Part shown: positions 1-32,000 of the stretch, piece by piece
Position numbering within the stretch: the first letter of the stretch is position 1
Layout: each line of letters begins with the position of its first letter
DNA from: Alkalilimnicola ehrlichii MLHE-1
Lineage (GTDB): Bacteria > Pseudomonadota > Gammaproteobacteria > Nitrococcales > Halorhodospiraceae
Direction of reading: 5' to 3'
Length of the DNA: 32,000 bases
NCBI RefSeq assembly: GCF_000014785.1
Contig: NC_008340.1
Coordinates: forward strand, 2,760,001-2,792,000
The notes under the pieces: generated by a model
Seen by the model: the letters and a program-made list of their open reading frames with translations, nothing else
Databases searched by the model: none
Told to the model about the DNA's origin: nothing
Made by a program: the position numbers and the translations under genes

Positions 1-675
1 ATGGAGAACAACCTTCTGCCGGGCGAGCACTGGCAGGACGTTCTCTATTACTCGGAAGGCCAACTACCGGACCACGAATTGAAGTGGCTGCCGAGGCCCT
101 GCATGCAATGTGAAGATGCCACCTGCGTCACGGTCTGCCCGACGGGGGCAACCTATAAGGATGCGGAGGCGGGCGGCGTGGTTTTCATCGACTGGGACCG
201 CTGCATCGGCTGCAAATATTGCATCGTGGCCTGCCCCTATGGTGTGCGCTTCTCCACGGCCGAGCTCAAAACGCAGTCGCCGGACATGCGCGAGGTCTTT
301 CCCAGCGGCGACGGCCACACCTGGAATCCGCCCTGGAGGGCGCCGGATTCCCGGGACAACCCCAAACGCGGGATCGGCATCCCGCCGAAGAATGTGGTGA
401 GCAAGTGCACCTTTTGTCATCACCGCACCTCCACCGCCCCCGCCGACACGGCGGATCTCGATCCGAGCAACCCGGACCTGCGCGAGCATACGCCGGCCTG
501 TGTGGTGACCTGCGCCCCCGGGGCCCGTTACTTTGGCGACCTCAACAACCCGAACAGCCAGGTGTCCAAGCTCATCGCAGAGCACAACGGGCAACCGGTG
601 CTGAGTCACCTGAAGAACAAGCCGCAGGTGTATTACCTCGGCCGCAAGCGCGCTTCGCCGTCCCGGAGCAGTTGA
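1..675 (+). CDS. 4Fe-4S electron-transfer (beta) subunit of a molybdopterin/DMSO-reductase-family oxidoreductase; N-terminus truncated by the window edge
   Basis: Cys groups CMQCEDATCVTVCP, CIGCKYCIVACP and CTFCHHR...CVVTCAP are typical of DmsB/PsrB/NrfC/ArrB-type proteins. The first CxxCxxCxxxC group is absent, so the ATG at position 1 is an internal Met. Confidence 0.85.
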   Translation: MENNLLPGEHWQDVLYYSEGQLPDHELKWLPRPCMQCEDATCVTVCPTGATYKDAEAGGVVFIDWDRCIGCKYCIVACPYGVRFSTAELKTQSPDMREVFPSGDGHTWNPPWRAPDSRDNPKRGIGIPPKNVVSKCTFCHHRTSTAPADTADLDPSNPDLREHTPACVVTCAPGARYFGDLNNPNSQVSKLIAEHNGQPVLSHLKNKPQVYYLGRKRASPSRSS

Positions 676-676
676 G

Positions 677-1510
677 GTGGGGGTGGATGATACGTCGGGC
701 CTGTCGTTGCAGGGCGAACTGCTCGCCTGCCTTGGGCAGGCGATGCAACCTCCGCGCTCGGATGCGTTCTTCAACGCGTTGCGGGATGGGTTGGTGGACG
801 ATATCGCCGACCTATGCGGGGCACTCGGGGCGGAGTCCGTAGCCGCCGATCTGCCACCGTTGCGTTGCGCGTTGGGCGAGGTGGAGGATCGGGAGTCGTT
901 GCTATTGGCCTACAGCGTGTTGTTTCTCGCGCCCCCGCCCAAGGTGCGCCTCAACCTGGTCCGATTGATGGATGGGGCTTCCAGTGGTGCCGGTCTCGGC
1001 TACCTGGACGAAATGCTGGCCAGGCACCAGCTCAACCTCCGCTCCGAACACCGGGAACTGCCGGATCACCTCACGGTGGTTCTGGAGTTGGCCGCCTGCC
1101 TGATCAGCCGGGGTGAGCAAGGCAATGACCAGGCAGAACGAGACGCCAAGGCCTTGCTGCAACAAATGGTGGCACCGGCAGCCCGACACCTTGCCGAAAC
1201 GGCGGCCGACGTGGAGCAGGCACATGGCCTGCCCAAGGTCTACTCACGGCTGCTGGCGCTGATCGGCACGACCGGCCAGGACCCGGATGGCTGTCTGCTT
1301 CCCGGCACCCGTTCGGTTGCCGGGGAGGCCACCGGTGCGAGCAAATCCGCGCCGGACACCGGCCCAGCCATGGCCGCCTGCGCGCGCTGCGGGACACCTT
1401 TCGTGAGCCTGCGCGACCAGGCGGTGCTGATCGCGCATTTACAGGAGGCGGGAGCGCCGGCCGATCATCTGCACGTCTGTCCCGACTGCCGCACGGGGCC
1501 CGGCGGCTGA
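677..1510 (+). CDS. TorD/DmsD/NarJ-family redox-enzyme maturation chaperone with a C-terminal CxxC...CxxC zinc-ribbon-like tail
   Basis: Family motifs LLAYSVLFLAPPP and ELPDHLTVVLELAACL (E-x-P-D-H-L). GTG start 2 nt after the upstream stop, with an alternative GTG at 683 behind GAGGTGG. The tail reads CARCG...CPDCR. Confidence 0.75.
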   Translation: MGVDDTSGLSLQGELLACLGQAMQPPRSDAFFNALRDGLVDDIADLCGALGAESVAADLPPLRCALGEVEDRESLLLAYSVLFLAPPPKVRLNLVRLMDGASSGAGLGYLDEMLARHQLNLRSEHRELPDHLTVVLELAACLISRGEQGNDQAERDAKALLQQMVAPAARHLAETAADVEQAHGLPKVYSRLLALIGTTGQDPDGCLLPGTRSVAGEATGASKSAPDTGPAMAACARCGTPFVSLRDQAVLIAHLQEAGAPADHLHVCPDCRTGPGG

Positions 1511-1583
1511 GGGCTTGGCGCGGTGCAGGGCGACACCCCTGGATGCTTCCAGGGAGGCTTCCAGCCCCGGCCAGGGGTGCGGG

Positions 1584-3026
1584 TCACCGGGACTCCACCG
1601 GCAGGCAGCCCTGTGCGGCCAGGCGCAGGCAGGCGTCCACCACCTCCGGGTCGTAGAGCCTGCCGCGCTTGGCGCGCAGTTCGTCCAGCGCCGCGGCCAG
1701 CCCCAGGGCGGGCCGGTAGGGGCGGTGGGAGGAGATGGCCTCGACCACGTCGGCTACGGCCAGAATGCGTGCTTCCAGCAGGATGGCCTCCCCCCGCAGG
1801 CCGTCCGGGTAACCGGAGCCGTCCAGCCGCTCGTGGTGTTGGCGAATGATCTCCGCCACCGGCCAGGGGAACTCGATCCCCTTGATGATCTCGTAGCCGA
1901 CGGCCGGATGGGTCTTGATCATCTCGAACTCGAGGTCACTCAGCCGCCCCGGGCGCGAGAGGATCTCCACGGGGATGGCGACCTTGCCGATGTCGTGGAT
2001 GGCGCCGGCCACATGCAGCCCCTTGCGCCGCGCATCATCCAGGCCCAGTTCCTCGGCGATCACCTCGGCGATCTCGGTGGTGCGCTGCTGGTGGCCGGCG
2101 GTATAGGGATCGCGCACCTCGATGGTGGCGGCGATGGCCTCAATGGTGCGTTCCAGTGACTGCTCCAGCGCCTGCTGGGCCCGCTGACTCTCCGCGCGAT
2201 CCTGCTGGCTGCGGACGCCATAGGCCAGATCACCGGCCAACTCCATCAGCCGTGCCACCTCGTCGGGGTCGGCGAAGGGGGCGGGCCTCCGGCTCTCCAC
2301 CTGCAGGCAGCCCAAGTCGCCCCTGGCGTCCCGCAACGGCAGCAACAGCGTCCGGACACCAGCGTCCGAGGATGCCGGGGCCGGCAACCCCAGGCAGGGA
2401 GCGTCCGGCACCGCCACGTCCTCCGCCTCGGCGACCGGTGGGTAGCAGGGACCGCCGATGAGCATGATCAACGCCCTGGCATAGCCCCCCTTCCGCACCA
2501 GCACGTCATGCATATTGGCCAGCAGGTCGTCCAGGCCATCGGCATGCACCAGGGCCTGGTTGCCAGCGGACAGGGTGCGCAGGGCGCGGGTGCGCTCCGC
2601 CACTAGCGCCTCCAGTCGCTGCTGCGAGGCGTGCAGGGCCAGATGGCTCTGCACCCGCACCAGCACCTCCTCGGCGACGAAGGGCTTGGTGATGTAATCC
2701 ACCGCCCCCACCGCGAAGCCCCGGACCTTGTCGGCGGGCTCGCACAGGGCGCTGAGGAAGATCACGGGGATGTCGTGGCGGGCCGGATCGGCCTTGAGAC
2801 GACGGCAGACCTCGTAGCCGTCCAGGTCCGGCATGCGGATATCCAGCAGGATCAGGTCCGCGGGCCGGGCCTGCACCGAGTCCAACGCCAGCCGGCCGCT
2901 GGGCGCTACCCGGACAGCGTAGCCCCCCTCGCGTAACACGCTGACCATGAGCCGCAGGTTGGCGGGGTTGTCGTCCACCACCAGCACCTCGCCCGAGGCC
3001 TGCGGTTCCGGGGCCGTGGCACTCAT
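1584..3026 (-). CDS. Response regulator: REC, central GAF-like segment and HD-GYP c-di-GMP phosphodiesterase domain
   Basis: REC motifs [11 protein letters not shown] and [21 protein letters not shown] motifs HDIGKV and [14 protein letters not shown]. The ATG overlaps the kinase stop (ATGA at 3023-3026). Confidence 0.9.
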
Positions 3027-4912
3027 GCGCCGCCCCCACCGTTGAGCGCCGTGAGGATCTCCTGATAGCGGAAGGCCTGGACCTGGGCCCGCAGCGCCGG
3101 GGCCAGCACCGCGTCCTGCTCCCCGATGTCACGCACCAGGGCCTCCAGGGCATCCAGATCGCCGGCGCGGAGCGCCTGCGCCAGCGCCCGGCGCTGATCC
3201 GCCGGGAGGGCCTGCAGGCGCTGGCCGAAGTCCTCCGGGACGCGATCCGCCGGGTGAACCTCGGCCGGGGGCTCCGGCGTCCCCTCAGCGTAGCGGTAGT
3301 TCAAGCCCAGGTGCCGGCGCGGCGCCGGCTGGCGCTCCCGCTCCTCGTCCACTGCCGGCACCAGTGGCAGGCTCACCGTGAACCGGGAACCCTCGCCGGA
3401 GGTGCTCTCCAGGCCAATCTCCCCGCCCATCAGCTCGACGAACTCGCGGGTGATGGGCAGCCCAAGGCCGGTGCCCTCGGTGGTGCCCACCCGGCCGCTC
3501 TGCACGAAGGGCTCGAAGACCCGGTCCTGGTCCTCCACAGGGATCCCGCGACCGGTGTCGGCGACCGCCAGCAGCAGGCCATCGTGACCCCCGCTCGGCT
3601 CCGCGGACTGGCGCCGGGCGCTGAGCACGACCCGGCCGGCGTCGGTGTACTTGACCGCGTTGCTGACCAAGTTGATAAGGATCTGGCGCAGTTTGCGGCC
3701 GTCGCTGAGGATGTGGCGCGGCAGGTCCTCCGCCACCTCCAGGGTCAGGGTCAGGCCCTTGCCCTCCGCCCGGTGGCGCAGGGCCTCCACCGCATCCTCG
3801 AGCGTGCGCGGCAGGTCCACCACGCCCTCCTCCAGGGTCTGGCGTCCGGACTCGATCTTGGCCATGTCCAGGACATCGTTGATCAGCGACAGCAGGTGCT
3901 CGCCGTTGCGCTCCACGAAACCGAGCTGTTCGCGCTGGTCTGGGGTGGCCTGCGGGGCCTGTCCCGCCAGGCGGGCGAAGCCGAGAATGGCGTTGAGCGG
4001 CGTGCGCAGTTCGTGGCTCATGTTGGCCAGGAAGACGCTCTTGGCGCGGTTGGCCTCTTCGGCCGACTGACGCGCCTGCTCCAGTTCGGCGGTCCGCTCC
4101 CGCACCCGCTGCTCCAGGCCTTCGTTCAGTCGTTGGATCTCCCGCGTGGCCGCGTGCTGGAAGCGGGCATCACGCAGCACCCGTTGGCCGCTGTACCCCA
4201 GCCCCAGCAGGCCGAGCAGCCAGATGCCGGCGAAGGCGCCCAGGGTCCGGCCCATGGCCACCTCCTCGTGCGCCTGATAGCCGGACAGGGGCACGGCCAC
4301 CGAGACCCCACCGCGGATGTCCCCCACCTGATAGCCCTGGTGGGCATGGCACTGGAGGCACCCCCGGTCGGTCTCCATGGGGGCCATATAGCGCAGGTAG
4401 GGTTCCTGCTCGATGTAGGCCACCTCCAGGCGTTCGTCGACCCCGTCCTCGAAGGCCTCCAGGGCATCGCGCTCCCAGTCGTCGGGGGCGTTCTCGGGCC
4501 GCAGCGGATCGAGGCTGGTGATGTTGCCGCGCACGCCGAAGAGATCGCCGAACTGCTCGTTGAGCTGGCGCAGCATGTAGGCGGGGTTCATCAGGGTCAG
4601 CTCCTGACCGCCGGGGGTGGTGATATCCCGTTCGGGCAGATGGGCCAGGTAGGGGTTGCGCGGGGTCTGGTCACTGACCGGCACATAGACACCGCCGTGC
4701 AGGGTGCCCCAGAAGCGGAAGGCCTGGTCCTTGTTGAAGTTGGCCCGGGCCTCCTGGTAGGCCAGCTCCACGGTCAGGCCCTGGAAGTGCCCCACCAGCC
4801 ACCAGGACAGGCCACCAAAGGTGGCCGTCCAGCCCGCCAGCGCCAGCACCAGGTACAGACGCAGCCGGCGGATGCGGCGATCAGCGCCTTCGCGGGTGGC
4901 CGGGGCAGGCAT
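3023..4912 (-). CDS. Sensor histidine kinase with periplasmic DUF3365-type (c-type heme CxxCH) sensor domain
   Basis: N-terminal TM helix, then a periplasmic segment ...[22 protein letters not shown]...RGGVSVAVP, then a second TM helix. H-box SHELRTPLN; ATPase boxes [18 protein letters not shown] and GTGLGL. About 110 extra C-terminal residues of unknown type. Confidence 0.85.
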
Positions 4913-4947
4913 TAGGGCGTTCCATCCCGTTTGCGGTGTCTATCCCT

Positions 4948-4956
4948 ATTCTAGCA
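4948..4956 (-). promoter_or_regulatory. Candidate extended -10 promoter (TGcTAGAAT) for the kinase/HD-GYP operon
   Basis: The minus strand reads ccTTGCTAGAATagg about 36 nt upstream of the kinase ATG (4912). The hexamer matches TATAAT at 5/6 and carries the TGn extension. No good -35 element. Confidence 0.3.
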
Positions 4957-4982
4957 AGGGGTTTTTGCGGCGGATACCGGGG

Positions 4983-5297
4983 TCACTCCTCCGTGCGAAG
5001 CGCACCACAGTTCCAGCAGGCGTCAAACTGTCCGCCCAGGGTCTCGCCGCACCGCGGGCAGGTCCAGTCGGGCCCGGGATCGGCCTCGCGGGCCTTGAGC
5101 TCCTGCAGCAGGGTCCGTGCGCGCTGCTCATCCTCGTCGGCCACCCAGATCTCCGGCCAAACCTCGTTCACCGGCAGCTCGCCGGCCCCGCCGCCAAGAA
5201 ATTCGTTACGCAGTTGGCAGGGGATGCCGGCGTCCTCCAGCGCCTGGCGGTAGCGCTCCACCAGCATCCGGTTCTCAACACTGAAGACCCGCTTCAT
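4983..5297 (-). CDS. DUF2007-type small protein (putative signal-transducing fold) with C-terminal CxxC...CxxC zinc ribbon
   Basis: MKRVFSVENRMLVERYRQALEDAGIPCQL...CPRCGETLGGQFDACWNCG. ATG at 5297 overlaps the upstream MAPEG stop (ATGA 5294-5297). The longer ORF start at 5393 was rejected. Confidence 0.7.
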   Translation of the reverse strand: MKRVFSVENRMLVERYRQALEDAGIPCQLRNEFLGGGAGELPVNEVWPEIWVADEDEQRARTLLQELKAREADPGPDWTCPRCGETLGGQFDACWNCGALRTEE

Positions 5298-5680
5298 CCG
5301 GCCACCCCCGCGGCGATGAACAGCCCCAGGATGCAGGCAAAGGCCGCCATCCAGACCAGGCTGCGCAGGCCAGGGCGGTCGCCGATATAGCATAGGCCGT
5401 AGAGCAATCGCAGGAGAATGAAGAGGACCGCCAGGGTGTCCACGGCACCCTGGGCGGCACCCACCTGGTGGGCGATGATCACCGCGGCGGCGAAGGGCGG
5501 AAAGGCCTCGAACTGGTTCTGCTGGGCCCAGTTGGCCCGCTGGCGCCAGCCCTCCAGCGCCGCCAGGTAGGCGCGGGGCGTGCGGTTATCGAACCCCGGC
5601 CCGCCGCCGAATTTGGCCGCACCGGCAAAGACAAACGGCAGCAGCGCCGCCGCCAGGACCATCCAGTAGCCAAGGGTCAT
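5294..5680 (-). CDS. MAPEG-family small membrane protein
   Basis: 128 aa with 3-4 hydrophobic helices. The segments RANWAQQNQFEAFPPFAAAVII and LLRLLYGLCYIGD are typical of the bacterial MAPEG family. Confidence 0.7.
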   Translation of the reverse strand: MTLGYWMVLAAALLPFVFAGAAKFGGGPGFDNRTPRAYLAALEGWRQRANWAQQNQFEAFPPFAAAVIIAHQVGAAQGAVDTLAVLFILLRLLYGLCYIGDRPGLRSLVWMAAFACILGLFIAAGVAG

Positions 5681-5733
5681 CGGGCCTCCTCCCGCGACGG
5701 GTGCCGACGGCGATGCGACCGCCGGCGCCCGGA

Positions 5734-6618
5734 TCAGCGCCTGCGGACCGGGATGTGGTCCGCCCTGATGCTGACGGTATCACCTTCGCGCCGCTGGGGC
5801 AGGCCCTCGCTGGCCCAGGCGTGGCCGTAGACCACCTCCCAACTGGCGGGGATGCGGCCGTCCGGCCCCCGGTAGGCCGCCTCGTAGGCCTGGCACATGG
5901 CCTGCAGCCGGCGCCGGGTGGTGAGACCACGGCCCCGTCCGCTTGCGGCGTTACGCGCCCCCAGGCCGCGCAGGTCGTGCAGCACCCCCATGGGGTCCCC
6001 GTAAGTCAGGGTGAACGACTCCATGTCCATCACCGGGTCGGCGAAGCGGGCCTGCACCAGGGCGTCCCCCACGTCGTGCATATCGATAAATTCGTGCACA
6101 TGGGGCTTGTCATCCACCTGCGCCCAGGCCGCGCGCAGCTCCTTCAGCGTGTCCGGGCCAAAGCTGGAGAACATCAGCAGCCCGCCGGGCCGCAGGACCC
6201 GCTGGAACTCGGCGAAGACCCGGTGCAGGTCCGGCATCCACTGCAGGGCGAGGTTGGAGAACACCATATCGACGCTCTCCGCAGCCAGCGGCAGGCGCTC
6301 GGCGTCGCCGCAGAGGGTGCGGATCGGCCGTAGCCAGCGGCCCCGGCGCCGGGTGGCCCGGAGCATGCTGGGGGCATGGTCCAGGCCAATCACCCGCGCC
6401 TTGCGGTAGTGATCCTGCAGTGCCCGGGTGCAGAAGCCGGTGCCACAGCCCACATCGACGATGATCGCGGGCTGCATCAGGATGACGTGCAGGCGCTCCA
6501 TCAACCGCTCGCCGACTTCCCGTTGGAGTACGGCGACCTGGTCATAGCTGTCGGCGGCCCGGTGGAAGTTACGGCGGACCTGGCGCTTGTCGAGAGGGGT
6601 TCGAGTCATGGTCGGCAT
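5734..6618 (-). CDS. bioC: Malonyl-ACP O-methyltransferase BioC
   Basis: SAM-binding VDVGCGTGF, BioC-like N-terminus KRQVRRNFHRAADSYDQVAVLQREV, and position in the bio operon. ATG at 6618 (MPTMTRT). The 556-aa ORF extension upstream runs through bioH in another frame. Confidence 0.9.
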   Translation of the reverse strand: MPTMTRTPLDKRQVRRNFHRAADSYDQVAVLQREVGERLMERLHVILMQPAIIVDVGCGTGFCTRALQDHYRKARVIGLDHAPSMLRATRRRGRWLRPIRTLCGDAERLPLAAESVDMVFSNLALQWMPDLHRVFAEFQRVLRPGGLLMFSSFGPDTLKELRAAWAQVDDKPHVHEFIDMHDVGDALVQARFADPVMDMESFTLTYGDPMGVLHDLRGLGARNAASGRGRGLTTRRRLQAMCQAYEAAYRGPDGRIPASWEVVYGHAWASEGLPQRREGDTVSIRADHIPVRRR

Positions 6619-7367
6619 TGCTGACTGAGGAGGTGAAGGTGACCGGCAACCCACTCGGGGTGGGTCAGGAACGGCAGATGGCCGGCCTCGGGATGATACG
6701 CCATCCGCGCCCGGGGCATCGCCCGGGCGGCCTCTTTGGCGGCACCGTCGGGGACAAGCGGATCGCGACCACCGGCAAGCCAGGTGGTCGGGCGGTCGAT
6801 GGCGGCCAGCCGGCCGCGCAGGTCGGTGTCGCGCAGCAGGCTCAGGCCCGGCTCCAGGGCCGTCGCCGGACCGGGGCCACGGCGCCGCCACGGGCGCAGC
6901 GCCTCGCGGTCCCCGGCCCCCGCCCGGCCCAACAGGGCGTGGAAGCCACGGAGGGTCCGGCGCGCGTCCTCCGCCAGCCCTCCGATCATGGCATCCAGCT
7001 CCTCCCGGAGCAGGCCGTAAGGCCAACCGTCCCGTTGGCAGAAGCAGGGGGTGGCGGCGAGGAGCAGCAGCGCTCGGGGTCGCGCGCCCCGGGCAGCGGC
7101 GGCCAGCAGCGGCAGGGCCCCCAGCGACCAGCCCACCCAGATGGCGTCCTCGGGGACCGCCAGGCGGACGGCGTCGGCCCAAGCCTCCAGGCCGGCATCC
7201 GCTGGCAGTGGCGCGCTCCCACCATGCCCCGGCAGGTCCGTTCGGGTGACCCGCCAACGCTGCGTCAGGCGGGGCAGCCAGGGGTCGAAGACCCGGTGGT
7301 CGAAGCCCCAGCCGTGAACCAGCACCAGGCCCTCCGGGCCCCGCCCTTCGGTGACCGCACGCATCAT
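6606..7367 (-). CDS. bioH: Pimeloyl-ACP methyl ester carboxylesterase BioH (alpha/beta hydrolase)
   Basis: LVLVHGWGF, nucleophile elbow GWSLG, and C-terminal GHLPFLTHP. The start overlaps the bioF stop (ATGA 7364-7367). Confidence 0.85.
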   Translation of the reverse strand: MMRAVTEGRGPEGLVLVHGWGFDHRVFDPWLPRLTQRWRVTRTDLPGHGGSAPLPADAGLEAWADAVRLAVPEDAIWVGWSLGALPLLAAAARGARPRALLLLAATPCFCQRDGWPYGLLREELDAMIGGLAEDARRTLRGFHALLGRAGAGDREALRPWRRRGPGPATALEPGLSLLRDTDLRGRLAAIDRPTTWLAGGRDPLVPDGAAKEAARAMPRARMAYHPEAGHLPFLTHPEWVAGHLHLLSQQCRP

Positions 7368-8539
7368 TGGCCCAGGACCTGTCCCAGCGCAGCCACCAGG
7401 CCATCCACCTGCTGGGGCGTGTGGGCGGCGCTGAGGGTGACGCGCAGGCGGGCGGTGCCCTTGGGGACAGTGGGGGGCCGGATGGCGGTGACCAGGTAGC
7501 CGCGCTCCTCCAGCGCGCGGCTGGCCTGTAACGCCTGATCGGCCTCGCCCACCACGATCGGCTGGATAGGGGTCTCGGAGGGCATCAGATCCAGTCCCAA
7601 GTCGGCGATGCCCGCCCGGAAGCGCCGGACCAGGGCGCGCAGGTGTTCGCGCCGCCAGGTTTCGTGGCGGGCCAGGCGCACCGCCTCGACGGTGGCAGCG
7701 GTCTGGGCCGGGGACGGCGCGGTGGTGTAGATCCAGGTGCGCGCGGATTGGACCAGGTGGTCGATCAGGAGCCGGCGGCCGGCAACGAAGGCGCCGAAGC
7801 TGCCCACGGCCTTGCCCAGGGTACCGACCAGCACGGGCACATCGTCCTGATCCAGTCCGCTCTGTTCCAACAGCCCGCCGCCCTTCTCGCCCAGTACCCC
7901 CAGGCCATGGGCGTCGTCCACCATGAGCCAGGCACCGTGGTCCCGTGCCAGGCGGGCCAGCTCCGCCACCGGGGCGCGGTCGCCGTCCATGCTGAAGACA
8001 CCATCGGTGACGATCAGCCGGTGCCGCCCGCCATCCTCCGCGAGCCGCCGGGCCAGGTGGTCCACATCACCATGGCGGTAGCGGCGCAGCCGGGCGCCCG
8101 ACAGCCGGGCACCGTCCAGCAGCGAGGCGTGGTTAAGGCGGTCCTCGAACACGGTATCGCCGCGGCCCACGAGGGCGTCGATGACGCCGAGGTTGGCCAT
8201 GTATCCGGTGGAGAAGAGCAGTGCGGCCTCGCGGCCGGTCCAGTCGGCCAGGGCCCGTTCCAGCGCTTCGTGCTCCGGGCGGTGGCCACTGACCAGATGG
8301 GCGGCGCCGCTACCGGCACCCTGCTCTTCGGCCACCCGGGCCATGACCCGGCCGGGACGCGGATCGCTGGCCAGCCCGAGGTAGTCGTTGGCGCAGAAGA
8401 CGACGACGGTCCGGCCGTCGGCGGTGAGACCGCAGGCCCCGTCGACGCTCTTGAGCACGCGCGGGCTGCGGTAAAGCCCCTCCGCCCGGCGGGCGGCCAG
8501 GCCCTCGGACAGCATCCGGCTCAGGGCGCCGGCGTTCAT
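7364..8539 (-). CDS. bioF: 8-amino-7-oxononanoate synthase BioF
   Basis: PLP class-II aminotransferase layout with [10 protein letters not shown] and the lysine motif [12 protein letters not shown]. The start overlaps the bioB stop (ATGA 8536-8539). Confidence 0.92.
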
Positions 8540-9531
8540 CCCAGGTCCTCGGCCTCGGCCTGGGCGCAGGCGTGCGCCTCAAACCCCATGCCCAGACGGG
8601 CCAGCAGGCGGCGGTCCTTGTCGGCCTCCGGGTTGCCGGTGGTGAGCAGCTTGTCGCCGTAGAAGATGCTGTTGGCGCCGGCCAGGAAGCAGAGGGCCTG
8701 CAGTTCGTCGGACATCTGCTCGCGGCCGGCGGAGAGGCGGACGTAGCTGGCCGGCATGAGGATGCGGGCGACGGCGATGGTGCGGACGAATTCGAAGGGG
8801 TCGGGGGGCTCGACGCCGTGCAGCGGGGTGCCGGGGACCTGGACGAGCTGGTTGATGGGGACGCTCTGCGGCTGCACCGGCAGGCTGGCCAGGGTACGCA
8901 GCAGTTCGGCGCGGTCCTGGCGGGTTTCGCCCATGCCGATGATGCCGCCGCAGCAGGTCTTGAGGCCGGCGTCGCGCACCCGGGCGAGGGTGTCGAGGCG
9001 GTCCTGGTAGCTGCGGGTGGTGATGATTTCGTCGTAGTAGTCCTCGGAGGTGTCGAGGTTGTGGTTGTAGTAGTCGAGCCCGGCCTCGCGCAGGCGTTCG
9101 GCCTGGCCGTCGCGGAGCATGCCGAGGGTGAGGCAGGTCTCGAGGCCCAGGGCCTTGACCTCGCGCACCATGGCCTCGACGGTCTCCAGGTCGCGGTCTT
9201 TGGGCGAGCGCCAGGCGGCGCCCATACAGAAGCGGGTAGCACCGGCGTCCCGGGCCCGGCGGGCGGCCGCCACCACCTCTTCCACGGCCAGGATTTGCTC
9301 GCGTTCCAGGCCGGTGTCGTAGCGCACGCTCTGGGGGCAGTATTTGCAGTCCTCCGGGCAGGCGCCGGTCTTGATGCTGAGCAGGGTGCTGACCTGGACG
9401 GTGTTGGGGTCGAAGTGGGCCCGGTGGGTGGTCTGGGCTTGGTGGAGCAGGTCGTTGAAGGGCTGCTCGAACAGGGCCAGGACTTCGTCTTTAGACCAGT
9501 CGTGGCGGGGTGTTTGGGTTGTGGCGGTCAT
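8536..9531 (-). CDS. bioB: Biotin synthase BioB (radical SAM)
   Basis: [22 protein letters not shown] and [11 protein letters not shown] at 9531 (MTATTQ) gives an E. coli-like length; an in-frame alternative ATG lies at 9549. The ORF-track start at 9765 runs through a repeat element. Confidence 0.93.
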
Positions 9532-9572
9532 TGATTTGGTGGCTCCCATGCTCTTGGTGGCTCCCGGCTGGG

Positions 9573-9770
9573 TTGGCTTGAGGGGGCGGGCGCGGTTTCG
9601 GTCGGGCCGACTTTTGCGCACCGAGCAACGCAACAAAATGTCGGAGAAAAGGCGCGCCTGTCCGAGCGAAGCGAGTTCGCGCCGCCGACATTTTGTGAGT
9701 AGCGCAGGGAACCCCGAAGGGGTGCGCAATCGGAGGCCCGACCGAAACCGCGCCCGCCCCCTCAAGCCAA
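9573..9770 (+). repeat. Nested-palindrome element, copy A (36-bp perfect outer arms 9573-9608 / 9735-9770 around a 126-nt conserved core)
   Basis: I checked the arms base by base as exact reverse complements. The core GACTTTTGCGCACC...GGTGCGCAATCGGA is shared with copies B and C. Its internal 12-bp stem is ACAAAATGTCGG/CCGACATTTTGT. Confidence 0.9.
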
Positions 9771-9793
9771 CACGGCAACGTCCCGATCAGCGA

Positions 9794-9821
9794 ATCCTAT
9801 CACCGCGCGACTCACCGTCAA
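9794..9821 (-). promoter_or_regulatory. Candidate sigma70 promoter of bioBFHC (TTGACG-N16-TAGGAT)
   Basis: The minus strand reads TTGACGgtgagtcgcgcggtgaTAGGAT. The -35 is at 9816-9821 and the -10 at 9794-9799. Transcription would then cross element A before reaching bioB. Confidence 0.35.
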
Positions 9822-9846
9822 CCTCATTGCAGTTGCTTCGGTTTAC
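9817..9846. promoter_or_regulatory. Candidate BirA operator (bioO-like inverted repeat GTCAACC-N16-GGTTTAC)
   Basis: Resembles the gammaproteobacterial BirA site TTGTAAACC-N14-16-GGTTTACAA. It lies in the bioB/comF divergent region and overlaps the candidate -35. Confidence 0.4.
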
Positions 9847-9920
9847 CACCAATTTTCATTAAAGGGGCCGATCGGTGGCGCTACACTGGGTGGGGTCACT
9901 CGGATGAACGGAGCAATGCC

Positions 9921-10709
9921 ATGGACGGTATCCACCACTGGTTGCGGGCGATCGGTCACGGCCTGGACCGGCTCTATCCGCCCCGCTGCGTGCTTTGCGG
10001 TGAGCCGGGGCAGCCGCCGGCGCTGGATCTGTGTGCCGGCTGCCAGGCGGACCTGCCATGGGTGGTGAACCCCTGCGCCCGTTGCGGGCAGCCGTTGCCG
10101 GAGGACAGCGCGGCGGACGGGTTGTGTGCGGATTGCCTATGCTGGCCGCCACGGTTCGATAAGGCCGTGGTGCCGCTGGATTACCGGTTTCCGGTGGATC
10201 GCCTGGTGACCGGTTTCAAGTTCCATGGCGGCCTGGCCACCGGGCGGGTGCTGGGGACGTTGCTGGCACAAGCGGCGGGGGCGCGAGGGGAGGCGCTGCC
10301 GGAGGTGCTGGTGCCGGTCCCGCTGCACCGGTCTCGGCTGATTGAGCGCGGCTACAACCAGGCGATGGAGCTGGCCCGGCATATCACCCGGATCCTGTCT
10401 GGGCGGCGGGTCTGGCACGGGGTGCGGCGGGTGCGGGCGACCAGCGCCCAGAGCGGGTTGGACCGGGCGCGCCGGTCGGGGAATGTGCGCGGGGCCTTTG
10501 TGCTGGAGGGGGCGCCGCCGGCGCAGCACGTGGCGCTGGTCGATGACGTGATGACCACGGGGGCGACGCTGGATGAGATCGCCGGGTGTCTGAAGGCCGC
10601 CGGGGTGGAGGTGGTGGAGGCCTGGGCGGTGGCGCGCACCCCACCCCCGGCCCACCAACCGGGCGGCTCGCCCGCTGCGGGCGACGGCCCGGTCGGGCCC
10701 GATGGGTGA
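9921..10709 (+). CDS. comF: ComF-family protein (phosphoribosyltransferase-like, GntX/ComFC type)
   Basis: N-terminal Cys pairs CVLCG...CAGC...CARCG...CADC, LVPVPLHRSRLIERGYNQA, and the PRT motif VALVDDVMTTGATL. Confidence 0.85.
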   Translation: MDGIHHWLRAIGHGLDRLYPPRCVLCGEPGQPPALDLCAGCQADLPWVVNPCARCGQPLPEDSAADGLCADCLCWPPRFDKAVVPLDYRFPVDRLVTGFKFHGGLATGRVLGTLLAQAAGARGEALPEVLVPVPLHRSRLIERGYNQAMELARHITRILSGRRVWHGVRRVRATSAQSGLDRARRSGNVRGAFVLEGAPPAQHVALVDDVMTTGATLDEIAGCLKAAGVEVVEAWAVARTPPPAHQPGGSPAAGDGPVGPDG

Positions 10710-10711
10710 GG

Positions 10712-11593
10712 TCAGCCGCCCAGATGCAGGTCCAGCAATAGGCCCAGGAAGATCAGGCCGCCCAGCCAGTTGTTGTTGAGGAAGGCCCGGAAGCAGTCCT
10801 CCCGGCGCCGCTCGCGGATCAGCCACTGCTGGTAGGCGAACAGCGCGGCGGCGGCGGCCAGGCCCAGGTACCAGAAGGCACCGAGGCCCACCACCAGTCC
10901 GGCCGCCACCAGCACGGCGAGCATGACCCCCTGCAGCACGCCGATGATGGCCCGGTCGGCCTGGCCGAAGAGCACCGCCGTGGATTTGACCCCGATTTTC
11001 AGGTCGTCGTCGCGGTCCACCATGGCGTACTGGGTATCGTAGATGGTCGCCCAGAGCACGGCGGAGAGGAACAGCAGCCAGGCCACCGGGGCCACCGCAC
11101 CGGTCTGGGCGGCGAAGGCCATGGGGATGGCCCAGCCGAAGGCCGCGCCCAGGTGGACCTGCGGGAAGTGGGTGTAGCGCTTCATGAAGGGATAGGTGGC
11201 GGCCAGGGCGACGGCCACCAGTGAGAGCGCGATGGTGAGCGGGTTCATCAGCAGCACCAGCCCGAAGGCCACCAGGCAAAGCACCACGAACAGGGTCAGC
11301 GCCTCGCGCTCGCTGACCCGGCCGTTGGCCATGGGGCGGTGGGTGGTGCGCTTGACGTGGCCGTCGAAATCCCGGTCGGCGTAGTCGTTGATGACGCAGC
11401 CGGCGGCGCGCATGATCAGCACCCCCAGTACGAACACCACCAGTACCTTGAGGTCGGGCAGCCCTTTAGCGGCAATCCACAAGCCCCAGAGCATGGGCCA
11501 GAGCAACAGGAAGTTGCCGATGGGCCGGTTCAGGCGGGTAAGCTGGGCGTACTGCCAGGCGCGGTCGCGCAGGTAGTCGGCGGTCATCTCCAT
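10712..11593 (-). CDS. ubiA: 4-hydroxybenzoate polyprenyltransferase UbiA
   Basis: [16 protein letters not shown], the NDYADRDFD motif, and multiple TM helices. ATG at 11593 (MEMTADY), 5 nt after the ubiC stop. Confidence 0.92.
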
Positions 11594-11598
11594 GGCAC

Positions 11599-12147
11599 TC
11601 AATCCTCCAGGCTCTGCAGCAGGGGCGGCAGAAAGACTTCGGTCACCAGCAGGCCGGCATTGCCATACCACAGGCGCGAGCGGCGGGCCCAGCACCCGGC
11701 ACCGCCGCCGGGGACCCGGGCCGCCAGCGGGTCGCGGGGGCCAAGCCGGGCGATGCTGAGGGGCCCGCGGGCAACGGTGCGGCCGCGGAACAGCGCCCCG
11801 CCCAGGGGCGTGCGACCCAGCCGCGCCAGGCGCCGGCCATCGCCGGCCAGCGCCTCCGGCGGCATGATGGTGCGGGCGTAGATCCAGGCCTGGTCGCGGC
11901 TGCCGAGCAGCACCTCGCGGATGCGGGCGTGGCGCCCGTCCGACAGCTCCACCGCCCGGGCCTCATCGATACTGGGCCGGCCCCAGCGCTCCACCAGCAC
12001 GGTGACCTCGAGCCCGCCGGGCACGCTGCGTCGCAGCCGCGCGGTGAGCGAGCCGGGTTCGTCCAGCCACGCCTCCAGCCCGCGCGGCACCCTGCGTCGC
12101 GAGGGGTGGCGGCGCGGCCACCAGCTTGCCTCTTTGTTCCGGTACAA
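11599..12147 (-). CDS. ubiC: Chorismate--pyruvate lyase UbiC
   Basis: [22 protein letters not shown] and WARRSRL...LLVTEVFLP match the UbiC layout. TTG start at 12147 with GGAG 6 nt upstream; no in-frame ATG lies near the N-terminus. Confidence 0.8.
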
Positions 12148-12183
12148 ACGATTCTCCAGCTATCCAATCCAACCGGGGCCTGC

Positions 12184-12397
12184 TGTGGTCTGGCGGGGCG
12201 GAGCAGGGGCGGATGGTCGGTCAGGCCGACTTTTGCGCACCGAGCAACGCAGCGAAAGAGCGGAAAAAAGGCGCGCCTGTCCGAGCGAAGCGAGTTCGCG
12301 CCGCCGCTCTTTCGCGAGTAGCGCAGGGAACCCCGAAGGGGTGCGCAATCGGAGGCCTGACCGACCATCCGCCCCTGCTCCGCCCCGCCAGACCACA
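12184..12397 (+). repeat. Nested-palindrome element, copy B (44-bp perfect outer arms 12184-12227 / 12354-12397, 126-nt core)
   Basis: The arms are exact reverse complements, extendable to 48 bp with one mismatch. The core is identical to copy A except the internal stem pair GCGAAAGAGCGG/CCGCTCTTTCGC and one A/G. Confidence 0.9.
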
Positions 12398-12421
12398 ACA
12401 GTCCTCATACGGGGGAGGCAA

Positions 12422-14539
12422 TCAGACCTGGCCATAGCGCTCGGAGGCCCCGACCCAGCGCCTTACCAGCGGCTCCACCCGCTCCGGGTGCGCCTGCTGC
12501 AGCCGGTCGCCCAGTACCTGCACCCGCGGCAACAGGCCCGCATCCCGGTTGAGATCCGCCACCCGGTAGCTCAGTTCCCCGGTCTGACGGGTGCCGAGCA
12601 ACTCGCCGGGGCCGCGGATCTCCAAATCCCGCCGGGCGATCTCGAAGCCGTCGTTGCTCCGGCGCAGCACCTCCAGGCGCGCCCGCGCCGCCTGCGACAA
12701 CGGGCCATGATACATCAGCACGCAACTGCTTTCGGCCTCGCCCCGGCCCACCCGGCCGCGCAGCTGGTGCAACTGCGCCAACCCCAGCCGCTCGGCGTTC
12801 TCGATGATCATCAGGCTGGCGTTGGGCACGTTCACCCCCACCTCGATCACCGTGGTGGCCACCAACAGCCCGATCCGGCCGGCGGCAAAGTCCGCCATCA
12901 CCGTGTCCTTATCCGCCGGTTTCATGCGCCCATGCACCAACCCCACCCGGTGCCCGGGGAGGGCCGCCTGCAGGGCGGCGTAGGTCTCCTCCGCGGCCTG
13001 GGCCTCCAGCACCTCCGAGTCCTCAATCAGGGTGCAGACCCAATAGGCCTGCCGGCCCTGGGCCAGCGCGGCGCCGATGCGTGCCACCACCTCGTCCCGC
13101 CGAGTCTCCGAGACGGCCACGGTCTTCACCGGCTTGCGGCCCGGGGGCAGTTGGTCGATCACCGAGACGTCCAGGTCGGCGTAGGCGGTCATCGCCAGGG
13201 TGCGCGGGATGGGGGTGGCGGTCATGATGATCTGGTGGGGCTGGCTCCGCCCCCGGTGGCCCTTCTCCTTCAGGGCCAGGCGCTGGTGCACACCGAAGCG
13301 GTGCTGCTCGTCGACGATGACCAGCCCCAGGGCCTGGAAACGCACGTCGTCCTGGAACAGGGCGTGGGTGCCCACCACCACCGGGTAGTCCCCGGCCGCC
13401 AGCGCCGCCAGCATGGCCTCCCGCCGCCGCCCGGCAGCGCGCCCCGACACCCAGCCCACGGGGATATCCAGCGGCGCCAGCCATTCGTTGAAGCTGCGCC
13501 AGTGCTGCTCCGCCAGCAGCTCGGTGGGCGCCATGATGGCGGCTTGATAGCCGGCCTCCACGGCCCGAAGGGCGGCCAGGGCCGCGACCACGGTCTTGCC
13601 GGAACCCACGTCACCCTGGACCAGGCGCAGCATGGGCACCGACCGGGTCATGTCCTCCGCCAGCTCCCGGTCCACCCGGCGCTGGGCCTCGGTGAGCGCG
13701 AAGGGGAGTGAGTCCAACAACCGGCGGGTGAGGCGGCCGTCGCCGTGGATGGTGGGGGCGTCGGCGGCGGCCTGCAGGTGGGCGCGCAGCCGGCGCATGG
13801 AGAGGTGGTGGGCCAACAGCTCTTCCACCGCCAGCCGCTGGACACAGGGGTGGCGGCCCTCGACCAGCGGTGCGGTGTCGGCATCCACCGGTGGCTTGTG
13901 CACGTAGTACAGGGCCTCGGCCAGCGCGGGCAGCCCCAGCTCGCGGGTCAGTTCCGCGGGCAGCCAGTCGGGCATGTGCCGCGCCAGGGCCAGGGCCTGG
14001 TCGATGAGCTTGCGCAGGGTCTGTTGGTGCAGGCCCTGGGTGGTGGGATAGACCGGGGTGAGGCCGTGCGGGCCCTCGTCGCCGGCGCTGGCGCGGGGGC
14101 CCAGGCGGTACTCCGGGTGCACCATCTGCGGGCCGGTGGGGCCGGGGCGCAGTTCACCGAAGCAGCGGATGGGGGTGCCGGGGCGCATCTGCTGGCGCTG
14201 CCCCGGGTGGAAGTGGAAGAACACCAGATCGGCGCTGCCAGTGCCGTCGCTGATCTGCACGATGAGCCGTTTGCGCCGCCCCTCGGCGATACCGGCATGC
14301 TCCACCCGGCCGATGACGACGCCGGACTCCCCCGGGCGCAGGGCGCCGAGCCGGCGGACGGTGTCACGGTCCTCGTAGCGCAGCGGCAGGTGGAACAGCA
14401 GGTCCTGCACGGTCGCCAGGTGCAGACGGGCCAGGCGCTCGGCCAGTTGCGGCCCGACCCCGCGCAGCGCGGTGATCGGCTGGCCGGCCGGGTCCTGGTC
14501 GCTGGCGGATGCGCTGCTGGGGGCCTGGGGTTCACTCAC
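12422..14539 (-). CDS. recG: ATP-dependent DNA helicase RecG
   Basis: Walker A GDVGSGKT, DEQHRFG, QLHQLRGRVGRG, and an N-terminal wedge region. GTG start at 14539. Confidence 0.95.
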   Translation of the reverse strand: MSEPQAPSSASASDQDPAGQPITALRGVGPQLAERLARLHLATVQDLLFHLPLRYEDRDTVRRLGALRPGESGVVIGRVEHAGIAEGRRKRLIVQISDGTGSADLVFFHFHPGQRQQMRPGTPIRCFGELRPGPTGPQMVHPEYRLGPRASAGDEGPHGLTPVYPTTQGLHQQTLRKLIDQALALARHMPDWLPAELTRELGLPALAEALYYVHKPPVDADTAPLVEGRHPCVQRLAVEELLAHHLSMRRLRAHLQAAADAPTIHGDGRLTRRLLDSLPFALTEAQRRVDRELAEDMTRSVPMLRLVQGDVGSGKTVVAALAALRAVEAGYQAAIMAPTELLAEQHWRSFNEWLAPLDIPVGWVSGRAAGRRREAMLAALAAGDYPVVVGTHALFQDDVRFQALGLVIVDEQHRFGVHQRLALKEKGHRGRSQPHQIIMTATPIPRTLAMTAYADLDVSVIDQLPPGRKPVKTVAVSETRRDEVVARIGAALAQGRQAYWVCTLIEDSEVLEAQAAEETYAALQAALPGHRVGLVHGRMKPADKDTVMADFAAGRIGLLVATTVIEVGVNVPNASLMIIENAERLGLAQLHQLRGRVGRGEAESSCVLMYHGPLSQAARARLEVLRRSNDGFEIARRDLEIRGPGELLGTRQTGELSYRVADLNRDAGLLPRVQVLGDRLQQAHPERVEPLVRRWVGASERYGQV

Positions 14540-14569
14540 GGCTGAATTCCGTTGGCCGGGGCTCGGGGC

Positions 14570-14783
14570 GGGCGGCCGTGCCCGGTCTGCTCGGGGTCAT
14601 CATCGCTGGGGCCTCCGATTGCGCACCCCTTCGGGGTTCCCTGCGCTACTCGCGAAAGAGCGGCGGCGCGAACTCGCTTCGCTCGGACAGGCGCGCCTTG
14701 TTTCCGCTCTTTCGCTGCGTTGCTCGGTGCGCAAAAGTCGGCCCCAGCGATGATGACCCCGAGCAGACCGGGCACGGCCGCCC
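14570..14783 (-). repeat. Nested-palindrome element, copy C (44-bp perfect outer arms 14570-14613 / 14740-14783, 126-nt core, inverted relative to A and B)
   Basis: The reverse complement of 14614-14739 equals the copy B core with a single A-to-C change. The outer arm sequence is unrelated to B apart from the core-proximal GGCC. Confidence 0.9.
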
Positions 14784-14803
14784 TCCTGGGCATTGGTCAG
14801 GGA

Positions 14804-15187
14804 TTACGGCAGGACCAGGACTGCGTCCATCTCCACCTGGGCCCCCTTCGGGAGCTCGGCCACGCCGATGGCGGCACGGGCCGGATAGGGCTCGGCGAAG
14901 TACTCCTGCATGATCTCGTTGACCAGGCCGAAATGGCTCAGATCGGTAAGGAAGATGTTCAGCTTCACCACGTCGGCCAGCTTGCCGTCAGCGGCCTCGG
15001 CCACCGCCTGGAGGTTGTCGAAGACCCGGCGGACCTGGGCCTCCATGTCGCCCTCCACCAATTGCATGGTCTCCGGCACCAGCGGGATCTGGCCGGACAG
15101 GTAGACGGTGCGCCCGGCGCGGATGGCCTGGGAATAGGGGCCGATGGCGGCGGGTGCGCGGTCGGTCTGGATGGTCTTGCGTTCCAT
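14804..15187 (-). CDS. ridA: RidA/YjgF-family reactive-intermediate deaminase
   Basis: [12 protein letters not shown]...GQIP...KLNIFLTD...[27 protein letters not shown] at 15187 (MERKTIQ). Confidence 0.9.
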
Positions 15188-15213
15188 TGCAGGTCCTTTT
15201 CTCGGTTTGGCGT

Positions 15214-17406
15214 TCAATTGCCCCGGCGCCGGGTGATGCGCTGGACCGGGCGGGTCACGCGCAACCGGCGCATGATATTGGCCAGGTGCCGGCGATCACG
15301 CACGCTGAGCGTGAAACGCACGGTGGAGATCATGGCATCGCGCTCATCGATGACCACGTTGTCGATGTTGCCCTCGGCGTCGGCAATGGTGCTGGCCAGG
15401 GTCGCGAGCACACCGCGCTCATTGACCACATCCACCGCGATAACCGTGGGGAAGACACCCGCCACCTCCGGCTCCCACTGCACGTCGATCCACTTGTCGG
15501 CCTGCTTGCGCGAGGCGACCACGTTGCGGCAATCGCGGTGGTGCACCACCACCCCGCGCCCGGAGCTGGCGAAGCCGACAATCGGGTCTCCGGGGATGGG
15601 CCGGCAACACTTGCCAAAGGTCACGACGGTGCCCTCGGTACCGCGGATACTGAGCTGCTGGCGGTCGGCCTGGTGCGGCGCCGGATGTTCCTTCCCCTCC
15701 TCGGTCACCTCCTGAGCCACGCCAGCCAGCTTCTGCGCCACCACCCAGGGCACCCGACGGCCGAGGCCGACGGCGCGCAAAAGGCTGGGCAGGTCGGGCT
15801 CGCCCAACGCCCTGGCCCGCTCGCGGATATCGTCCGCGGGCAGATCGTCCAGCGCGAGGGAAAGGGTGCTGAGGGCCCGGTCAAGCATGCGCCGCCCCAA
15901 GTCCTCGGCCTCGTGGTCCTTGAGCTTCTTGAGCGAATGACGGATGGCGGCGCGGGCCTTGGCGGTGACCACGAAATCCAGCCACACCGGGTTGGGCCGG
16001 CCCACAGGGGCGGTGATGACCTCCACCATCTGGCCGGTCTGCAGCGGGGTGCGCAGCGGCGTGAGGCGGTGATCCACCTTGGCGGCGATGCAGGCGTTGC
16101 CGACATCGGAGTGCACCGCATAGGCGAAATCCACCGGGGTGGCGCCGCTGGGCAGTTCCATGATCTCGCCCTTGGGGGTAAAGACGTAGATCTCGTCCGG
16201 GAGCAGGTCGATCTTGACGTTCTCGATGAACTCCAGGGAGTTACCGGCCGTCTCCTGGATCTCCAGCAACCCTTTGACCCACTCCCGTGCCCGCACCTGG
16301 GCCGTATTGCCGGCATTGCCCTCGGACTTGTAGAGCCAGTGGGCGGCGATACCCGATTCCGCCACCTGATCCATCTCCCAGGTGCGGACCTGCACCTCCA
16401 GGCGGATGCGATGAGGGCCGATCAGGGTCGTGTGCAGGGATTGGTAGCCGTTGGCCTTGGGGATGGCGATGTAGTCTTTGACGCGACCGGGGCGGGGTTT
16501 GTACAGGCCGTGCAGGACCCCGAGCATGCGGTAACAGTCGTCCACCGATTCCACCAATACCCGGAACCCGTAGACATCAAAGACATCACGGAAGTTGAGC
16601 CCCTTGGTCTGCATCTTCTGGTAGATGCTCCAGAGGTGCTTCTCCCGGCCGGAGACCTGGCCCTGGATGGCCGCCTCGGCCATCCGGCCCTCGATGACCT
16701 CGCAGACCTTGTCGATGATCTCGCCCCGGTGACCGCGCTGACGACGCAGTTTCTCCTTGAGAACCCGATAGCGCAGCGGGTAGAGCGCGGCAAAGCCCAG
16801 GTCCTCCAGTTCGACGCGGACGGTATTGATGCCCAGGCGCTGGGCGATGGGGGCGTAGATCTCGAGGGTCTCGCGGGCGATCCGGCGGCGCTTGTGGGGC
16901 GCCATCACCCAGATGGTGCGCATGTTGTGCAGTCGGTCGGCCAGTTTAATCAGGATGACCCGGATGTCCCGGGCCATGGCCAGCACCATCTTGCGGAAGT
17001 TCTCGGCCTGGGCCTCAGCCTTGGACTTGAAGTCGATCTGGGTGAGTTTGGATACCCCGTCCACCAGTTCGGCAACGTCGTCGCCGAACTGGCTGCGCAA
17101 CTGCTCCTTGGCGGTGGGGGTGTCCTCGATGACGTCGTGGAGGATGGCGGCGACAATGCTGTCGCCGTCCATGCGCATCTCGGCGAGGATGCGCGCCACT
17201 GCCAGCGGGTGGGTAATGTAGGGTTCGCCGGACAGCCGACGCTGGCCGGCATGGGCCTCGGCACCGAAACGATAGGCCTCGTAGACCTGCTGAACCTGTT
17301 TGGGTTCTAGATAGGTCTCCAGCAGGGAGCACAGCTCGCTGGCCCGGCGGGCCGGTTCGCGGCTCAGGCGCTGTTCATGCGGGGACAAGGCCTCGGCGCG
17401 ACCCAT
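15214..17406 (-). CDS. spoT: Bifunctional (p)ppGpp synthetase/hydrolase SpoT
   Basis: HD hydrolase motif HDVIEDT, synthetase region YQSLHTT...EVQVRT, TGS segment [27 protein letters not shown], and a C-terminal ACT domain. ATG at 17406 was chosen. Confidence 0.93.
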
Positions 17407-17419
17407 ACATGCGCCGTCC

Positions 17420-17743
17420 TCAGCCGTCCTGGCCGGGCGTCTTTGGCGCGTCACCCTCGCCCTGGCCGGCGTCGGCGTTGCCCTTGGCCGCTTCCTCTTC
17501 CATCAGGGCGCTGGCCTCGGCCTCGAAATCCAACACGGGCTCGGGCTGCTCCTCGAGGATCTCGCGGCCAACGTGGCCGTCGGCGATCTCGCGCAGGGCG
17601 ACGACGGTGGGCTTGTCATTGTCCCAATCCACATGGGCCTCGGCGCCATTAGCCAGTTGGCGGGCGCGCTTGGACCCGACCAGCACTAGCTGGAAGCGGT
17701 TGTCCATATTGGTGAGGCAGTCCTCAACGGTAACTCGGGCCAT
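17420..17743 (-). CDS. rpoZ: RNA polymerase omega subunit
   Basis: [10 protein letters not shown]...[16 protein letters not shown]; GGAGG lies 8 nt upstream of the ATG. Confidence 0.95.
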
Positions 17744-17791
17744 CGGCCAACCTCCGGGTAAAGGTGAGTCAAGGGGTTGTCTGTTAGTTCA

Positions 17792-17820
17792 ATTCTATAG
17801 ACTTGCGGTCGGGACATAAA
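17792..17820 (-). promoter_or_regulatory. Candidate rpoZ promoter (-10 TAGAAT, weak -35 TTTATG)
   Basis: The minus strand reads TTTATG-N17-TAGAAT in the only AT-rich patch between the repeat array and rpoZ. Confidence 0.3.
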
Positions 17821-17869
17821 GGACGTTGCACTGCAACGTGACAAACCAGTCAGAGCAGCGCACCAATCC

Positions 17870-18350
17870 GGGGCAGTGACGGGGGAGTCACCCCGCCGAT
17901 CTTGCCTGCCCCACTCCCCGCCGCGCGGGCCGACGGCTTTCTCCCCGTCGTCGCGAGGGCCGAAGGCTTTCCCCGTCGTCGCGAGGGCCGCAGGCCCGTG
18001 GCGATCCAGGCGGTGGACTGCCACGTCGGCTTCGCCTCCTCGCAGTGACGAGGGGGCCCCTCCCCCGTCATCGCGAGGGCCGAAGGCCCGTGGCGATCCA
18101 GGCGGTGGACTGCCACGTCGGCTTCGCCTCCTCGCAGTGACGAGGGGGCCCCTCCCCCGTCATCGCGAGGGCCGAAGGCCCGTGGCGATCCAGGCGGTGG
18201 ACTGCCGCGTCGGCTTCGCCTCCTCGCAGTGACGAGGGGCCCCTCCCCCGTCATCGCGAGGGCCGAAGGCCCGTGGCGATCCAGGCGGTGGACTGCCGCG
18301 TCGGCTTCGCCTCCTCGCAGTGACGAGGGGGCCCCTTCGCAGTGACGGTG
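17870..18350. repeat. Array 1 of GC-rich quasi-palindromic units (about 4.3 tandem copies, period 91-92 bp)
   Basis: The unit GTCATCGCGAGGGCCGAAGGCCCGTGGCGATCCAGGCGGTGGACTGCC(A/G)CGTCGGCTTCGCCTCCTCGCAGTGACGAGGGGGCCCCTCCCCC starts at 17975, 18067, 18159 and 18250. Confidence 0.9.
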
Positions 18351-18372
18351 GGGGCGGGCTCGCGCTTTCCCA

Positions 18373-19017
<645 letters not shown>

Positions 19018-19044
19018 TTAGAGTCCGCTTGCGGGGCCACCCCC

Positions 19045-19300
19045 CAGCGTCATCGCGAGCCCCCCGCCCCGCTGCGCGGGCCCGAATCAACGAGGAACGG
19101 GGCACCCCCGGTCATCGCGAGGGCCGAAGGCCCGTGGCGATCCAGGGCGGTAGACTGCCACGTCGCTGCGCTCCTCGCAGTGACGGTGGGGATGGGTCCG
19201 CTCCCGCAGTGACGGCGGGGGCAGGCCCGCTCCTCGCAGTGGCGGTGGAGACGAGCCCGCGCCCTGCAGTGACGGGGCGGCACCGCCTGCGCCGTGGCGC
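19045..19300. repeat. Array 2 of the same family: one full unit (about 19110-19185) followed by four ~30-bp half-unit repeats
   Basis: GTCATCGCGAGGGCCGAAGGCCCGTGGCGATCC...CTCCTCGCAGTGACGG. The half-units C(T)CC(T)CGCAGTG(A/G)CGG start at about 19171, 19201, 19230 and 19262. Confidence 0.85.
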
Positions 19301-19309
19301 CCGGGCGCG

Positions 19310-20176
19310 TTATTCGATGTTCTGGACCTGTTCCCGCATCTGTTCAATCAGCACCTTCATCTCAACCGCGGCGCGGGTGGTCTCGGTGTCGTTGGACTTG
19401 GAGGACAGGGTGTTGGCCTCGCGGTTGAATTCCTGCATCAGGAAGTCCAACCGGCGGCCGATGGGTTCGCGGCGCTTTAGGGCGTCTTCCAGTTCGGCGC
19501 AGTGGGCCTGGAGCCGCTCCAGTTCCTCGTCCACGTCCAGCTTCTGGGCGATAATGGCCAGCTCCTGCTCCAGGCGCCCCTCGTCCGCCTCCACATCGAG
19601 GCTCTCCAGGCGGGTGAGGAACTTCTCCCGCACCCGGTCGTTGACCTGTTCCCGTTGCGCCCTGACCTGGTCCACCAGCTCGCTGAGCCGGGCCGAGCGG
19701 TCGCGCAGGATGCGCGCCAGGCGCTCACCCTCGCGCTCGCGGGCGGCCTCGAAACCGTCCAGGCAGTGATCGAGCAGCGCCAATGCGGCGTTGGCCACCG
19801 GCTCCAGGTCGGGGTCGCTCTCCTGCAGCACCCCGGGGATACGCAGCAGGTCCAGGCCGGTGGCGGCCGGATCGGCCCCCACGCGCTGGCCCAGGGCGCG
19901 GGCGGCCTCGATCACCTGGTCGGCGTAAGCCTCGTCGATGAGCAACCGGCCGCGGTAGTCGGCGGCGGGTTTGAACCGCAGGGTGCACTCCACCTTGCCG
20001 CGGCCCAGGCGGGCCCCGATGCGTTCGCGCACGGCCGGCTCCAGGTGGCGCAGCTCCTCGGGAAGGCGCGGTTGCACATCCAGGTAGCGGTGGTTTACCG
20101 AGCGCAGCTCCCAGCTGATGCGGCCCCACTCGGCCTGGTGCTGCTGTCGGTCGAAGGCGGTCATGCTGCGGGTCAT
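19310..20176 (-). CDS. yicC: YicC-family stress-induced endoribonuclease
   Basis: MTRSMTAF (E. coli YicC begins MIRSMTAY), SVNHRYLD, and C-terminal LDFLMQEFNREANTLSSKS...MREQVQNIE. Confidence 0.9.
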   Translation of the reverse strand: MTRSMTAFDRQQHQAEWGRISWELRSVNHRYLDVQPRLPEELRHLEPAVRERIGARLGRGKVECTLRFKPAADYRGRLLIDEAYADQVIEAARALGQRVGADPAATGLDLLRIPGVLQESDPDLEPVANAALALLDHCLDGFEAAREREGERLARILRDRSARLSELVDQVRAQREQVNDRVREKFLTRLESLDVEADEGRLEQELAIIAQKLDVDEELERLQAHCAELEDALKRREPIGRRLDFLMQEFNREANTLSSKSNDTETTRAAVEMKVLIEQMREQVQNIE

Positions 20177-20239
20177 GGCGGGCACCGTCGTTGATTCGGA
20201 AAGCGGGCATTCTAACAGGCCGGCTGTTTGTCGTTGTAA

Positions 20240-20500
20240 CCGCCCGCTGCGCGGGCCCATCATCGCGAGGGCCGGAGGCCCGTGGCGATCCAGGCGGTAG
20301 ACTGCCGCGTCGGCTTCGCCTCCTCGCAGTGACGGTGGGGGCAACACCCCCGTCATCGCGAGGGCCGGAGGCCCGTGGCGATCCATAGCGGTGGACTGCC
20401 GCGTCGCTGCGCTCCTCGCAGTGACGGTGGGGGCGAGGTTCGTCCCGCGGTGACGGTGGGGCGGCGCCGCGCCTTGCGGTGGGGGTGGGTCCGCGTCGCG
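20240..20500. repeat. Array 3 of the same family: two full units (about 20259-20335 and 20352-20428) followed by degenerate half-units
   Basis: Same unit and orientation as arrays 1 and 2. It is preceded by CCGCTGCGCGGGCCC, as is array 2. Confidence 0.85.
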
Positions 20501-20582
20501 TCGTGGCTCCCGGCAAGCCCGGCGCCCGGTTCGCCTGTGTTAACCTTCCGCCCCATCGCAAACCCGCAACAGGGAGTCATTC

Positions 20583-21299
20583 ATGCGCCCCAGTGGTCGA
20601 AAGCCCGATGAGCTGCGCCCCGTGCGCCTGACCCGCCACTACACCCGCCACGCCGAAGGCTCGGTACTGGTGGAGTTCGGTGACACCCGGGTGCTTTGCA
20701 CCGCCAGCGTGGAGGAGCGGGTGCCGCCGTGGCTGCGCAATCAGGGGCGTGGCTGGGTGACCGCGGAATACGGCATGCTGCCCCGCTCCACCGGCACCCG
20801 TAACGACCGCGAGGCCGCCCGCGGCAAGCAGCAGGGCCGTACCATTGAGATTCAGCGCCTCATCGGACGGGCGTTGCGCGCGGCCGTGGACCTGGAGGCC
20901 CTGGGCGAGCGGCGTGTGGTGCTGGACTGCGATGTGCTGCAGGCGGACGGCGGCACCCGCACCGCGGCGATCACCGGGGCGTACGTGGCCCTGGTGGATG
21001 CCTGCAACCTGCTACGCAAGGAAGGCCGGATTCGCCGCAGCCCGATCTTCGGCCAGGTCGCGGCGGTCTCGGTGGGCATCTACCAGGGCACGCCGGTGCT
21101 GGACCTGGACTATGCAGAGGACTCCGAGGCGGAGACGGACATGAACGTGGTCATGAACGAGGCGGGCGGCTTCATCGAGCTGCAGGGCACGGCGGAGGGA
21201 CACGCCTTCCGCCGGGATGAGCTGAACGCCATGACGGAACTGGCCGAGCTCGGCGTGGCCCAATTGATCGAGACGCAGCGCCAGGCGCTCGAGGCCTAG
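20583..21299 (+). CDS. rph: Ribonuclease PH
   Basis: [13 protein letters not shown]...[17 protein letters not shown]...[13 protein letters not shown]...[14 protein letters not shown]. Confidence 0.95.
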
Positions 21300-21344
21300 G
21301 CCGCACGACGGCGCGTGCCCCCTTTAGCAACCCACCGTGATGCC

Positions 21345-21956
21345 ATGAAACGTATTGTTCTAGCCAGCGGCAACCCTGGGAAGGTCCGGGAGCTACAGGG
21401 GTTACTTAAGGAGACGGGGATCCAGGTCATCCCGCAGTCGGAGTACTGCGTGCCGGACGCCGAGGAGACCGGGCTGAGCTTCATCGAGAACGCCATCCTC
21501 AAGGCCCGTCACGCCTGCCGGCATACCGATCTGCCGGCGCTGGCCGACGACTCCGGGCTGGAGGTGGATTTCCTCGATGGCGAGCCCGGCATCTACTCGG
21601 CCCGCTATGCCGGCAGCCACGGCGATGACGTGGCCAACAACGATCGCCTGCTGGGCGAGCTGGACGGCGTCCCGGAGGCGGAGCGGACGGCCCGCTTCCG
21701 CTGCGTCATCGCCCTGCTGCGCCACGCCGAGGACCCCATGCCGCTGGTGGTCAGCGGCACTTGGGAGGGCCGCATCCTCACCCAGCCGCGGGGCGACGGC
21801 GGGTTTGGCTATGACCCGCTCTTTTTCGACCGGGAGCTGGGCCGCTCGGCAGCGGAGCTGGACGCCCGTACCAAGAACCGTCACTCCCACCGCGGGCGTG
21901 CGCTGCAAGCGCTGCTGGCCGCCCTCAGGGCGGAGCCCGCCCGGCTGTCAGGGTGA
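21345..21956 (+). CDS. rdgB: dITP/XTP pyrophosphatase (Ham1/RdgB family)
   Basis: MKRIVLASGNPGKVRE...ETGLSFIENA..KA...ALADDSGLEVD...FGYDP.F. ATG at 21345. Confidence 0.92.
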   Translation: MKRIVLASGNPGKVRELQGLLKETGIQVIPQSEYCVPDAEETGLSFIENAILKARHACRHTDLPALADDSGLEVDFLDGEPGIYSARYAGSHGDDVANNDRLLGELDGVPEAERTARFRCVIALLRHAEDPMPLVVSGTWEGRILTQPRGDGGFGYDPLFFDRELGRSAAELDARTKNRHSHRGRALQALLAALRAEPARLSG

Positions 21957-23149
21957 ACCCGCAGGCCGGCACCCCCCCGCCCCCGCTCGGGGTCTACCTG
22001 CACCTGCCCTGGTGCGTGCAGAAATGCCCCTATTGCGATTTCAACAGCCACGCCCCGGCCCGCGCGGACCGGCGCGCTGATGCCAGCACCCTGCCCGCCA
22101 TTCCCCACGAGCGCTACACCCGCGCCGTGCTGACGGACCTGGCCAGCGCCGCCGGGCCGCTCCAGGGCCGGCGCGTGGAGACGGTCTTCATTGGCGGCGG
22201 CACCCCCAGTCTGTTCCCGCCCGAGGCCATCGGCGGGTTGCTGGAGGCGCTGGACCGGCGCCTGGGTCTGACCGGCGATGCGGAGATCACCCTCGAGGCG
22301 AATCCGGGCACCGTGGAGCAGGGTCGGTTCCACGGCTACCGGGCGGCCGGGGTCAACCGGCTTTCCATCGGGGTGCAAAGTTTCGATGCCGGCGCGCTGC
22401 GCCGTCTGGGCCGCATTCATGGCCCGGAGGAGGCCCGCCGGGCGGTGCGGGCGGCACGACGGGCTGGCTTCCGGCGTATCAACCTGGACCTGATGTACGC
22501 CCTGCCCGGCCAGACCACGGCCCAGGCCCTGGCGGACGTGGAGGCCGCCCTGGCGCTGGCGCCGGAGCACATCTCCCACTACCAGCTCACCCTGGAGCCG
22601 GGCACGCCCTTCCACAGCCGCCCGCCGGCGGATCTGCCGGACGAGGCCCGGCTGCTGGCGCTGGAGGCGGCATGCCGTGAGCGTCTGGCCGCCGCCGGAC
22701 TGACCCGTTACGAGGTCTCGGCCTGGGCGCACCCGGGCGAGGCCTGCCGCCACAACCTCAATTACTGGCGCTTCGGCGATTACCTGGGCTTGGGCGCCGG
22801 GGCCCACGGCAAGCTGAGCGACCCGGCCCGGGACGAGATCCGCCGTGAGGCCCGGGTGCGCATGCCGGGCACCTATATGGCACAGGCGGGCACGCCGGCT
22901 GCGATCGCTGAACTCCGGCGGCTGCAAAACGGCGATATCGTGCTTGAATTCATGATGAACGCCCTGCGTCTGGCAGAGGGCTTTCACCGCGACGACTGGC
23001 GGCGACACACCGGCCGCCCGACCACCCTGTTTGAGGACCGGGTGGCCGAGGCGGTGACAGACGGCCTGCTGAGCGATGACGGGGGGCGCATCCGGCCCAC
23101 TCAACGGGGCTGGCAACTGCTGGACGGCCTGCTGCAACGGTTCTTGTGA
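21953..23149 (+). CDS. hemW: Radical SAM heme chaperone HemW (HemN-like, oxygen-independent coproporphyrinogen oxidase family)
   Basis: CxxxCxxC motif in LPWCVQKCPYCDFNS, plus FIGGGTPS. The GTG start overlaps the rdgB stop (GTGA). Confidence 0.9.
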   Translation: MNPQAGTPPPPLGVYLHLPWCVQKCPYCDFNSHAPARADRRADASTLPAIPHERYTRAVLTDLASAAGPLQGRRVETVFIGGGTPSLFPPEAIGGLLEALDRRLGLTGDAEITLEANPGTVEQGRFHGYRAAGVNRLSIGVQSFDAGALRRLGRIHGPEEARRAVRAARRAGFRRINLDLMYALPGQTTAQALADVEAALALAPEHISHYQLTLEPGTPFHSRPPADLPDEARLLALEAACRERLAAAGLTRYEVSAWAHPGEACRHNLNYWRFGDYLGLGAGAHGKLSDPARDEIRREARVRMPGTYMAQAGTPAAIAELRRLQNGDIVLEFMMNALRLAEGFHRDDWRRHTGRPTTLFEDRVAEAVTDGLLSDDGGRIRPTQRGWQLLDGLLQRFL

Positions 23150-23192
23150 CCCGCGCCAGCCCGCGCTGCCGGTCCCGCCGGCGGGAGGCGAC

Positions 23193-23390
23193 ATGACGGC
23201 CGAAACCCGGGAACAGTTCATCCAGTGCCCCTATTGCGGCAGTCATTACCACGCCGTGGTGGATCTGTCCGGCGGAGATCAAGTCTATATTGAGGATTGC
23301 GAAGTCTGCTGCCGCCCCATCGAGTTCCAGCTCCACCTGGACGCGGAAGGGCACTTCGCCGAGCTGGTATTGAGGCGAGACGATGACTGA
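23193..23390 (+). CDS. CPXCG-motif cysteine-rich small protein
   Basis: 65 aa: ...IQCPYCGSHY...EDCEVCCRPIEF. ATG at 23193. Confidence 0.75.
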   Translation: MTAETREQFIQCPYCGSHYHAVVDLSGGDQVYIEDCEVCCRPIEFQLHLDAEGHFAELVLRRDDD

Positions 23391-23634
23391 CCGCCCGGAT
23401 AACGACGACTACCGGCCCATCTCCTGCGAGCGGTACGCGGAGCTGGAACTGCACATCATGCACGCGCGCCGCCTGCGGGTGGCCTGGCGTACCCCGCAGG
23501 GCCAGCACATCGACACCCTGATCCCCGAAGACCTCCACACCCGGGACGGGGCGGAGTACCTGGTGGCCCGCAACCGGCTGGGCGAGGCCTTCATTATCCG
23601 CCTGGATCAACTGCAGCGGTTCCGGCCCTTGTGA
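23383..23634 (+). CDS. rof: Rho-binding antiterminator Rof (YaeO family)
   Basis: YRPISCERYAELELHI...EYLVARN...IRLDQL parallels E. coli Rof (YQPINCDDYDNLELAC...EYLVV...LRLDKI). Overlaps the upstream gene by 8 nt. Confidence 0.8.
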   Translation: MTDRPDNDDYRPISCERYAELELHIMHARRLRVAWRTPQGQHIDTLIPEDLHTRDGAEYLVARNRLGEAFIIRLDQLQRFRPL

Positions 23635-23701
23635 CTACCGGTTCACATTAATACTGCTACCCCAATTCACATACGTTTTAAATAAGCATAGGCTGCACGG
23701 G

Positions 23702-26110
23702 ATGAAAGCCCTGCCGATCATCCTGAGCGCCCTGCTGACGCTGCCCGCCACCCTCGGCTGGGCCGCCCCCGCGGGGGCCGACGGCACGGAATACCGCCTG
23801 GGGGCGTTGGGCTTTCGTGCACCGGAACAGACGCTCGCCCGCTGGCAGGCCACCGCCGATTACCTCACCGAGACCATTCCCGACGCCCGCTTCCGCGTCG
23901 CGCCGATGAACTACCCCCAACTGGAGGCCGCCATCGCCGACGGGACGGTGGACTTCGTGCTCACCAACACCGGTCACTATGTGCGCATGGAGGCCGAGCA
24001 CGGACTGACCCGCCTGGTCACCATGATCGCCGAGGCAGAGCAGCAGCCGGTGCGCGTCTTCGGCGGGGTCATCCTGACCCGCGCCGACCGGCACGACATC
24101 CAGACCCTCTCCGACCTGGCCGGCCGGCACGTCTACGCCGTCGGCGAGGGGTCGCTGGGGGGCTGGCACGTGGGCCGGGAGGCCCTGCTGGACGTCGGGG
24201 TCGACCCGGCCCGGGATCTCGCCCGGGTGACCTTCACCGGCATGCCCCACGACCAGGTGGTGGAGGCGGTGCTGGCCGGTGAGGGCGATGCGGGAATGGT
24301 GCGCACGGGGATACTCGAGAGCATGGCCCGGGAGGGCCGCCTGGACCTGGACGCGGTGCGGGTGCTCGAGCCACGCCGGACGGCGGGTTTCCCCCTCCAA
24401 CACTCCACCCACCTTTACCCGGAATGGCCCTTCTCCCGGCTCCCGCACACCCCGGACGCGATCGCGCAGGCCGTGACCATCGCCCTGTTGGAGATGCCGT
24501 CCGGGCATCCGGCCGCCCGGGACGGTGGTTATGTCGGCTGGTCGGCCCCCCTCTCCTACGGGGGCGTCCACGAGCTCTTTCAACGCCTGGGTGAACCGCC
24601 CTACGAGCACTGGGGCGGCCTGGACCTGCGCGTGGTCTGGGAGCAGCACCCGGCCATCGTCCTGGCCCTGATGCTGATCGTCACCGGCGGCATGGCCGGT
24701 GCCGTCATCAAATACCGCCGACTCAACCGCAGCCTGGCGGTGGAGGTGGACCAGCGCCGGATGGTCGAACGGCAGCTGCGCCAGCACCAGGCGCGGCTCA
24801 CCCACTTGGCTAATCACGACCCGCTCACCGATCTGCCCAACCGGCTGTTGCTCACCACCCGACTGGAGCAGGCGGTTGCCCGCGCCACCGGTAGCGGACA
24901 ACGGGTGGCGGTGCTGTTCCTGGACCTGGACCGCTTCAAGAACATCAACGACAGTCTGGGCCACGCGGTGGGCGACGACCTGCTGCGGATCCTTGCCGAA
25001 CGCCTGCGCAGCCAGGTGGAGGCCAACACCGTGGCCCGGCTAGGCGGGGATGAGTTCATCGTGCTGCTGGACGGCATCAGCGATCTCGAACTGGTGGACC
25101 AGCAGGCGCGGGAGCTGCTTGAGCTGGTGGCCGAGTCCTTCTCCGTCGGGGGCTGGCGATCGCTGCAGGTGGGCGGCAGCATCGGCATCAGCCTCTTTCC
25201 GGACAACGCGCAGGATGCCTCCGAGCTCATCACCCAGGCCGACGCCGCCATGTACCTGGCCAAGGCCGAAGGTCGCAACACCTACCGCTACTACAACCAA
25301 TCGCTCACCGCCGCCGCCAGCGAACGGCTGGAGACCGAGACCCGCTTGCGCCGCGCCCTGGAACTGGACCACCTGGAGGTCTTCTATCAGCCCCAGCTGG
25401 ACATCACCACCGGGGCACTCACCGGCGTGGAGGCACTGGTGCGCTGGCGCGACCCCGAGCAGGGCCTGATACCGCCGGACCGCTTCATCCCGGTGGCAGA
25501 GGAGACCGGGTTGATTGACCGGCTCGGCCAGCAGGTGCTCGAGCGCGCTTGCCTTCAGGTGGCGGCCTGGGACCGGGACGGCCTCCCGGCCCTGGATGTT
25601 GCGGTCAATCTCTCGGCCCACCAGATCGGCGATCCGCGCCTGTGCGCCAAGATCCGCCATGCCCTGGAGCGCAGCGGACTCGCTCCCCGGCGGCTGGTGC
25701 TGGAGATCACCGAAAGCACACTGATGACCCAGGCGGAGGGTGCGCTCGGCACGTTGGCCGGGCTGAAGGGCCTGGGGGTGCAAGTGGCCATTGACGACTT
25801 CGGCACCGGTTACTCCTCCCTGGCCTATCTCAAGCGCTTTGCCATCGACTGGCTGAAGGTGGACCGCTGCTTCGTACAGGACCTGCCGGAAGACCGCAAC
25901 GACGCCGAGCTGACTCAGACCATCGTCTACATGGCCCACAACCTCGGCCTGCGGGTGCTGGCTGAGGGGGTGGAGACCCAGGCGCAACTGGATTTTCTCA
26001 CCCACCTCGGCTGCGATGGCTGGCAGGGCTTTCTCTGCAGCCCGCCCCTGCCCCCGCAAGAACTGGTGGCGCGCCTGGAAAGCAGAGAGGGGCTGCGCCG
26101 CCGCGCGTGA
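23702..26110 (+). CDS. Periplasmic PhnD-like substrate-binding domain, TM helix, GGDEF and EAL signalling protein
   Basis: Signal peptide MKALPIILSALLTLPATLGWA and an approximately 300-aa PBP-like domain. TM helix AIVLALMLIVTGGMAGAVI. GGDEF (RLGGDEFIVLL) and EAL (EVFYQPQ, EITES, DDFGTGYSSL). Confidence 0.88.
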   Translation: MKALPIILSALLTLPATLGWAAPAGADGTEYRLGALGFRAPEQTLARWQATADYLTETIPDARFRVAPMNYPQLEAAIADGTVDFVLTNTGHYVRMEAEHGLTRLVTMIAEAEQQPVRVFGGVILTRADRHDIQTLSDLAGRHVYAVGEGSLGGWHVGREALLDVGVDPARDLARVTFTGMPHDQVVEAVLAGEGDAGMVRTGILESMAREGRLDLDAVRVLEPRRTAGFPLQHSTHLYPEWPFSRLPHTPDAIAQAVTIALLEMPSGHPAARDGGYVGWSAPLSYGGVHELFQRLGEPPYEHWGGLDLRVVWEQHPAIVLALMLIVTGGMAGAVIKYRRLNRSLAVEVDQRRMVERQLRQHQARLTHLANHDPLTDLPNRLLLTTRLEQAVARATGSGQRVAVLFLDLDRFKNINDSLGHAVGDDLLRILAERLRSQVEANTVARLGGDEFIVLLDGISDLELVDQQARELLELVAESFSVGGWRSLQVGGSIGISLFPDNAQDASELITQADAAMYLAKAEGRNTYRYYNQSLTAAASERLETETRLRRALELDHLEVFYQPQLDITTGALTGVEALVRWRDPEQGLIPPDRFIPVAEETGLIDRLGQQVLERACLQVAAWDRDGLPALDVAVNLSAHQIGDPRLCAKIRHALERSGLAPRRLVLEITESTLMTQAEGALGTLAGLKGLGVQVAIDDFGTGYSSLAYLKRFAIDWLKVDRCFVQDLPEDRNDAELTQTIVYMAHNLGLRVLAEGVETQAQLDFLTHLGCDGWQGFLCSPPLPPQELVARLESREGLRRRA

Positions 26111-26174
26111 ACGCCGCGACGGTGCCCGCCCCCCGGCGACCCTACCACCGGGGACCGGCTCGCCGTGCGGGCCG

Positions 26175-26210
26175 AATAAAAAACGCCGGCGCAGTGCGGC
26201 TGCGCCGGCG
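26175..26210 (-). terminator. Intrinsic terminator of the minus-strand M20-like/amidase/Rieske transcription unit
   Basis: 11-bp GC stem CGCCGGCGCAG (26184-26194) / CTGCGCCGGCG (26200-26210) with a 5-nt loop. On the minus strand it is followed by TTTTTTATT. Confidence 0.75.
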
Positions 26211-26272
26211 AAAAGGAGGTCTCCCCTCCTCCCGACCAGGACTTGATCCCGGATTGCCACCGCGGCAGACGG

Positions 26273-27586
26273 TTAGAGCTCCAGCGCCTCCCGCTCACGG
26301 GTAAGACTATCGATAATGCTGTAGATCAACGCCCGGCAGGGCTTGATCATGCCCTGGATGTTACACACCCCCATCCCGCCCAGCCCCTCGGCGAAGGCCT
26401 CCGGGACGGTCTCGTCACCGATCCAGGGATAGCCGATACGGACCAGCGGGATACCCAGGTTGTTGATGGCGGCCGCATCGGTCTGCCCGGCCAGCATCGG
26501 GGCACCGGGGTAGGGCCTGCCCTCCTGCGCCTCCCAGCCCCGGGTGGCCGAGCGCACCACCCAATGGTCCTCAGGGGTCCGCGAACCCGGCACCGAGGCG
26601 TACATCTCCCAATCGGCCTCGACCCCGGGGTTGCGGGCGAGGATATCGCGCATGGCGGCGTCGAACTCCGCCTGCACCTCGGCGGTGGTTTGGTGGGGGT
26701 TACAGCGCAGATCCAGGTAGATCTCCGTGGTGGCGCTGGGGAAGGCCGGCTTTTCCGGCCAACCGGAGCGGACCGCGGCGATCCACCCCTCAGGGGCAAT
26801 CTGACCGCGGGTATGGCGCTCGGTGTAACGGGGCAGCCAGTCCTCCAGGGCGAGGATCACCCGCGCCGCCGGCACGATGGAGCTGCGGAAACCGGGCGTG
26901 CCCCGCGGGATCCCGGAATACCCCAGCGTGCCCCGGACCGAGACCTTGAACCAGCACATGCCCGGATGGTCGTGGTAGATCTCCCACCAGGGCTTGAAGA
27001 TAATGCCGAAATCGGCGGTGACCCCACGCATCAGCATCTGGCTGACGCCGCTGCTCAGGCCAAAGTGGTTGCGTTCCGGCACGAGCTGAGGCATGCCACC
27101 GCCGGCGAAGGCGAGCACCGCCTCGCCCTTGAGAGGCACGCCGGCTTCGCGCACGGCATGCACCGCCTCCATGAGGGTGGTGACCATGCACTTGGGGTTG
27201 GAAGCCCCGAGGCCGATCACCAGATCGCCCTGGGTGTAGGCGTCGGTCTTCATGTCATCGCGCAGCTCCGGCCCCACCCAGGGCACGTCGCGCGACTCGT
27301 CCGCCTCCAGGTGGGTGTCCACCGGCGCGTAAAGCAGCATACGGGCACCCTCACCGGAGCCGGCCAACCGGCCGACGGCGTTGCCGCTCTGCTCACTGAT
27401 GGTCTGGTACTCGGCATCCAGTCCCATGGCCGACATCTGCTCCACCAGGTACCGGCTGGCCGCTGCCTCCGCCCCGGTGGGGCTGTGGATGCGGGTCAGT
27501 TCCAGGGTCCGCTGCTTCAGGCGTTCCTTGTCAATCCTGGCGCAGGCCGCCTCGTACCAGCGCTGTTGTTGCTCCGAGAATGCCAT
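26273..27586 (-). CDS. M20/ArgE/DapE-like peptidase-family protein, divergent (canonical metal-ligand motifs not evident)
   Basis: The domain order resembles M20 enzymes: N-terminal catalytic lobe, central lid region, and C-terminal ...GQTDAA...GIP...G. However APVDTHL, GLGASNPKC and AGGGM sit where GHxDVVP, GxGxxDxKG and DEEG are expected. Confidence 0.5.
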   Translation of the reverse strand: MAFSEQQQRWYEAACARIDKERLKQRTLELTRIHSPTGAEAAASRYLVEQMSAMGLDAEYQTISEQSGNAVGRLAGSGEGARMLLYAPVDTHLEADESRDVPWVGPELRDDMKTDAYTQGDLVIGLGASNPKCMVTTLMEAVHAVREAGVPLKGEAVLAFAGGGMPQLVPERNHFGLSSGVSQMLMRGVTADFGIIFKPWWEIYHDHPGMCWFKVSVRGTLGYSGIPRGTPGFRSSIVPAARVILALEDWLPRYTERHTRGQIAPEGWIAAVRSGWPEKPAFPSATTEIYLDLRCNPHQTTAEVQAEFDAAMRDILARNPGVEADWEMYASVPGSRTPEDHWVVRSATRGWEAQEGRPYPGAPMLAGQTDAAAINNLGIPLVRIGYPWIGDETVPEAFAEGLGGMGVCNIQGMIKPCRALIYSIIDSLTREREALEL

Positions 27587-27601
27587 CTTCCGCTCCTCTG
27601 C

Positions 27602-29005
27602 TTAGCGGTGCCCGGGCCGCAGGGCGGTCAAGCCCAGCGCCCGGAAGATCCAGGTGGTGCCGGCCAGCAGTGCGGCATCGCCGCCCTTGCGGCCGACCAG
27701 TTGCGCGGCCAGGGGCAAGTCACGCGCCCCCCGTCCGATGGGCAGAGCGACACACGGTGTGCCGAGCAGGGTCCAGGTGCGGTTGAAGAGCGGGTCGCCG
27801 GTGCTCTCCAGCCCTTCCGGTGCCTCGCCCGGCGTGGCCGGGGTGAGGATCAGGTCGTAGTCGGCGAACAGGCCATCGATCACCTGCCCCCAGTGCTCAC
27901 CCAGGGCACAGGCGCGGGCATAGTCGTCGTCGCTGACGGTCCGGCCGAAGGCAAGGAACTCGCTCAGCACCGAACTGAACCCGTCGGCGCAGCGGGCCCA
28001 ATCCTCGGCCAGCGCCTCGCTGCCCTCGCGGGCCATGATCATGCGCTGGGCCTCGACCAATGCCTCCATGCCGGTCGGGAGCTGCGGCTCCTCCACCGCG
28101 ACGCCCAGGCCGGCCAGGGCGTCGGCGAAGCCATCGAGCGCCCGGTGCATATCGGAATCACCCTGGCTCCACATTGGCGTGCGCAGGTAGGCGATCCGGC
28201 GGGGGCGCACCTGCGCCGACGCCTGCACTGCGGGCTCACTGCTCAACGCCTGGCGGGCCAGGCTCAAGTCCTCCGGCCCACGGGCAAAGACACCGACGGT
28301 GTCGAGGGAGCGGGCAAACTCATAGACGCCCGCCCGCGGGATCGCCCCGAACGTGGGCTTGTAGCCAAGCACGCCGTTGAACGCCGCCGGTCGTATCACC
28401 GAGCCGGCCGTCTGGGTGCCCAGGGCCAGGGTCACCTGACCGTCCGCAACGGCGGCCGCTGAGCCGCTGGACGAGCCGCCCGGGGTGTGCCCCGGGTGGT
28501 GCGGATTCCGGGTCGGTCCGGGGGCATAGAAGGCGAACTCGGTGGTCACCGTCTTGCCCAGGATCACGGCACCGGCCCGACGGAGCCGCCGGACGCATTC
28601 CGCCGCACGCAACGGCACGTAGGCCCGATAGAGCGGGCTGCCGTACTCCGTGGCCATATCAGCGGTATCGATGATGTCCTTGATGCCGACCGGCACCCCG
28701 CGCAGCGGCCCGGCCTCATCACCCACCTCGTCGGCCTGCCGCGCCGCCGCCAGGGCCTGGTCGGCCGCGACACAGCTCCAGGCCCGCACCGCGTCATCCC
28801 GGCGCTGGATTCGCTCCAGGCAGGCTTCGACCAGGCCTGCGGAGGTCAGCTCATGGCGGCGGAGACCGTCCACCGCAGCGGCGGCGGTCATCCAGTTGTA
28901 GAGGCCCACGCCACCGGCCCCCGCGCCCCGCCCGTCCGTCTGCCCCAGGGAGGGGCGCTGCAGCGGATGGGAGGCCATACAGGGTTGGAACAAAGACCAG
29001 GACAT
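27602..29005 (-). CDS. Amidase-signature (AS) family amidase
   Basis: GIKDIID lysine region and the signature GGSSSGSAAAVA. ATG at 29005 has GGAGGTG 9 nt upstream. Internal alternatives at 28978 and 28891 lack an SD. Confidence 0.88.
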   Translation of the reverse strand: MSWSLFQPCMASHPLQRPSLGQTDGRGAGAGGVGLYNWMTAAAAVDGLRRHELTSAGLVEACLERIQRRDDAVRAWSCVAADQALAAARQADEVGDEAGPLRGVPVGIKDIIDTADMATEYGSPLYRAYVPLRAAECVRRLRRAGAVILGKTVTTEFAFYAPGPTRNPHHPGHTPGGSSSGSAAAVADGQVTLALGTQTAGSVIRPAAFNGVLGYKPTFGAIPRAGVYEFARSLDTVGVFARGPEDLSLARQALSSEPAVQASAQVRPRRIAYLRTPMWSQGDSDMHRALDGFADALAGLGVAVEEPQLPTGMEALVEAQRMIMAREGSEALAEDWARCADGFSSVLSEFLAFGRTVSDDDYARACALGEHWGQVIDGLFADYDLILTPATPGEAPEGLESTGDPLFNRTWTLLGTPCVALPIGRGARDLPLAAQLVGRKGGDAALLAGTTWIFRALGLTALRPGHR

Positions 29006-29077
29006 TACGCGTCACCTCCGTCGCGTGGGCGGTCATTCGGGGCGGGCCGCCCACGCGGGGCGGCCCGCCGGCAGGGC

Positions 29078-30343
29078 TTACTCGAAGGCGCCTTCAGAGG
29101 CCTCGGCAAACCGGTAGCTCTGGTCCTTGAGCACGCCCGGCACGCCCTTGGGCTTGCGGGCCAGACCGCGGTTGTGACGGGAGGCGATCTTGCGCCAGGT
29201 CACCACCGAGGCGTCCATGTCGGCCAGCTGCTCCTCGTTCCAGCCGGTGCCATCGGCGTAGAAGTTTTGCATGGCGTCGCGGGCGAACAGGTCGCAGTCG
29301 TTGAAGCCGTGCAGGCACATGGGCTTGTAGAGGTTCTCAAAGCGGTACTCGAAGTCCTTGCGCTCCTGCTCGTCCTTGCAGTGCTTGACCAGCACCTCCC
29401 AGTACTCATAGGTGTCGTCGGTAATGGGCACGTACCACTCGTACTGCACCACATGGTCCTCCGGCCAGTTCTCCACCATGAGCACGCCGGGCAGGTACAT
29501 GGAGGTGCGGAAGTAGCGGGGCACGGTGCCCTGCGCCTTCACACCCAGCTTTTCGTTCTCCAGGATCGGTTCGTAGTGGTCCGTGTAGTACCGGTTCAGG
29601 AAGCCCTTGGGGCCGTTGTCGTCCTCGATCAGCGCGATGGCCTGGTCGGTGACCGGTTTCACCCCCAACGGCAGCGCCCAGTCACGGGCGTGCACGATGG
29701 CGTTGTCCTTGTGGATCAGCAGGTGGCCCGGATCAAAGCCGTTCTCGGCCGCCAGTCGCCAGTTGGCGTACCCCTTGCGGTGGATACCGAGGGCAACGGA
29801 GTGCTCGTCCAGCACGCTGGGGGTATCGGGCCAGTAGGGGTGCGGGAAACGCTCGTTGTTCTCCGGATAACGCAGCGGCAGGTCCGCGGCCAGCGGGGGC
29901 ACGTCCTCGTCCCAGTCCTCGTCGCAGACGAACACGAAGATCATGCCGCTGTGCTCCTCGACGGCAAACGTCTGAACGCCGGTGGTGCCGATGATCTCGT
30001 CATCGGGCGCGGCCACGATGGAGACCAGCTTGCCGGAGGCCAGGTCGAAGGTGAAGCCGTGGTACCAGCAGGTGATGGTGTCATCGGTAAGGCACATGGG
30101 TTTGGCCGAAAGCTTCACGCCACGGTGGATGCACTGGTCCTTCAGGGCGTAGACCTTGCCCTTGGAACGACGCAGAACGATGGGCACACCACAGATCTGG
30201 ATGCCCTTGGTATCACCCTCCTCCAGTTCGTGGGTGAACAGGGCCGGGTACCAGTGATTGATGAAACCCCACTCGGCTTCCAGGTAGGGCTGGTACATGC
30301 GCTTGGCCAGCTTGTCGTTGATGACCTTGGGATCGGCAGCCAT
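29078..30343 (-). CDS. Rieske [2Fe-2S] non-heme-iron oxygenase alpha subunit, CarAa/OxoO-like (beta-subunit-less class)
   Basis: Rieske motif CIHRG...CWYHG and iron-site region NWRLAAENGFDPGHLLIHKDN. From memory, GFINHWYP, LPGVLMV, YEWYVPI, DLFARDAM.NFYAD and VTWRKIASRHNRG are colinear with carbazole 1,9a-dioxygenase CarAa. Strong SD GAGGAGG. Confidence 0.8.
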   Translation of the reverse strand: MAADPKVINDKLAKRMYQPYLEAEWGFINHWYPALFTHELEEGDTKGIQICGVPIVLRRSKGKVYALKDQCIHRGVKLSAKPMCLTDDTITCWYHGFTFDLASGKLVSIVAAPDDEIIGTTGVQTFAVEEHSGMIFVFVCDEDWDEDVPPLAADLPLRYPENNERFPHPYWPDTPSVLDEHSVALGIHRKGYANWRLAAENGFDPGHLLIHKDNAIVHARDWALPLGVKPVTDQAIALIEDDNGPKGFLNRYYTDHYEPILENEKLGVKAQGTVPRYFRTSMYLPGVLMVENWPEDHVVQYEWYVPITDDTYEYWEVLVKHCKDEQERKDFEYRFENLYKPMCLHGFNDCDLFARDAMQNFYADGTGWNEEQLADMDASVVTWRKIASRHNRGLARKPKGVPGVLKDQSYRFAEASEGAFE

Positions 30344-30432
30344 TTTTCATCCTCCTCGGATAGTGCGGTGCCCTCTGGGGGGCGTCTCGTGTTAGCCAGC
30401 GGTCGCTTATCGCCGACCGTGCCTACTGTTTA

Positions 30433-30462
30433 GTACATGACAGGATCGTCTGTCAATTGATT
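30433..30462 (-). promoter_or_regulatory. Candidate promoter plus operator of the Rieske/amidase/M20-like unit
   Basis: The minus strand reads ATAAAAAATCAA-TTGACA-gacgatcctgtcaTGtACTAAA, with a perfect -35, an A-tract upstream and a TG-extended weak -10. The inverted repeat TGACAG-N6-CTGTCA (30438-30455) overlaps the -35 and spacer. Confidence 0.4.
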
Positions 30463-30464
30463 TT

Positions 30465-31061
30465 TTATCGATATTCGATGCATTTTGGTTGCAGCCACCC
30501 CGCAAAGGCCCGGGTCAGCAGGGGGAGCAACAGGTAGCTCATCACCGGCACCACCACCCCGGTCACCACCAGCAGGCGCACGGGCAGCGGCAGCGCCATC
30601 AACCAACCGCCGGCCAGGGAGAAGATCAGCCAGAGCAGTGGGAACAGGGCCAGCCATACCAACAGGGCCATCTTGTAACGCGGGGGCTCTGCTCTGGTCG
30701 CGGCCGCCGACGGCCTGCGGCCACAGGTGGACGCGGTGGTACTGACCTTGGTGGGCATGCCGTCGACCAACGACGGCGACCAGAGCTGCCAGCAGCCCCA
30801 GCGGATGGCCACCGCACCGGCCAGATCATCCCAGCGCTGAAACAGCGCTGAGCGGCGCAACCGCTCCAGGCTCTCCTCGCCTTTGAGCCGAAGGAGCAGC
30901 CGGTAGCGGCAGCGTTCCCGGACCAAGTCACAGACCTCCGCCTCGCCACTGCGCTCCACCGCCCGCCGCCATTCCTCGAAGGCCGACAGGAACGCCGGCT
31001 CCTCCCCGCAGCGCACATGCCACTCGCTGCTCAGCCAGATACCGTCTTTCGTGTTGTGCAT
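30465..31061 (-). CDS. ABM (antibiotic-biosynthesis-monooxygenase-like) domain protein with two C-terminal TM helices
   Basis: ATG at 31061 behind GGAGGAGAC. The N-terminal ~110 aa look like a soluble alpha+beta domain. The C-terminus PPRYKMALLVWLALFPLLWLIF...LLVVTGVVVPVMSYLLLPLLTRAFAGWL is typical of membrane-anchored ABM proteins. Confidence 0.6.
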   Translation of the reverse strand: MHNTKDGIWLSSEWHVRCGEEPAFLSAFEEWRRAVERSGEAEVCDLVRERCRYRLLLRLKGEESLERLRRSALFQRWDDLAGAVAIRWGCWQLWSPSLVDGMPTKVSTTASTCGRRPSAAATRAEPPRYKMALLVWLALFPLLWLIFSLAGGWLMALPLPVRLLVVTGVVVPVMSYLLLPLLTRAFAGWLQPKCIEYR

Positions 31062-31120
31062 GTCTCCTCCGGATGCCTCGCATCGATGTCGCCTGCCGGC
31101 CACCTTATCTTTGTTTTTGA

Positions 31121-31149
31121 TTGACGTTCAATAGACTGTCAAGTAATTT
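31121..31149 (+). promoter_or_regulatory. Candidate promoter plus operator of the hydrolase transcription unit
   Basis: TTGACG-N17-TAATTT preceded by a T-tract. The inverted repeat TTGAC-N12-GTCAA (31121-31142) shares TTGAC/CTGTCA half-sites with the Rieske promoter. Confidence 0.35.
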
Positions 31150-31223
31150 TATCTCAACCGCGAACGAAAACCACCCACGACGGTGGCGCGGTGACCCTTA
31201 AACAGGAGGAAGGAGAGCGCACG

Positions 31224-32000
31224 ATGACGCAGAACCCCGAAATCGGCCTGTTCCACGAGGCCGACGGCATCAAGACCAACTACCACGACGTGGGCGATGG
31301 CCACCCGGTCGTGCTCCTGCACGGCTCCGGGGCCGGCGTGACCGCCTGGGCCAACTGGATGGGACTGATCCCGGAGTTGTCCCAGGAACGCCGGGTGGTG
31401 GCACCGGATCTGGCCGGTTTCGGCTACACCGAGGTGCCCGACGATATCGAGTACCGCTTCATGGACACCTGGGTGGACCAGATGGTCCGACTGCTCGACG
31501 CCCTGGAGATCGAGCGCACCGACCTGGTGGGCAATTCCTTCGGCGGCACGCTGGCCATCGCCCTGGCAGTGCACCACCCGGAGCGGGTGCGGCGCATGGT
31601 CCTGATGGGCAGCGGCGGCCAGCCCTTCACCGTCAGCCCGGAGCTGGAGGCGCTGTGGGGCTATACCCCGTCGTTCGAGAACATGCGCCGCATTCTCGAC
31701 ATCATGGCCTTCGACCGCTCGCTGGTGACCGACGACATCGCCGATATCCGCTACCGGGCCACCATCCGTCCCGGGGTGCAGGAGCGGTTCGAGCGCATCT
31801 TCCCGCCACCCCGCCAGCGTTGGGCCGATGCCACCGTGTTCTCTGATGAGCAGCTCGCCGGCATCGACCACGAGACCCTGATCCTGCACGGCCGCGAGGA
31901 CCGGGTGGTGCCGGTCGCTGTCTCCGAGCAGCTGTTCCGAAAGATCGACCGGGCCCAACTGCACATCTTTGGCCGTTGCGGGCACTGGACCCAGATCGAG
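31224..32000 (+). CDS. Meta-cleavage-product (C-C bond) hydrolase, alpha/beta-hydrolase fold (BphD/CarC/TodF-like); C-terminus beyond the window; not in the supplied ORF track
   Basis: Hand translation from ATG 31224 (SD AGGAGGAAGGAG) gives 259 codons with no stop to position 32000: MTQNPEIGLFHEADGIKTNYHDVGDGHPVVLLHGSGAGVTAW...LVGNSFGG...LILHGREDRVVP...FGRCGHWTQIE. This supplies the Ser, Asp and His triad motifs. Confidence 0.88.
   Translation, partial: MTQNPEIGLFHEADGIKTNYHDVGDGHPVVLLHGSGAGVTAWANWMGLIPELSQERRVVAPDLAGFGYTEVPDDIEYRFMDTWVDQMVRLLDALEIERTDLVGNSFGGTLAIALAVHHPERVRRMVLMGSGGQPFTVSPELEALWGYTPSFENMRRILDIMAFDRSLVTDDIADIRYRATIRPGVQERFERIFPPPRQRWADATVFSDEQLAGIDHETLILHGREDRVVPVAVSEQLFRKIDRAQLHIFGRCGHWTQIE

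Follow-up and report, generated by a model that had tools for sequence, protein, structure and literature searches.

REP, BIME and REPIN sequences are GC-rich extragenic palindromes that lie after genes or between the genes of operons, can have terminator or mRNA-stabilizing roles and are mobilized by RAYT transposases; individual REPs measure ~20–40 nt and combine a hairpin with a conserved GTAG head, and in REPINs the arms, which are the REP sequences, are conserved and the loop is free. Correia elements are hairpin-forming intergenic repeats of 100–200 bp that lie between promoter and gene and are co-transcribed, and the Correia-containing mtrCDE mRNA of Neisseria is cut by RNase III (PMC10969869); among functional precedents for a repeat located in a 5′ UTR they come closest. 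They are MITEs with an IHF site and a TA target duplication, and their terminal inverted repeats are alike from copy to copy. The ERIC/IRU elements of Enterobacteriaceae and Yersinia are imperfect palindromes of at least 127 bp that occupy transcribed intergenic regions in either orientation, are conserved over their full length and alter transcript decay in an orientation-dependent manner (PMC10969869). SPRITE is a pneumococcal dispersed repeat that resembles rho-independent terminators (PMC10969869). Within inverted repeats, template switching homogenizes the arms and inverts the spacers (PMC8604942; PMC7202029), the documented quasipalindrome cases having arms of ~5–20 bp separated by just a few bases.

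Here we compare these systems with a palindromic repeat upstream of the biotin operon bioBFHC of Alkalilimnicola ehrlichii MLHE-1, using a window of 32,000 nt (the whole stretch of DNA analyzed). We read the copy at bioB (copy A) as a mobile-like palindromic repeat that was inserted long ago in the bio 5′ UTR, is probably co-transcribed with the operon and is not biotin-specific, a reading to which we give a probability of about 0.6; a role for the element as a dedicated biotin regulator is unlikely. The operon, its four genes identified by NCBIfam equivalog matches, and its upstream control sites are arranged as follows.

5734–6609, minus strand: bioC (NCBIfam TIGR02072)
6606–7367, minus strand: bioH (NCBIfam TIGR01738)
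7364–8539, minus strand: bioF (NCBIfam TIGR00858)
8536–9531, minus strand: bioB (NCBIfam TIGR00433)
9530–9565, minus strand: 18-nt tandem duplication, GGGAGCCACCAAGAGCAT / GGGAGCCACCAAATCAAT, giving two Shine-Dalgarno-plus-ATG units as read from the sequence
9794–9821, minus strand: sigma-70-type bioB promoter, with −35 TTGACG (9821–9816), a 16-nt spacer and a TG-extended −10 TAGGAT (9799–9794)
9817–9846: predicted BirA-type operator, inverted repeat GTCAACC-N16-GGTTTAC, which reads GTAAACC-N16-GGTTGAC in the bioB sense

We compared the operator with that of E. coli, bioO, the spacer of which is 16 nt long. In E. coli bioO, two TGTAAACC-like half-sites form an inverted repeat that overlaps the bio promoter (PMC545781); the A. 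ehrlichii site has the same half-site type and promoter overlap, but its promoter-proximal half-site is GGTTGAC and not GGTTTAC, like the delta-proteobacterial sites in the same study, and the distance from operator to gene is ~210 nt longer in the taxa that bear the element. The published BirA consensus is TTGTAAACC-N14/15-GGTTTACAA, with a GGTTgAC half-site variant given for several bioB sites (PMC545781); the bioB-sense sequence tGGTAAACC-N16-GGTTGACgg agrees with it at 8/9 and 6/9 positions and has a spacer of 16 nt, as in all five taxa compared, where the quoted consensus has N14/15. The site thus fits the inverted repeat TTGTAAACC ... GGTTTACAA, and it is also placed as a BirA operator would be, 5′ of biotin genes, overlapping a promoter and conserved in orthologs. 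The genes identified in the window do not include birA. A search of the 32-kb window with GTMAACC-N16-GGTTKAC, one mismatch permitted, returned this single match against 0.01 expected, and a scan of 9400–10000 for sigma-70-like sites returned the TTGACG-16-TAGGAT promoter only (0.1 expected), the −35 of which sits within the promoter-proximal half-site of the operator.

The TGTAAACC-N16-GGTTGAC operator is kept upstream of bioB in Alkalispirillum mobile (A. mobile; L010), in a metagenome relative (L014) and in two outgroups (L012 and L013, the latter with one half-site degenerate), and a −35 TTGACR and a −10 at 16-nt spacing are present at all four of these orthologous loci in surroundings that have diverged. 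The operator and promoter of the original prediction are thereby supported, the former being unique in the window and the latter in 9400–10000, and both being spaced identically at four related bioB loci. From the position of the promoter, bioB transcription would start near 9787; the −10 lies 245–265 nt from the bioB ATG, which is placed at 9549–9547 in NCBI and at 9531–9529 in UniProt (public records of 337 and 331 aa, one per start choice). Most of this interval is occupied by copy A, whose parts are the following.

9567–9776: copy A, entire hairpin, delimited by its inverted-repeat pair, fold and family-profile match
9735–9776, minus strand: promoter-proximal arm (5′ arm in the bio mRNA), which pairs with 9572–9608
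9609–9734: asymmetric core with helices P1–P4, internal loops and the apical loop
9712–9722, minus strand: hairpin that reads CCCC-UUC(G)-GGGG in the bioB sense and CCCC-GAA-GGGG in plus-strand letters
9645–9683, minus strand (bioB sense): central hairpin P4 (9683–9651) followed by UUUUCU (9650–9645), terminator-like
9659–9677, plus strand: family apical loop YT-GTCCGAGCGAAGCGAGTT, which contains a GC-GAA-GC mini-hairpin and flanking tandem G.A pairs
9567–9608, minus strand: bioB-proximal arm, the 3′ arm of the bio mRNA hairpin, its end separated by 1 nt from the first Shine-Dalgarno motif

An inverted-repeat search places the arms at 9567–9622 and 9721–9776, and arm alignment gives an unbroken Watson-Crick stem of 37 bp (9572–9608 with 9735–9771), so that the 198-nt palindrome with a perfect duplex of ~36 bp first proposed for this leader was correct to 1–2 nt. 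The 318-nt region folds at −179 kcal/mol (z = −8.3 relative to shuffled sequences), and copy A scores 141 bits against the family profile (nhmmer). The two hairpins claimed for the bioB sense can both be read in the A. ehrlichii sequence: the C(UUCG)G hairpin as CCCCUUCGGGG at 9722–9712, and P4 as a GGCGCG...CGCGCC helix (−11.4 kcal/mol) followed by UUUUCU, with T at five of the next eight bases. A terminator scan of 9400–10000 with a loop limit of 8 nt made no call, P4 included. We considered and rejected sequestration of the Shine-Dalgarno motif by the hairpin, since partition-function folding shows a rod that pairs within itself and leaves the motif outside.

Copy A fills the leader, as had been proposed, leaving ~20–35 nt before the start codon with no second promoter-like site found. 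Transcription from a second bioB promoter within or downstream of the element, the upstream one being vestigial or serving comF, is very improbable: the minus strand of 9530–9780 holds zero promoter-like matches in a scan limited to sigma-70-like sites, the roughly 17–35 nt between the base of the hairpin and the start codons are taken up by Shine-Dalgarno motifs, the arms are GC-rich and differ among the three orthologs, and the upstream −35, −10 and operator are still conserved in the taxa that bear the element. Because no second promoter is detectable, bioBFHC transcripts most likely begin near 9787, in which case the entire element would form a rod-like 5′ UTR on them.

Comparison with relatives bears on the age of the element. 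The gap between comF and bioB is 372–383 nt in A. ehrlichii, A. mobile and L014/L049, each of which houses the element, and 74–80 nt in the outgroups L012 and L013, which are without it. The comparison with element-free relatives proposed at the outset thus finds short leaders (~40–60 nt) in both outgroups, with operator and promoter present. In A. mobile and L014 the element occupies the same position at bioB with its core inverted with respect to A. ehrlichii; hence the C(UUCG)G hairpin and the hairpin followed by UUUUCU belong to the bio mRNA of A. ehrlichii only. After inversion, the core of copy A is 88–89% identical to those of A. mobile and L014, against 37–63% for the unconstrained leader flanks, and the ranking at bioB overall is core (88–98%), arms (63–85%) and free leader flanks (37–63%). 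The arms change in a concerted manner: 12 of the 14 positions at which the stems of copy A and A. mobile differ are altered on both arms with pairing preserved, and further stem comparisons give 8/12, 6/12 and 7/10 such changes.

The same data bear on whether the A. ehrlichii and Alkalispirillum copies were inserted independently at one site. This would be in keeping with junctions that are without a target-site duplication and with the within-species exchange of another copy (copy B, below) for a related, inverted one, but all three bioB copies have arms that align over their full length (63–85% identity) from a common flank start, TGCC|GT(G/T)TTG, and the promoter-proximal arm of copy A is orthologous to those of L010 and L014 (71–74% identity), whereas the arms of the paralogs A, B and C have just short motifs in common (GTGTTG..., TTGAGG). 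We therefore regard independent insertion as quite unlikely. Conservation of the core in place across genera would not be expected of a dead selfish insert and runs against our main reading; it may reflect a role in the host or conversion from copies elsewhere.

Copy A is one of three copies in the window, all within 5.2 kb, the other two being:

12177–12404: copy B, directly 3′ of the recG stop codon, in the orientation of copy A
14567–14786: copy C, which separates ridA from recG and has the orientation opposite to copy A

Related copies occur in two MAGs and several metagenome contigs; the contig scan missed the A. mobile copy despite its exact 22-mer, so absence from that scan is uninformative. 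Members of the family are non-coding elements of ~210–240 bp with a conserved asymmetric core of ~130 nt and long near-perfect arms (perfect or near-perfect stems of 37–50 bp across copies), and among 11 copies 10 of the 32 consensus pairs of the core show compensatory changes. The neighbors of the copies are ordinary housekeeping genes. The orthologous site of copy B is empty in A. mobile, L014, L012 and L013, and that of copy C in A. mobile and L014; this presence or absence at orthologous sites is the sole ground on which we call the element mobile. In a second A. ehrlichii strain (CP184336.1, 99.3% identical) copies A and C are unchanged and copy B is inverted with remodeled arms, which differ by ~22% between the strains in a surrounding tract that differs by ~2%. 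Point mutation and homogenization explain this arm divergence poorly, and replacement by a related copy is the alternative.

How does this family compare with the systems described above? Like a MITE it is small, non-coding and multi-copy; unlike a classical MITE it has no terminal inverted repeats conserved from copy to copy, the conserved part being the center. Comparison of the junctions of A, B and C with the empty sites of A. mobile, L014 and L012 revealed no target-site duplication, although these sites are diverged enough that short ones may hide, and no gene for a transposase or other associated enzyme was found beside any copy. Relative to REPs and REPINs, both size and conservation pattern are reversed. 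Unlike Correia elements, the family conserves its center, varies its arms by copy and shows no duplication. It has no sequence relationship to ERIC, belongs to another host clade and has much longer, nearly perfect stems that turn over quickly. The likeness to SPRITE lies in the terminator-like center, as in copy B, which sits directly 3′ of recG with GGCGCG...CGCGCC-UUUUUU, but the phylum and the sequence are different and the T-run is found in one sub-family only. Quasipalindrome mutagenesis would account for the paired arm changes and the inversion of the core, although the arms here are ~40–50 bp long and the spacer ~126 nt. RecA-dependent recombination of one arm with the other and replacement by another copy are no less possible than template switching.

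Several other origins and relationships were considered. Copying of the arms from the flank of the insertion site, as an inverted target duplication, was rejected: A. mobile, at its empty recG-ubiC and ridA-recG sites, has no sequence in common with the arms of B or C, and the arms of different copies do have short motifs in common. Insertion into pre-existing long palindromes was rejected too, as the window is without other long, closely spaced inverted repeats. A match on a viral contig (L018) proved not to be palindromic and was discarded as a family member. Rfam 15 gave no match in the window at gathering thresholds and none at E ≤ 1 on copies A, B and C; one weak match in 9400–15000, to Ysr141, falls inside recG and is due to chance. 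Plasmid and phage collections held no match to the element, nhmmer with the family profile found no more diverged copies in the window or in 430 kb of other loci, and a search of proteins for spurious ORFs over further copies, for which the core was translated in five frames and joined into one, probably poorly designed, query, had zero matches. Literature searches on the apical loop, related motifs and Alkalilimnicola palindromes found nothing relevant.

The apical loop of the element is invariant across 11 copies. The 20-nt loop also recurs in palindromes from other phyla, in seven sub-families from genomes and metagenomes, on GC-rich closing stems of differing sequence. In DNA, d(GCGAAGC) mini-hairpins, GNA triloops and tandem G.A pairs are unusually stable. 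It is possible, and we hold the idea tentatively, that the element is chiefly a single-stranded DNA or cruciform structure, such as the recognition substrate of a hairpin-binding enzyme (an HUH-type transposase, for example) or a replication or repair site, and that its RNA form is incidental. The arms are near-purely Watson-Crick despite their quick sequence turnover, orientation is free relative to transcription and flips are seen, the conserved unpaired parts of one strand are GNA-type triloops (GC-GAA-GC; CCCC-GAA/GCA-GGGG, the loop of the latter being GAA or GCA depending on the copy) and tandem G.A pairs, and stems unrelated to one another carry the 20-nt loop in several phyla. Yet the opposite strand reads these loops as UNCG-like RNA tetraloops, which leaves the motif argument ambiguous, no enzyme gene was found beside the copies, and the three window copies differ in orientation relative to replication within 5 kb. 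Stem mismatches, scored by strand for RNA function, came to nine G.T versus six A.C, too even a split to be informative. More speculatively, and in our view improbable, the family may represent a class of structured elements that spans phyla and is as yet undescribed, in which a fixed 20-nt loop YU-GUCCGAGCGAAGCGAGUU (or its DNA form) and a few asymmetric internal loops sit on a fast-changing perfect duplex with a flipping center; such a class would point to a conserved partner acting in trans, either an RNA-binding factor or a DNA enzyme specific for hairpins, and Alkalilimnicola and Alkalispirillum would have domesticated one copy as their bioBFHC leader.

After P4, the T-run reads TTTTTT (after recG) and TTTTCT (before bioB) where it is the sense strand, whereas each of the four copies with that strand antisense has a broken run (TTGTTT or TTGTCT), a pattern of two copies versus four, the four not all independent. 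The T-run is confined to the Alkalilimnicola/Alkalispirillum sub-family and missing in the related sub-family of the Ectothiorhodospiraceae MAG, and GAGTAGCGCAG of one sub-family is replaced by GAGCAGCGCAG at the same place in the other. An intact T-run in the sense orientation would suit the co-option of copy A as a cis-regulatory bioBFHC leader (an attenuator, an RNase III site or a stabilizer) held by selection, as would its occupation of the same site in two genera, its identity in two A. ehrlichii strains, a core conserved beyond the surrounding leader, and the 18-nt duplication, which adds a Shine-Dalgarno-plus-ATG unit farther from the base of the hairpin. We nevertheless find co-option doubtful: in the sister genus the element has the opposite orientation and neither the terminator-like strand nor the C(UUCG)G hairpin is common to the bio mRNAs, the element is also present at unrelated loci, the outgroups manage with a leader of 40–60 nt, and retention is the default if precise excision is rare. 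Of the original prediction, which ties the element to bio regulation, the location in the leader stands; a bio-specific role is not supported, the element being a dispersed repeat that outgroups are without and that is inverted in the sister genus.

On the reading we prefer, the old insertion of a mobile-like repeat, the element would have entered a leader that was short in the ancestor, landing downstream of the BirA-controlled sigma-70 promoter and upstream of the ribosome-binding site prior to the split of A. ehrlichii and Alkalispirillum, and would have been retained thereafter. Arm complementarity and core flips would most likely be due to template switching or to recombination between the inverted arms. 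The orientation in A. ehrlichii puts the GC hairpin and then UUUUCU on the sense strand, and by analogy with Correia elements the long 5′ duplex and terminator-like hairpin would be expected to cause partial termination and/or RNase III cleavage, which would lower or buffer bio expression downstream of BirA control. Judged from sequence, processing, attenuation or stabilization of the bio mRNA are plausible as side effects, and any effect on bio would be incidental to a repeat that is also found at unrelated intergenic sites, or else a secondary adaptation to it.

The locus offers a natural case in which a BirA-controlled promoter is parted from its operon by a 210-nt hairpin, present in both orientations in sister genera, and thus a ready comparison for the effect of a long 5′ duplex and a terminator-like hairpin on a tightly repressed vitamin operon. 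The anatomy of the repeat is reversed, with a conserved center and arms that are free and yet always complementary, and an apical loop common to other phyla hints at one recognition partner. Inversion and arm remodeling between strains that are 99.3% identical make the family a good system for studying how palindromes are maintained in a bacterial chromosome, through template switching and homogenization.

The palindrome in the bioBFHC leader of Alkalilimnicola ehrlichii MLHE-1 (copy A) is a member of a dispersed palindromic repeat family that is apparently new to description. Its position relative to the bio genes and to two further copies is as follows.

Features of the bio and recG regions
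9921-10709, plus strand: comF
8536-9531, minus strand: bioB, then bioF, bioH and bioC on the same strand
9817-9846: BirA-type (biotin repressor) inverted repeat GTCAACC-N16-GGTTTAC, sole match in the window (0.01 expected by chance)
9821..9794, minus strand: promoter TTGACG-16-TAGGAT with TG-extended -10, sole promoter-like site in 9400-10000
9567-9776: copy A
9567-9622 / 9721-9776: palindrome arms of copy A
9572-9608 paired with 9735-9771: uninterrupted 37-bp stem of copy A
9722..9712, bioB sense: CCCCUUCGGGG
9683..9651, bioB sense: GGCGCG...CGCGCC helix, then UUUUCU at 9650..9645
12177-12404: copy B
14567-14786: copy C, inverted
Minus-strand order: spoT, ridA, copy C, recG, copy B, ubiC, ubiA

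The operator and promoter are present as originally predicted and are kept in the four orthologous bioB loci that we compared, namely those of Alkalispirillum mobile (L010; BioB 88% identical), a metagenome relative (L014/L049) and the outgroups L012 (BioB 74%) and L013 (Alkalilimnicola sp. S0819). All four carry TGTAAACC-N16-GGTTGAC(A/G), with one half-site degenerate in L013, and the half-site of every locus contains the -35 TTGACR, with the -10 sixteen nt further on; the intergenic sequence around these elements is barely alignable among the same loci. The half-sites agree with the published BirA consensus TTGTAAACC-N14/15-GGTTTACAA, including its GGTTgAC variant (PMC545781), with a spacer of N16 here vs the published N14/15. 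This phylogenetic footprint gives good support to a putative BirA-controlled bioB promoter at 9794-9846, and we infer the position of the bioB transcription start from the sequence.

The palindrome, the CCCCUUCGGGG hairpin and the GGCGCG...CGCGCC helix with its UUUUCU tail were likewise found as described, and the 318-nt stretch containing copy A folds at -179 kcal/mol (z = -8.3). The two outgroups retain the operator and promoter without the element, with comF-bioB gaps of 74-80 nt and leaders of ~40-60 nt, vs gaps of 372-383 nt in A. ehrlichii, A. mobile and L014, where the element is the extra length. Because there is no room for a second promoter between copy A and bioB, and none was detected in a promoter scan of 9400-10000, the whole of copy A is most likely co-transcribed in the bio mRNA. 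In A. ehrlichii a single nucleotide separates the hairpin base from a Shine-Dalgarno motif, and partition-function folds give copy A as a self-contained rod with this motif outside it. An 18-nt tandem duplication (GGGAGCCACCAAGAGCAT / GGGAGCCACCAAATCAAT, 9530-9565) at the bioB start creates two Shine-Dalgarno-plus-ATG units, and public records place the start differently (337 aa, ATG 9549, vs 331 aa, ATG 9531). We speculate that the second unit, more distant from the hairpin, might be an adjustment to the insertion.

Copy A is probably not a biotin-specific device: the idea of a dedicated biotin-regulatory leader feature gives way to that of one copy of a dispersed repeat. Copies A, B and C share 89-95% identity over their central 130-150 nt, their outer arms are unlike from copy to copy, and every copy is nearly perfectly self-complementary. 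Scanning with the central 19-22-mer recovered one additional Alkalilimnicola-type copy (L028/L029) as well as a second sub-family, which occurs in two MAGs, one assigned to Ectothiorhodospiraceae and one to Pseudomonadota. More distant palindromes came from further contigs, including those of a Clostridiales genome and an Acidobacteria MAG. Copy counts are lower bounds, as this genome-contig scan missed the A. mobile and A. ehrlichii copies even though L010 has the exact 22-mer; the collection or index thus does not include these two genomes. In an 11-sequence alignment three unpaired blocks are invariant (GCGCACCGAGCA, TGTCCGAGCGAAGCGAGTTCGCG and GCGAG(T/C)AGC(G/A)CAGGG...GGGTGCG) and the helices between them covary, with compensatory changes in 10/32 consensus pairs. 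The GC stems closing the 20-nt apical loop differ in sequence across seven sub-families. Copies occupy short intergenic gaps, beside ordinary housekeeping genes where checked, and searches of Rfam, papers, plasmids and phages gave no match to the family. In two Logan assemblies (SRR9436228, L016; SRR9436229, L017), contigs with an identical RidA stop 10-60 nt past ridA, where copy C starts; since short-read assemblies seem to break at the palindrome, MAGs probably under-represent elements of this kind. An IMG/VR contig (L018:10560-10960, the same sequence as L038) holds the exact 19-mer loop in a non-palindromic stretch that is rich in the related motifs CCGAGCAACGCGAGG, GGAGCGAAGCGACAGG and GCCCGAAGGGTG and adjoins AGCGCT-rich repeats.

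A separate family, a 92-nt hairpin-forming unit (CCCCGTCATCGCGAGGGCCGAAGGCCC...CCTCGCAGTGACGAGGGG) that also contains a C-GAA-G mini-hairpin, forms a four-copy tandem array between gmk and rpoZ (17971-18336), with relatives in neighbouring intergenic gaps (further coordinates 17922-17995, 19106-19275 and 20245-20461). This array is a copy-number polymorphism, because in the other A. ehrlichii strain it is longer by approximately four units (366 nt). Rfam also gave a weak match to the Yersinia sRNA Ysr141 within the recG coding sequence (13436-13633; 26.6 bits vs a gathering score of 196), which is almost certainly due to chance.

A. mobile and L014 lack copies B and C at the orthologous sites (gaps of 53-54 nt), and both outgroups lack copy B as well. 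Arm sequence was not found in the empty orthologous sites, so the arms come with the element; their origin as copies of the insertion-site flank is ruled out, and no target duplication was seen when junctions were compared with empty sites. At the bioB site the arms of A. mobile and L014 are alignable with those of copy A, start at the same flank position and enclose a core in the orientation opposite to that of A. ehrlichii. The sequences indicate one insertion into the bio leader, in an ancestor of the two genera. Among these orthologous copies the core of A. ehrlichii is 88-89% identical to those of A. mobile and L014, which are 98% identical to each other; arm identity is 63-85%, and free leader segments are 37-63% identical. 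Of the differing stem positions, 12/14, 8/12 and 6/12 show changes in both arms that preserve Watson-Crick pairing.

The same behavior is seen within the species. The window is 99.3% identical to the second A. ehrlichii strain (CP184336.1; BioB 100%), and the two strains do not differ in copies A and C. Copy B is inverted between them (12177-12404 vs L015:12767-13013), with ~22% of stem positions changed, 7/10 of them on both arms, plus mirrored indels; the spacer beside the recG stop codon differs too. SNP density between the strains is ~1.7-2% at ~10117-12854 vs 0.1-0.2% across bioBFH and the greater part of recG/spoT. This tract, with copy B, ubiC, ubiA and comF inside, looks like a recombination import, and the arm change in copy B is about ten times that of the tract (~2% vs 0.1-0.2% elsewhere). 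Template switching between inverted repeats is known to homogenise arms and invert the spacer (PMC8604942; PMC7202029), and the paired arm changes and core flips would be its known outcomes; arm recombination, or a swap for a related copy, could produce the same pattern.

The element may function as RNA or as DNA. On one strand the conserved loops are GNA-type triloop hairpins and tandem G.A motifs, both noted for stability in DNA, and on the other they read as UNCG-like RNA loops. A wobble-mismatch strand test (G.T vs A.C) gave 9 vs 6, which is uninformative, and over the 5 kb with copies A, B and C the orientation follows neither transcription nor replication. On the A. ehrlichii bio sense strand the central hairpin (-11.4 kcal/mol) is followed by UUUUCU, and in copy B, directly past the recG stop codon in the orientation of copy A, by UUUUUU; the T-run is broken (TTGTTT or TTGTCT) in four copies with that strand antisense. 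An intact T-run when sense and a broken one when antisense is suggestive in these few, partly related copies; a simple terminator scan of 9400-10000 called none.

The predicted 37-bp perfect RNA duplex of copy A is long enough for RNase III. This enzyme has been shown to cut Correia elements that are transcribed together with mtrCDE, and in Yersinia ERIC elements alter transcript decay (PMC10969869). Copy A could attenuate bio transcription or be processed, as originally proposed; since the sister genus carries the element in the opposite orientation, a role common to both genera would have to depend on the duplex and not on strand-specific hairpins.

The GC-rich 22-mer loop is also central to long imperfect palindromes between housekeeping genes in the Clostridiales genome (L005:3640-3930; 52% GC) and the Acidobacteria MAG (L004:760-1020). 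A loop common to other phyla suggests either that it has spread horizontally or that many hosts share a recognition partner. Overall, the conserved center, the fast-changing perfect arms, the flips between close strains and the cross-phylum loop are the more unusual part of these results.

Follow-up and report, generated by a model that had tools for sequence, protein, structure and literature searches.

Three intergenic elements of Alkalilimnicola ehrlichii, each ~200 nt long and set among housekeeping genes, look like members of an undescribed and widespread family, a reading drawn from sequence comparison, since their 20-nt hairpin tip recurs in unrelated bacteria, on elements of similar build, and in phage contigs. 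The explanation that we favor, with confidence and doubt in about equal measure, is a non-autonomous fold-back intergenic element whose loop and core are selected and whose stems are kept complementary by templated DNA copying from arm to arm. Such elements possibly form a new class among palindromic intergenic repeats. The stretch of DNA analyzed here (the window) spans 32 kb and was compared with the second strain GCA_049200435.1 (L026) and with three relatives, namely, the sister species GCA_007123475.1 (L030), L158, and L159.

Architecture and genomic context of the three copies

Each copy consists of two perfectly complementary arms around a core of exactly 126 nt. Copy A occupies positions 9572 to 9771 on the forward strand (arms of 37 bp at 9572-9608 and 9735-9771; core at 9609-9734), copy B positions 12184 to 12397 on the forward strand (arms of 44 bp at 12184-12227 and 12354-12397; core at 12228-12353), and copy C positions 14570 to 14783 on the reverse strand (arms of 44 bp at 14740-14783 and 14570-14613; core at 14614-14739). 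The original prediction had placed copies B and C at these same coordinates, but its copy A requires correction to 9572-9771, with an arm of 37 rather than 36 bp. In copies B and C the inverted repeat runs 1 to 3 bp further past one mismatch beyond the 44 bp. The predicted combination of a conserved scaffold with variable yet exactly complementary stems is borne out in all three copies, as are the near-invariant core and the paired switch of its internal stem: identity between copies is 89 to 99% in the core and 57 to 75% in the arms, the latter near the level of unrelated G-rich sequences.

Outside the internal 12-bp stem, the core differs between copies only in its A-tract (AGAAAAGG, AAAAAAGG, or AAACAAGG). 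The internal stem, which encloses the apical hairpin, is perfect (copy A, 9633-9644 with 9685-9696, spanning 9633 to 9696 on the forward strand; copy B, 12252-12263/12304-12315; copy C, 14704-14715/14652-14663) and changes as a pair, from ACAAAATGTCGG/CCGACATTTTGT in copy A to GCGAAAGAGCGG/CCGCTCTTTCGC in copies B and C; the sister species carries a third variant, and every difference among the three is mirrored. Further out lies a basal helix, formed in copy A on the forward strand (9614 to 9729) by TTGCGCACC (9614-9622) with GGTGCGCAA (9721-9729), and the stretches between the core helices, GAGCAACGCA and GAGTAGCGCAGGGAACCCCGAAGGGG, are asymmetric and invariant. This part of the core, basal helix and asymmetric segments alike, is unchanged in all five distinct copies, sister species included. 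The core also contains CCCCGAAGGGG, whose opposite strand reads C(UUCG)G, as predicted. Probes of 19 and 28 nt from the core found exactly 3 matches against 0 expected from shuffles, and folding z-scores, whether for RNA or DNA, range from -12.5 to -14.1 on both strands. None of the three copies holds a credible open reading frame, a direct target-site duplication of at least 3 nt (flanks ctgg/acgg, ctgc/acag, and agga/gccc), or a conserved terminal inverted repeat, in agreement with the original description; the arm termini are only loosely alike between copies (GTTGGC, TGTGGT, GGGCGG, and TGTTGT).

All three copies are intergenic. Copy A lies between the starts of bioB (~9534, reverse strand) and comF (9921, forward strand); copy B separates ubiC (start at 12147) from recG (stop at 12422), two reverse-strand genes, and copy C separates recG (start at 14539) from ridA (stop at 14804). 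The genes on either side of copies B and C are co-directional, and both copies lie downstream of a stop codon. Copies A and B are antisense to the flanking transcription and copy C is sense. Just outside copy A, and not part of the repeat, is a sigma-70-like promoter match (TTGACG-16-TAGGAT, 9794 to 9821, reverse strand; a consensus match only); transcription from this candidate would cross copy A into bioB, and copy A likely lies within the bioB 5′ leader. No promoter or terminator is predicted inside the element, and its core has no promoter-like site. The 32-kb window encodes no transposase, recombinase, or reverse transcriptase, and neither it nor the 21-kb locus read in the second strain contains a RAYT (Y1 transposase) gene, which in genomes with REPs typically has the repeats on both sides. 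A second, REP-like family with CGTC/GACG tags is also present in the window. Short-read assemblies end at the element, as a multicopy repeat would predict.

Insertion polymorphism, core flipping, and mirrored stem changes

Sites B and C are empty in all three relatives, where the corresponding intergenic spacers measure 52 to 53 nt (sister species) or 8 to 95 nt (L158 and L159). With the element removed, site B of the window and the empty site are collinear; the insertion is clean and left no duplication. Copies B and C are therefore insertions at new intergenic sites, with the element arriving as a unit. Copy A, by comparison, is old, and the element can persist vertically: while copies A and C are both identical in the second strain, copy A also has an orthologue, with its core flipped, in the sister species, whose coding DNA is ~85% identical to that of the host and whose sequence aligns with the copy A flank on the comF side. 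The arms of this pair are of equal length (37 nt) and identical at 24 of 37 positions (~65%), and in sequence the cores differ only in the 12-bp stem and, slightly, at the basal internal loop. The right arm in the sister species is truncated, and its readable 14 nt are all perfectly paired.

Site B seems to have changed faster. In the second strain its core is flipped and its arms differ from those of copy B at 10 positions and by a 2-nt indel, all mirrored, so that despite these 10 substitutions and one indel the arms remain perfect (42/42). Arm identity between strains is 75% here, versus ~98% in DNA elsewhere, and the immediate flanks are rearranged too. The description of the arms as hypervariable is overstated for site A, where arm divergence is about that of the flanking intergenic DNA (24/37 versus roughly 60% identity); site B alone, in the comparison between strains, appears to outpace its surroundings. 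In both diverged orthologous pairs (copy A with the sister species, copy B with the second strain) the asymmetric core is inverted relative to its flanks. The original prediction had overlooked the insertion polymorphism and the core flipping, along with the cross-phylum apical loop as the most conserved part.

These observations bear on whether the copies are ordinary REPIN/RAYT- or MITE-type elements, with arms that serve as terminal inverted repeats and are perfect because the copies are young, which we think quite improbable. The elements are intergenic, palindromic, multicopy, non-autonomous, and insertion-polymorphic; they share the window with the CGTC/GACG-tagged REP-like family and break short-read assemblies. 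Their core carries GTAG followed by a GC-rich hairpin (GAGTAGCGCAGGG...), reminiscent of GTAG-tagged REPs, in which a GTAG (or CGTC) tag stands next to a 20- to 40-bp palindrome (PMC3733652). The tag occurs as GAGTAG-CGCAGGGAACCCCGAAGGGGTGCG; what adjoins it, part of a larger conserved unit, is no simple palindrome. REPINs have two REP arms that are conserved and recognized around a variable spacer or loop (PMC3116915), the reverse of what is found here: the arms differ between copies far more than the core does, and therefore they cannot serve as a common recognition site, which speaks against REP/REPIN membership. Youth does not explain the perfect arms either, as copy A has changed at 13 of 37 arm positions while the readable right arm of its sister-species counterpart is still perfectly paired. 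No RAYT or other transposase lies in the window. With termini that differ between copies, no target-site duplication, and a clean insertion relative to the empty site, a DDE-transposase-dependent MITE is rejected as well, as the original prediction had held.

The stems themselves were compared as pairs across the five distinct copies of the Alkalilimnicola family (three from the window, one from the second strain, and one, with the truncated right arm, from the sister species), taking the core and the 14 arm-proximal bp. All 220 cells of the 44 pairs are Watson-Crick. Fourteen of the 44 pairs have changed, always on both sides (21 cells); one-sided changes, G:T pairs, and mismatches are all absent, and none of 500 shuffles reached this pattern. 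The predicted absence of wobbles and mismatches is thus upheld. Two members of an orthologous trio from another taxon (L054/L070/L144) carry imperfect arms, with 16/95 and 8/58 mismatches; those of the third are homogenized (1/57), and a CG>TG double change is seen in both arms. We prefer DNA-level copying or conversion, one of the two options in the original prediction, over pairwise selection because all 21 changes are double, without a wobble or mismatch intermediate, because orthologous arms have drifted about neutrally yet are perfect as far as readable, and because the arms of the trio were homogenized in one lineage only. Nothing points to the other option, stems that carry copy-specific information.

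The process we envisage is intra-element templated DNA synthesis, by replication template switching between the arms or by hairpin-templated repair, in which a new stem mutation would be either erased or copied to the opposite arm in one step. Template switching is an established mutational mechanism that homogenizes and extends the arms of inverted repeats and produces one-step compensatory changes (PMC8794818, PMC5453318, PMC13100816). It accounts for the mirroring but not for the excess divergence of site B between strains. The core may be inverted through the same arm-to-arm strand switching or through plain recombination between the arms. Since the asymmetric core has not been "corrected" to a perfect palindrome, its protection by selection or by gene conversion between copies must be assumed.

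Flipping could also reflect a chromosomal "rolling hairpin," in which a nick near the hairpin base (e.g., by an HUH nuclease reading the loop or core) is followed by unfolding and copying, regenerating the arm and inverting the interior. We give this a very slim chance. A perfect outer stem around an asymmetric interior occurs in both orientations in two of two diverged pairs, variable stems under a conserved loop follow the design of HUH Rep origins, and the core hairpins with GAA loops adjoin GTGCGC-like tracts. However, no nuclease gene was identified and no extrachromosomal form is in evidence, homologous recombination or template switching between 37- to 44-bp inverted repeats explains flipping equally well, and the internal 12-bp stem, which is perfect too, is not explained by a single basal nick-and-copy alone. 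Scarcely plausible is a role as invertons, invertible switches that regulate neighboring genes by flipping the core, despite both orientations being found between strains and species and the position of copy A between a promoter-like site and bioB. The inverted repeats differ from copy to copy, so one site-specific recombinase could not act on them all; no recombinase gene is nearby, the core lacks promoter-like sequence, and the placement of copies B and C downstream of stop codons in co-directional gene pairs does not suit a switch. Inverton membership is rejected on these grounds.

The apical loop and its recurrence in other phyla

The most conserved part of the element is its 20-nt apical loop, CTGTCCGAGCGAAGCGAGTT(C), common to several phyla. 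In copy A it lies at 9658 to 9678 on the forward strand, closed by GGCGCG/CGCGCC (9651-9656/9678-9683), in copy B at 12277 to 12297 on the forward strand, and in copy C at 14670 to 14690 on the reverse strand; the GGCGCG/CGCGCC pairing closes the loops of copies B and C too. The module, C-TGTCCGAGCGAAGCGA-G-TT, consists of a GC-GAA-GC mini-hairpin with tandem G.A/A.G on its flanks. More than 120 metagenome contigs contain the 21-mer of the loop, where it caps hairpins of unrelated sequence; among its 18 flank-distinct contexts, the motif's own flanks pair far better than cross-paired flanks (mean, -38.9 versus -23.1 kcal/mol). Variant forms are present in Ralstonia and Parabacteroides and in 21 viral (IMG/VR) contigs, and in most non-redundant bacterial contexts the loop sits atop a hairpin of unrelated sequence. 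The apex position on family-unrelated stems expected of our proposed superfamily of hairpins capped by CTGTCYGAGCGRAGCGAGTT is therefore borne out in the window, metagenomes, Ralstonia, Parabacteroides, and phage contigs.

Comparison with Rfam had been proposed alongside the original prediction, and no family matched. Rfam 15 gave no match at gathering score in the window and nothing relevant at E ≤ 5 on positions 9400 to 15000, and the motif was unmatched in the 6 metagenome and 20 viral loci scanned, permissive thresholds included; hammerhead, twister, pistol, hatchet, 6S, and Y RNAs are rejected for want of a covariance-model match. The loop has no counterpart in Rfam or the searchable literature. 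In sequence it is similar to the stem-II side of the hammerhead core or to a K-turn, with what would be tandem sheared G.A beside a short helix and a variable triloop.

This RNA-like motif, together with extremely stable folding and the likely position of copy A in the bioB 5′ leader, is compatible with rod-like ~200-nt noncoding RNAs or cis-acting untranslated-region hairpins, whose loop would be the binding site of a conserved partner and whose stems would need no more than to pair, under compensatory selection at the RNA level. In superfamily arms, moreover, G.T mismatches on the motif strand exceed A.C by 41 to 16; because tandem T.G/G.T pairs on that strand are conserved at several loci of a high-GC subfamily and in the gut and Ralstonia types a second hairpin retains a G.T wobble, an RNA or single-strand reading is favored there over DNA-level correction. 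We nevertheless judge a family of structured RNAs rather unlikely. None of the 21 Alkalilimnicola stem changes is a one-sided G-C/G-U change, which is unusual for RNA helices; the element has no predicted promoter or terminator, and Rfam yielded nothing for it even with permissive thresholds; and orientation is inconsistent, with copies A and B antisense, copy C sense, copy B flipped in the other strain, and the motif antisense to the genes in a phage family.

The fold-back element that we favor would thus have three parts: the apical loop, probably ancient and sequence constrained and shared with hairpin elements of other phyla and phage contigs; ~90 nt of asymmetric core, apparently kept within the Alkalilimnicola lineage; and two helices (12 bp and 37 to 44 bp) whose sequences may drift freely. 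It would work as a single-stranded hairpin or as a cruciform, with the loop read by a putative partner; in the cruciform case, the need for both strands to fold would also disfavor G:T.

Comparison with known systems

ERIC/IRU, Correia, Rickettsia RPE, and YPAL elements resemble the present ones in size (100 to 200 bp), in their long imperfect or perfect hairpins, and in intergenic location with presence/absence polymorphism, but their termini are conserved and a short target-site duplication usually flanks them; neither trait is found here. Integron attC sites are likewise recognized as folded single strands in which it is the structure that counts, the stem sequence being mostly unconstrained. 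They have a conserved stem base (R/L boxes) and extrahelical bases and stand at cassette boundaries beside an integrase, whereas our elements are conserved at the tip, have stems without extrahelical bases, and lie outside any integron context; attC identity is rejected, with no R″/R′ boxes (RYYYAAC ... GTTRRRY) at the arm ends and bioB, comF, ubiC, recG, and ridA as neighbors. Parvovirus/AAV terminal repeats share the perfect outer stem, the asymmetric interior in two orientations, and an arm regenerated by copying the other, but they are the ends of a linear viral single-stranded DNA genome processed by a Rep nickase, while our elements are internal to a bacterial chromosome.

Template-switch (quasi-palindrome) mutagenesis likewise yields one-step mirrored multinucleotide changes, arm homogenization or extension, and local inversions (PMC8794818, PMC5453318, PMC13100816); it is a general mutational process rather than an element family and leaves the conserved loop and core and the mobility unexplained. 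REPs and REPINs, which RAYT transposases mobilize, are similarly short, intergenic, multicopy, hairpin forming, and non-autonomous, with long vertical persistence (PMC3116915, PMC3733652), and the GTAG tag beside a GC-rich hairpin and the REP-like family in the window may add to the likeness. The present elements differ from them in that no RAYT is seen in the window or in the second-strain locus, the arms are much longer (37 to 44 bp), perfect, and copy specific, and it is the loop and core that are conserved, the loop even across phyla.

Genomic positions and age of the fold-back repeat

The window carries three intergenic copies of the fold-back repeat, all in a housekeeping region: copy A (9572-9771, + strand) separates the divergent bioB and comF and has arms of 37 bp, copy B (12184-12397, + strand), with arms of 44 bp, occupies the spacer from the recG stop to the ubiC start, and copy C (14570-14783, − strand), again with arms of 44 bp, is flanked by the ridA stop and the recG start. 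The original prediction placed the three copies correctly, and its description of each as an arm, a 126-nt core, and the reverse complement of the arm was borne out, with all three pairs of arms forming perfect inverted repeats (37, 44, and 44 bp). The core was likewise near-invariant, with an internal 12-bp stem that changes as a pair: cores B and C are 99% identical, A is 90 to 91% identical to either, and nearly all of the difference between A and B or C falls inside that one stem as a paired change. Core probes matched exactly 3 places in the window and none in shuffled sequence, and both strands fold into a rod (z-scores, −12.5 to −14.1). Comparison with Rfam, which the prediction had proposed, returned no match to the element, whether at the gathering score or at permissive thresholds. 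The element contains no promoter or terminator consensus, and no transposase, recombinase, or reverse transcriptase genes occur in the 32-kb window. Short-read assemblies of the same strain end within the arms, which fits a multicopy inverted repeat.

Two further features adjoin these copies. Just outside copy A, a sigma-70-like consensus match (TTGACG-16-TAGGAT with a TG extension) lies at 9794-9821 on the − strand; if this putative promoter is real, the bioBFHC transcript would begin there, and its 5′ leader would contain the entire hairpin, in the form complementary to the motif strand, i.e., the strand bearing the 20-nt apical loop motif. At 14479-14569, compared with the sister species, the A. 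ehrlichii recG open reading frame has an N-terminal extension of 19 codons along with ∼70 nt of extra upstream sequence; because both directly adjoin copy C, the insertion region may have given rise to an artefactual GTG start in the recG annotation.

The window also contains a second repeat family, unrelated to the fold-back repeat, with four 92-nt units in tandem between rpoZ and gmk (17922-18355) and further copies between gmk and yicC (19106-19275) and between yicC and rph (20245-20461). Its unit is a palindrome tagged CCCGTC...GACGAGGGG and containing GGCCGAAGGCC, and in appearance the family is REP/BIME-like with a CGTC tag (PMC3733652). Its copies likewise mark the ends of short-read contigs from the same strain.

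The RecG encoded in the window is 100% identical to that of A. ehrlichii MLHE-1. We compared the window with the corresponding loci of a second A. ehrlichii strain (L026, from GCA_049200435.1; 98.9% identical), a sister-species MAG (L030, from GCA_007123475.1; 90% identical in RecG and ∼85% in DNA), and three more distant relatives. The ridA-recG and recG-ubiC spacers of L030 measure 52 and 53 nt and both lack the element, and all three positions are empty in the more distant relatives. Sites B and C are insertions; removing the 214-nt element leaves sequence at B that is collinear with the empty site and shows no target duplication. The flanks of site B without the arms already add up to the length of the empty site, and the arms appear to have come along with the element rather than to have been copied from the target. 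Inverted copying of local target sequence into the arms was rejected, as they resembled empty-site sequence from three relatives no more than shuffled controls did.

The orthologous position of copy A in L030 is occupied by a copy (L030-A), and site A is old. The comF-side flank aligns at ∼60% identity, and the arms are equal in length (37 nt) with 24/37 positions identical, a drift similar to that of the neutral flank. The cores are identical except for the 12-bp stem and small differences in a basal internal loop, and the L030 right arm is perfectly complementary over the 14 nt that are readable before the contig ends. Arms at this old site have thus drifted yet stayed paired, and therefore their perfection is not due to youth. 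The element inserts as a unit and can then persist vertically over long periods.

Mirrored stem changes and inversion of the core

We counted pairs formally across the core and 14 arm-proximal bp of five distinct Alkalilimnicola copies, one of them truncated (A, B, C, L030-A, and L026-B, the second strain's copy at site B). All 220 cells in 44 pairs are Watson-Crick; 14 pairs (21 cells) have changed on both sides, with 0 one-sided changes and 0 unpaired cells. None of 500 shuffles equalled this count, and slid controls reached 32 to 49% pairing. The expectation of stems free of mismatches and G:T pairs therefore holds in Alkalilimnicola, where 220/220 cells contain no wobble.

Between the two A. 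ehrlichii strains, copies A and C are identical in surroundings that are ∼0% diverged. The surroundings of B are ∼2% diverged, and 10 substitutions and a 2-nt indel separate its arms in the two strains; every one of these arm changes is mirrored, and the L026 arms are perfect over 42/42 bp. The asymmetric core is inverted relative to its flanks in both diverged orthologous pairs (B versus L026-B and A versus L030-A), and the L026-B core has the A>C variant of copy C. The unpaired core and loop are strongly conserved, the stems drift at an approximately neutral rate by mirrored changes only, and the core inverts.

Several other differences between the strains accompany copy B. Divergence from L026 over 9772-14569 is mosaic, with almost none near A and C and 1 to 5 differences in every 100 nt between mid-recG and comF, which suggests a recombination tract enclosing copy B. 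From the recG stop to the arm, the two strains have unrelated sequence over 24 nt (12398-12421; L026 6110-6133), L026 has 13 extra nt beyond the right arm (6344-6356), and the hexamer GACTGT is common to both strains at a different spacing from the arm. A side hairpin of the core, CCCC-GAA-GGGG (9712-9722 and 12331-12341), reads CCCC-GGA-GGGG in the second strain (L026 6276-6290). Among other taxa, GAA>GGA is also the most frequent change in the apical triloop, suggesting that triloops are the free positions of mini-hairpins that are otherwise fixed.

Arm-to-arm templated copying would hold the stems complementary in this way. Replication template switching in inverted repeats homogenises and extends arms and, in one event, yields “compensatory” changes (PMC8794818, PMC5453318, PMC13100816). 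Independent support for arm-to-arm copying comes from an orthologous trio of motif-bearing loci (L054/L070/L144), in which the arms are homogenised in one lineage (1/57 mismatch) and imperfect in two (16/95 and 8/58) and a two-base change is carried by both arms. Arm recombination or strand switching would also invert the core, and the asymmetric core could be spared from correction through selection or through gene conversion between copies. The Alkalilimnicola pattern of zero wobble, mixed orientation relative to transcription, and a flipping core fits either such mirroring at the DNA level or a requirement for folding of both strands.

The apical loop motif in other taxa

The 21-mer CTGTCCGAGCGAAGCGAGTTC occurs in at least 120 metagenome contigs among the matches listed; they come from human gut (GC, 0.44 to 0.5) and from sludge, soil, and sediment (GC, 0.6 to 0.7). 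In 18 contexts with unrelated flanks, again among the matches listed, the motif sits mostly at a hairpin tip: its own flanks pair at a mean of −38.9 kcal/mol, compared with −23.1 kcal/mol when cross-paired between instances, and 4/18 have no more than weak stems. The Alkalilimnicola architecture of long perfect outer arms and an imperfect interior recurs in several instances, one of which (L090) has arms of 31 bp. The loop is closed in two arrangements, either variable stem/CGAGGA-motif-CGCAG/variable stem or, as in the window, a variable stem that abuts the 20-nt loop directly. A C6>T variant is present in Ralstonia solanacearum megaplasmids (128 records, 2 to 4 places each) and in Parabacteroides distasonis, and a degenerate motif occurs in 21 IMG/VR contigs, mostly of low GC and with short stems. 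Among variant copies at the examined loci, variation is found in the triloop (GAA/GGA/GCA/AAA/AGA), at C5/C6, and at the last base, and GAGC..GCGAGTT is invariant. At 20 motif loci, 30 neighbour genes encode unrelated housekeeping functions and include no transposase, integrase, or reverse transcriptase.

Other searches returned little. The motif is absent from E. coli genomes, copy A at full length had no BLAST match in plasmids, and a metagenome scan with the core probe GGGAACCCCGAAGGGGTGCGCAA had none either; this part of the core is lineage-specific. The 19-mer TTGCGCACCGAGCAACGCA gave only 23 chance matches, within coding sequences, among genome contigs where the source genome is missing or masked. 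Phage-database matches to a 31-mer were just 17 to 21 nt long and are probably chance. Rfam models, ribozymes included, did not match the motif at its loci, and a string search of open-access full text for the motif and its complement found nothing relevant.

The loop is predicted to form a triloop on a 2-bp GC helix, extended by tandem G.A/A.G pairs and followed by an asymmetric bulge. GCGAAGC is a classic hyper-stable DNA mini-hairpin, and we take the GA-helix-GA arrangement to resemble stem II of the hammerhead core or a K-turn. A hammerhead or other ribozyme was rejected, since the likeness is confined to CUG..GA-helix-GA, the third helix is absent, and there is no Rfam match.

Several observations bear on which strand is used. 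Superfamily arm mismatches on the motif strand comprise 41 G.T/T.G and 16 A.C/C.A across non-independent instances, counted by direct arm alignment because an RNAfold-based version was unstable, and one high-GC subfamily retains tandem T.G/G.T at several loci. A second conserved hairpin, CTTnTTGGTTaCTTTTGG...CCAAAAGTGAC-like, lies 10 to 20 nt downstream of the loop-bearing one in the types from gut, Ralstonia, and Parabacteroides (L037, L104, L131, L151 at 1590-1640, L155, and others); its G.T wobble on the motif strand is invariant, and the hairpin is absent from the A. ehrlichii copies. Gut-type copies are too alike for covariation analysis. Because of the G.T excess, the retained tandem T.G/G.T, and the conserved wobble in the second hairpin, the sequences suggest that the motif strand works single-stranded, possibly as RNA, in these taxa.

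In one low-GC family of phage contigs (L171, L176, L177, L179, and L180) the motif lies in an intergenic spacer, with a RAGATH-1 hammerhead ribozyme 240 to 630 nt away on the opposite strand; the association is anecdotal, as it comes from a single lineage. A further twister-P1 match in L179 falls below threshold (52.6 bits; gathering score, 67.2), and L177 contains both a tRNA and a permuted tmRNA. A gut metagenome contig with two loop-motif elements (L131) has at one end a CRISPR array (1-420; Rfam CRISPR-DR49, 47-nt repeats) that is probably unrelated to them.

Significance and comparison with known systems

The Alkalilimnicola copies offer a clean natural case of helices that are free in sequence yet perfectly complementary, with wobble intermediates absent, and so bear on the old question of whether stems arise and last through selection on paired mutations or through templated copying in one step. 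The 20-nt motif, usually atop a hairpin, is near-invariant from Gammaproteobacteria to gut Bacteroidales-type and phage-like contigs and is unnamed in Rfam and in the searchable (open-access) literature; such conservation is normally the mark of a site where a conserved machine binds, or of an RNA or DNA module with a catalytic or structural role, and identifying the partner of the loop could uncover a new mobility or regulatory mechanism. We think it improbable that the loop-defined superfamily, i.e., the hairpin elements of varied taxa capped by this motif, constitutes a new class. The widest reading, also an unlikely one in our estimation, is a phylum-spanning, previously unrecognised class of nucleic-acid element, also present in phage contigs, that would be defined by the near-invariant loop (tandem-G.A plus triloop mini-hairpin, hammerhead/K-turn-like) and whose stems would be made and kept by hairpin-templated DNA synthesis with interior flip-flop. 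If true, this would amount to a counterpart, on the chromosome, of rolling-hairpin replication, or else to self-renewing DNA hairpins that carry a new structured RNA or ribozyme-like module. On the practical side, elements that break short-read assemblies and can flip are relevant to the assembly and annotation of such genomes.

Among known systems, an attC site, an inverton, and a known Rfam family were each rejected by membership tests. The perfect outer stem and flipping interior resemble the flip/flop of parvovirus terminal repeats, but no nickase is known for the element. The XerC-binding arm of gammaproteobacterial dif is GGTGCGCATAA, and we take the basal helix, GGTGCGCAA(A/T) on each strand (9609-9622 and 9721-9734), to be similar to it at 8 to 10 of 11 bases. 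These two inverted putative dif-like half-sites, separated by ∼100 nt, are reminiscent of the folded attP of CTX phage, and an XerD-like arm is absent from them. Like REPINs and palindromic MITEs, the element is intergenic, non-autonomous, and hairpin-forming, but it fails their defining features because conserved arms or terminal inverted repeats and a target-site duplication are absent. We classify it among palindromic intergenic repeats, as a new variant of them.

Follow-up and report, generated by a model that had tools for sequence, protein, structure and literature searches.

The hairpin repeats that separate gmk from rpoZ in Alkalilimnicola ehrlichii MLHE-1 very probably form a tandem cluster of four non-autonomous small palindromic elements, CGTC-tagged REP or Ssn-related hairpins, with an Ssn-type GIY-YIG nuclease as likely partner and a possibly MITE-like origin. 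The architecture of the hairpin is outside the published family definitions and the published search pattern, although the element itself is of a known superfamily. Since the element is dispersed across bacteria and an Ssn gene is present in the same genome, we regard the cluster as an essentially ordinary, fast-evolving group of repeats of this superfamily and not as an operon-specific device.

A tandem array of hairpin dimers between gmk and rpoZ

The window, by which we mean the whole 32,000-nucleotide stretch analysed (NC_008340.1, positions 2,760,001 to 2,792,000), carries three relevant genes on its minus strand: gmk, encoding guanylate kinase (18373..18984; Pfam Guanylate_kin, 2.7e-56; a 203-aa gene in strain SGAR-12), rpoZ, encoding RNA polymerase omega (17420..17743; Pfam RNA_pol_Rpb6), and a spoT/relA-type (p)ppGpp synthetase/hydrolase gene (15214..17406; Pfam HD_4, RelA_SpoT, TGS and ACT; a 730-aa gene in SGAR-12). 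From the gmk stop to the rpoZ start we measured 629 nt (17744-18372), in agreement with the spacing of about 630 nt given in an earlier note on this DNA. The repeat block begins 17 nt past the gmk stop codon and is separated from rpoZ by a 178-nt stretch of unique sequence with a lower GC content.

Tandem Repeats Finder delimited the array at 17971-18336 (period 92, 4.0 copies, 98% matches, score 697). Both arm patterns are strongly over-represented in the window, 100 shuffles giving an expectation of 0, and together with the folds described below these results confirm a tandem array of hairpin-forming quasi-palindromes. Each full unit, counted from CGTC through GACG, is 77 nt long and consists of two hairpin monomers of ~35 nt arranged head-to-head. 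Unit 1 (17974..18050), a dimer of CGTC-tagged REP or Ssn-related-motif hairpins, carries the variants CGTCGTCGC and GCCGCAGGC; unit 2 (18066..18142) is recognized from sequence, arm patterns and folds alike; unit 3 (18158..18234) has CCGCG in place of the CCACG of units 1 and 2; and unit 4 (18249..18325) is defined by its sequence. The same four units had been reported previously with starts at 17975, 18067, 18159 and 18250, each of which is one position too high. Linkers with the sequence AGGGGGCCCCTCCCC occupy 18051-18065, 18143-18157 and 18235-18248, the third being one G shorter. The previously described arms CGTCATCGCGAGG and CCTCGCAGTGACG are present, with the T.G and C.A positions constant across copies, as are the inner helices ATCGC...GCGAT, GGCC-GAA-GGCC and GGC-TTC-GCC.

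The array is bordered by truncated copies. On the rpoZ side, two left-monomer copies on the plus strand (17919..17973, period 28-30 nt; pattern match at 17946-17968) retain the CGTC tag, the 5' half of the stem and the mini-hairpin, followed by TTTC(TC)CCC; Tandem Repeats Finder lists this 28-30-nt partial-unit repeat at 17922-17995 with period 28 and 2.5 copies. On the gmk side, a truncated extra right-arm copy, CTTCGCAGTGACGGTGGGGG (18331..18355, plus strand), falls within a right-arm partial repeat of 22-nt period at 18309-18355.

Stem covariation within the monomer

All monomers share one plan. An unpaired CGTC at the 5' end leads into a 5-bp basal stem (A-YY-GC / GC-RR-T); beyond an internal loop follows a distal stem of 4-5 bp, which a GNA triloop closes, and CCA forms the tail at the 3' end. 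The left monomer of unit 2 (18066..18100, plus strand) reads CGTC / ATCGC / GAG / GGCC-GAA-GGCC / CGTG / GCGAT / CCA, and its right monomer (18106..18142, minus strand) reads CGTC / ACTGC / GAGGA / GGC-GAA-GCC / GACGTG / GCAGT / CCA. The tag, which stays unpaired in the monomer folds, is CGTC in 5 of the 7 left monomers of the window (GGTC and CATC in the others) and in all 7 right monomers on the minus strand. The CCA tail occurs as GCGAT-CCA and GCAGT-CCA.

Taken whole, either strand of the unit folds into one long hairpin, with energies of -56.5 and -58.2 kcal/mol as RNA (z -4.0 and -4.5) and z values of -3.5 and -4.4 as DNA. As single monomers, the left one of unit 2 folds as DNA into ....(((((..(((((...)))))...)))))... 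at -9.1 kcal/mol (z -1.9), and the right one, with a CT..AG type basal stem, at -6.1 kcal/mol (z -0.5). A naked single strand is thus predicted to fold each dimer into a single long hairpin (-25 kcal/mol, z -4.0) in preference to the weaker monomer hairpins.

Sequence comparison locates the covariation of the basal stem inside single monomers and not across the dimer. We compared 470 distinct monomers, drawn from 10 or more phyla: the two variable positions of the stem are complementary in 86% of them, with the stem types TT/AA (224), TC/GA (104), CT/AG (69) and TG/CA (8), while the mismatched combinations TC/AG and CT/GA occur twice each. In an alignment of 133 monomers, each 33 nt long and free of gaps, the pairing fraction is 88.3% of cells vs 75.5% in shuffles, and double changes fill 158 cells vs 38, a value reached by none of 500 shuffles; every slid control collapses. 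The first stem pair is A:T in 133/133 of these monomers, and the C after the stem is equally invariant (133/133), the extraction pattern having allowed T as well. At the second pair, the TT and TC types have T:A and the CT type has C:G; the right monomer of every window unit is of the CT type. GNA triloops predominate in the distal loops. Besides selection, templated repair within the hairpin can give rise to covariation in palindromic DNA.

These data also recast an earlier observation. The two constant non-Watson-Crick positions exist, but a single long hairpin is not what they characterize. Two different monomer types are combined in the unit, ATCGC..GCGAT and ACTGC..GCAGT, each self-complementary, and because the stem covaries within each monomer, their junction produces the same two mismatches in every copy.

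Dispersal and turnover of the unit

The distribution of its copies shows that the unit is not special to the gmk-rpoZ junction. A second cluster in the gmk-yicC intergenic region (19049..19275) comprises a lone left arm (19049-19060), a dimer (19110-19185) and ~3.6 right-arm fragments of 30 nt (19169-19275), and a third, in the divergent yicC/rph intergenic region (20258..20455), contains two dimers (20258-20334 and 20351-20426) joined by GTGGGGGCAACACCCC and a right-arm fragment. These 3 additional full units bring the window to 7 full dimers, spread over three intergenic regions. An unrelated 20-kb locus of strain SGAR-12 (L296) contributes 9 dimers in four intergenic clusters, among them a second four-copy array (4.0 copies, 95-bp; CP184336, about 2,097,580-2,097,955). 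All 16 full A. ehrlichii copies, counted over 52 kb of sequence, are intergenic head-to-head dimers.

Relatives of the unit were found in at least 10 phyla. The broad arm pattern matched 111 viral-contig stretches, the left half alone 62 metagenome stretches, and the window-specific arms 119 genome stretches, whose hosts include Beta-, Gamma- and Alphaproteobacteria, Acidobacteriota, Bacteroidota, Chloroflexota, Spirochaetota, Gemmatimonadota, Verrucomicrobiota and Myxococcota. Comparable arrays with repeated arm fragments are present in Limnohabitans. A blastn search of a plasmid collection returned two weak, unannotated Novosphingobium matches, and a literature search with the arm sequence (GTCATTGCGAG / CTCGCAATGAC) unrelated primer matches only. 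This dispersal, with A. ehrlichii counts taken over 52 kb, is essentially that of an ordinary REP/BIME-like family, the outcome that the earlier note had set against a special role of the array.

Copy number differs between strains. The gmk-rpoZ gap of SGAR-12 holds 8.0 units and 3.6 partial units, compared with 4.0 and 2.5 in the window, in flanking DNA that is 99.3% identical. Units 17974-18325, the dimers next to the ssn gene in L296 and the L296 array differ from one another by a few bases only, and this near-identity within and between loci points to recent spread or homogenization. The earlier suggestion of recent amplification or homogenization is therefore supported in the form of rapid turnover, 4 vs 8 units at 99.3% identity.

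An Ssn-type nuclease gene accompanies the elements

SsnA, a GIY-YIG nuclease of ~94 aa whose single domain is of the cd10448 type, binds hairpins of this kind as single-stranded DNA and cuts upstream of them; it does not bind RNA, and ssn genes are flanked by their hairpins (Chenal et al. 2025, Nat Commun 16:2388, PMC11893778). A. ehrlichii MLHE-1 encodes a 95-aa protein (P0013, 'GIY-YIG nuclease family protein [Alkalilimnicola ehrlichii MLHE-1]') that is present in SGAR-12 too. Its gene lies about 170 kb from the array. About 20 nt past its stop codon a monomer starts, followed by two dimers of the sequence family of the window units, which differ from the window unit only around the central loop.

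Ssn genes are statistically linked with this element class. In 2.21 Mb of loci, chosen by the DNA element alone and by no protein criterion, all 7 GIY-YIG ORFs (Pfam GIY-YIG) are flanked by elements on both sides and sit in gaps of 330-520 bp between element arms, gaps that make up 0.86% of the sample. Several are nested exactly within a split dimer, and loci selected by protein show the same nesting with canonical motifs. Neighbor-gene clustering at ≥100 aa yielded only gene-transfer-agent and phage structural genes, typical of a viral-contig sample; the 95-aa nuclease is invisible at this limit and was found between nearby elements once the limit was lowered.

P0013 is 76% identical to one of the 7 element-nested ORFs and shares 48-63% identity with the proteins that sit between canonical motifs; its relatives match Pfam GIY-YIG at 1e-11 to 1e-15. 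Residues Y7, Y18 and E65, invariant in the alignment, correspond to Y6, Y17 and E64 of Neisseria meningitidis SsnA, which were mutated in that enzyme (PMC11893778), so that the A. ehrlichii homolog retains the catalytic Tyr, Tyr and Glu. NCBIfam contains no specific model for the nuclease, and the PDB offered only a distant UPF0213 structure (1ZG2, E=0.002).

A second candidate for the mobilizing enzyme is a RAYT. In the classical REPINs and BIMEs known from E. coli and Pseudomonas, this Y1 HUH transposase of the IS200/IS605 type is what mobilizes the REP hairpins, and the A. ehrlichii array resembles E. coli BIME-2 and Pseudomonas REPINs in its inverted REP pairs that form larger hairpins, its tandem intergenic clusters with short linkers and strain-variable copy number, and the truncated copies at its edges; Chenal et al. 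draw their own parallel between the Ssn system and REPIN/RAYT organization (PMC11893778). The tag there is GTAG (GT[AG]G), whereas it is CGTC here. Queried with E. coli RayT in phmmer, 5,405 ORFs of ≥100 aa from 230 element loci gave 0 matches at E≤10, the gene that the elements do flank encodes a GIY-YIG nuclease, and CGTC repeats flank no tyrosine transposase gene in the published survey (Di Nocera, De Gregorio & Rocco 2013, BMC Genomics 14:522, PMC3733652). Membership in the RAYT-associated REP/REPIN/BIME group was rejected on account of the tag and the lack of a RayT homolog in the 230 element loci, and mobilization by a RAYT is extremely improbable.

Relation to described repeat families

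The closest described group is the CGTC REP superfamily, with families CGTC-1 to CGTC-4, whose members have the tag, an A:T-initiated stem and a CCA tail, form head-to-head dimers and lack a transposase (PMC3733652). The window monomers share the unpaired terminal CGTC (for which the superfamily also admits TGTC or CCTC), the stem opened by A:T and the 3-nt CCA tail. The superfamily stem is described as having complementary A/T residues at positions 1 and 2; the first pair agrees in all 133 aligned monomers, the second in the TT and TC types but not in the CT type. As in the superfamily, most monomers are arranged in head-to-head dimers, for which a fold into one large hairpin is also open, dimers of unlike monomers are frequent, and the repeats are intergenic in many phyla with no tyrosine transposase alongside. 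They differ in the stem, which is continuous over 8-9 bp with a 4-5-nt loop in CGTC-1 to CGTC-4, but split in the window into 5 bp, an internal loop (GA / GWG), 4-5 bp and a 3-nt GNA loop. Judged by the text of the 2013 paper, the monomer fits none of the four families. Clusters of CGTC repeats are described there as rare, whereas A. ehrlichii has several tandem arrays, and in Thioalkalivibrio, the sister group of Alkalilimnicola, which with two MAG contigs provided the only relatives in the genome-contig scan, the paper catalogs only GTAG families.

Likeness to the NTS and other Ssn-related motifs is similarly partial. Both are directional hairpins with a conserved GTC upstream and a C downstream of the palindrome, the hundreds of intergenic copies, clustered around genes, of the published motifs probably have their counterpart here, and in both a single-domain GIY-YIG gene of ~95 aa has motifs at its flanks or lies nested among them. 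The A. ehrlichii gene departs from this arrangement, with elements on its 3' side only and tauE abutting its 5' end. The published pattern for Ssn-related motifs, HGTCWYN(0-2)YYVSBRHN(0-5)WNVSBRGN(0-2)RNCYNB, has 0 matches on both strands of the 32-kb window, and it does match the canonical NTS; recognition of the array by Ssn is hence an extrapolation from association. The link between Ssn and hairpins described in 2025 thereby extends to a structurally different hairpin class. As the pattern misses this class, surveys of Ssn-related motifs probably undercount whole lineages, probably including Alkalilimnicola, Thioalkalivibrio, Limnohabitans, Acidobacteriota and Bacteroidota. To our knowledge, no role in transformation is known for A. 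ehrlichii.

Further assignments were rejected. The linkers, at 14-15 nt and identical between units, do not fit a CRISPR array, and a CRISPR-like reading of the Limnohabitans arrays was dismissed because their spacers are themselves repeated arm fragments. Rfam returned 0 matches to known RNA families at the gathering threshold and at E≤1, and ARAGORN found 0 tRNA-like genes.

Possible origin of the array

By analogy with N. meningitidis SsnA, the A. ehrlichii enzyme would bind each monomer only as single-stranded DNA and only on the CGTC...CCA strand, and its nick would fall a few nucleotides 5' of the CGTC tag, which places the cuts in the linkers that border a dimer on its two outer sides. 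Such cuts at the array sites could mobilize the dimers, although we saw no transposition event in the form of an empty vs a filled site. The dimers themselves may be internal-deletion, MITE-like derivatives of a hairpin-ssn-hairpin element that then spread into many intergenic regions, and the 92-bp unit plus linker would have been amplified at gmk-rpoZ, where its number still appears to be changing; slipped-strand mispairing or unequal recombination of the direct repeats would be the simplest mechanism.

Alternatively, the repeats could be inert relics, fossils with no acting enzyme, next to a GIY-YIG gene that is domesticated or unrelated, and the array a slippage-driven minisatellite. Slippage alone accounts for 4 vs 8 copies, the CGTC families have been suggested to be heading toward extinction (PMC3733652), and the A. 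ehrlichii ssn gene, having no 5' flanking hairpin, is not in the configuration of a mobile element. Against this, copies are nearly identical within and between loci, the Ssn ORF is intact and its catalytic residues are invariant, and we consider this alternative unlikely. Our preferred reading, a cluster of non-autonomous elements with an Ssn partner, admits a bolder extension, in which the two-tier CGTC hairpin would be an unrecognized pan-bacterial class of Ssn substrates, the dimers MITE-like, Ssn a mobilizer of DNA and the arrays footprints of insertion. We regard this combination as possible though rather doubtful. If true, Ssn would be a GIY-YIG enzyme that actively mobilizes DNA, a transposase-like role not known so far for this fold in bacteria, and tandem arrays with their arm fragments would record repeated insertion beside existing copies rather than simple slippage. 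The two sequenced A. ehrlichii strains, with 4 and 8 units, provide a natural system for the Ssn dependence of array instability.

Consequences for gmk and rpoZ

REPs influence mRNA stability and read-through in E. coli, where these effects are established, and the hairpins might accordingly act at the transcript level as a device selected at gmk-rpoZ, be it a 3'-end stabilizer, an attenuator or a processing site, with rpoZ-spoT driven by a promoter of its own downstream of the array and so uncoupled from gmk, as the earlier note had envisaged. As minus-strand RNA, each unit reaches a folding energy of -58 kcal/mol, the block is only 17 nt from the gmk stop codon, and the unique 178-nt stretch ahead of rpoZ, with its lower GC content, contains the TAGAAT noted before (17792..17797, minus strand; ATTCTA on the plus strand), a candidate -10 box. 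A promoter scan, however, called no sigma-70 site at 17792-17797, and promoter and terminator signals across the scan did not rise above chance. The unit also lies between the divergent genes yicC and rph and can face either way with respect to its neighboring genes, Rfam had no match even at E≤1, and SsnA does not bind RNA. The presence of 4 copies in one strain and 8 in another likewise argues against a tuned device, and such a function is very unlikely. For a cluster of ordinary Ssn-related repeats, effects on the expression of gmk or rpoZ may still exist as a by-product.

Such arrays also have practical consequences, as they disrupt short-read assemblies. In gene calls, the repeats give rise to spurious ORFs, for example a 274-aa ORF at 17850-18674 and an N-terminal extension of yicC.

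The hairpin array between gmk and rpoZ

Tandem Repeats Finder and the coordinates of the full units bear out the tandem array of hairpins that the earlier note had described between gmk and rpoZ. The array (17971-18336) has a period of 92, 4.0 copies and 98% matches, and is accompanied by two shorter repeats, one of 28-30-nt partial units at 17922-17995 and one of 22-nt right-arm copies at 18309-18355. Full units, read from CGTC to GACG, lie at 17974-18050, 18066-18142, 18158-18234 and 18249-18325, and are joined by the linker AGGGGGCCCCTCCCC. All genes from recG through spoT (15214-17406), rpoZ (17420-17743), the array, gmk (18373-18984) and yicC (19310-20176) are on the minus strand, followed by rph, rdgB and hemW on the plus strand. 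In shuffled sequence, less than one occurrence is expected for either arm pattern. Folding of the 92-nt unit-plus-linker yielded a long imperfect hairpin on both strands (z -3.5 to -4.5).

The repeat clusters also create long spurious ORFs (17850-18674, 19310-20386 and 19725-20561, all minus strand), giving yicC an artificial 70-aa N-terminal extension; through translations of the element such as ...SLRGGEADAAVHRLDRHGPSALAMTG..., repeats of this kind give rise to “hypothetical proteins” in databases.

Promoter and terminator scans near the array gave no signal above chance, and the promoter scan called no sigma-70 site at TAGAAT, which the earlier note had read as a -10 element. A weak 7-bp terminator-like hairpin at 17823-17839 on the minus strand (ACGTTGCAGTGCAACGT, then CCTTTATGTC) sits between the array and the candidate rpoZ promoter; terminator-like sites in the region are no more numerous than in shuffles. 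No result supports the earlier note's proposal that the array uncouples rpoZ-spoT from gmk. Effects of the array's RNA hairpins on read-through, 3'-end protection or attenuation are plausible as side effects.

Comparative data point to the monomer as the selected unit

Each 77-nt unit is a head-to-head dimer of two CGTC-tagged hairpin monomers, and comparative data identify the half-element, rather than the long hairpin, as the unit under selection. Among 470 distinct monomers, the two variable outer-arm positions (YY) are complementary to the two (RR) immediately preceding the TCC tail in 86% (TT/AA 224, TC/GA 104, CT/AG 69, TG/CA 8); the mismatched TC/AG and CT/GA were each seen twice. Covariation was tested for the structure ...(((((..(((((...)))))...))))).. 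on 133 gap-free 33-nt monomers, using 500 column shuffles and slid controls. Paired cells amounted to 88.3% compared with 75.5% in column shuffles, and double-change cells to 158 compared with 38; none of the 500 shuffles reached the observed pairing values, and every slid control collapsed. Templated repair in palindromic DNA can be another source of such monomer covariation. The distal stem varies with compensation (GGCC/GGCC, GCGC/GCGC, CCCC/GGGG, CCGC/GCGG and others), with tandem G.A/A.G in its place in some monomers, and the distal loop is mostly GNA. C-GNA-G triloops of the d(GCGAAGC) type form DNA mini-hairpins of unusual stability.

In the window unit, a monomer of the TC type (ATCGC..GCGAT) is joined to one of the CT type (ACTGC..GCAGT), and for this reason the long hairpin carries the constant T.G and C.A. 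The non-Watson-Crick positions noted earlier are indeed present in every copy, and they arise from the joining of two monomer types. As naked single-stranded DNA, the monomer hairpins are predicted to be weaker (-9.1 and -6.1 kcal/mol, z -1.9 and -0.5) than the long hairpin (-25 kcal/mol, z -4.0).

The array belongs to a known superfamily of dispersed palindromic repeats. REPs split into GTAG-tagged and CGTC-tagged superfamilies, the latter with an unpaired CGTC, stems opening with A:T, a CCA tail, mainly head-to-head dimers and a wide phyletic spread, and with no transposase gene flanked by them (Di Nocera et al. 2013, PMC3733652). The window monomers share the tag, tail, dimer arrangement and intergenic location, but lack the continuous 8-9-bp stem and 4-5-nt loop defining the four described CGTC families. 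No match for E. coli RayT, a transposase of GTAG-tagged REPs, was found among the ORFs of 230 element-bearing loci.

Dispersal and strain-level turnover

The unit is not confined to the gmk-rpoZ junction. One unit (19110-19185) lies in the gmk-yicC spacer, followed by ~3.6 copies of a 30-nt right-arm fragment, and two (20258-20334 and 20351-20426) in the divergent yicC/rph spacer. A 20-kb locus of a second A. ehrlichii strain, SGAR-12 (L296, CP184336.1 2095980-2116267), holds nine more full units across four intergenic clusters, one of them a second 4.0-copy tandem array with a 95-bp period. These 16 full units in 52 kb (window plus L296), a partly biased sample, suggest by extrapolation a genome copy number in the hundreds.

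Beyond the species, the arm-only pattern GTCAYYGCGAG...CTCGCRRTGAC matched 111 stretches in the viral-contig collection. The window-specific arm combination gave 119 matching stretches across genomes from many phyla, two Thioalkalivibrio MAGs among them, in a genome-collection scan whose matches did not include A. ehrlichii. A pattern for just the left half hit 62 stretches of metagenome sequence, several with contig names pointing to soda-lake and saline samples. In the tandem arrays of Limnohabitans contigs, full units are interspersed with repeats of arm fragments, an arrangement shared with the partial copies at the two edges of the window array. Many carriers among the viral-contig loci (L003-L113) encode gene-transfer-agent-like portal, capsid, tail tape and host-specificity proteins; these “viral” contigs probably represent alphaproteobacterial GTA clusters or prophages whose intergenic spacers hold the hairpins.

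RpoZ is encoded on CP184336.1, assigned to SGAR-12 by its genome announcement. The window is 98.8-99.5% identical to SGAR-12, and a 3.3-kb stretch of it is matched at 100% by a contig from the assembly of run SRR9436228. The strain comparison proposed in the earlier note revealed a difference: 4.0 units in the gmk-rpoZ spacer of the window versus 8.0 units, with 3.6 partial units, in the 1,025-nt gmk-rpoZ spacer of SGAR-12. An A/G variant alternates unit by unit in SGAR-12 and runs A, A, G, G in the window. The 92-bp direct repeats would most simply change copy number by slipped-strand mispairing or unequal recombination; turnover by an enzyme-driven process is a conceivable alternative.

Short-read (Logan) A. 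ehrlichii contigs stop at the first unit beside rpoZ (L002 1-60) or ~50 nt past ssn, a nuclease gene described below (3' ends of L297-L300). The clusters are therefore systematic breakpoints, and short-read copy numbers are untrustworthy.

A GIY-YIG nuclease is the likely partner enzyme

A ~95-aa ORF recurs among ORFs located between two nearby elements. Within 2.21 Mb of element-selected loci, a profile built from it has seven ORF matches and no more, and all seven, each a Pfam GIY-YIG protein, fall within the 330-520-bp inter-arm gaps that make up 0.86% of this sequence. Several genes are nested precisely in a split dimer (left monomer, gene, right monomer). Ssn is a family of single-domain GIY-YIG nucleases that bind the Neisseria NTS hairpin (CGTCATTCCCGCGMAVGCGGGAATCYRG) and related motifs on one strand only, and only when the DNA is single-stranded, with the cut falling a few nucleotides upstream; ssn genes usually have the motifs on their flanks in an insertion-sequence-like arrangement, and the system restricts transformation in N. 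meningitidis (Chenal et al. 2025, PMC11893778).

Protein-selected viral loci confirm this arrangement: canonical motifs lie within 400 bp in 15 of 25 loci and on both sides in 11, the usual positions being -59 (plus strand) and +20 (minus strand). The window hairpin class is carried by six of the 25. The published degenerate Ssn motif pattern recognises the canonical NTS but has no match anywhere in the window, which places this hairpin class outside the motif space covered to date. In viral contigs L302, L304, L308, L315 and L320, Ssn homologues are nested between other hairpin types (e.g. CGTCATGGCCGGGCTCGGCCCGGCCATCCA, GTCACCCGGCCTTGAGCCGGGGTCCA, TGTCATCCCAGCGAAAGCTGGGACCCA), which suggests many enzyme/hairpin pairs with differing stems.

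A search with one flanked ORF returned 5,292 homologues, including P0013, a 95-aa [quoted passage not shown] sharing 76% identity with the query. Across 15 aligned homologues, Y7, Y18 and E65 do not vary; they correspond to SsnA Y6, Y17 and E64, mutation of which abolishes activity (PMC11893778). In SGAR-12, ssn lies ~170 kb from the array. A monomer in inward orientation stands 20 nt past its stop codon, followed by arm fragments and two full dimers of the window unit's sequence family, differing from the window unit around the central loop only; directly upstream, where tauE abuts, there is no monomer. Ssn, which the host genome encodes, is likely the array's partner enzyme.

What is new is limited to a hairpin architecture that falls outside both the CGTC families and the Ssn motif pattern as published, the very wide distribution of this hairpin class, and strain-level copy-number polymorphism at gmk-rpoZ.

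Neighboring elements

The same hairpin elements bracket a four-gene Wadjet/Jet-like operon (DUF3375, MksE/JetB, SbcC-like, JetD_C; L296 2119-8738), with the 4-copy array upstream (L296 1603-1975) and a dimer cluster downstream (about 8900-9100), after which tauE and ssn follow. The layout is similar to the motif-gene-motif configuration that has been discussed in Neisseria.

The window also holds a second family of intergenic repeats, unrelated to the first, at 9590-9760 (+), 12205-12375 (+) and 14595-14760 (-). Its ~125-nt conserved core forms one long hairpin (DNA -65.5 kcal/mol, z -8.3), and the outer ~20 nt vary among copies yet are self-complementary in each, as if the core sat inside different palindromes.

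Follow-up and report, generated by a model that had tools for sequence, protein, structure and literature searches.

The 32,000-nucleotide stretch of Alkalilimnicola ehrlichii MLHE-1 DNA analysed here (the window) probably holds one arm of a catabolic cluster of about 12 kb for a benzo-fused lactam of the 2-oxo-1,2-dihydroquinoline (2-quinolinone) type. The cluster represents a known type of pathway. The initial annotation had recognised a linked aromatic/amide catabolic cluster, which was borne out, and the cluster is built around an oxygenase of the CarAa/OxoO family (PF11723). Its suggestion of an amide-linked aromatic substrate was right as a general idea, with a cyclic amide, the 2-quinolinone-type benzo-fused lactam, as the best candidate. 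The substrate could be 2-quinolinone itself, 3,4-dihydro-2-quinolinone or a related compound with substituents.

The five genes and the terminator described previously are real and lie where they had been placed. The genes are true genes rather than chance open reading frames, since all of them have strong homologues and near-identical gene calls are found in one Alkalispirillum genome and three metagenome contigs. On the minus strand, the Rieske oxygenase gene (29078..30343) is followed by the amidase gene (27602..29005) and the gene of an M20-fold, NaaA-like protein (26273..27586), with 15 nt between the amidase stop and the M20-like start. This operon is closed by an intrinsic terminator (26184..26210, minus strand) about 60 nt past the M20-like stop codon. 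Of the 11 base pairs in its stem, 10 are GC, the loop has 5 nt, and the hairpin leads into TTTTTTATT with the T-run. A promoter-like conserved block lies 5' of the Rieske gene (30405..30472, minus strand). It is almost invariant across the window, the Alkalispirillum genome (L085) and one (L083) of three contigs carrying a 99%-identical oxygenase (L082-L084), and in it an A-tract precedes TTGACA (about 30456-30451); the block was not among the promoters called by the consensus scan. Another promoter-like conserved block faces the ABM-like gene in the divergent intergenic region (31102..31162, minus strand), where GGTTGAGATAAAATTACTTGACAGTCTATTGAACGTCAATCAAAAACAAAGATAAGGT is nearly unchanged in the three lineages. 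The pattern 'GATAAAA..TT...TTGACAG' is common to both blocks.

The Rieske protein (421 aa) contains PF00355 and the PF11723 homotrimeric ring hydroxylase domain, the latter at 260 bits. Judged by its sequence, it is a full-length homologue of OxoO and not CarAa-like, and would be the oxygenase component of a two-component monooxygenase. OxoO (PDB 1Z01) matched it with 665 bits and 64% identity over residues 9-418, whereas CarAa reached about 309 bits and about 40% identity, so the previous designation as a CarAa-type oxygenase has to be replaced. The protein keeps the Rieske ligands Cys71, His73, Cys92 and His95, the iron ligands His207, His211 and Asp351, and the bridging Asp204. The positions corresponding to the CarAa specificity positions 262/275/282/329 are T/W/Q/F, the same as in OxoO. 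It did not group with betaine or carnitine oxygenases, a placement that would have refuted the initial reading (GbcA scored 32 bits, with a cutoff of 670). Together with sequences from Neptuniibacter, Marinobacterium, Aromatoleum and Zoogloea, the window oxygenase forms a clade apart from the OxoO clade, 62-64% identical to OxoO. Twenty-one clade-specific substitutions divide the two clades, several of which adjoin the iron ligands (N219 to A/P, A220G, I222L, V224I, Y292F and V296M). An identity of 64% does not fix the specificity, and the substrate of the oxygenase is a candidate only.

The partner genes of the oxygenase were found past the window end. In L082-L084 and L085, this region contains the rest of the meta-cleavage-product (MCP) hydrolase gene and genes for a NifU-like protein, a BphC-type extradiol dioxygenase, an OxoR-type Fer2-FAD-NAD reductase, an FAA_hydrolase-family hydratase, an acetaldehyde dehydrogenase and a DmpG-type aldolase (an MhpD/F/E-type set). 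Neither a ferredoxin gene nor a small-subunit gene is present in the past-edge region of these four loci, which is the two-component layout of OxoOR. It was correct that no ferredoxin, reductase or regulator is visible in the window, and the missing reductase is an edge effect, as its gene lies just beyond base 32000 in the relatives. Across the window and the continuation in the relatives, no molybdenum quinoline oxidoreductase, no XenA-type or HcdE-type double-bond reductase, no regulator and no transporter were found.

The cluster resembles OxoO/OxoR, the 2-oxo-1,2-dihydroquinoline 8-monooxygenase of Pseudomonas putida 86 (PDB 1Z01-1Z03) from the 8-hydroxycoumarin pathway of quinoline degradation, in the ligands and the four pocket positions, in the single Fer2-FAD-NAD reductase without ferredoxin, and in the downstream meta-cleavage route for a 3-substituted catechol. 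The same amidase and M20-like genes adjoin the oxygenase gene in Pseudomonas loci where its product is 86-91% identical to OxoO. In contrast to that pathway, no quinoline 2-oxidoreductase lies near the window genes, a coumarin reductase of the XenA type or the alcohol-dehydrogenase type is absent (PMC5519977, PMC7913881), and there is no AraC/XylS regulator, while the NifU-like gene and the ABM-like membrane protein are extras.

The neighbourhoods of OxoO-like genes were surveyed in 81 loci (80 genome loci and the window). A reductase was found nearby in 68 of the 81 loci, an amidase in 60, an M20-like gene in 50, an MCP hydrolase in 38 and an extradiol dioxygenase in 27. The combination of an amidase and an M20-like protein, which had been regarded as a non-canonical pairing, is thus the usual arrangement around OxoO-like genes (50-60 of 81 loci), and the Rieske, amidase and M20-like genes remain linked in relatives, so that the refutation proposed from unlinked genes fails as well. 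In Marinobacterium, a member of the window clade, the amidase-M20 tandem lies at the far side of an uptake gene set, beside hydrolases. In the reverse test, starting from the M20-like protein, a Rieske gene was directly beside it in about 12 of the 15 metagenome loci with enough flank. This adjacency holds at 27-30% identity of the Rieske protein and 37-41% identity of the M20-like protein, and in many of these loci the M20-like gene occurs without any amidase. Of the partner genes, that of the M20-like protein is the one most tightly linked to the oxygenase. Several distant Rieske-M20 clusters encode, in addition, the large subunit of a molybdenum hydroxylase together with a ring-cleavage dioxygenase and an alpha/beta hydrolase. 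Molybdenum hydroxylases are the enzyme class that turns N-heteroaromatics into lactams.

The M20-like protein (437 aa) is matched by Pfam M20 at only 16.5 bits, below the cutoff of 24.6, and weakly by NCBIfam ArgE/DapE. Its best PDB match is the 5-nitroanthranilate aminohydrolase NaaA (97 bits with the single sequence). With the profile of the M20-like family, NaaA scored 138 bits (E 3e-39) and other M20 enzymes 40 bits or less. The AF2 model (pLDDT 93) gave the same answer in Foldseek, the top 12 matches all being NaaA (TM 0.78-0.86; next match about 0.75). NaaA catalyses the hydrolytic removal of an aromatic amino group (PMC10306065, PMC11903332). NaaA of Bradyrhizobium sp. JS329 (PDB 5K8M-5K8P) is thus the closest solved relative by profile and fold. 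Both proteins have Asn (Asn130 here) instead of the M20 bridging Asp, and both would act where an aromatic carbon has to lose its amino nitrogen before the ring is cleaved. However, the two are only about 25% identical, and Pro88 replaces the His of the HLD (HxD) motif, Gly163-164 stands at the Gly-Glu ('CGE') of NaaA in the canonical EE motif region, where the alignment is ambiguous, and Ala281 aligns with Arg289, the residue mutated in PDB 5K8P. NaaA-like chemistry is not assured, because these likely key residues differ. Nor can 5-nitroanthranilate be the substrate, since the genomic partner of the M20-like gene is a Rieske oxygenase and not a nitrosalicylate dioxygenase. Each of the 26 to 50 family members examined has replacements at the canonical M20 residues (Pro88, Asn130, Gly163-164). 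The proposal of two amide-bond hydrolases is not supported for the M20-like protein, in which the canonical M20 metal ligands are missing and whose closest solved relative is an aryl-amine hydrolase, not a peptidase or deacylase. Fifteen polar residues (S35, N69, D90, D111, N130, K132, D192, K198, Y223, D292, R294, D370, R383, D426 and R430) are invariant in the family, even among members 37-41% identical. The protein is a candidate C-N hydrolase for nitrogen removal.

The amidase (467 aa) matches the amidase signature PF01425 at 268 bits with intact motifs, namely Lys109 in GIKDII, GGSSSGS at 176-182 and Ser202 in GSVIRPA. Its best PDB match is malonamidase E2 (1OCK and others; 245 bits), with about 50% identity over 360 residues and the same intact Ser-cisSer-Lys motifs; the window protein differs in its context of aromatic catabolism and in an N-terminal extension of about 50 residues. 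The tandem amidase-M20 pair also occurs in Marinobacterium and Sphingosinicella-type loci (43-50% identity), and Cupriavidus and Pseudomonas loci have another amidase subfamily instead (30-35% identity). No gene of the cluster is less conserved than that of the amidase (75% against Alkalispirillum).

The plus-strand alpha/beta hydrolase gene (31224..32000) is cut by the window end and encodes 278 aa in relatives. NCBIfam models HsaD (182 bits) and BphD (137 bits) matched it below their cutoffs. The full-length orthologue in L083 scored 358 bits with CumD, about 140 with BphD, 134 with CarC and 119 with MhpC, so the enzyme is CumD-like by sequence and not the CarC-type hydrolase it had been called. 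Its candidate catalytic triad is Ser105, Asp226 and His254. It shares the alpha/beta fold and the Ser-Asp-His triad with CumD (2-hydroxy-6-oxo-7-methylocta-2,4-dienoate hydrolase, PDB 1IUN), but the cluster contains no cumene or alkylbenzene dioxygenase genes, and the side chain of the ring-fission product is expected to bear a carboxylate or amide, unlike that of CumD.

On the basis of these homologies, the Rieske monooxygenase would hydroxylate the carbocyclic ring at the carbon beside the nitrogen-bearing one, with electrons supplied by the Fer2-FAD-NAD reductase. The nitrogen would then be removed by the two directly downstream hydrolases, the M20-fold protein probably breaking the aryl C-N bond in a NaaA-like manner and the amidase the acyl C-N bond. 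The lactam may be opened first by the amidase; alternatively, the amide may persist as a primary amide and be hydrolysed later, or be hydrolysed after the C-C hydrolase has freed it as a small dicarboxylic monoamide. The resulting 3-substituted catechol would be opened by the BphC-type dioxygenase, the ring-fission product cut by the CumD-like hydrolase, and 2-hydroxypentadienoate processed by the hydratase, aldolase and acetaldehyde dehydrogenase. An MCP hydrolase followed by the 2-hydroxypentadienoate pathway requires a true catechol, as is established for meta-cleavage, so the nitrogen would have to leave the ring carbon before cleavage. With 2,3-dihydroxyphenylpropionate, the classical product, an MhpC-like hydrolase would be expected, and the CumD-like enzyme does not fit this. 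A. ehrlichii is not, to our knowledge, known to grow on N-heteroaromatics.

The model put forward in the initial annotation, a CarAa-like angular or lateral dioxygenase acting on an open-chain N-acylated aromatic (N-acyl aniline or N-acyl anthranilate) with two deacylating hydrolases and a CarC-type hydrolase, appears quite improbable. The carbazole pathway (CarAa/CarBaBb/CarC) does share with the window the Pfam oxygenase family, of alpha3-type without a small subunit, and the order of attack beside the ring nitrogen, meta-cleavage and C-C hydrolysis. Two hydrolases of amide-cleaving superfamilies follow the oxygenase and a meta-cleavage hydrolase adjoins, and, going by CarAa chemistry, angular dioxygenation at the nitrogen-bearing carbon would free the nitrogen without an aryl C-N hydrolase. 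However, both identity and pocket positions place the oxygenase with OxoO, and electron transfer is two-component with one Fer2-FAD-NAD reductase instead of the three-component carbazole system with ferredoxin. The dioxygenase of the relatives is type I BphC-like rather than LigB-type CarBaBb, the hydrolase is not CarC-like, and the molybdenum hydroxylase in distant Rieske-M20 clusters points to ring lactams.

Two further readings keep the lactam pathway but assign its hydrolases differently. It is possible, though unlikely, that the M20-fold protein is an ordinary amidohydrolase opening the lactam at its acyl C-N bond, with the amidase acting on a primary amide or a small succinamate- or maleamate-like amide and the ring nitrogen lost otherwise. 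M20 enzymes are mostly deacylases and amidohydrolases, as the weak ArgE/DapE matches recall, malonamidase E2 hydrolyses small primary amides, linkage to the oxygenase is looser for the amidase than for the M20-like gene, and a ring-fission product bearing an amide would suit a CumD-like hydrolase that favours uncharged side chains. In contrast, the replacement of the M20 metal and catalytic residues throughout the family makes standard dinuclear-metal amide hydrolysis unlikely, and the cluster encodes no alternative enzyme that would be a candidate for breaking the aryl C-N bond. The loss of the canonical ligands and of Arg289, with the very tight adjacency to Rieske genes over deep divergence, would also suit a non-catalytic M20-fold protein with a role in the stability, assembly or regulation of the oxygenase or amidase, leaving all nitrogen chemistry to the amidase. 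This is very improbable given the 15 invariant polar residues, the strong purifying selection (92% protein against 83% DNA identity with Alkalispirillum) and the many loci where the M20-like gene has no amidase to serve. The division of nitrogen removal between a NaaA-like protein and an amidase is preferred.

Compared with Alkalispirillum, the identities of protein and DNA are 99% and 90% for the oxygenase, 92% and 83% for the M20-like protein, and 95% and 88% for the C-C hydrolase, and 77% and 78% for the adjacent housekeeping gene HemN. Protein identity above DNA identity argues that the cluster is in use. The cluster is syntenic in Alkalispirillum and related metagenome contigs with a DNA divergence like that of its flanks, which indicates a long-standing resident of the lineage and not a recent island. 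The description as accessory genes in a housekeeping region thus holds for the flanks, which are housekeeping genes, but the cluster itself is long resident.

The ABM-like membrane protein (30465..31061, minus strand) has 198 aa from the ATG annotated before, and a GTG start at 31103 would make 212 aa. It had no match in the local Pfam copy, and the precomputed Pfam assignment is PF27539 Y2318_C. A search of 5.8 billion proteins yielded only four homologues, including the 100% identical protein of A. ehrlichii MLHE-1, and the gene is absent from all 80 other OxoO-like loci. The AF2 model has a ferredoxin-like N-terminal domain (pLDDT 80-90 for residues 8-100) and C-terminal helices at 128-154 and 159-185, and the best Foldseek matches of the domain are ABM proteins (E about 4e-4, TM 0.66-0.75 relative to the target). 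The name of membrane ABM protein is supported at the fold level only, by the ferredoxin-like domain, the ABM fold matches and the two predicted helices, and the protein is a lineage-specific extra in the cluster.

The nitrogen-removal steps of the pathway have so far been without assigned enzymes, and the amidase and the M20-like protein make good candidates for them.

The window carries four genes on the minus strand. They encode an M20-like protein of 437 aa (26273-27586; Pfam M20, 16.5 bits against a cutoff of 24.6), an amidase-signature amidase of 467 aa (27602-29005; PF01425, 268 bits), a Rieske oxygenase of 421 aa (29078-30343; Rieske domain plus PF11723, 260.5 bits against a cutoff of 24.4) and an ABM-like membrane protein (30465-31061) of 198 aa from an ATG or 212 aa from an upstream GTG. 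The plus strand carries an alpha/beta hydrolase gene that begins at 31224 and is truncated at the end of the window. A strong minus-strand terminator at 26210..26184 combines an 11-bp stem, 10 of whose pairs are GC, with a T-run. The initial annotation had listed all four ORFs, the hydrolase and the strong terminator. The upstream part of the window contains housekeeping genes, including a two-component system, biotin genes, SpoT, RNase PH, HemN and a GGDEF-EAL protein, and no tRNA gene that could serve as an integration site was found in the window. In the product of the plus-strand gene adjoining the cluster (23702-26110), a periplasmic binding domain of the Phosphonate-bd type is joined to GGDEF and EAL domains, and this gene converges with the M20-like gene on the same terminator region. 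Nothing ties this neighbour to regulation of the cluster.

The 198-aa ABM-like protein has no Pfam ABM match and is restricted to the Alkalilimnicola/Alkalispirillum lineage. A hypothetical protein of Alkalilimnicola ehrlichii MLHE-1 is 100% identical to it, and the window therefore belongs to this organism or to a strain almost identical with it. Its N-terminal domain was modelled by AF2 with a pLDDT of 80-90 from a shallow alignment of 4 sequences, and the best Foldseek matches of this shallow-alignment model were ABM proteins at an E value of only ~4e-4. Two intergenic blocks on the minus strand, 30405-30472 and 31102-31162, are almost invariant across the window, a metagenome contig (L083) and an Alkalispirillum genome contig (L085), and the genes near them share only about 72-90% DNA identity. 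One block is directed at the ABM/TM gene and the other at the Rieske gene. In both, 'GATAAAA..TT...TTGACAG' places a perfect -35 hexamer behind an A-tract, which suggests two promoters of similar build or a site common to one regulator. No promoter was called by a sigma-70 scan, the blocks being detected by alignment alone, and no regulator gene lies within the cluster.

The Rieske protein is closest to OxoO, the oxygenase of 2-oxo-1,2-dihydroquinoline 8-monooxygenase from Pseudomonas putida 86. Against solved structures it scored 665 bits with OxoO over residues 9-418 and ~309 bits with the carbazole oxygenase CarAa, corresponding to identities of 64% and ~40%. The Rieske ligands Cys71, His73, Cys92 and His95 (CIHRG, CWYHG) and the bridging Asp204 align with OxoO, in which the bridging residue is Asp218. 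The iron ligands of CarAa are H183, H187 and D333 (PMC3423008), and His207, His211 and Asp351 occupy these positions in the window oxygenase. The residues T/W/Q/F at the CarAa specificity positions 262/275/282/329 are common to OxoO and the window oxygenase. The possibility, raised initially, that the protein belongs to the betaine or carnitine oxygenases was tested. The models of these oxygenases scored negligibly (32 bits for the GbcA-type model, with a cutoff of 670), and therefore this objection does not apply.

Scanning one genome per species for relatives gave 80 loci, which fall into two groups by their identity to OxoO. The OxoO clade (73-91% identical to OxoO) includes Pseudomonas, Massilia, Cupriavidus, Paraburkholderia, Sphingosinicella and others. 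The second clade, to which the window oxygenase belongs, includes Neptuniibacter, Marinobacterium, Pontibacterium, Aromatoleum, Zoogloea and Actimicrobium, and its members are 62-64% identical to OxoO and 72-75% identical to the window oxygenase. The unannotated plasmid p1 of Cupriavidus necator also bears a close homologue. The two clades have the same conserved residue at 190 aligned positions and clade-specific residues at 21, several of which flank the iron ligands. The pocket of the window oxygenase is thus predicted to be OxoO-like but not identical. Judged by its sequence, the protein has every feature of the OxoO family, and its 64% identity and conserved pocket positions make 8-hydroxylation of 2-oxo-1,2-dihydroquinoline a candidate activity.

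The content past base 32000 was read from relatives, not from the same genome. Four contigs were used, three metagenome contigs with a 99%-identical oxygenase (L082-L084) and the Alkalispirillum contig L085, which has the same genes at the same chromosomal position. There the hydrolase gene is followed, in this order, by genes for a NifU/NfuA-like protein, a type I, BphC-like extradiol dioxygenase, a 352-aa reductase (Fer2/FAD_binding_6/NAD_binding_1), a 2-keto-4-pentenoate hydratase-type enzyme, an acetaldehyde dehydrogenase, a DmpG-type aldolase and an FMN reductase-like protein. Mapped from these relatives, the cluster would extend from ~26.2 to 38.5 kb on window coordinates. The initial annotation had remarked that no ferredoxin or reductase is visible in the window. 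Since the reductase and the extradiol dioxygenase are seen past the window end in the relatives, their absence is a window-edge effect; the ferredoxin is missing from the relatives too, and neither a ferredoxin gene nor a gene for a small oxygenase subunit was found in the cluster of L082-L085. OxoOR has the same two-component layout, in which OxoR is a single Fer2-FAD-NAD reductase.

The NifU/NfuA-like Fe-S carrier gene lies just beyond base 32000 (L083:5921-6556, L085:4867-5499 and, in a further relative locus, L121:1-359). It adjoins the hydrolase or the Rieske gene throughout the oxygenase clade of the window (11 loci). Its product might serve specifically in the Fe-S maturation of the Rieske protein.

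The hydrolase has an alpha/beta fold with a candidate triad of Ser105 (GNSFGG), Asp226 and His254. It scored 358 bits with the MCP hydrolase CumD, compared with ~140 for BphD, 134 for CarC, ~131 for HsaD and 119 for MhpC, and its earlier description as CarC-type does not hold. The car-type reading of the whole cluster fares no better. In contrast to the car system, the window cluster has neither a CarAc-type ferredoxin nor a LigB-type CarB, and its oxygenase shares only the ~40% identity with CarAa. The OxoOR pathway is the better comparison.

All ORFs were clustered in 81 loci, namely the 80 genome loci and the window. Around the OxoO-like genes, the conserved neighbours were a reductase (68/81), an amidase-signature amidase (60/81), an M20-like protein (50/81), a Zn-dependent alcohol dehydrogenase (40/81), an AraC/XylS regulator (39/81), an MCP hydrolase (38/81), an SDR (32/81), a cupin (29/81), an extradiol dioxygenase (27/81), an Asp/Glu-racemase-like protein (23/81) and a hemerythrin-like protein (21/81). 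MhpD/F/E genes and a DUF1302/DUF1329/BNR/RND uptake set (Pfam) also recurred. With such counts for the amidase and the M20-like protein, the pairing of these genes with the oxygenase is not unusual, contrary to the initial annotation. The two candidate hydrolases accompany the oxygenase across Gamma-, Beta- and Alphaproteobacteria. In the clade of the window the M20-like gene at first seemed to be missing within 10 kb of the oxygenase, but in Marinobacterium a tandem amidase-M20 pair is located just past the uptake genes, adjoining the two hydrolases and the NifU-like gene.

A reverse search of metagenomes from the M20-like protein found a Rieske gene directly adjacent in ~12 of 15 loci with enough flank. 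The adjacency extends to loci with identities of only 27-30% for the Rieske protein and 37-41% for the M20-like protein. The M20-like gene is thus the tightest partner of the oxygenase family. The amidase is more loosely associated, and at least two subfamilies have supplied it, one 43-50% and the other 30-35% identical to the window amidase. A 735-aa ENA protein (P0191) was considered as a Rieske-M20 fusion, that is, as Rosetta-stone evidence, and was rejected. In this protein the C-terminal half of a PF11723 oxygenase seemingly reads through into an M20-like protein, and since the Rieske domain is missing, it is probably a frameshift or assembly artefact.

Several distant Rieske-M20 clusters also carry a Mo-hydroxylase large subunit, a LigB-type dioxygenase, an alpha/beta hydrolase and an amidase. 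The combination of Mo-hydroxylase, LigB-type dioxygenase, hydrolase and amidase is a signature of N-heteroaromatic catabolism via a lactam. A molybdenum hydroxylase adjoining OxoO-like genes was found in the distant clusters and at one further locus (L075) only. At L111:6474-13982, the order is Mo-hydroxylase large subunit, short PF11723 Rieske protein (355 aa), M20-like protein, alpha/beta hydrolase, LigB-type dioxygenase and NMT1-like binding protein, and the deeply divergent clusters L108, L112 and L114 are alike. Clusters of this type look like a different N-heterocycle pathway, so far uncharacterised, in which the same Rieske-M20 pair takes part. Two soil metagenome contigs show other arrangements. 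On L096 (6303-11308) the M20-like gene follows an Amidohydro_3 protein and a 348-aa protein without Pfam match, and no Rieske gene was detectable near it. On L089 (5280-11308) a TPP enzyme and a Rieske gene stand between the Amidohydro_3 and M20-like genes. Therefore, the M20-like family is not exclusively tied to Rieske oxygenases.

Loci of the OxoO clade (L019, L025, L029, L064 and others) have extra conserved genes that are not in the window cluster. These are a Zn-dependent alcohol dehydrogenase, a cupin, a hemerythrin-like protein, an SDR, an Asp/Glu/hydantoin racemase-like protein, a second amidase and a lipocalin-like protein. The alcohol dehydrogenase might act as a coumarin double-bond reductase of the HcdE kind.

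The amidase is ~50% identical to malonamidase E2 over 360 residues and keeps its Lys / cis-Ser / Ser motifs, with Lys109 in GIKDII, GGSSSGS at 176-182 and Ser202 in GSVIRPA in the aligned positions. The substrate of malonamidase E2 is a small primary amide.

The M20-like protein departs from the canonical M20 peptidases both in metal ligands and in score cutoffs, reaching only 45 bits with TIGR01910 (cutoff 218). Across 26-50 members of its family, the His of the HxD motif is replaced by Pro88 and the bridging Asp by Asn130, and the Glu-Glu region reads GGGM. RIGYPW occupies what we take to be the expected position of the C-terminal His of the DapE motif. The protein is not a canonical M20 metallopeptidase or deacylase of the ArgE or DapE kind. 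The family is small, with 211 clusters at 50% identity (E <=1e-30) among 1.84 billion representatives. Its invariant polar residues are S35, N69, D90, D111, N130, K132, D192, K198, Y223, D292, R294, D370, R383, D426 and R430.

The closest match in both fold and sequence is NaaA, the 5-nitroanthranilate aminohydrolase. The single M20-like sequence matched NaaA with 97 bits and the family profile with 138 bits (E 3e-39), while other M20 structures reached at most 40 bits. For the AF2 model (pLDDT 93), the top 12 Foldseek matches were all NaaA with TM 0.78-0.86, and the next was at ~0.75. These alignments and the model point to NaaA as the closest solved relative by a wide margin. NaaA swaps an aromatic amino group for a hydroxyl hydrolytically, by a mechanism thought to be of SNAr type (PMC10306065, PMC11903332). 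The putative catalytic residues, as compared from PDB entry titles (Arg289 is mutated in 5K8P) and alignments, differ: Arg289 of NaaA corresponds to Ala281, the His of HLD to Pro88 and the Glu of 'CGE' to Gly, and only Asp90 and Asn130 are retained among the positions compared. With these residues replaced, the NaaA chemistry is not simply transferable to the M20-like protein.

The lower GC of the cluster might suggest a recent island. The GC content is 0.63-0.65 over the Rieske, ABM and hydrolase genes (29000-32000) and 0.69-0.72 in most of the window; for the Rieske gene it is 0.63 versus 0.69. However, synteny with Alkalispirillum is kept, and the DNA divergence of the cluster equals that of the flanks. 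Protein and DNA identities to Alkalispirillum were 99% and 90% for the oxygenase, 95% and 88% for the C-C hydrolase, 92% and 83% for the M20-like protein, 80% and 79% for the ABM-like protein and 75% and 72% for the amidase, compared with 77% and 78% for HemN and 90% and 86.5% for RNase PH in the flank. Therefore, the cluster is old in this lineage and has been maintained. The surroundings are indeed housekeeping genes, but the initial label accessory is not supported, and a recent island was rejected. Constraint is very uneven within one operon, as seen from the oxygenase (29078-30343, orthologous to L085:7244-8509; 99/90%) versus the amidase (75/72%). Purifying selection acts more strongly on the oxygenase, the M20-like protein and the hydrolase than on the housekeeping genes next to them.

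Homology and context show a predicted OxoO-type two-component monooxygenase with a complete putative meta-cleavage route for a 3-substituted catechol, and two hydrolases that would be co-transcribed with the oxygenase. The cluster is likely to work like the OxoOR / 8-hydroxycoumarin pathway. The substrate would be a benzo-fused lactam of the 2-quinolinone type, hydroxylated next to the ring carbon that bears the nitrogen. Because only a true catechol can feed the MCP hydrolase and the 2-hydroxypentadienoate pathway, the nitrogen would have to leave the ring carbon before cleavage. The NaaA-like protein is the sole candidate in the cluster for cleaving the aryl C-N bond, and the acyl C-N bond would fall to the amidase.

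Two orders of these steps fit the gene content. In the first, the amidase would open the lactam and the M20-like protein would deaminate the o-aminophenol formed. In the second, the M20-like protein would displace the ring-bound amide nitrogen, leaving a catechol whose side chain is a primary amide, and the amidase would hydrolyse this amide immediately, or after ring fission as succinamate or maleamate. Speculatively, the second order fits the malonamidase-like amidase, the hydrolase that is CumD-like and not MhpC-like, and the closer association of the M20-like gene with the oxygenase. By general chemistry, cis-2,3-dihydroxycinnamate or its amide should lactonise in either order to 8-hydroxycoumarin, the classical intermediate. 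Known double-bond reductases for coumarin or cinnamate are XenA of P. putida 86 and the alcohol-dehydrogenase-type HcdE (PMC5519977, PMC7913881), and none was found in the window cluster. Therefore, in the clade of the window the unsaturated catechol may be cleaved as it is, or the starting compound may be 3,4-dihydro-2-quinolinone. No molybdenum quinoline oxidoreductase was found near the close loci except L075, and these organisms probably start from the lactam and not from quinoline. In consortia that degrade quinoline, 2-hydroxyquinoline is a known cross-fed metabolite (PMC7193041).

That quinoline and 2-quinolinone can be degraded by the 8-hydroxycoumarin route is decades-old knowledge. 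In our literature search, the genes assigned before nitrogen removal were those of the Mo-hydroxylase Qor and the monooxygenase OxoOR, and after it the 8-hydroxycoumarin reductase XenA (PMC5519977, PMC7913881). No gene assigned to removing the nitrogen from 8-hydroxy-2-quinolinone was found in the searchable literature. For the published P. putida 86 cluster, Pseudomonas loci with an oxygenase 86-91% identical to OxoO were used as a stand-in. We tentatively propose, at somewhat less than even confidence, that the M20-fold protein belongs to a small, uncharacterised sister family of NaaA that is the dedicated partner of OxoO/CarAa-family oxygenases, and that it hydrolyses the aryl C-N bond in a hydroxylated benzo-lactam, or in the ring-opened amine derived from it, with an active site from which both the M20 metal ligands and NaaA's Arg289 have been lost. 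Together with the amidase, it would then be the missing pair that converts 8-hydroxy-2-quinolinone into a catechol (8-hydroxycoumarin or 2,3-dihydroxycinnamate).

The comparative data supply two concrete candidates for the nitrogen-removal step, which makes this step directly testable. One of them, the M20-like protein, is related to NaaA, the only structurally characterised hydrolytic enzyme that removes an aryl amine. For the window itself the significance is modest: a soda-lake chemolithoautotroph lineage appears, from its genes, to keep a functional and strongly constrained pathway for an N-heteroaromatic lactam. The newer element is the NaaA-related partner family, which might, as a possibility still short of probable, supply the nitrogen-removal step.

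Follow-up and report, generated by a model that had tools for sequence, protein, structure and literature searches.

A meta-cleavage-product hydrolase gene at the edge of an Alkalilimnicola ehrlichii MLHE-1 sequence window, its antisense shadow and its neighbourhood

Several described meta-cleavage-product (MCP) hydrolases and one quinoline pathway provide the framework for this locus. CumD of Pseudomonas fluorescens IP01 (PDB 1iun, 2d0d) is a 2-hydroxy-6-oxo-7-methylocta-2,4-dienoate hydrolase, and MhpC of E. coli (PDB 1u2e), which belongs to the same enzyme family, is a 2-hydroxy-6-oxonona-2,4-dienedioate hydrolase whose partner is the LigB-type dioxygenase MhpB. In BphD, MhpC and CumD, residues with roles in the dienoate subsite include a Ser or Gly after an HG pair, an Asn before the nucleophile and a Cys-Gly-His-Trp block. 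Quinoline degradation via 8-hydroxycoumarin is represented by the oxoO/oxoR system of Pseudomonas putida 86; this route releases NH4+, and its meta-cleavage end product is 2-hydroxy-6-oxonona-2,4-diene-1,9-dioate (PMC9029321). The enzyme XenA reduces 8-hydroxycoumarin (PMC5519977).

The window analysed here is a stretch of 32,000 nucleotides from contig NC_008340.1 of A. ehrlichii MLHE-1. A gene for an MCP hydrolase runs off its right-hand end, and the features discussed below are collected in Table 1.

Table 1. Features at the right-hand end of the window
Feature	Coordinates	Strand	Basis
MCP C-C hydrolase gene, CumD clade, 5' 259 of 278 codons	31224..32000	+	open frame, Pfam, CumD match, GC3
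Shine-Dalgarno region AGGAGGAAGGAG	31204..31215	+	8-nt spacer to ATG
Antisense shadow ORF, 278 aa, not a gene	31149..31985	-	no family match, GC pattern, unconserved protein
Conserved AT-rich block in 162-nt divergent intergenic region	31102..31162	.	conservation
Conserved ORF, 198 aa, divergent from hydrolase, hydrophobic C-terminus	30465..31061	-	gene calls, orthologs
OxoO-like homotrimeric Rieske oxygenase, 421 aa	29078..30343	-	Pfam Rieske and Aromatic_hydrox; PDB 1z01
Amidase-signature enzyme, 467 aa	27602..29005	-	Pfam Amidase E 3e-79
Divergent M20-type hydrolase, NaaA-like, 437 aa	26273..27586	-	weak ArgE/DapE and Peptidase_M20 matches

The hydrolase gene and the frame opposite it

From the ATG at 31224..31226 the plus-strand frame continues for 259 sense codons, with zero stops, up to base 32000. 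The ATG lies behind a strong Shine-Dalgarno region whose AAGGAG core is also kept in the orthologous loci L081 and L089. The closest upstream in-frame stop is at 31122, and the sole alternative in-frame start is a GTG at 31191. All four motifs quoted in the initial annotation are present in the translation: HGSGAG (aa 33-38), GNSFGG (aa 103-108), HGREDRVVP (aa 222-230) and CGHWTQIE (aa 252-259). Over its whole length the translation shows no difference from aa 1-259 of ABI57796.1 / WP_011630189.1, a 278-aa protein of MLHE-1, and RecG is likewise 100% identical to its MLHE-1 counterpart. The initial annotation had called for extension of the frame past 32000, and the 1360-nt contig L088 supplies it. 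This contig has 0 mismatches to the window over 1292 nt, its identical DNA runs 68 nt further, and it adds the last 19 hydrolase codons and a TGA stop, placing the end of the coding sequence at window-equivalent 32060.

Because the DNA is 69% GC and the antisense frame is also open, an open frame is weak evidence for a gene on its own; the chance of a frame staying open this long is about 0.005 per frame. The evidence that decides for the plus-strand gene is homology (described below), codon-position composition and the substitution pattern. GC by codon position in the plus frame is 0.69/0.42/0.90, with the maximum at position 3 (GC3 0.903). Substitutions at plus-frame codon positions 1/2/3 number 8/6/85 against L081, 8/5/83 against L089 and 5/0/59 against L090, and the encoded protein differs from these three orthologs at 9-14 of 259 amino acids (3-5%).

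The list of open reading frames available for the window had no plus-strand entry for the hydrolase, since the tool omits ORFs running off either end of its source, and it carried the minus-strand ORF of Table 1 in the same place. That ORF might be the true gene and the plus frame accidental: it is complete, it begins with a GTG start, and it is free of stops in three relatives. Its product, however, gave no match in Pfam and NCBIfam searches and is enriched in G, V, A, L and H, and its GC content (GC1 0.875, GC2 0.427, GC3 0.692) peaks at its own codon position 1, not 3. Orthologs differ at 58-89 of 254 residues of the minus-strand product (23-35%) against the 3-5% seen in the plus frame, and GenBank and gene callers annotate the plus-strand gene. 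The probability that the minus-strand ORF is the gene is vanishingly small, and this reading is effectively refuted; the initial annotation, which had recognised both a gene absent from the list and its shadow, was right on both counts. The plus-strand gene is real, with its catalytic triad and CumD-type active-site residues preserved, and the ORF opposite it is a shadow produced by base composition.

ORF lists that omit open-ended ORFs systematically hide real genes at window edges, and where GC is high a long antisense shadow then takes the place of the gene in the list. Gene and shadow are cleanly told apart by the GC content at each codon position and by where substitutions among relatives fall.

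Family and active site of the hydrolase

The plus-strand protein matches the Pfam Abhydrolase_1 profile, which the initial annotation had proposed as a check, with an E value of 3.4e-33 (aa 28-259, aligned to positions 2-243 of the 245 in the profile), so the fold spans the whole protein. Against CumD (PDB 1iun) the E value is 1e-101 with 59.8% identity, and the alignment of 256 residues is interrupted by just one 1-residue gap. Other solved MCP hydrolases (DxnB2, BphD, CarC, HsaD and MhpC) follow at 1e-41 to 1e-32, and esterases and dehalogenases lie well behind, the top non-MCP esterase match having an E value of 4e-22. Ser105 (in GNSFGG), Asp226 and His254 align with S103, D224 and H252 of CumD, which we take to be its catalytic residues. 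The window protein also has S35, N44, N104, W145, C252 and W255, identical to CumD S34, N43, N102, W143, C250 and W253.

Because the cut-offs of the NCBIfam equivalogs are not reached, no curated model assigns a substrate specificity to the hydrolase. It scores 137.3 bits against a cut-off of 462 for BphD (TIGR03343) and 181.6 against 400 for HsaD (NF045632), and a full-length ortholog (145.6 and 189.4 bits) is still under both cut-offs. A scan of GTDB representatives gave a best match of 64% identity, and an exact 38-nt pattern from the end of the hydrolase gene had no match in metagenome contigs. Rhodococcus matches with 65-66% identity were considered as AphD of an alkylphenol pathway and dropped, as AphD there is a dehydrogenase.

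In fold, triad, active site, full-length similarity and, within orthologous loci, genomic association, the predicted protein has the features of MCP C-C hydrolases. Very probably, the plus-strand region in the window is the first 93% of the genuine ABI57796.1 gene, whose product is a serine-dependent alpha/beta-hydrolase from the CumD clade of MCP C-C hydrolases. The gene is already annotated and is an ordinary member of a well-understood enzyme family.

Genes on either side and their conservation

The 198-aa ORF divergent from the hydrolase likely starts at ATG 31061 behind GGAGGAG, and the same start is called in L088, L089, L090 and L091. It is 80% identical to its Alkalispirillum mobile (A. 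mobile) ortholog; a search of a local Pfam copy with this ORF gave no match, and its orthologs carry the precomputed Pfam assignment PF27539 (Y2318_C). The Rieske protein matches OxoO (2-oxo-1,2-dihydroquinoline 8-monooxygenase, PDB 1z01) with an E value of 4e-199 and 64% identity over 411 residues, and it keeps ENGFD, His221, His225 and Asp365. The closest solved homolog of the amidase is malonamidase E2 (E 9e-72), and that of the M20-type protein is 5-nitroanthranilate aminohydrolase (5k8p, E 1e-26), with a full-length alignment. Searches for identical products of the Rieske and amidase genes had no match.

Between the hydrolase and the 198-aa ORF, MLHE-1, L089 (A. mobile) and L081 have the same base at 57 of the 61 positions of the AT-rich block, compared with about 27 of 61 in the neighbouring 5'-UTR, and parts of the block can still be recognised in L082 and L086. 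Within it lies TTGACG-17 nt-TAATTT, which falls under the scanner threshold; a sigma-70 consensus scan of 30300..31400 returned 0 sites, and the intergenic region has no inverted repeat of at least 8 nt. Judged only by its conservation, the block is a candidate for a promoter/operator that the hydrolase operon and the 198-aa ORF would share. Terminator-like hairpins at 31170..31191 on the minus strand were set aside as chance matches because they lie within the non-conserved 5'-UTR.

Beyond window-equivalent 32068, the downstream genes are predicted from orthologs with 79-86% DNA identity. The left-hand gene order of the window recurs in three orthologous loci, and the alignments of L089 and L090 with the window extend for 10.7-10.8 kb, with the order of genes preserved. 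In L081, L089, L090 and L091 the hydrolase is followed by a NifU/NfuA-like gene, a convergent BphC-type extradiol dioxygenase and reductase, and then genes for a hydratase, an acetaldehyde dehydrogenase and an aldolase. The NifU-like gene lies 22-77 nt 3' of the hydrolase on the same strand in all relatives; in the three closest orthologs the gap is 27-30 nt and the gene has its own ribosome-binding site. The hydrolase is therefore likely to be co-transcribed with a NifU/NfuA-like Fe-S carrier. This spacing, together with the divergent 198-aa ORF, agrees with the earlier suggestion that a transcription unit starts at the hydrolase and leaves the window.

The initial annotation had also anticipated an extradiol dioxygenase and the ferredoxin and reductase partners of the Rieske oxygenase just downstream. 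Dioxygenase and electron-transfer genes are indeed present in three orthologous loci, but on the opposite, convergent strand and therefore outside the hydrolase transcription unit. A free-standing ferredoxin is lacking, as the reductase (BenC/OxoR class) has a Fer2 domain fused to its FAD/NAD domains. The cluster dioxygenase scores 281 bits on the biphenyl-2,3-diol dioxygenase (BphC) model and 74 on that for catechol 2,3-dioxygenase (cut-off 320), and its best solved homologs are BphC-type, type I. The lower-pathway proteins pass their NCBIfam equivalog cut-offs (hydratase, 432 bits against 409; acetaldehyde dehydrogenase; aldolase).

Extradiol dioxygenase and 2-hydroxypenta-2,4-dienoate (HPD) lower-pathway genes accompany the hydrolase in L081, L089, L090, L091 and L087, the last of which has two tandem hydrolase paralogs; none of these genes is inside the window. 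Hydrolases at least 68% identical to the window protein co-occur with the OxoO-like gene, reductase, dioxygenase and NifU. At 61% identity, L029 has the OxoO-like gene, reductase and dioxygenase, with no NifU match detected. A core of Rieske, reductase, dioxygenase, hydrolase and NifU genes is found in L082-L086, without the amidase and M20 genes. These arrangements suggest that the hydrolase is part of a catabolic island of about 12 kb with an OxoO-like Rieske monooxygenase, a fused ferredoxin-reductase, a BphC-type dioxygenase and a hydratase/acetaldehyde dehydrogenase/aldolase set.

Possible pathway and comparison with described systems

In the proposed pathway, the Rieske enzyme would add a hydroxyl group leading to a 3-substituted catechol, whose ring the extradiol dioxygenase would open. 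The hydrolase would then cut the C5-C6 bond of a 2-hydroxy-6-oxo-dienoate to give 2-hydroxypenta-2,4-dienoate and a carboxylic acid, and the lower pathway (2-oxopent-4-enoate hydratase, acetaldehyde dehydrogenase and 4-hydroxy-2-oxovalerate aldolase) would convert the dienoate to pyruvate and acetyl-CoA.

The OxoO-like gene sits beside genes for an amidase and a NaaA-like aminohydrolase, a hint that the locus may serve to degrade a 2-quinolinone-type compound. We tentatively consider it possible that the substrate stream is a 2-quinolinone-type benzo-lactam degraded by the 8-hydroxycoumarin route, with the hydrolase acting on 2-hydroxy-6-oxonona-2,4-diene-1,9-dioate, the reaction of MhpC. More speculatively, and doubtful as a whole, the hydrolase may catalyse the final dedicated step of a compact and so far undescribed catabolic island for N-heteroaromatics of the 2-quinolinone type in haloalkaliphilic Ectothiorhodospiraceae. 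In such an island the malonamidase-like amidase and the NaaA-like M20 protein would cleave the lactam and release the ring nitrogen (8-hydroxy-2-quinolinone to 2,3-dihydroxycinnamate or 8-hydroxycoumarin and NH4+), and the pathway's Fe-S proteins would be matured by a dedicated NfuA paralog that shares a transcript with the hydrolase. The quinolinone reading is weakened because L082-L086 have no amidase or M20 gene and because neither the window nor the examined flanks showed quinoline 2-oxidoreductase (qor) genes. The hydrolase is also much nearer to CumD, whose substrates have alkyl side chains, than to MhpC, which counts against an MhpC-like substrate. Our literature search found no report of aromatic catabolism in Alkalilimnicola, and nothing specific on OxoO-linked meta-cleavage clusters or on amidases of the 8-hydroxycoumarin pathway.

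The name given to the protein and its relatives by UniProt and JGI, 2-hydroxymuconate semialdehyde (HMS) hydrolase, would instead make the gene a classic DmpD/XylF enzyme that releases formate from the ring-fission product of unsubstituted catechol. The window protein is 56-64% identical to hydrolases whose genes immediately precede one for a DmpE-type hydratase in Thauera, Variovorax and Rhodoferax, among others, and a DmpE/F/G-type lower pathway is found in the orthologous loci. However, the partner dioxygenase is of the BphC/DHBD type by its model scores and solved homologs, and the gene directly 3' of the hydrolase in orthologous loci is NifU-like, not a hydratase. The conserved NifU-like and OxoO-like context belongs to the clade of at least 68% identity, whereas the dmpD-dmpE arrangement is confined to that of 56-64%. 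L089 and L090 were seen to have no phenol/benzene hydroxylase and no HMS dehydrogenase/tautomerase/decarboxylase branch, and we regard this assignment as unlikely. MCP hydrolases also show esterase activity, and the scaffold might serve here chiefly to hydrolyse an ester or lactone, such as 8-hydroxy-3,4-dihydrocoumarin, which would be opened to 2,3-dihydroxyphenylpropionate, and not as the C-C hydrolase of the pathway. The 8-hydroxycoumarin route requires a lactone-opening step (PMC9029321), the reduction of 8-hydroxycoumarin by XenA (PMC5519977) counts in the same direction, and the tandem paralogs of L087 hint at a division of labour. Yet every CumD active-site residue checked is identical, the CGHW block included, and clusters of the Alkalilimnicola/Alkalispirillum type have an extradiol dioxygenase and an HPD-consuming lower pathway with no other candidate for the C-C hydrolase. 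A main role as lactone hydrolase is very unlikely.

The hydrolase gene is of wider interest only for its surroundings, where genes for an OxoO-like oxygenase, an amidase and a NaaA-like aminohydrolase are grouped with a meta-cleavage set in a host not known to degrade aromatic compounds. These genes are testable candidates for the nitrogen-removal steps of the 8-hydroxycoumarin quinoline route.

Among the described systems, CumD is the closest to the hydrolase. The two proteins share the triad, the GNSFGG elbow, HGREDxVVP and CGHWTQIE, and their lengths are 282 (CumD) and 278 aa. CumD position 129 corresponds to Gly131 in the window hydrolase and is Val in chain 2d0d, which is presumably an engineered A129V variant affecting activity. 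The cumD gene is part of an operon for cumene (isopropylbenzene) whose Rieske dioxygenase is of the alpha/beta type, whereas the window gene is accompanied by a homotrimeric OxoO-like monooxygenase and a NifU-like gene, and the side chain of its substrate probably differs from that of CumD's. HMS hydrolases of the DmpD/XylF type and the 56-64% identical hydrolases of phenol/toluene meta-pathway clusters in Thauera, Variovorax and Rhodoferax fall in the same CumD-like clade. The DmpD/XylF loci and the window hydrolase pathway, as seen in orthologous loci, both include a DmpE-type hydratase, an acetaldehyde dehydrogenase and an aldolase. Loci of the Thauera/Variovorax/Rhodoferax type, however, have the hydratase directly 3' of the hydrolase and no OxoO-like or NifU-like gene, and the partner dioxygenase of window-type clusters is BphC-type, not the catechol 2,3-dioxygenase of DmpD/XylF loci. 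MhpC is distant in sequence (E 3e-32 for 1u2e and 9ijk, against 1e-101 for CumD), and the functional analogy with it is suggested solely by the OxoO-like context. If the cluster uses the 8-hydroxycoumarin route, the reaction would be that of MhpC, yielding succinate and 2-hydroxypenta-2,4-dienoate, although the cluster dioxygenase is type I and BphC-like, unlike MhpB. The oxoO/oxoR system resembles the locus in its 64% identical Rieske protein, with iron ligands and ENGFD conserved, and in the BenC/OxoR-class Fer2-FAD-NAD reductase of the orthologous clusters. Unlike Pseudomonas putida 86, MLHE-1 is a haloalkaliphilic arsenite oxidiser with no reported use of quinoline, and its OxoO-like gene shares a cluster with genes for meta-cleavage, for an amidase and for a NaaA-like aminohydrolase.

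Reading frame and coding strand of the hydrolase gene

The initial annotation had described a plus-strand C-C hydrolase gene, cut by the window's end and missing from the ORF list, with the listed minus-strand ORF as its shadow, and had proposed an HMM search, a comparison of GC3 on the two strands and an extension past 32000 as checks. The plus strand reads 259 sense codons from an ATG up to the last window base, an open frame with a chance probability of ~0.005 at the window's base composition. Because the antisense frame is open as well, openness by itself cannot decide the coding strand. The plus frame has GC1/2/3 values of 0.69/0.42/0.90, the usual pattern for a 69% GC genome; those of the minus ORF are 0.875/0.427/0.692, so that the GC of the plus-frame wobble position reappears at its codon position 1. 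The plus-frame product matched Abhydrolase_1 (Pfam, E 3e-33) and many NCBIfam models, and the minus ORF product retrieved no match in either Pfam or NCBIfam. Substitutions were compared with three orthologs (metagenomic L081, Alkalispirillum mobile L089 and L090 from a third lineage; 87-92% nucleotide identity). At plus-frame codon positions 1/2/3 they numbered 8/6/85, 8/5/83 and 5/0/59, respectively, changing 9-14 of 259 amino acids; read in the minus frame, the identical substitutions altered 58-89 of 254 residues. By three independent lines (composition, homology and evolution), the minus ORF is a shadow and the plus-strand gene is real, as had been claimed. The ORF list excludes by rule any ORF running off either end, so the "missing gene" is an edge artefact of the track.

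The hydrolase ATG follows a Shine-Dalgarno stretch (AGGAGGAAGGAG) with a spacer of 8 nt, and there is a single alternative in-frame start (Table). The start is supported by the alignment with CumD, which opens at query residue 4 and CumD residue 3. The four motifs quoted in the initial annotation were all recovered, namely HGSGAG (aa 33-38), GNSFGG (103-108), HGREDRVVP (222-230) and CGHWTQIE (252-259). Window positions 30709..32000 recur with 0 mismatches in a short public contig (L088), which runs on for 68 nt, encoding QKQRFISLVRQFLNEADAQ and a TGA stop; the frame therefore closes and the gene is intact. The 90% cluster of the best hydrolase match includes MLHE-1 ABI57796.1 (WP_011630189.1, UniProt Q0A5U1; 278 aa), and the window translation is identical to its residues 1-259. 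This is an ordinary gene, already annotated in public databases and cut by the window edge, and the initial annotation was essentially correct in both finding and interpretation.

Coordinates of features in the window and in related loci
Feature	Sequence	Position	Strand	Remarks
RecG	window	12422..14539	-	
Zn_ribbon_21 and ROF genes (probable)	window	~23150..23700	+	
Divergent M20-type hydrolase	window	26273..27586	-	best solved relative NaaA (5-nitroanthranilate aminohydrolase, 5k8p), E 1e-26, full length
Amidase-signature enzyme	window	27602..29005	-	best solved relative malonamidase E2 (1ock), E 9e-72
Rieske + "homotrimeric ring hydroxylase" protein	window	29078..30343	-	OxoO, 64% identity, E 4e-199
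Hairpin with T-rich tail	window	30438..30455	+	called terminator-like
Conserved 198-aa ORF	window	30465..31061	-	likely start ATG 31061; C-terminal third strongly hydrophobic
Conserved block	window	31102..31162		57/61 positions invariant (three genomes)
Closest in-frame stop 5' of hydrolase ATG	window	31122	+	
Minus ORF	window	31149..31985	-	278 aa
Sole alternative hydrolase start (GTG)	window	31191	+	
Shine-Dalgarno stretch	window	31204..31215	+	
Hydrolase gene	window	31224..32000	+	start ATG 31224; end would be window-equivalent 32060
NifU/NfuA-like gene	L081	1015..1644		
NifU/NfuA-like gene	L089	10865..11497		
NifU/NfuA-like gene	L090	10865..11500		L082-L087 likewise
OxoO-like Rieske gene	L089	7855..9120		
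BNR/MMPL/DUF1302/DUF1329 module	L082	3060..9572		
BNR/MMPL/DUF1302/DUF1329 module	L086	2916..9429		
BNR/MMPL/DUF1302/DUF1329 module	L087	3648..9938		

Family and active site

The closest solved relative of the hydrolase is CumD, the 2-hydroxy-6-oxo-7-methylocta-2,4-dienoate hydrolase of Pseudomonas fluorescens IP01 (59.8% identity across 256 residues, interrupted by a single 1-residue gap; E 1e-101). Other solved meta-cleavage product (MCP) hydrolases (DxnB2, BphD, CarC, HsaD and MhpC) matched at E 1e-41 to 1e-32, and unrelated esterases, epoxide hydrolases and dehalogenases at 1e-22 or worse. In the alignment, Ser105/Asp226/His254 correspond to CumD Ser103/Asp224/His252, and CumD S34, N43, N102, W143, C250 and W253, which we take to be active-site residues, are each identical in the hydrolase. 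At the level of aligned residues, the MCP-hydrolase active site is shown to be intact. None of the NCBIfam equivalog cut-offs was reached (HsaD, 182 against 400; BphD, 137 against 462); together with the identity to CumD, this places the protein in a CumD-like clade of the MCP family, with no substrate-specific equivalog. Source names for Q0A5U1 are "alpha/beta fold hydrolase" or "2-hydroxymuconate semialdehyde hydrolase". The latter is probably over-specific, since a DmpE-type hydratase directly follows the gene only among hydrolases of 56-64% identity (Thauera, Variovorax, Rhodoferax and others), which lack the OxoO-like, reductase, BphC-type dioxygenase and NifU-like partners, unlike those of at least 68% identity.

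Surrounding genes and the probable catabolic island

Housekeeping genes make up the bulk of the window (a response regulator/histidine kinase pair, biotin-synthesis genes, ubiA/ubiC, recG, spoT, gmk, yicC, rph, rdgB, hemN and a gene for a PBP-GGDEF-EAL protein), and the content changes from the M20-type gene onward. The window's RecG shows 100% identity to the MLHE-1 protein. In orthologous loci, hemN and the PBP-GGDEF-EAL gene are separated by small Zn_ribbon_21 (65 aa) and ROF (~82 aa) genes, which the window probably also contains, below the ORF-length thresholds applied.

OxoO is the oxygenase of 2-oxo-1,2-dihydroquinoline 8-monooxygenase, and the window's OxoO-like Rieske protein keeps the ENGFD segment, His221, His225 and Asp365. 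It is 99.3% identical between MLHE-1 and A. mobile, compared with 75% for the amidase, 76% for GGDEF-EAL, 80% for the 198-aa ORF, 92% for the M20-like protein and 95% for the hydrolase. This excess over its neighbours' 75-95% suggests that the Rieske gene alone may have undergone recent exchange, gene conversion or exceptional constraint. A palindromic hairpin (TGACAGGATCGTCTGTCA) with a T-rich tail lies between it and the 198-aa ORF and may split these minus-strand genes into separate transcripts. The 198-aa ORF had no matches in the local Pfam copy; its orthologs carry precomputed PF27539 (Y2318_C) and were found only in Alkalilimnicola/Alkalispirillum-type loci, with none seen in L082-L087. 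It is divergent from the hydrolase gene across a 162-nt spacer. The conserved block there, next to a 5'-UTR that is not conserved, is a candidate shared divergent promoter/operator; scans of this region turned up neither a consensus sigma-70 site nor a long inverted repeat, and we infer the role from conservation.

For the DNA past the window's end, L081, L089 and L090/L091 served as stand-ins; in L089 and L090, 10.7-10.8 kb can be aligned to the window (79-86% identity) with gene order unchanged. All three lineages have the same order 3' of the hydrolase. A NifU/NfuA-like gene with its own RBS begins 27-30 nt past the hydrolase stop; such a gene directly follows the hydrolase in every clade member at ≥68% identity. 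Its product has Fe-S_biosyn and NifU domains and scores under the NfuA equivalog cut-off. A dedicated Fe-S delivery protein is unusual in an aromatic catabolic operon; the pathway's Rieske and Fer2 proteins may be its clients. On the opposite strand follow a BphC-type extradiol dioxygenase (281 bits to the biphenyl-2,3-diol dioxygenase model, 74 bits to the catechol 2,3-dioxygenase model) and a Fer2-FAD-NAD reductase of the BenC/OxoR class. The plus strand encodes 2-oxopent-4-enoate hydratase, acetylating acetaldehyde dehydrogenase and 4-hydroxy-2-oxovalerate aldolase, all over equivalog cut-offs, and the order ends with an FMN-reductase-like protein and a chemoreceptor. By synteny, the hydrolase would cleave the 2-hydroxy-6-oxo-2,4-dienoate made by the extradiol dioxygenase, yielding a carboxylic acid and 2-hydroxypenta-2,4-dienoate for the hydratase/aldolase/dehydrogenase trio. 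The initial annotation had expected the dioxygenase, ferredoxin and reductase just downstream; the dioxygenase and reductase are indeed nearby, but convergent with the hydrolase's unit rather than part of it, and in place of a separate ferredoxin the reductase has a Fer2 domain.

Across 89 loci compared by hydrolase identity to the window protein, those at ≥68% (L081-L087) always have the OxoO-like Rieske, reductase, BphC-type dioxygenase and NifU-like genes. Locus L029 (61%) has the first three but yielded no NifU match. Both L087 and L029 have the amidase and M20 genes alongside the OxoO-like cluster, whereas L082-L086 lack this pair. A four-gene BNR(Ycf48-like)/MMPL/DUF1302/DUF1329 module adjoins the cluster in L082, L086 and L087, and in L082 and L086 so do genes for a zinc alcohol dehydrogenase and an Amdase-family protein. 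These neighbours hint at a hydrophobic ancestral substrate for the core cluster, not necessarily a quinolinone.

A speculative 2-quinolinone-type pathway

The noteworthy lead is the composition of this island only; the hydrolase itself is ordinary. Speculatively, a 2-quinolinone-type compound is the substrate of the pathway. Its early steps would then suit the OxoO-like oxygenase, the amidase as lactam-opening enzyme and the NaaA-like aminohydrolase as remover of the aryl amine, and its last dedicated step would suit the hydrolase. The amidase and the M20 protein, for which the aryl-amine deaminase NaaA is the sole good match among solved structures, are candidates for the lactam-opening and nitrogen-removal steps.

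In the 8-hydroxycoumarin route, 2-hydroxyquinoline is converted via 2,8-dihydroxyquinoline to 8-hydroxycoumarin and NH4+, then via 2,3-dihydroxyphenylpropionate to 2-hydroxy-6-oxonona-2,4-diene-1,9-dioate (PMC9029321), and XenA reduces 8-hydroxycoumarin (PMC5519977). Against a quinolinone substrate, no quinoline 2-oxidoreductase (qor) genes were seen in the window and examined flanks, other taxa have the core cluster but not the amidase/M20 pair, and the hydrolase resembles CumD rather than MhpC.
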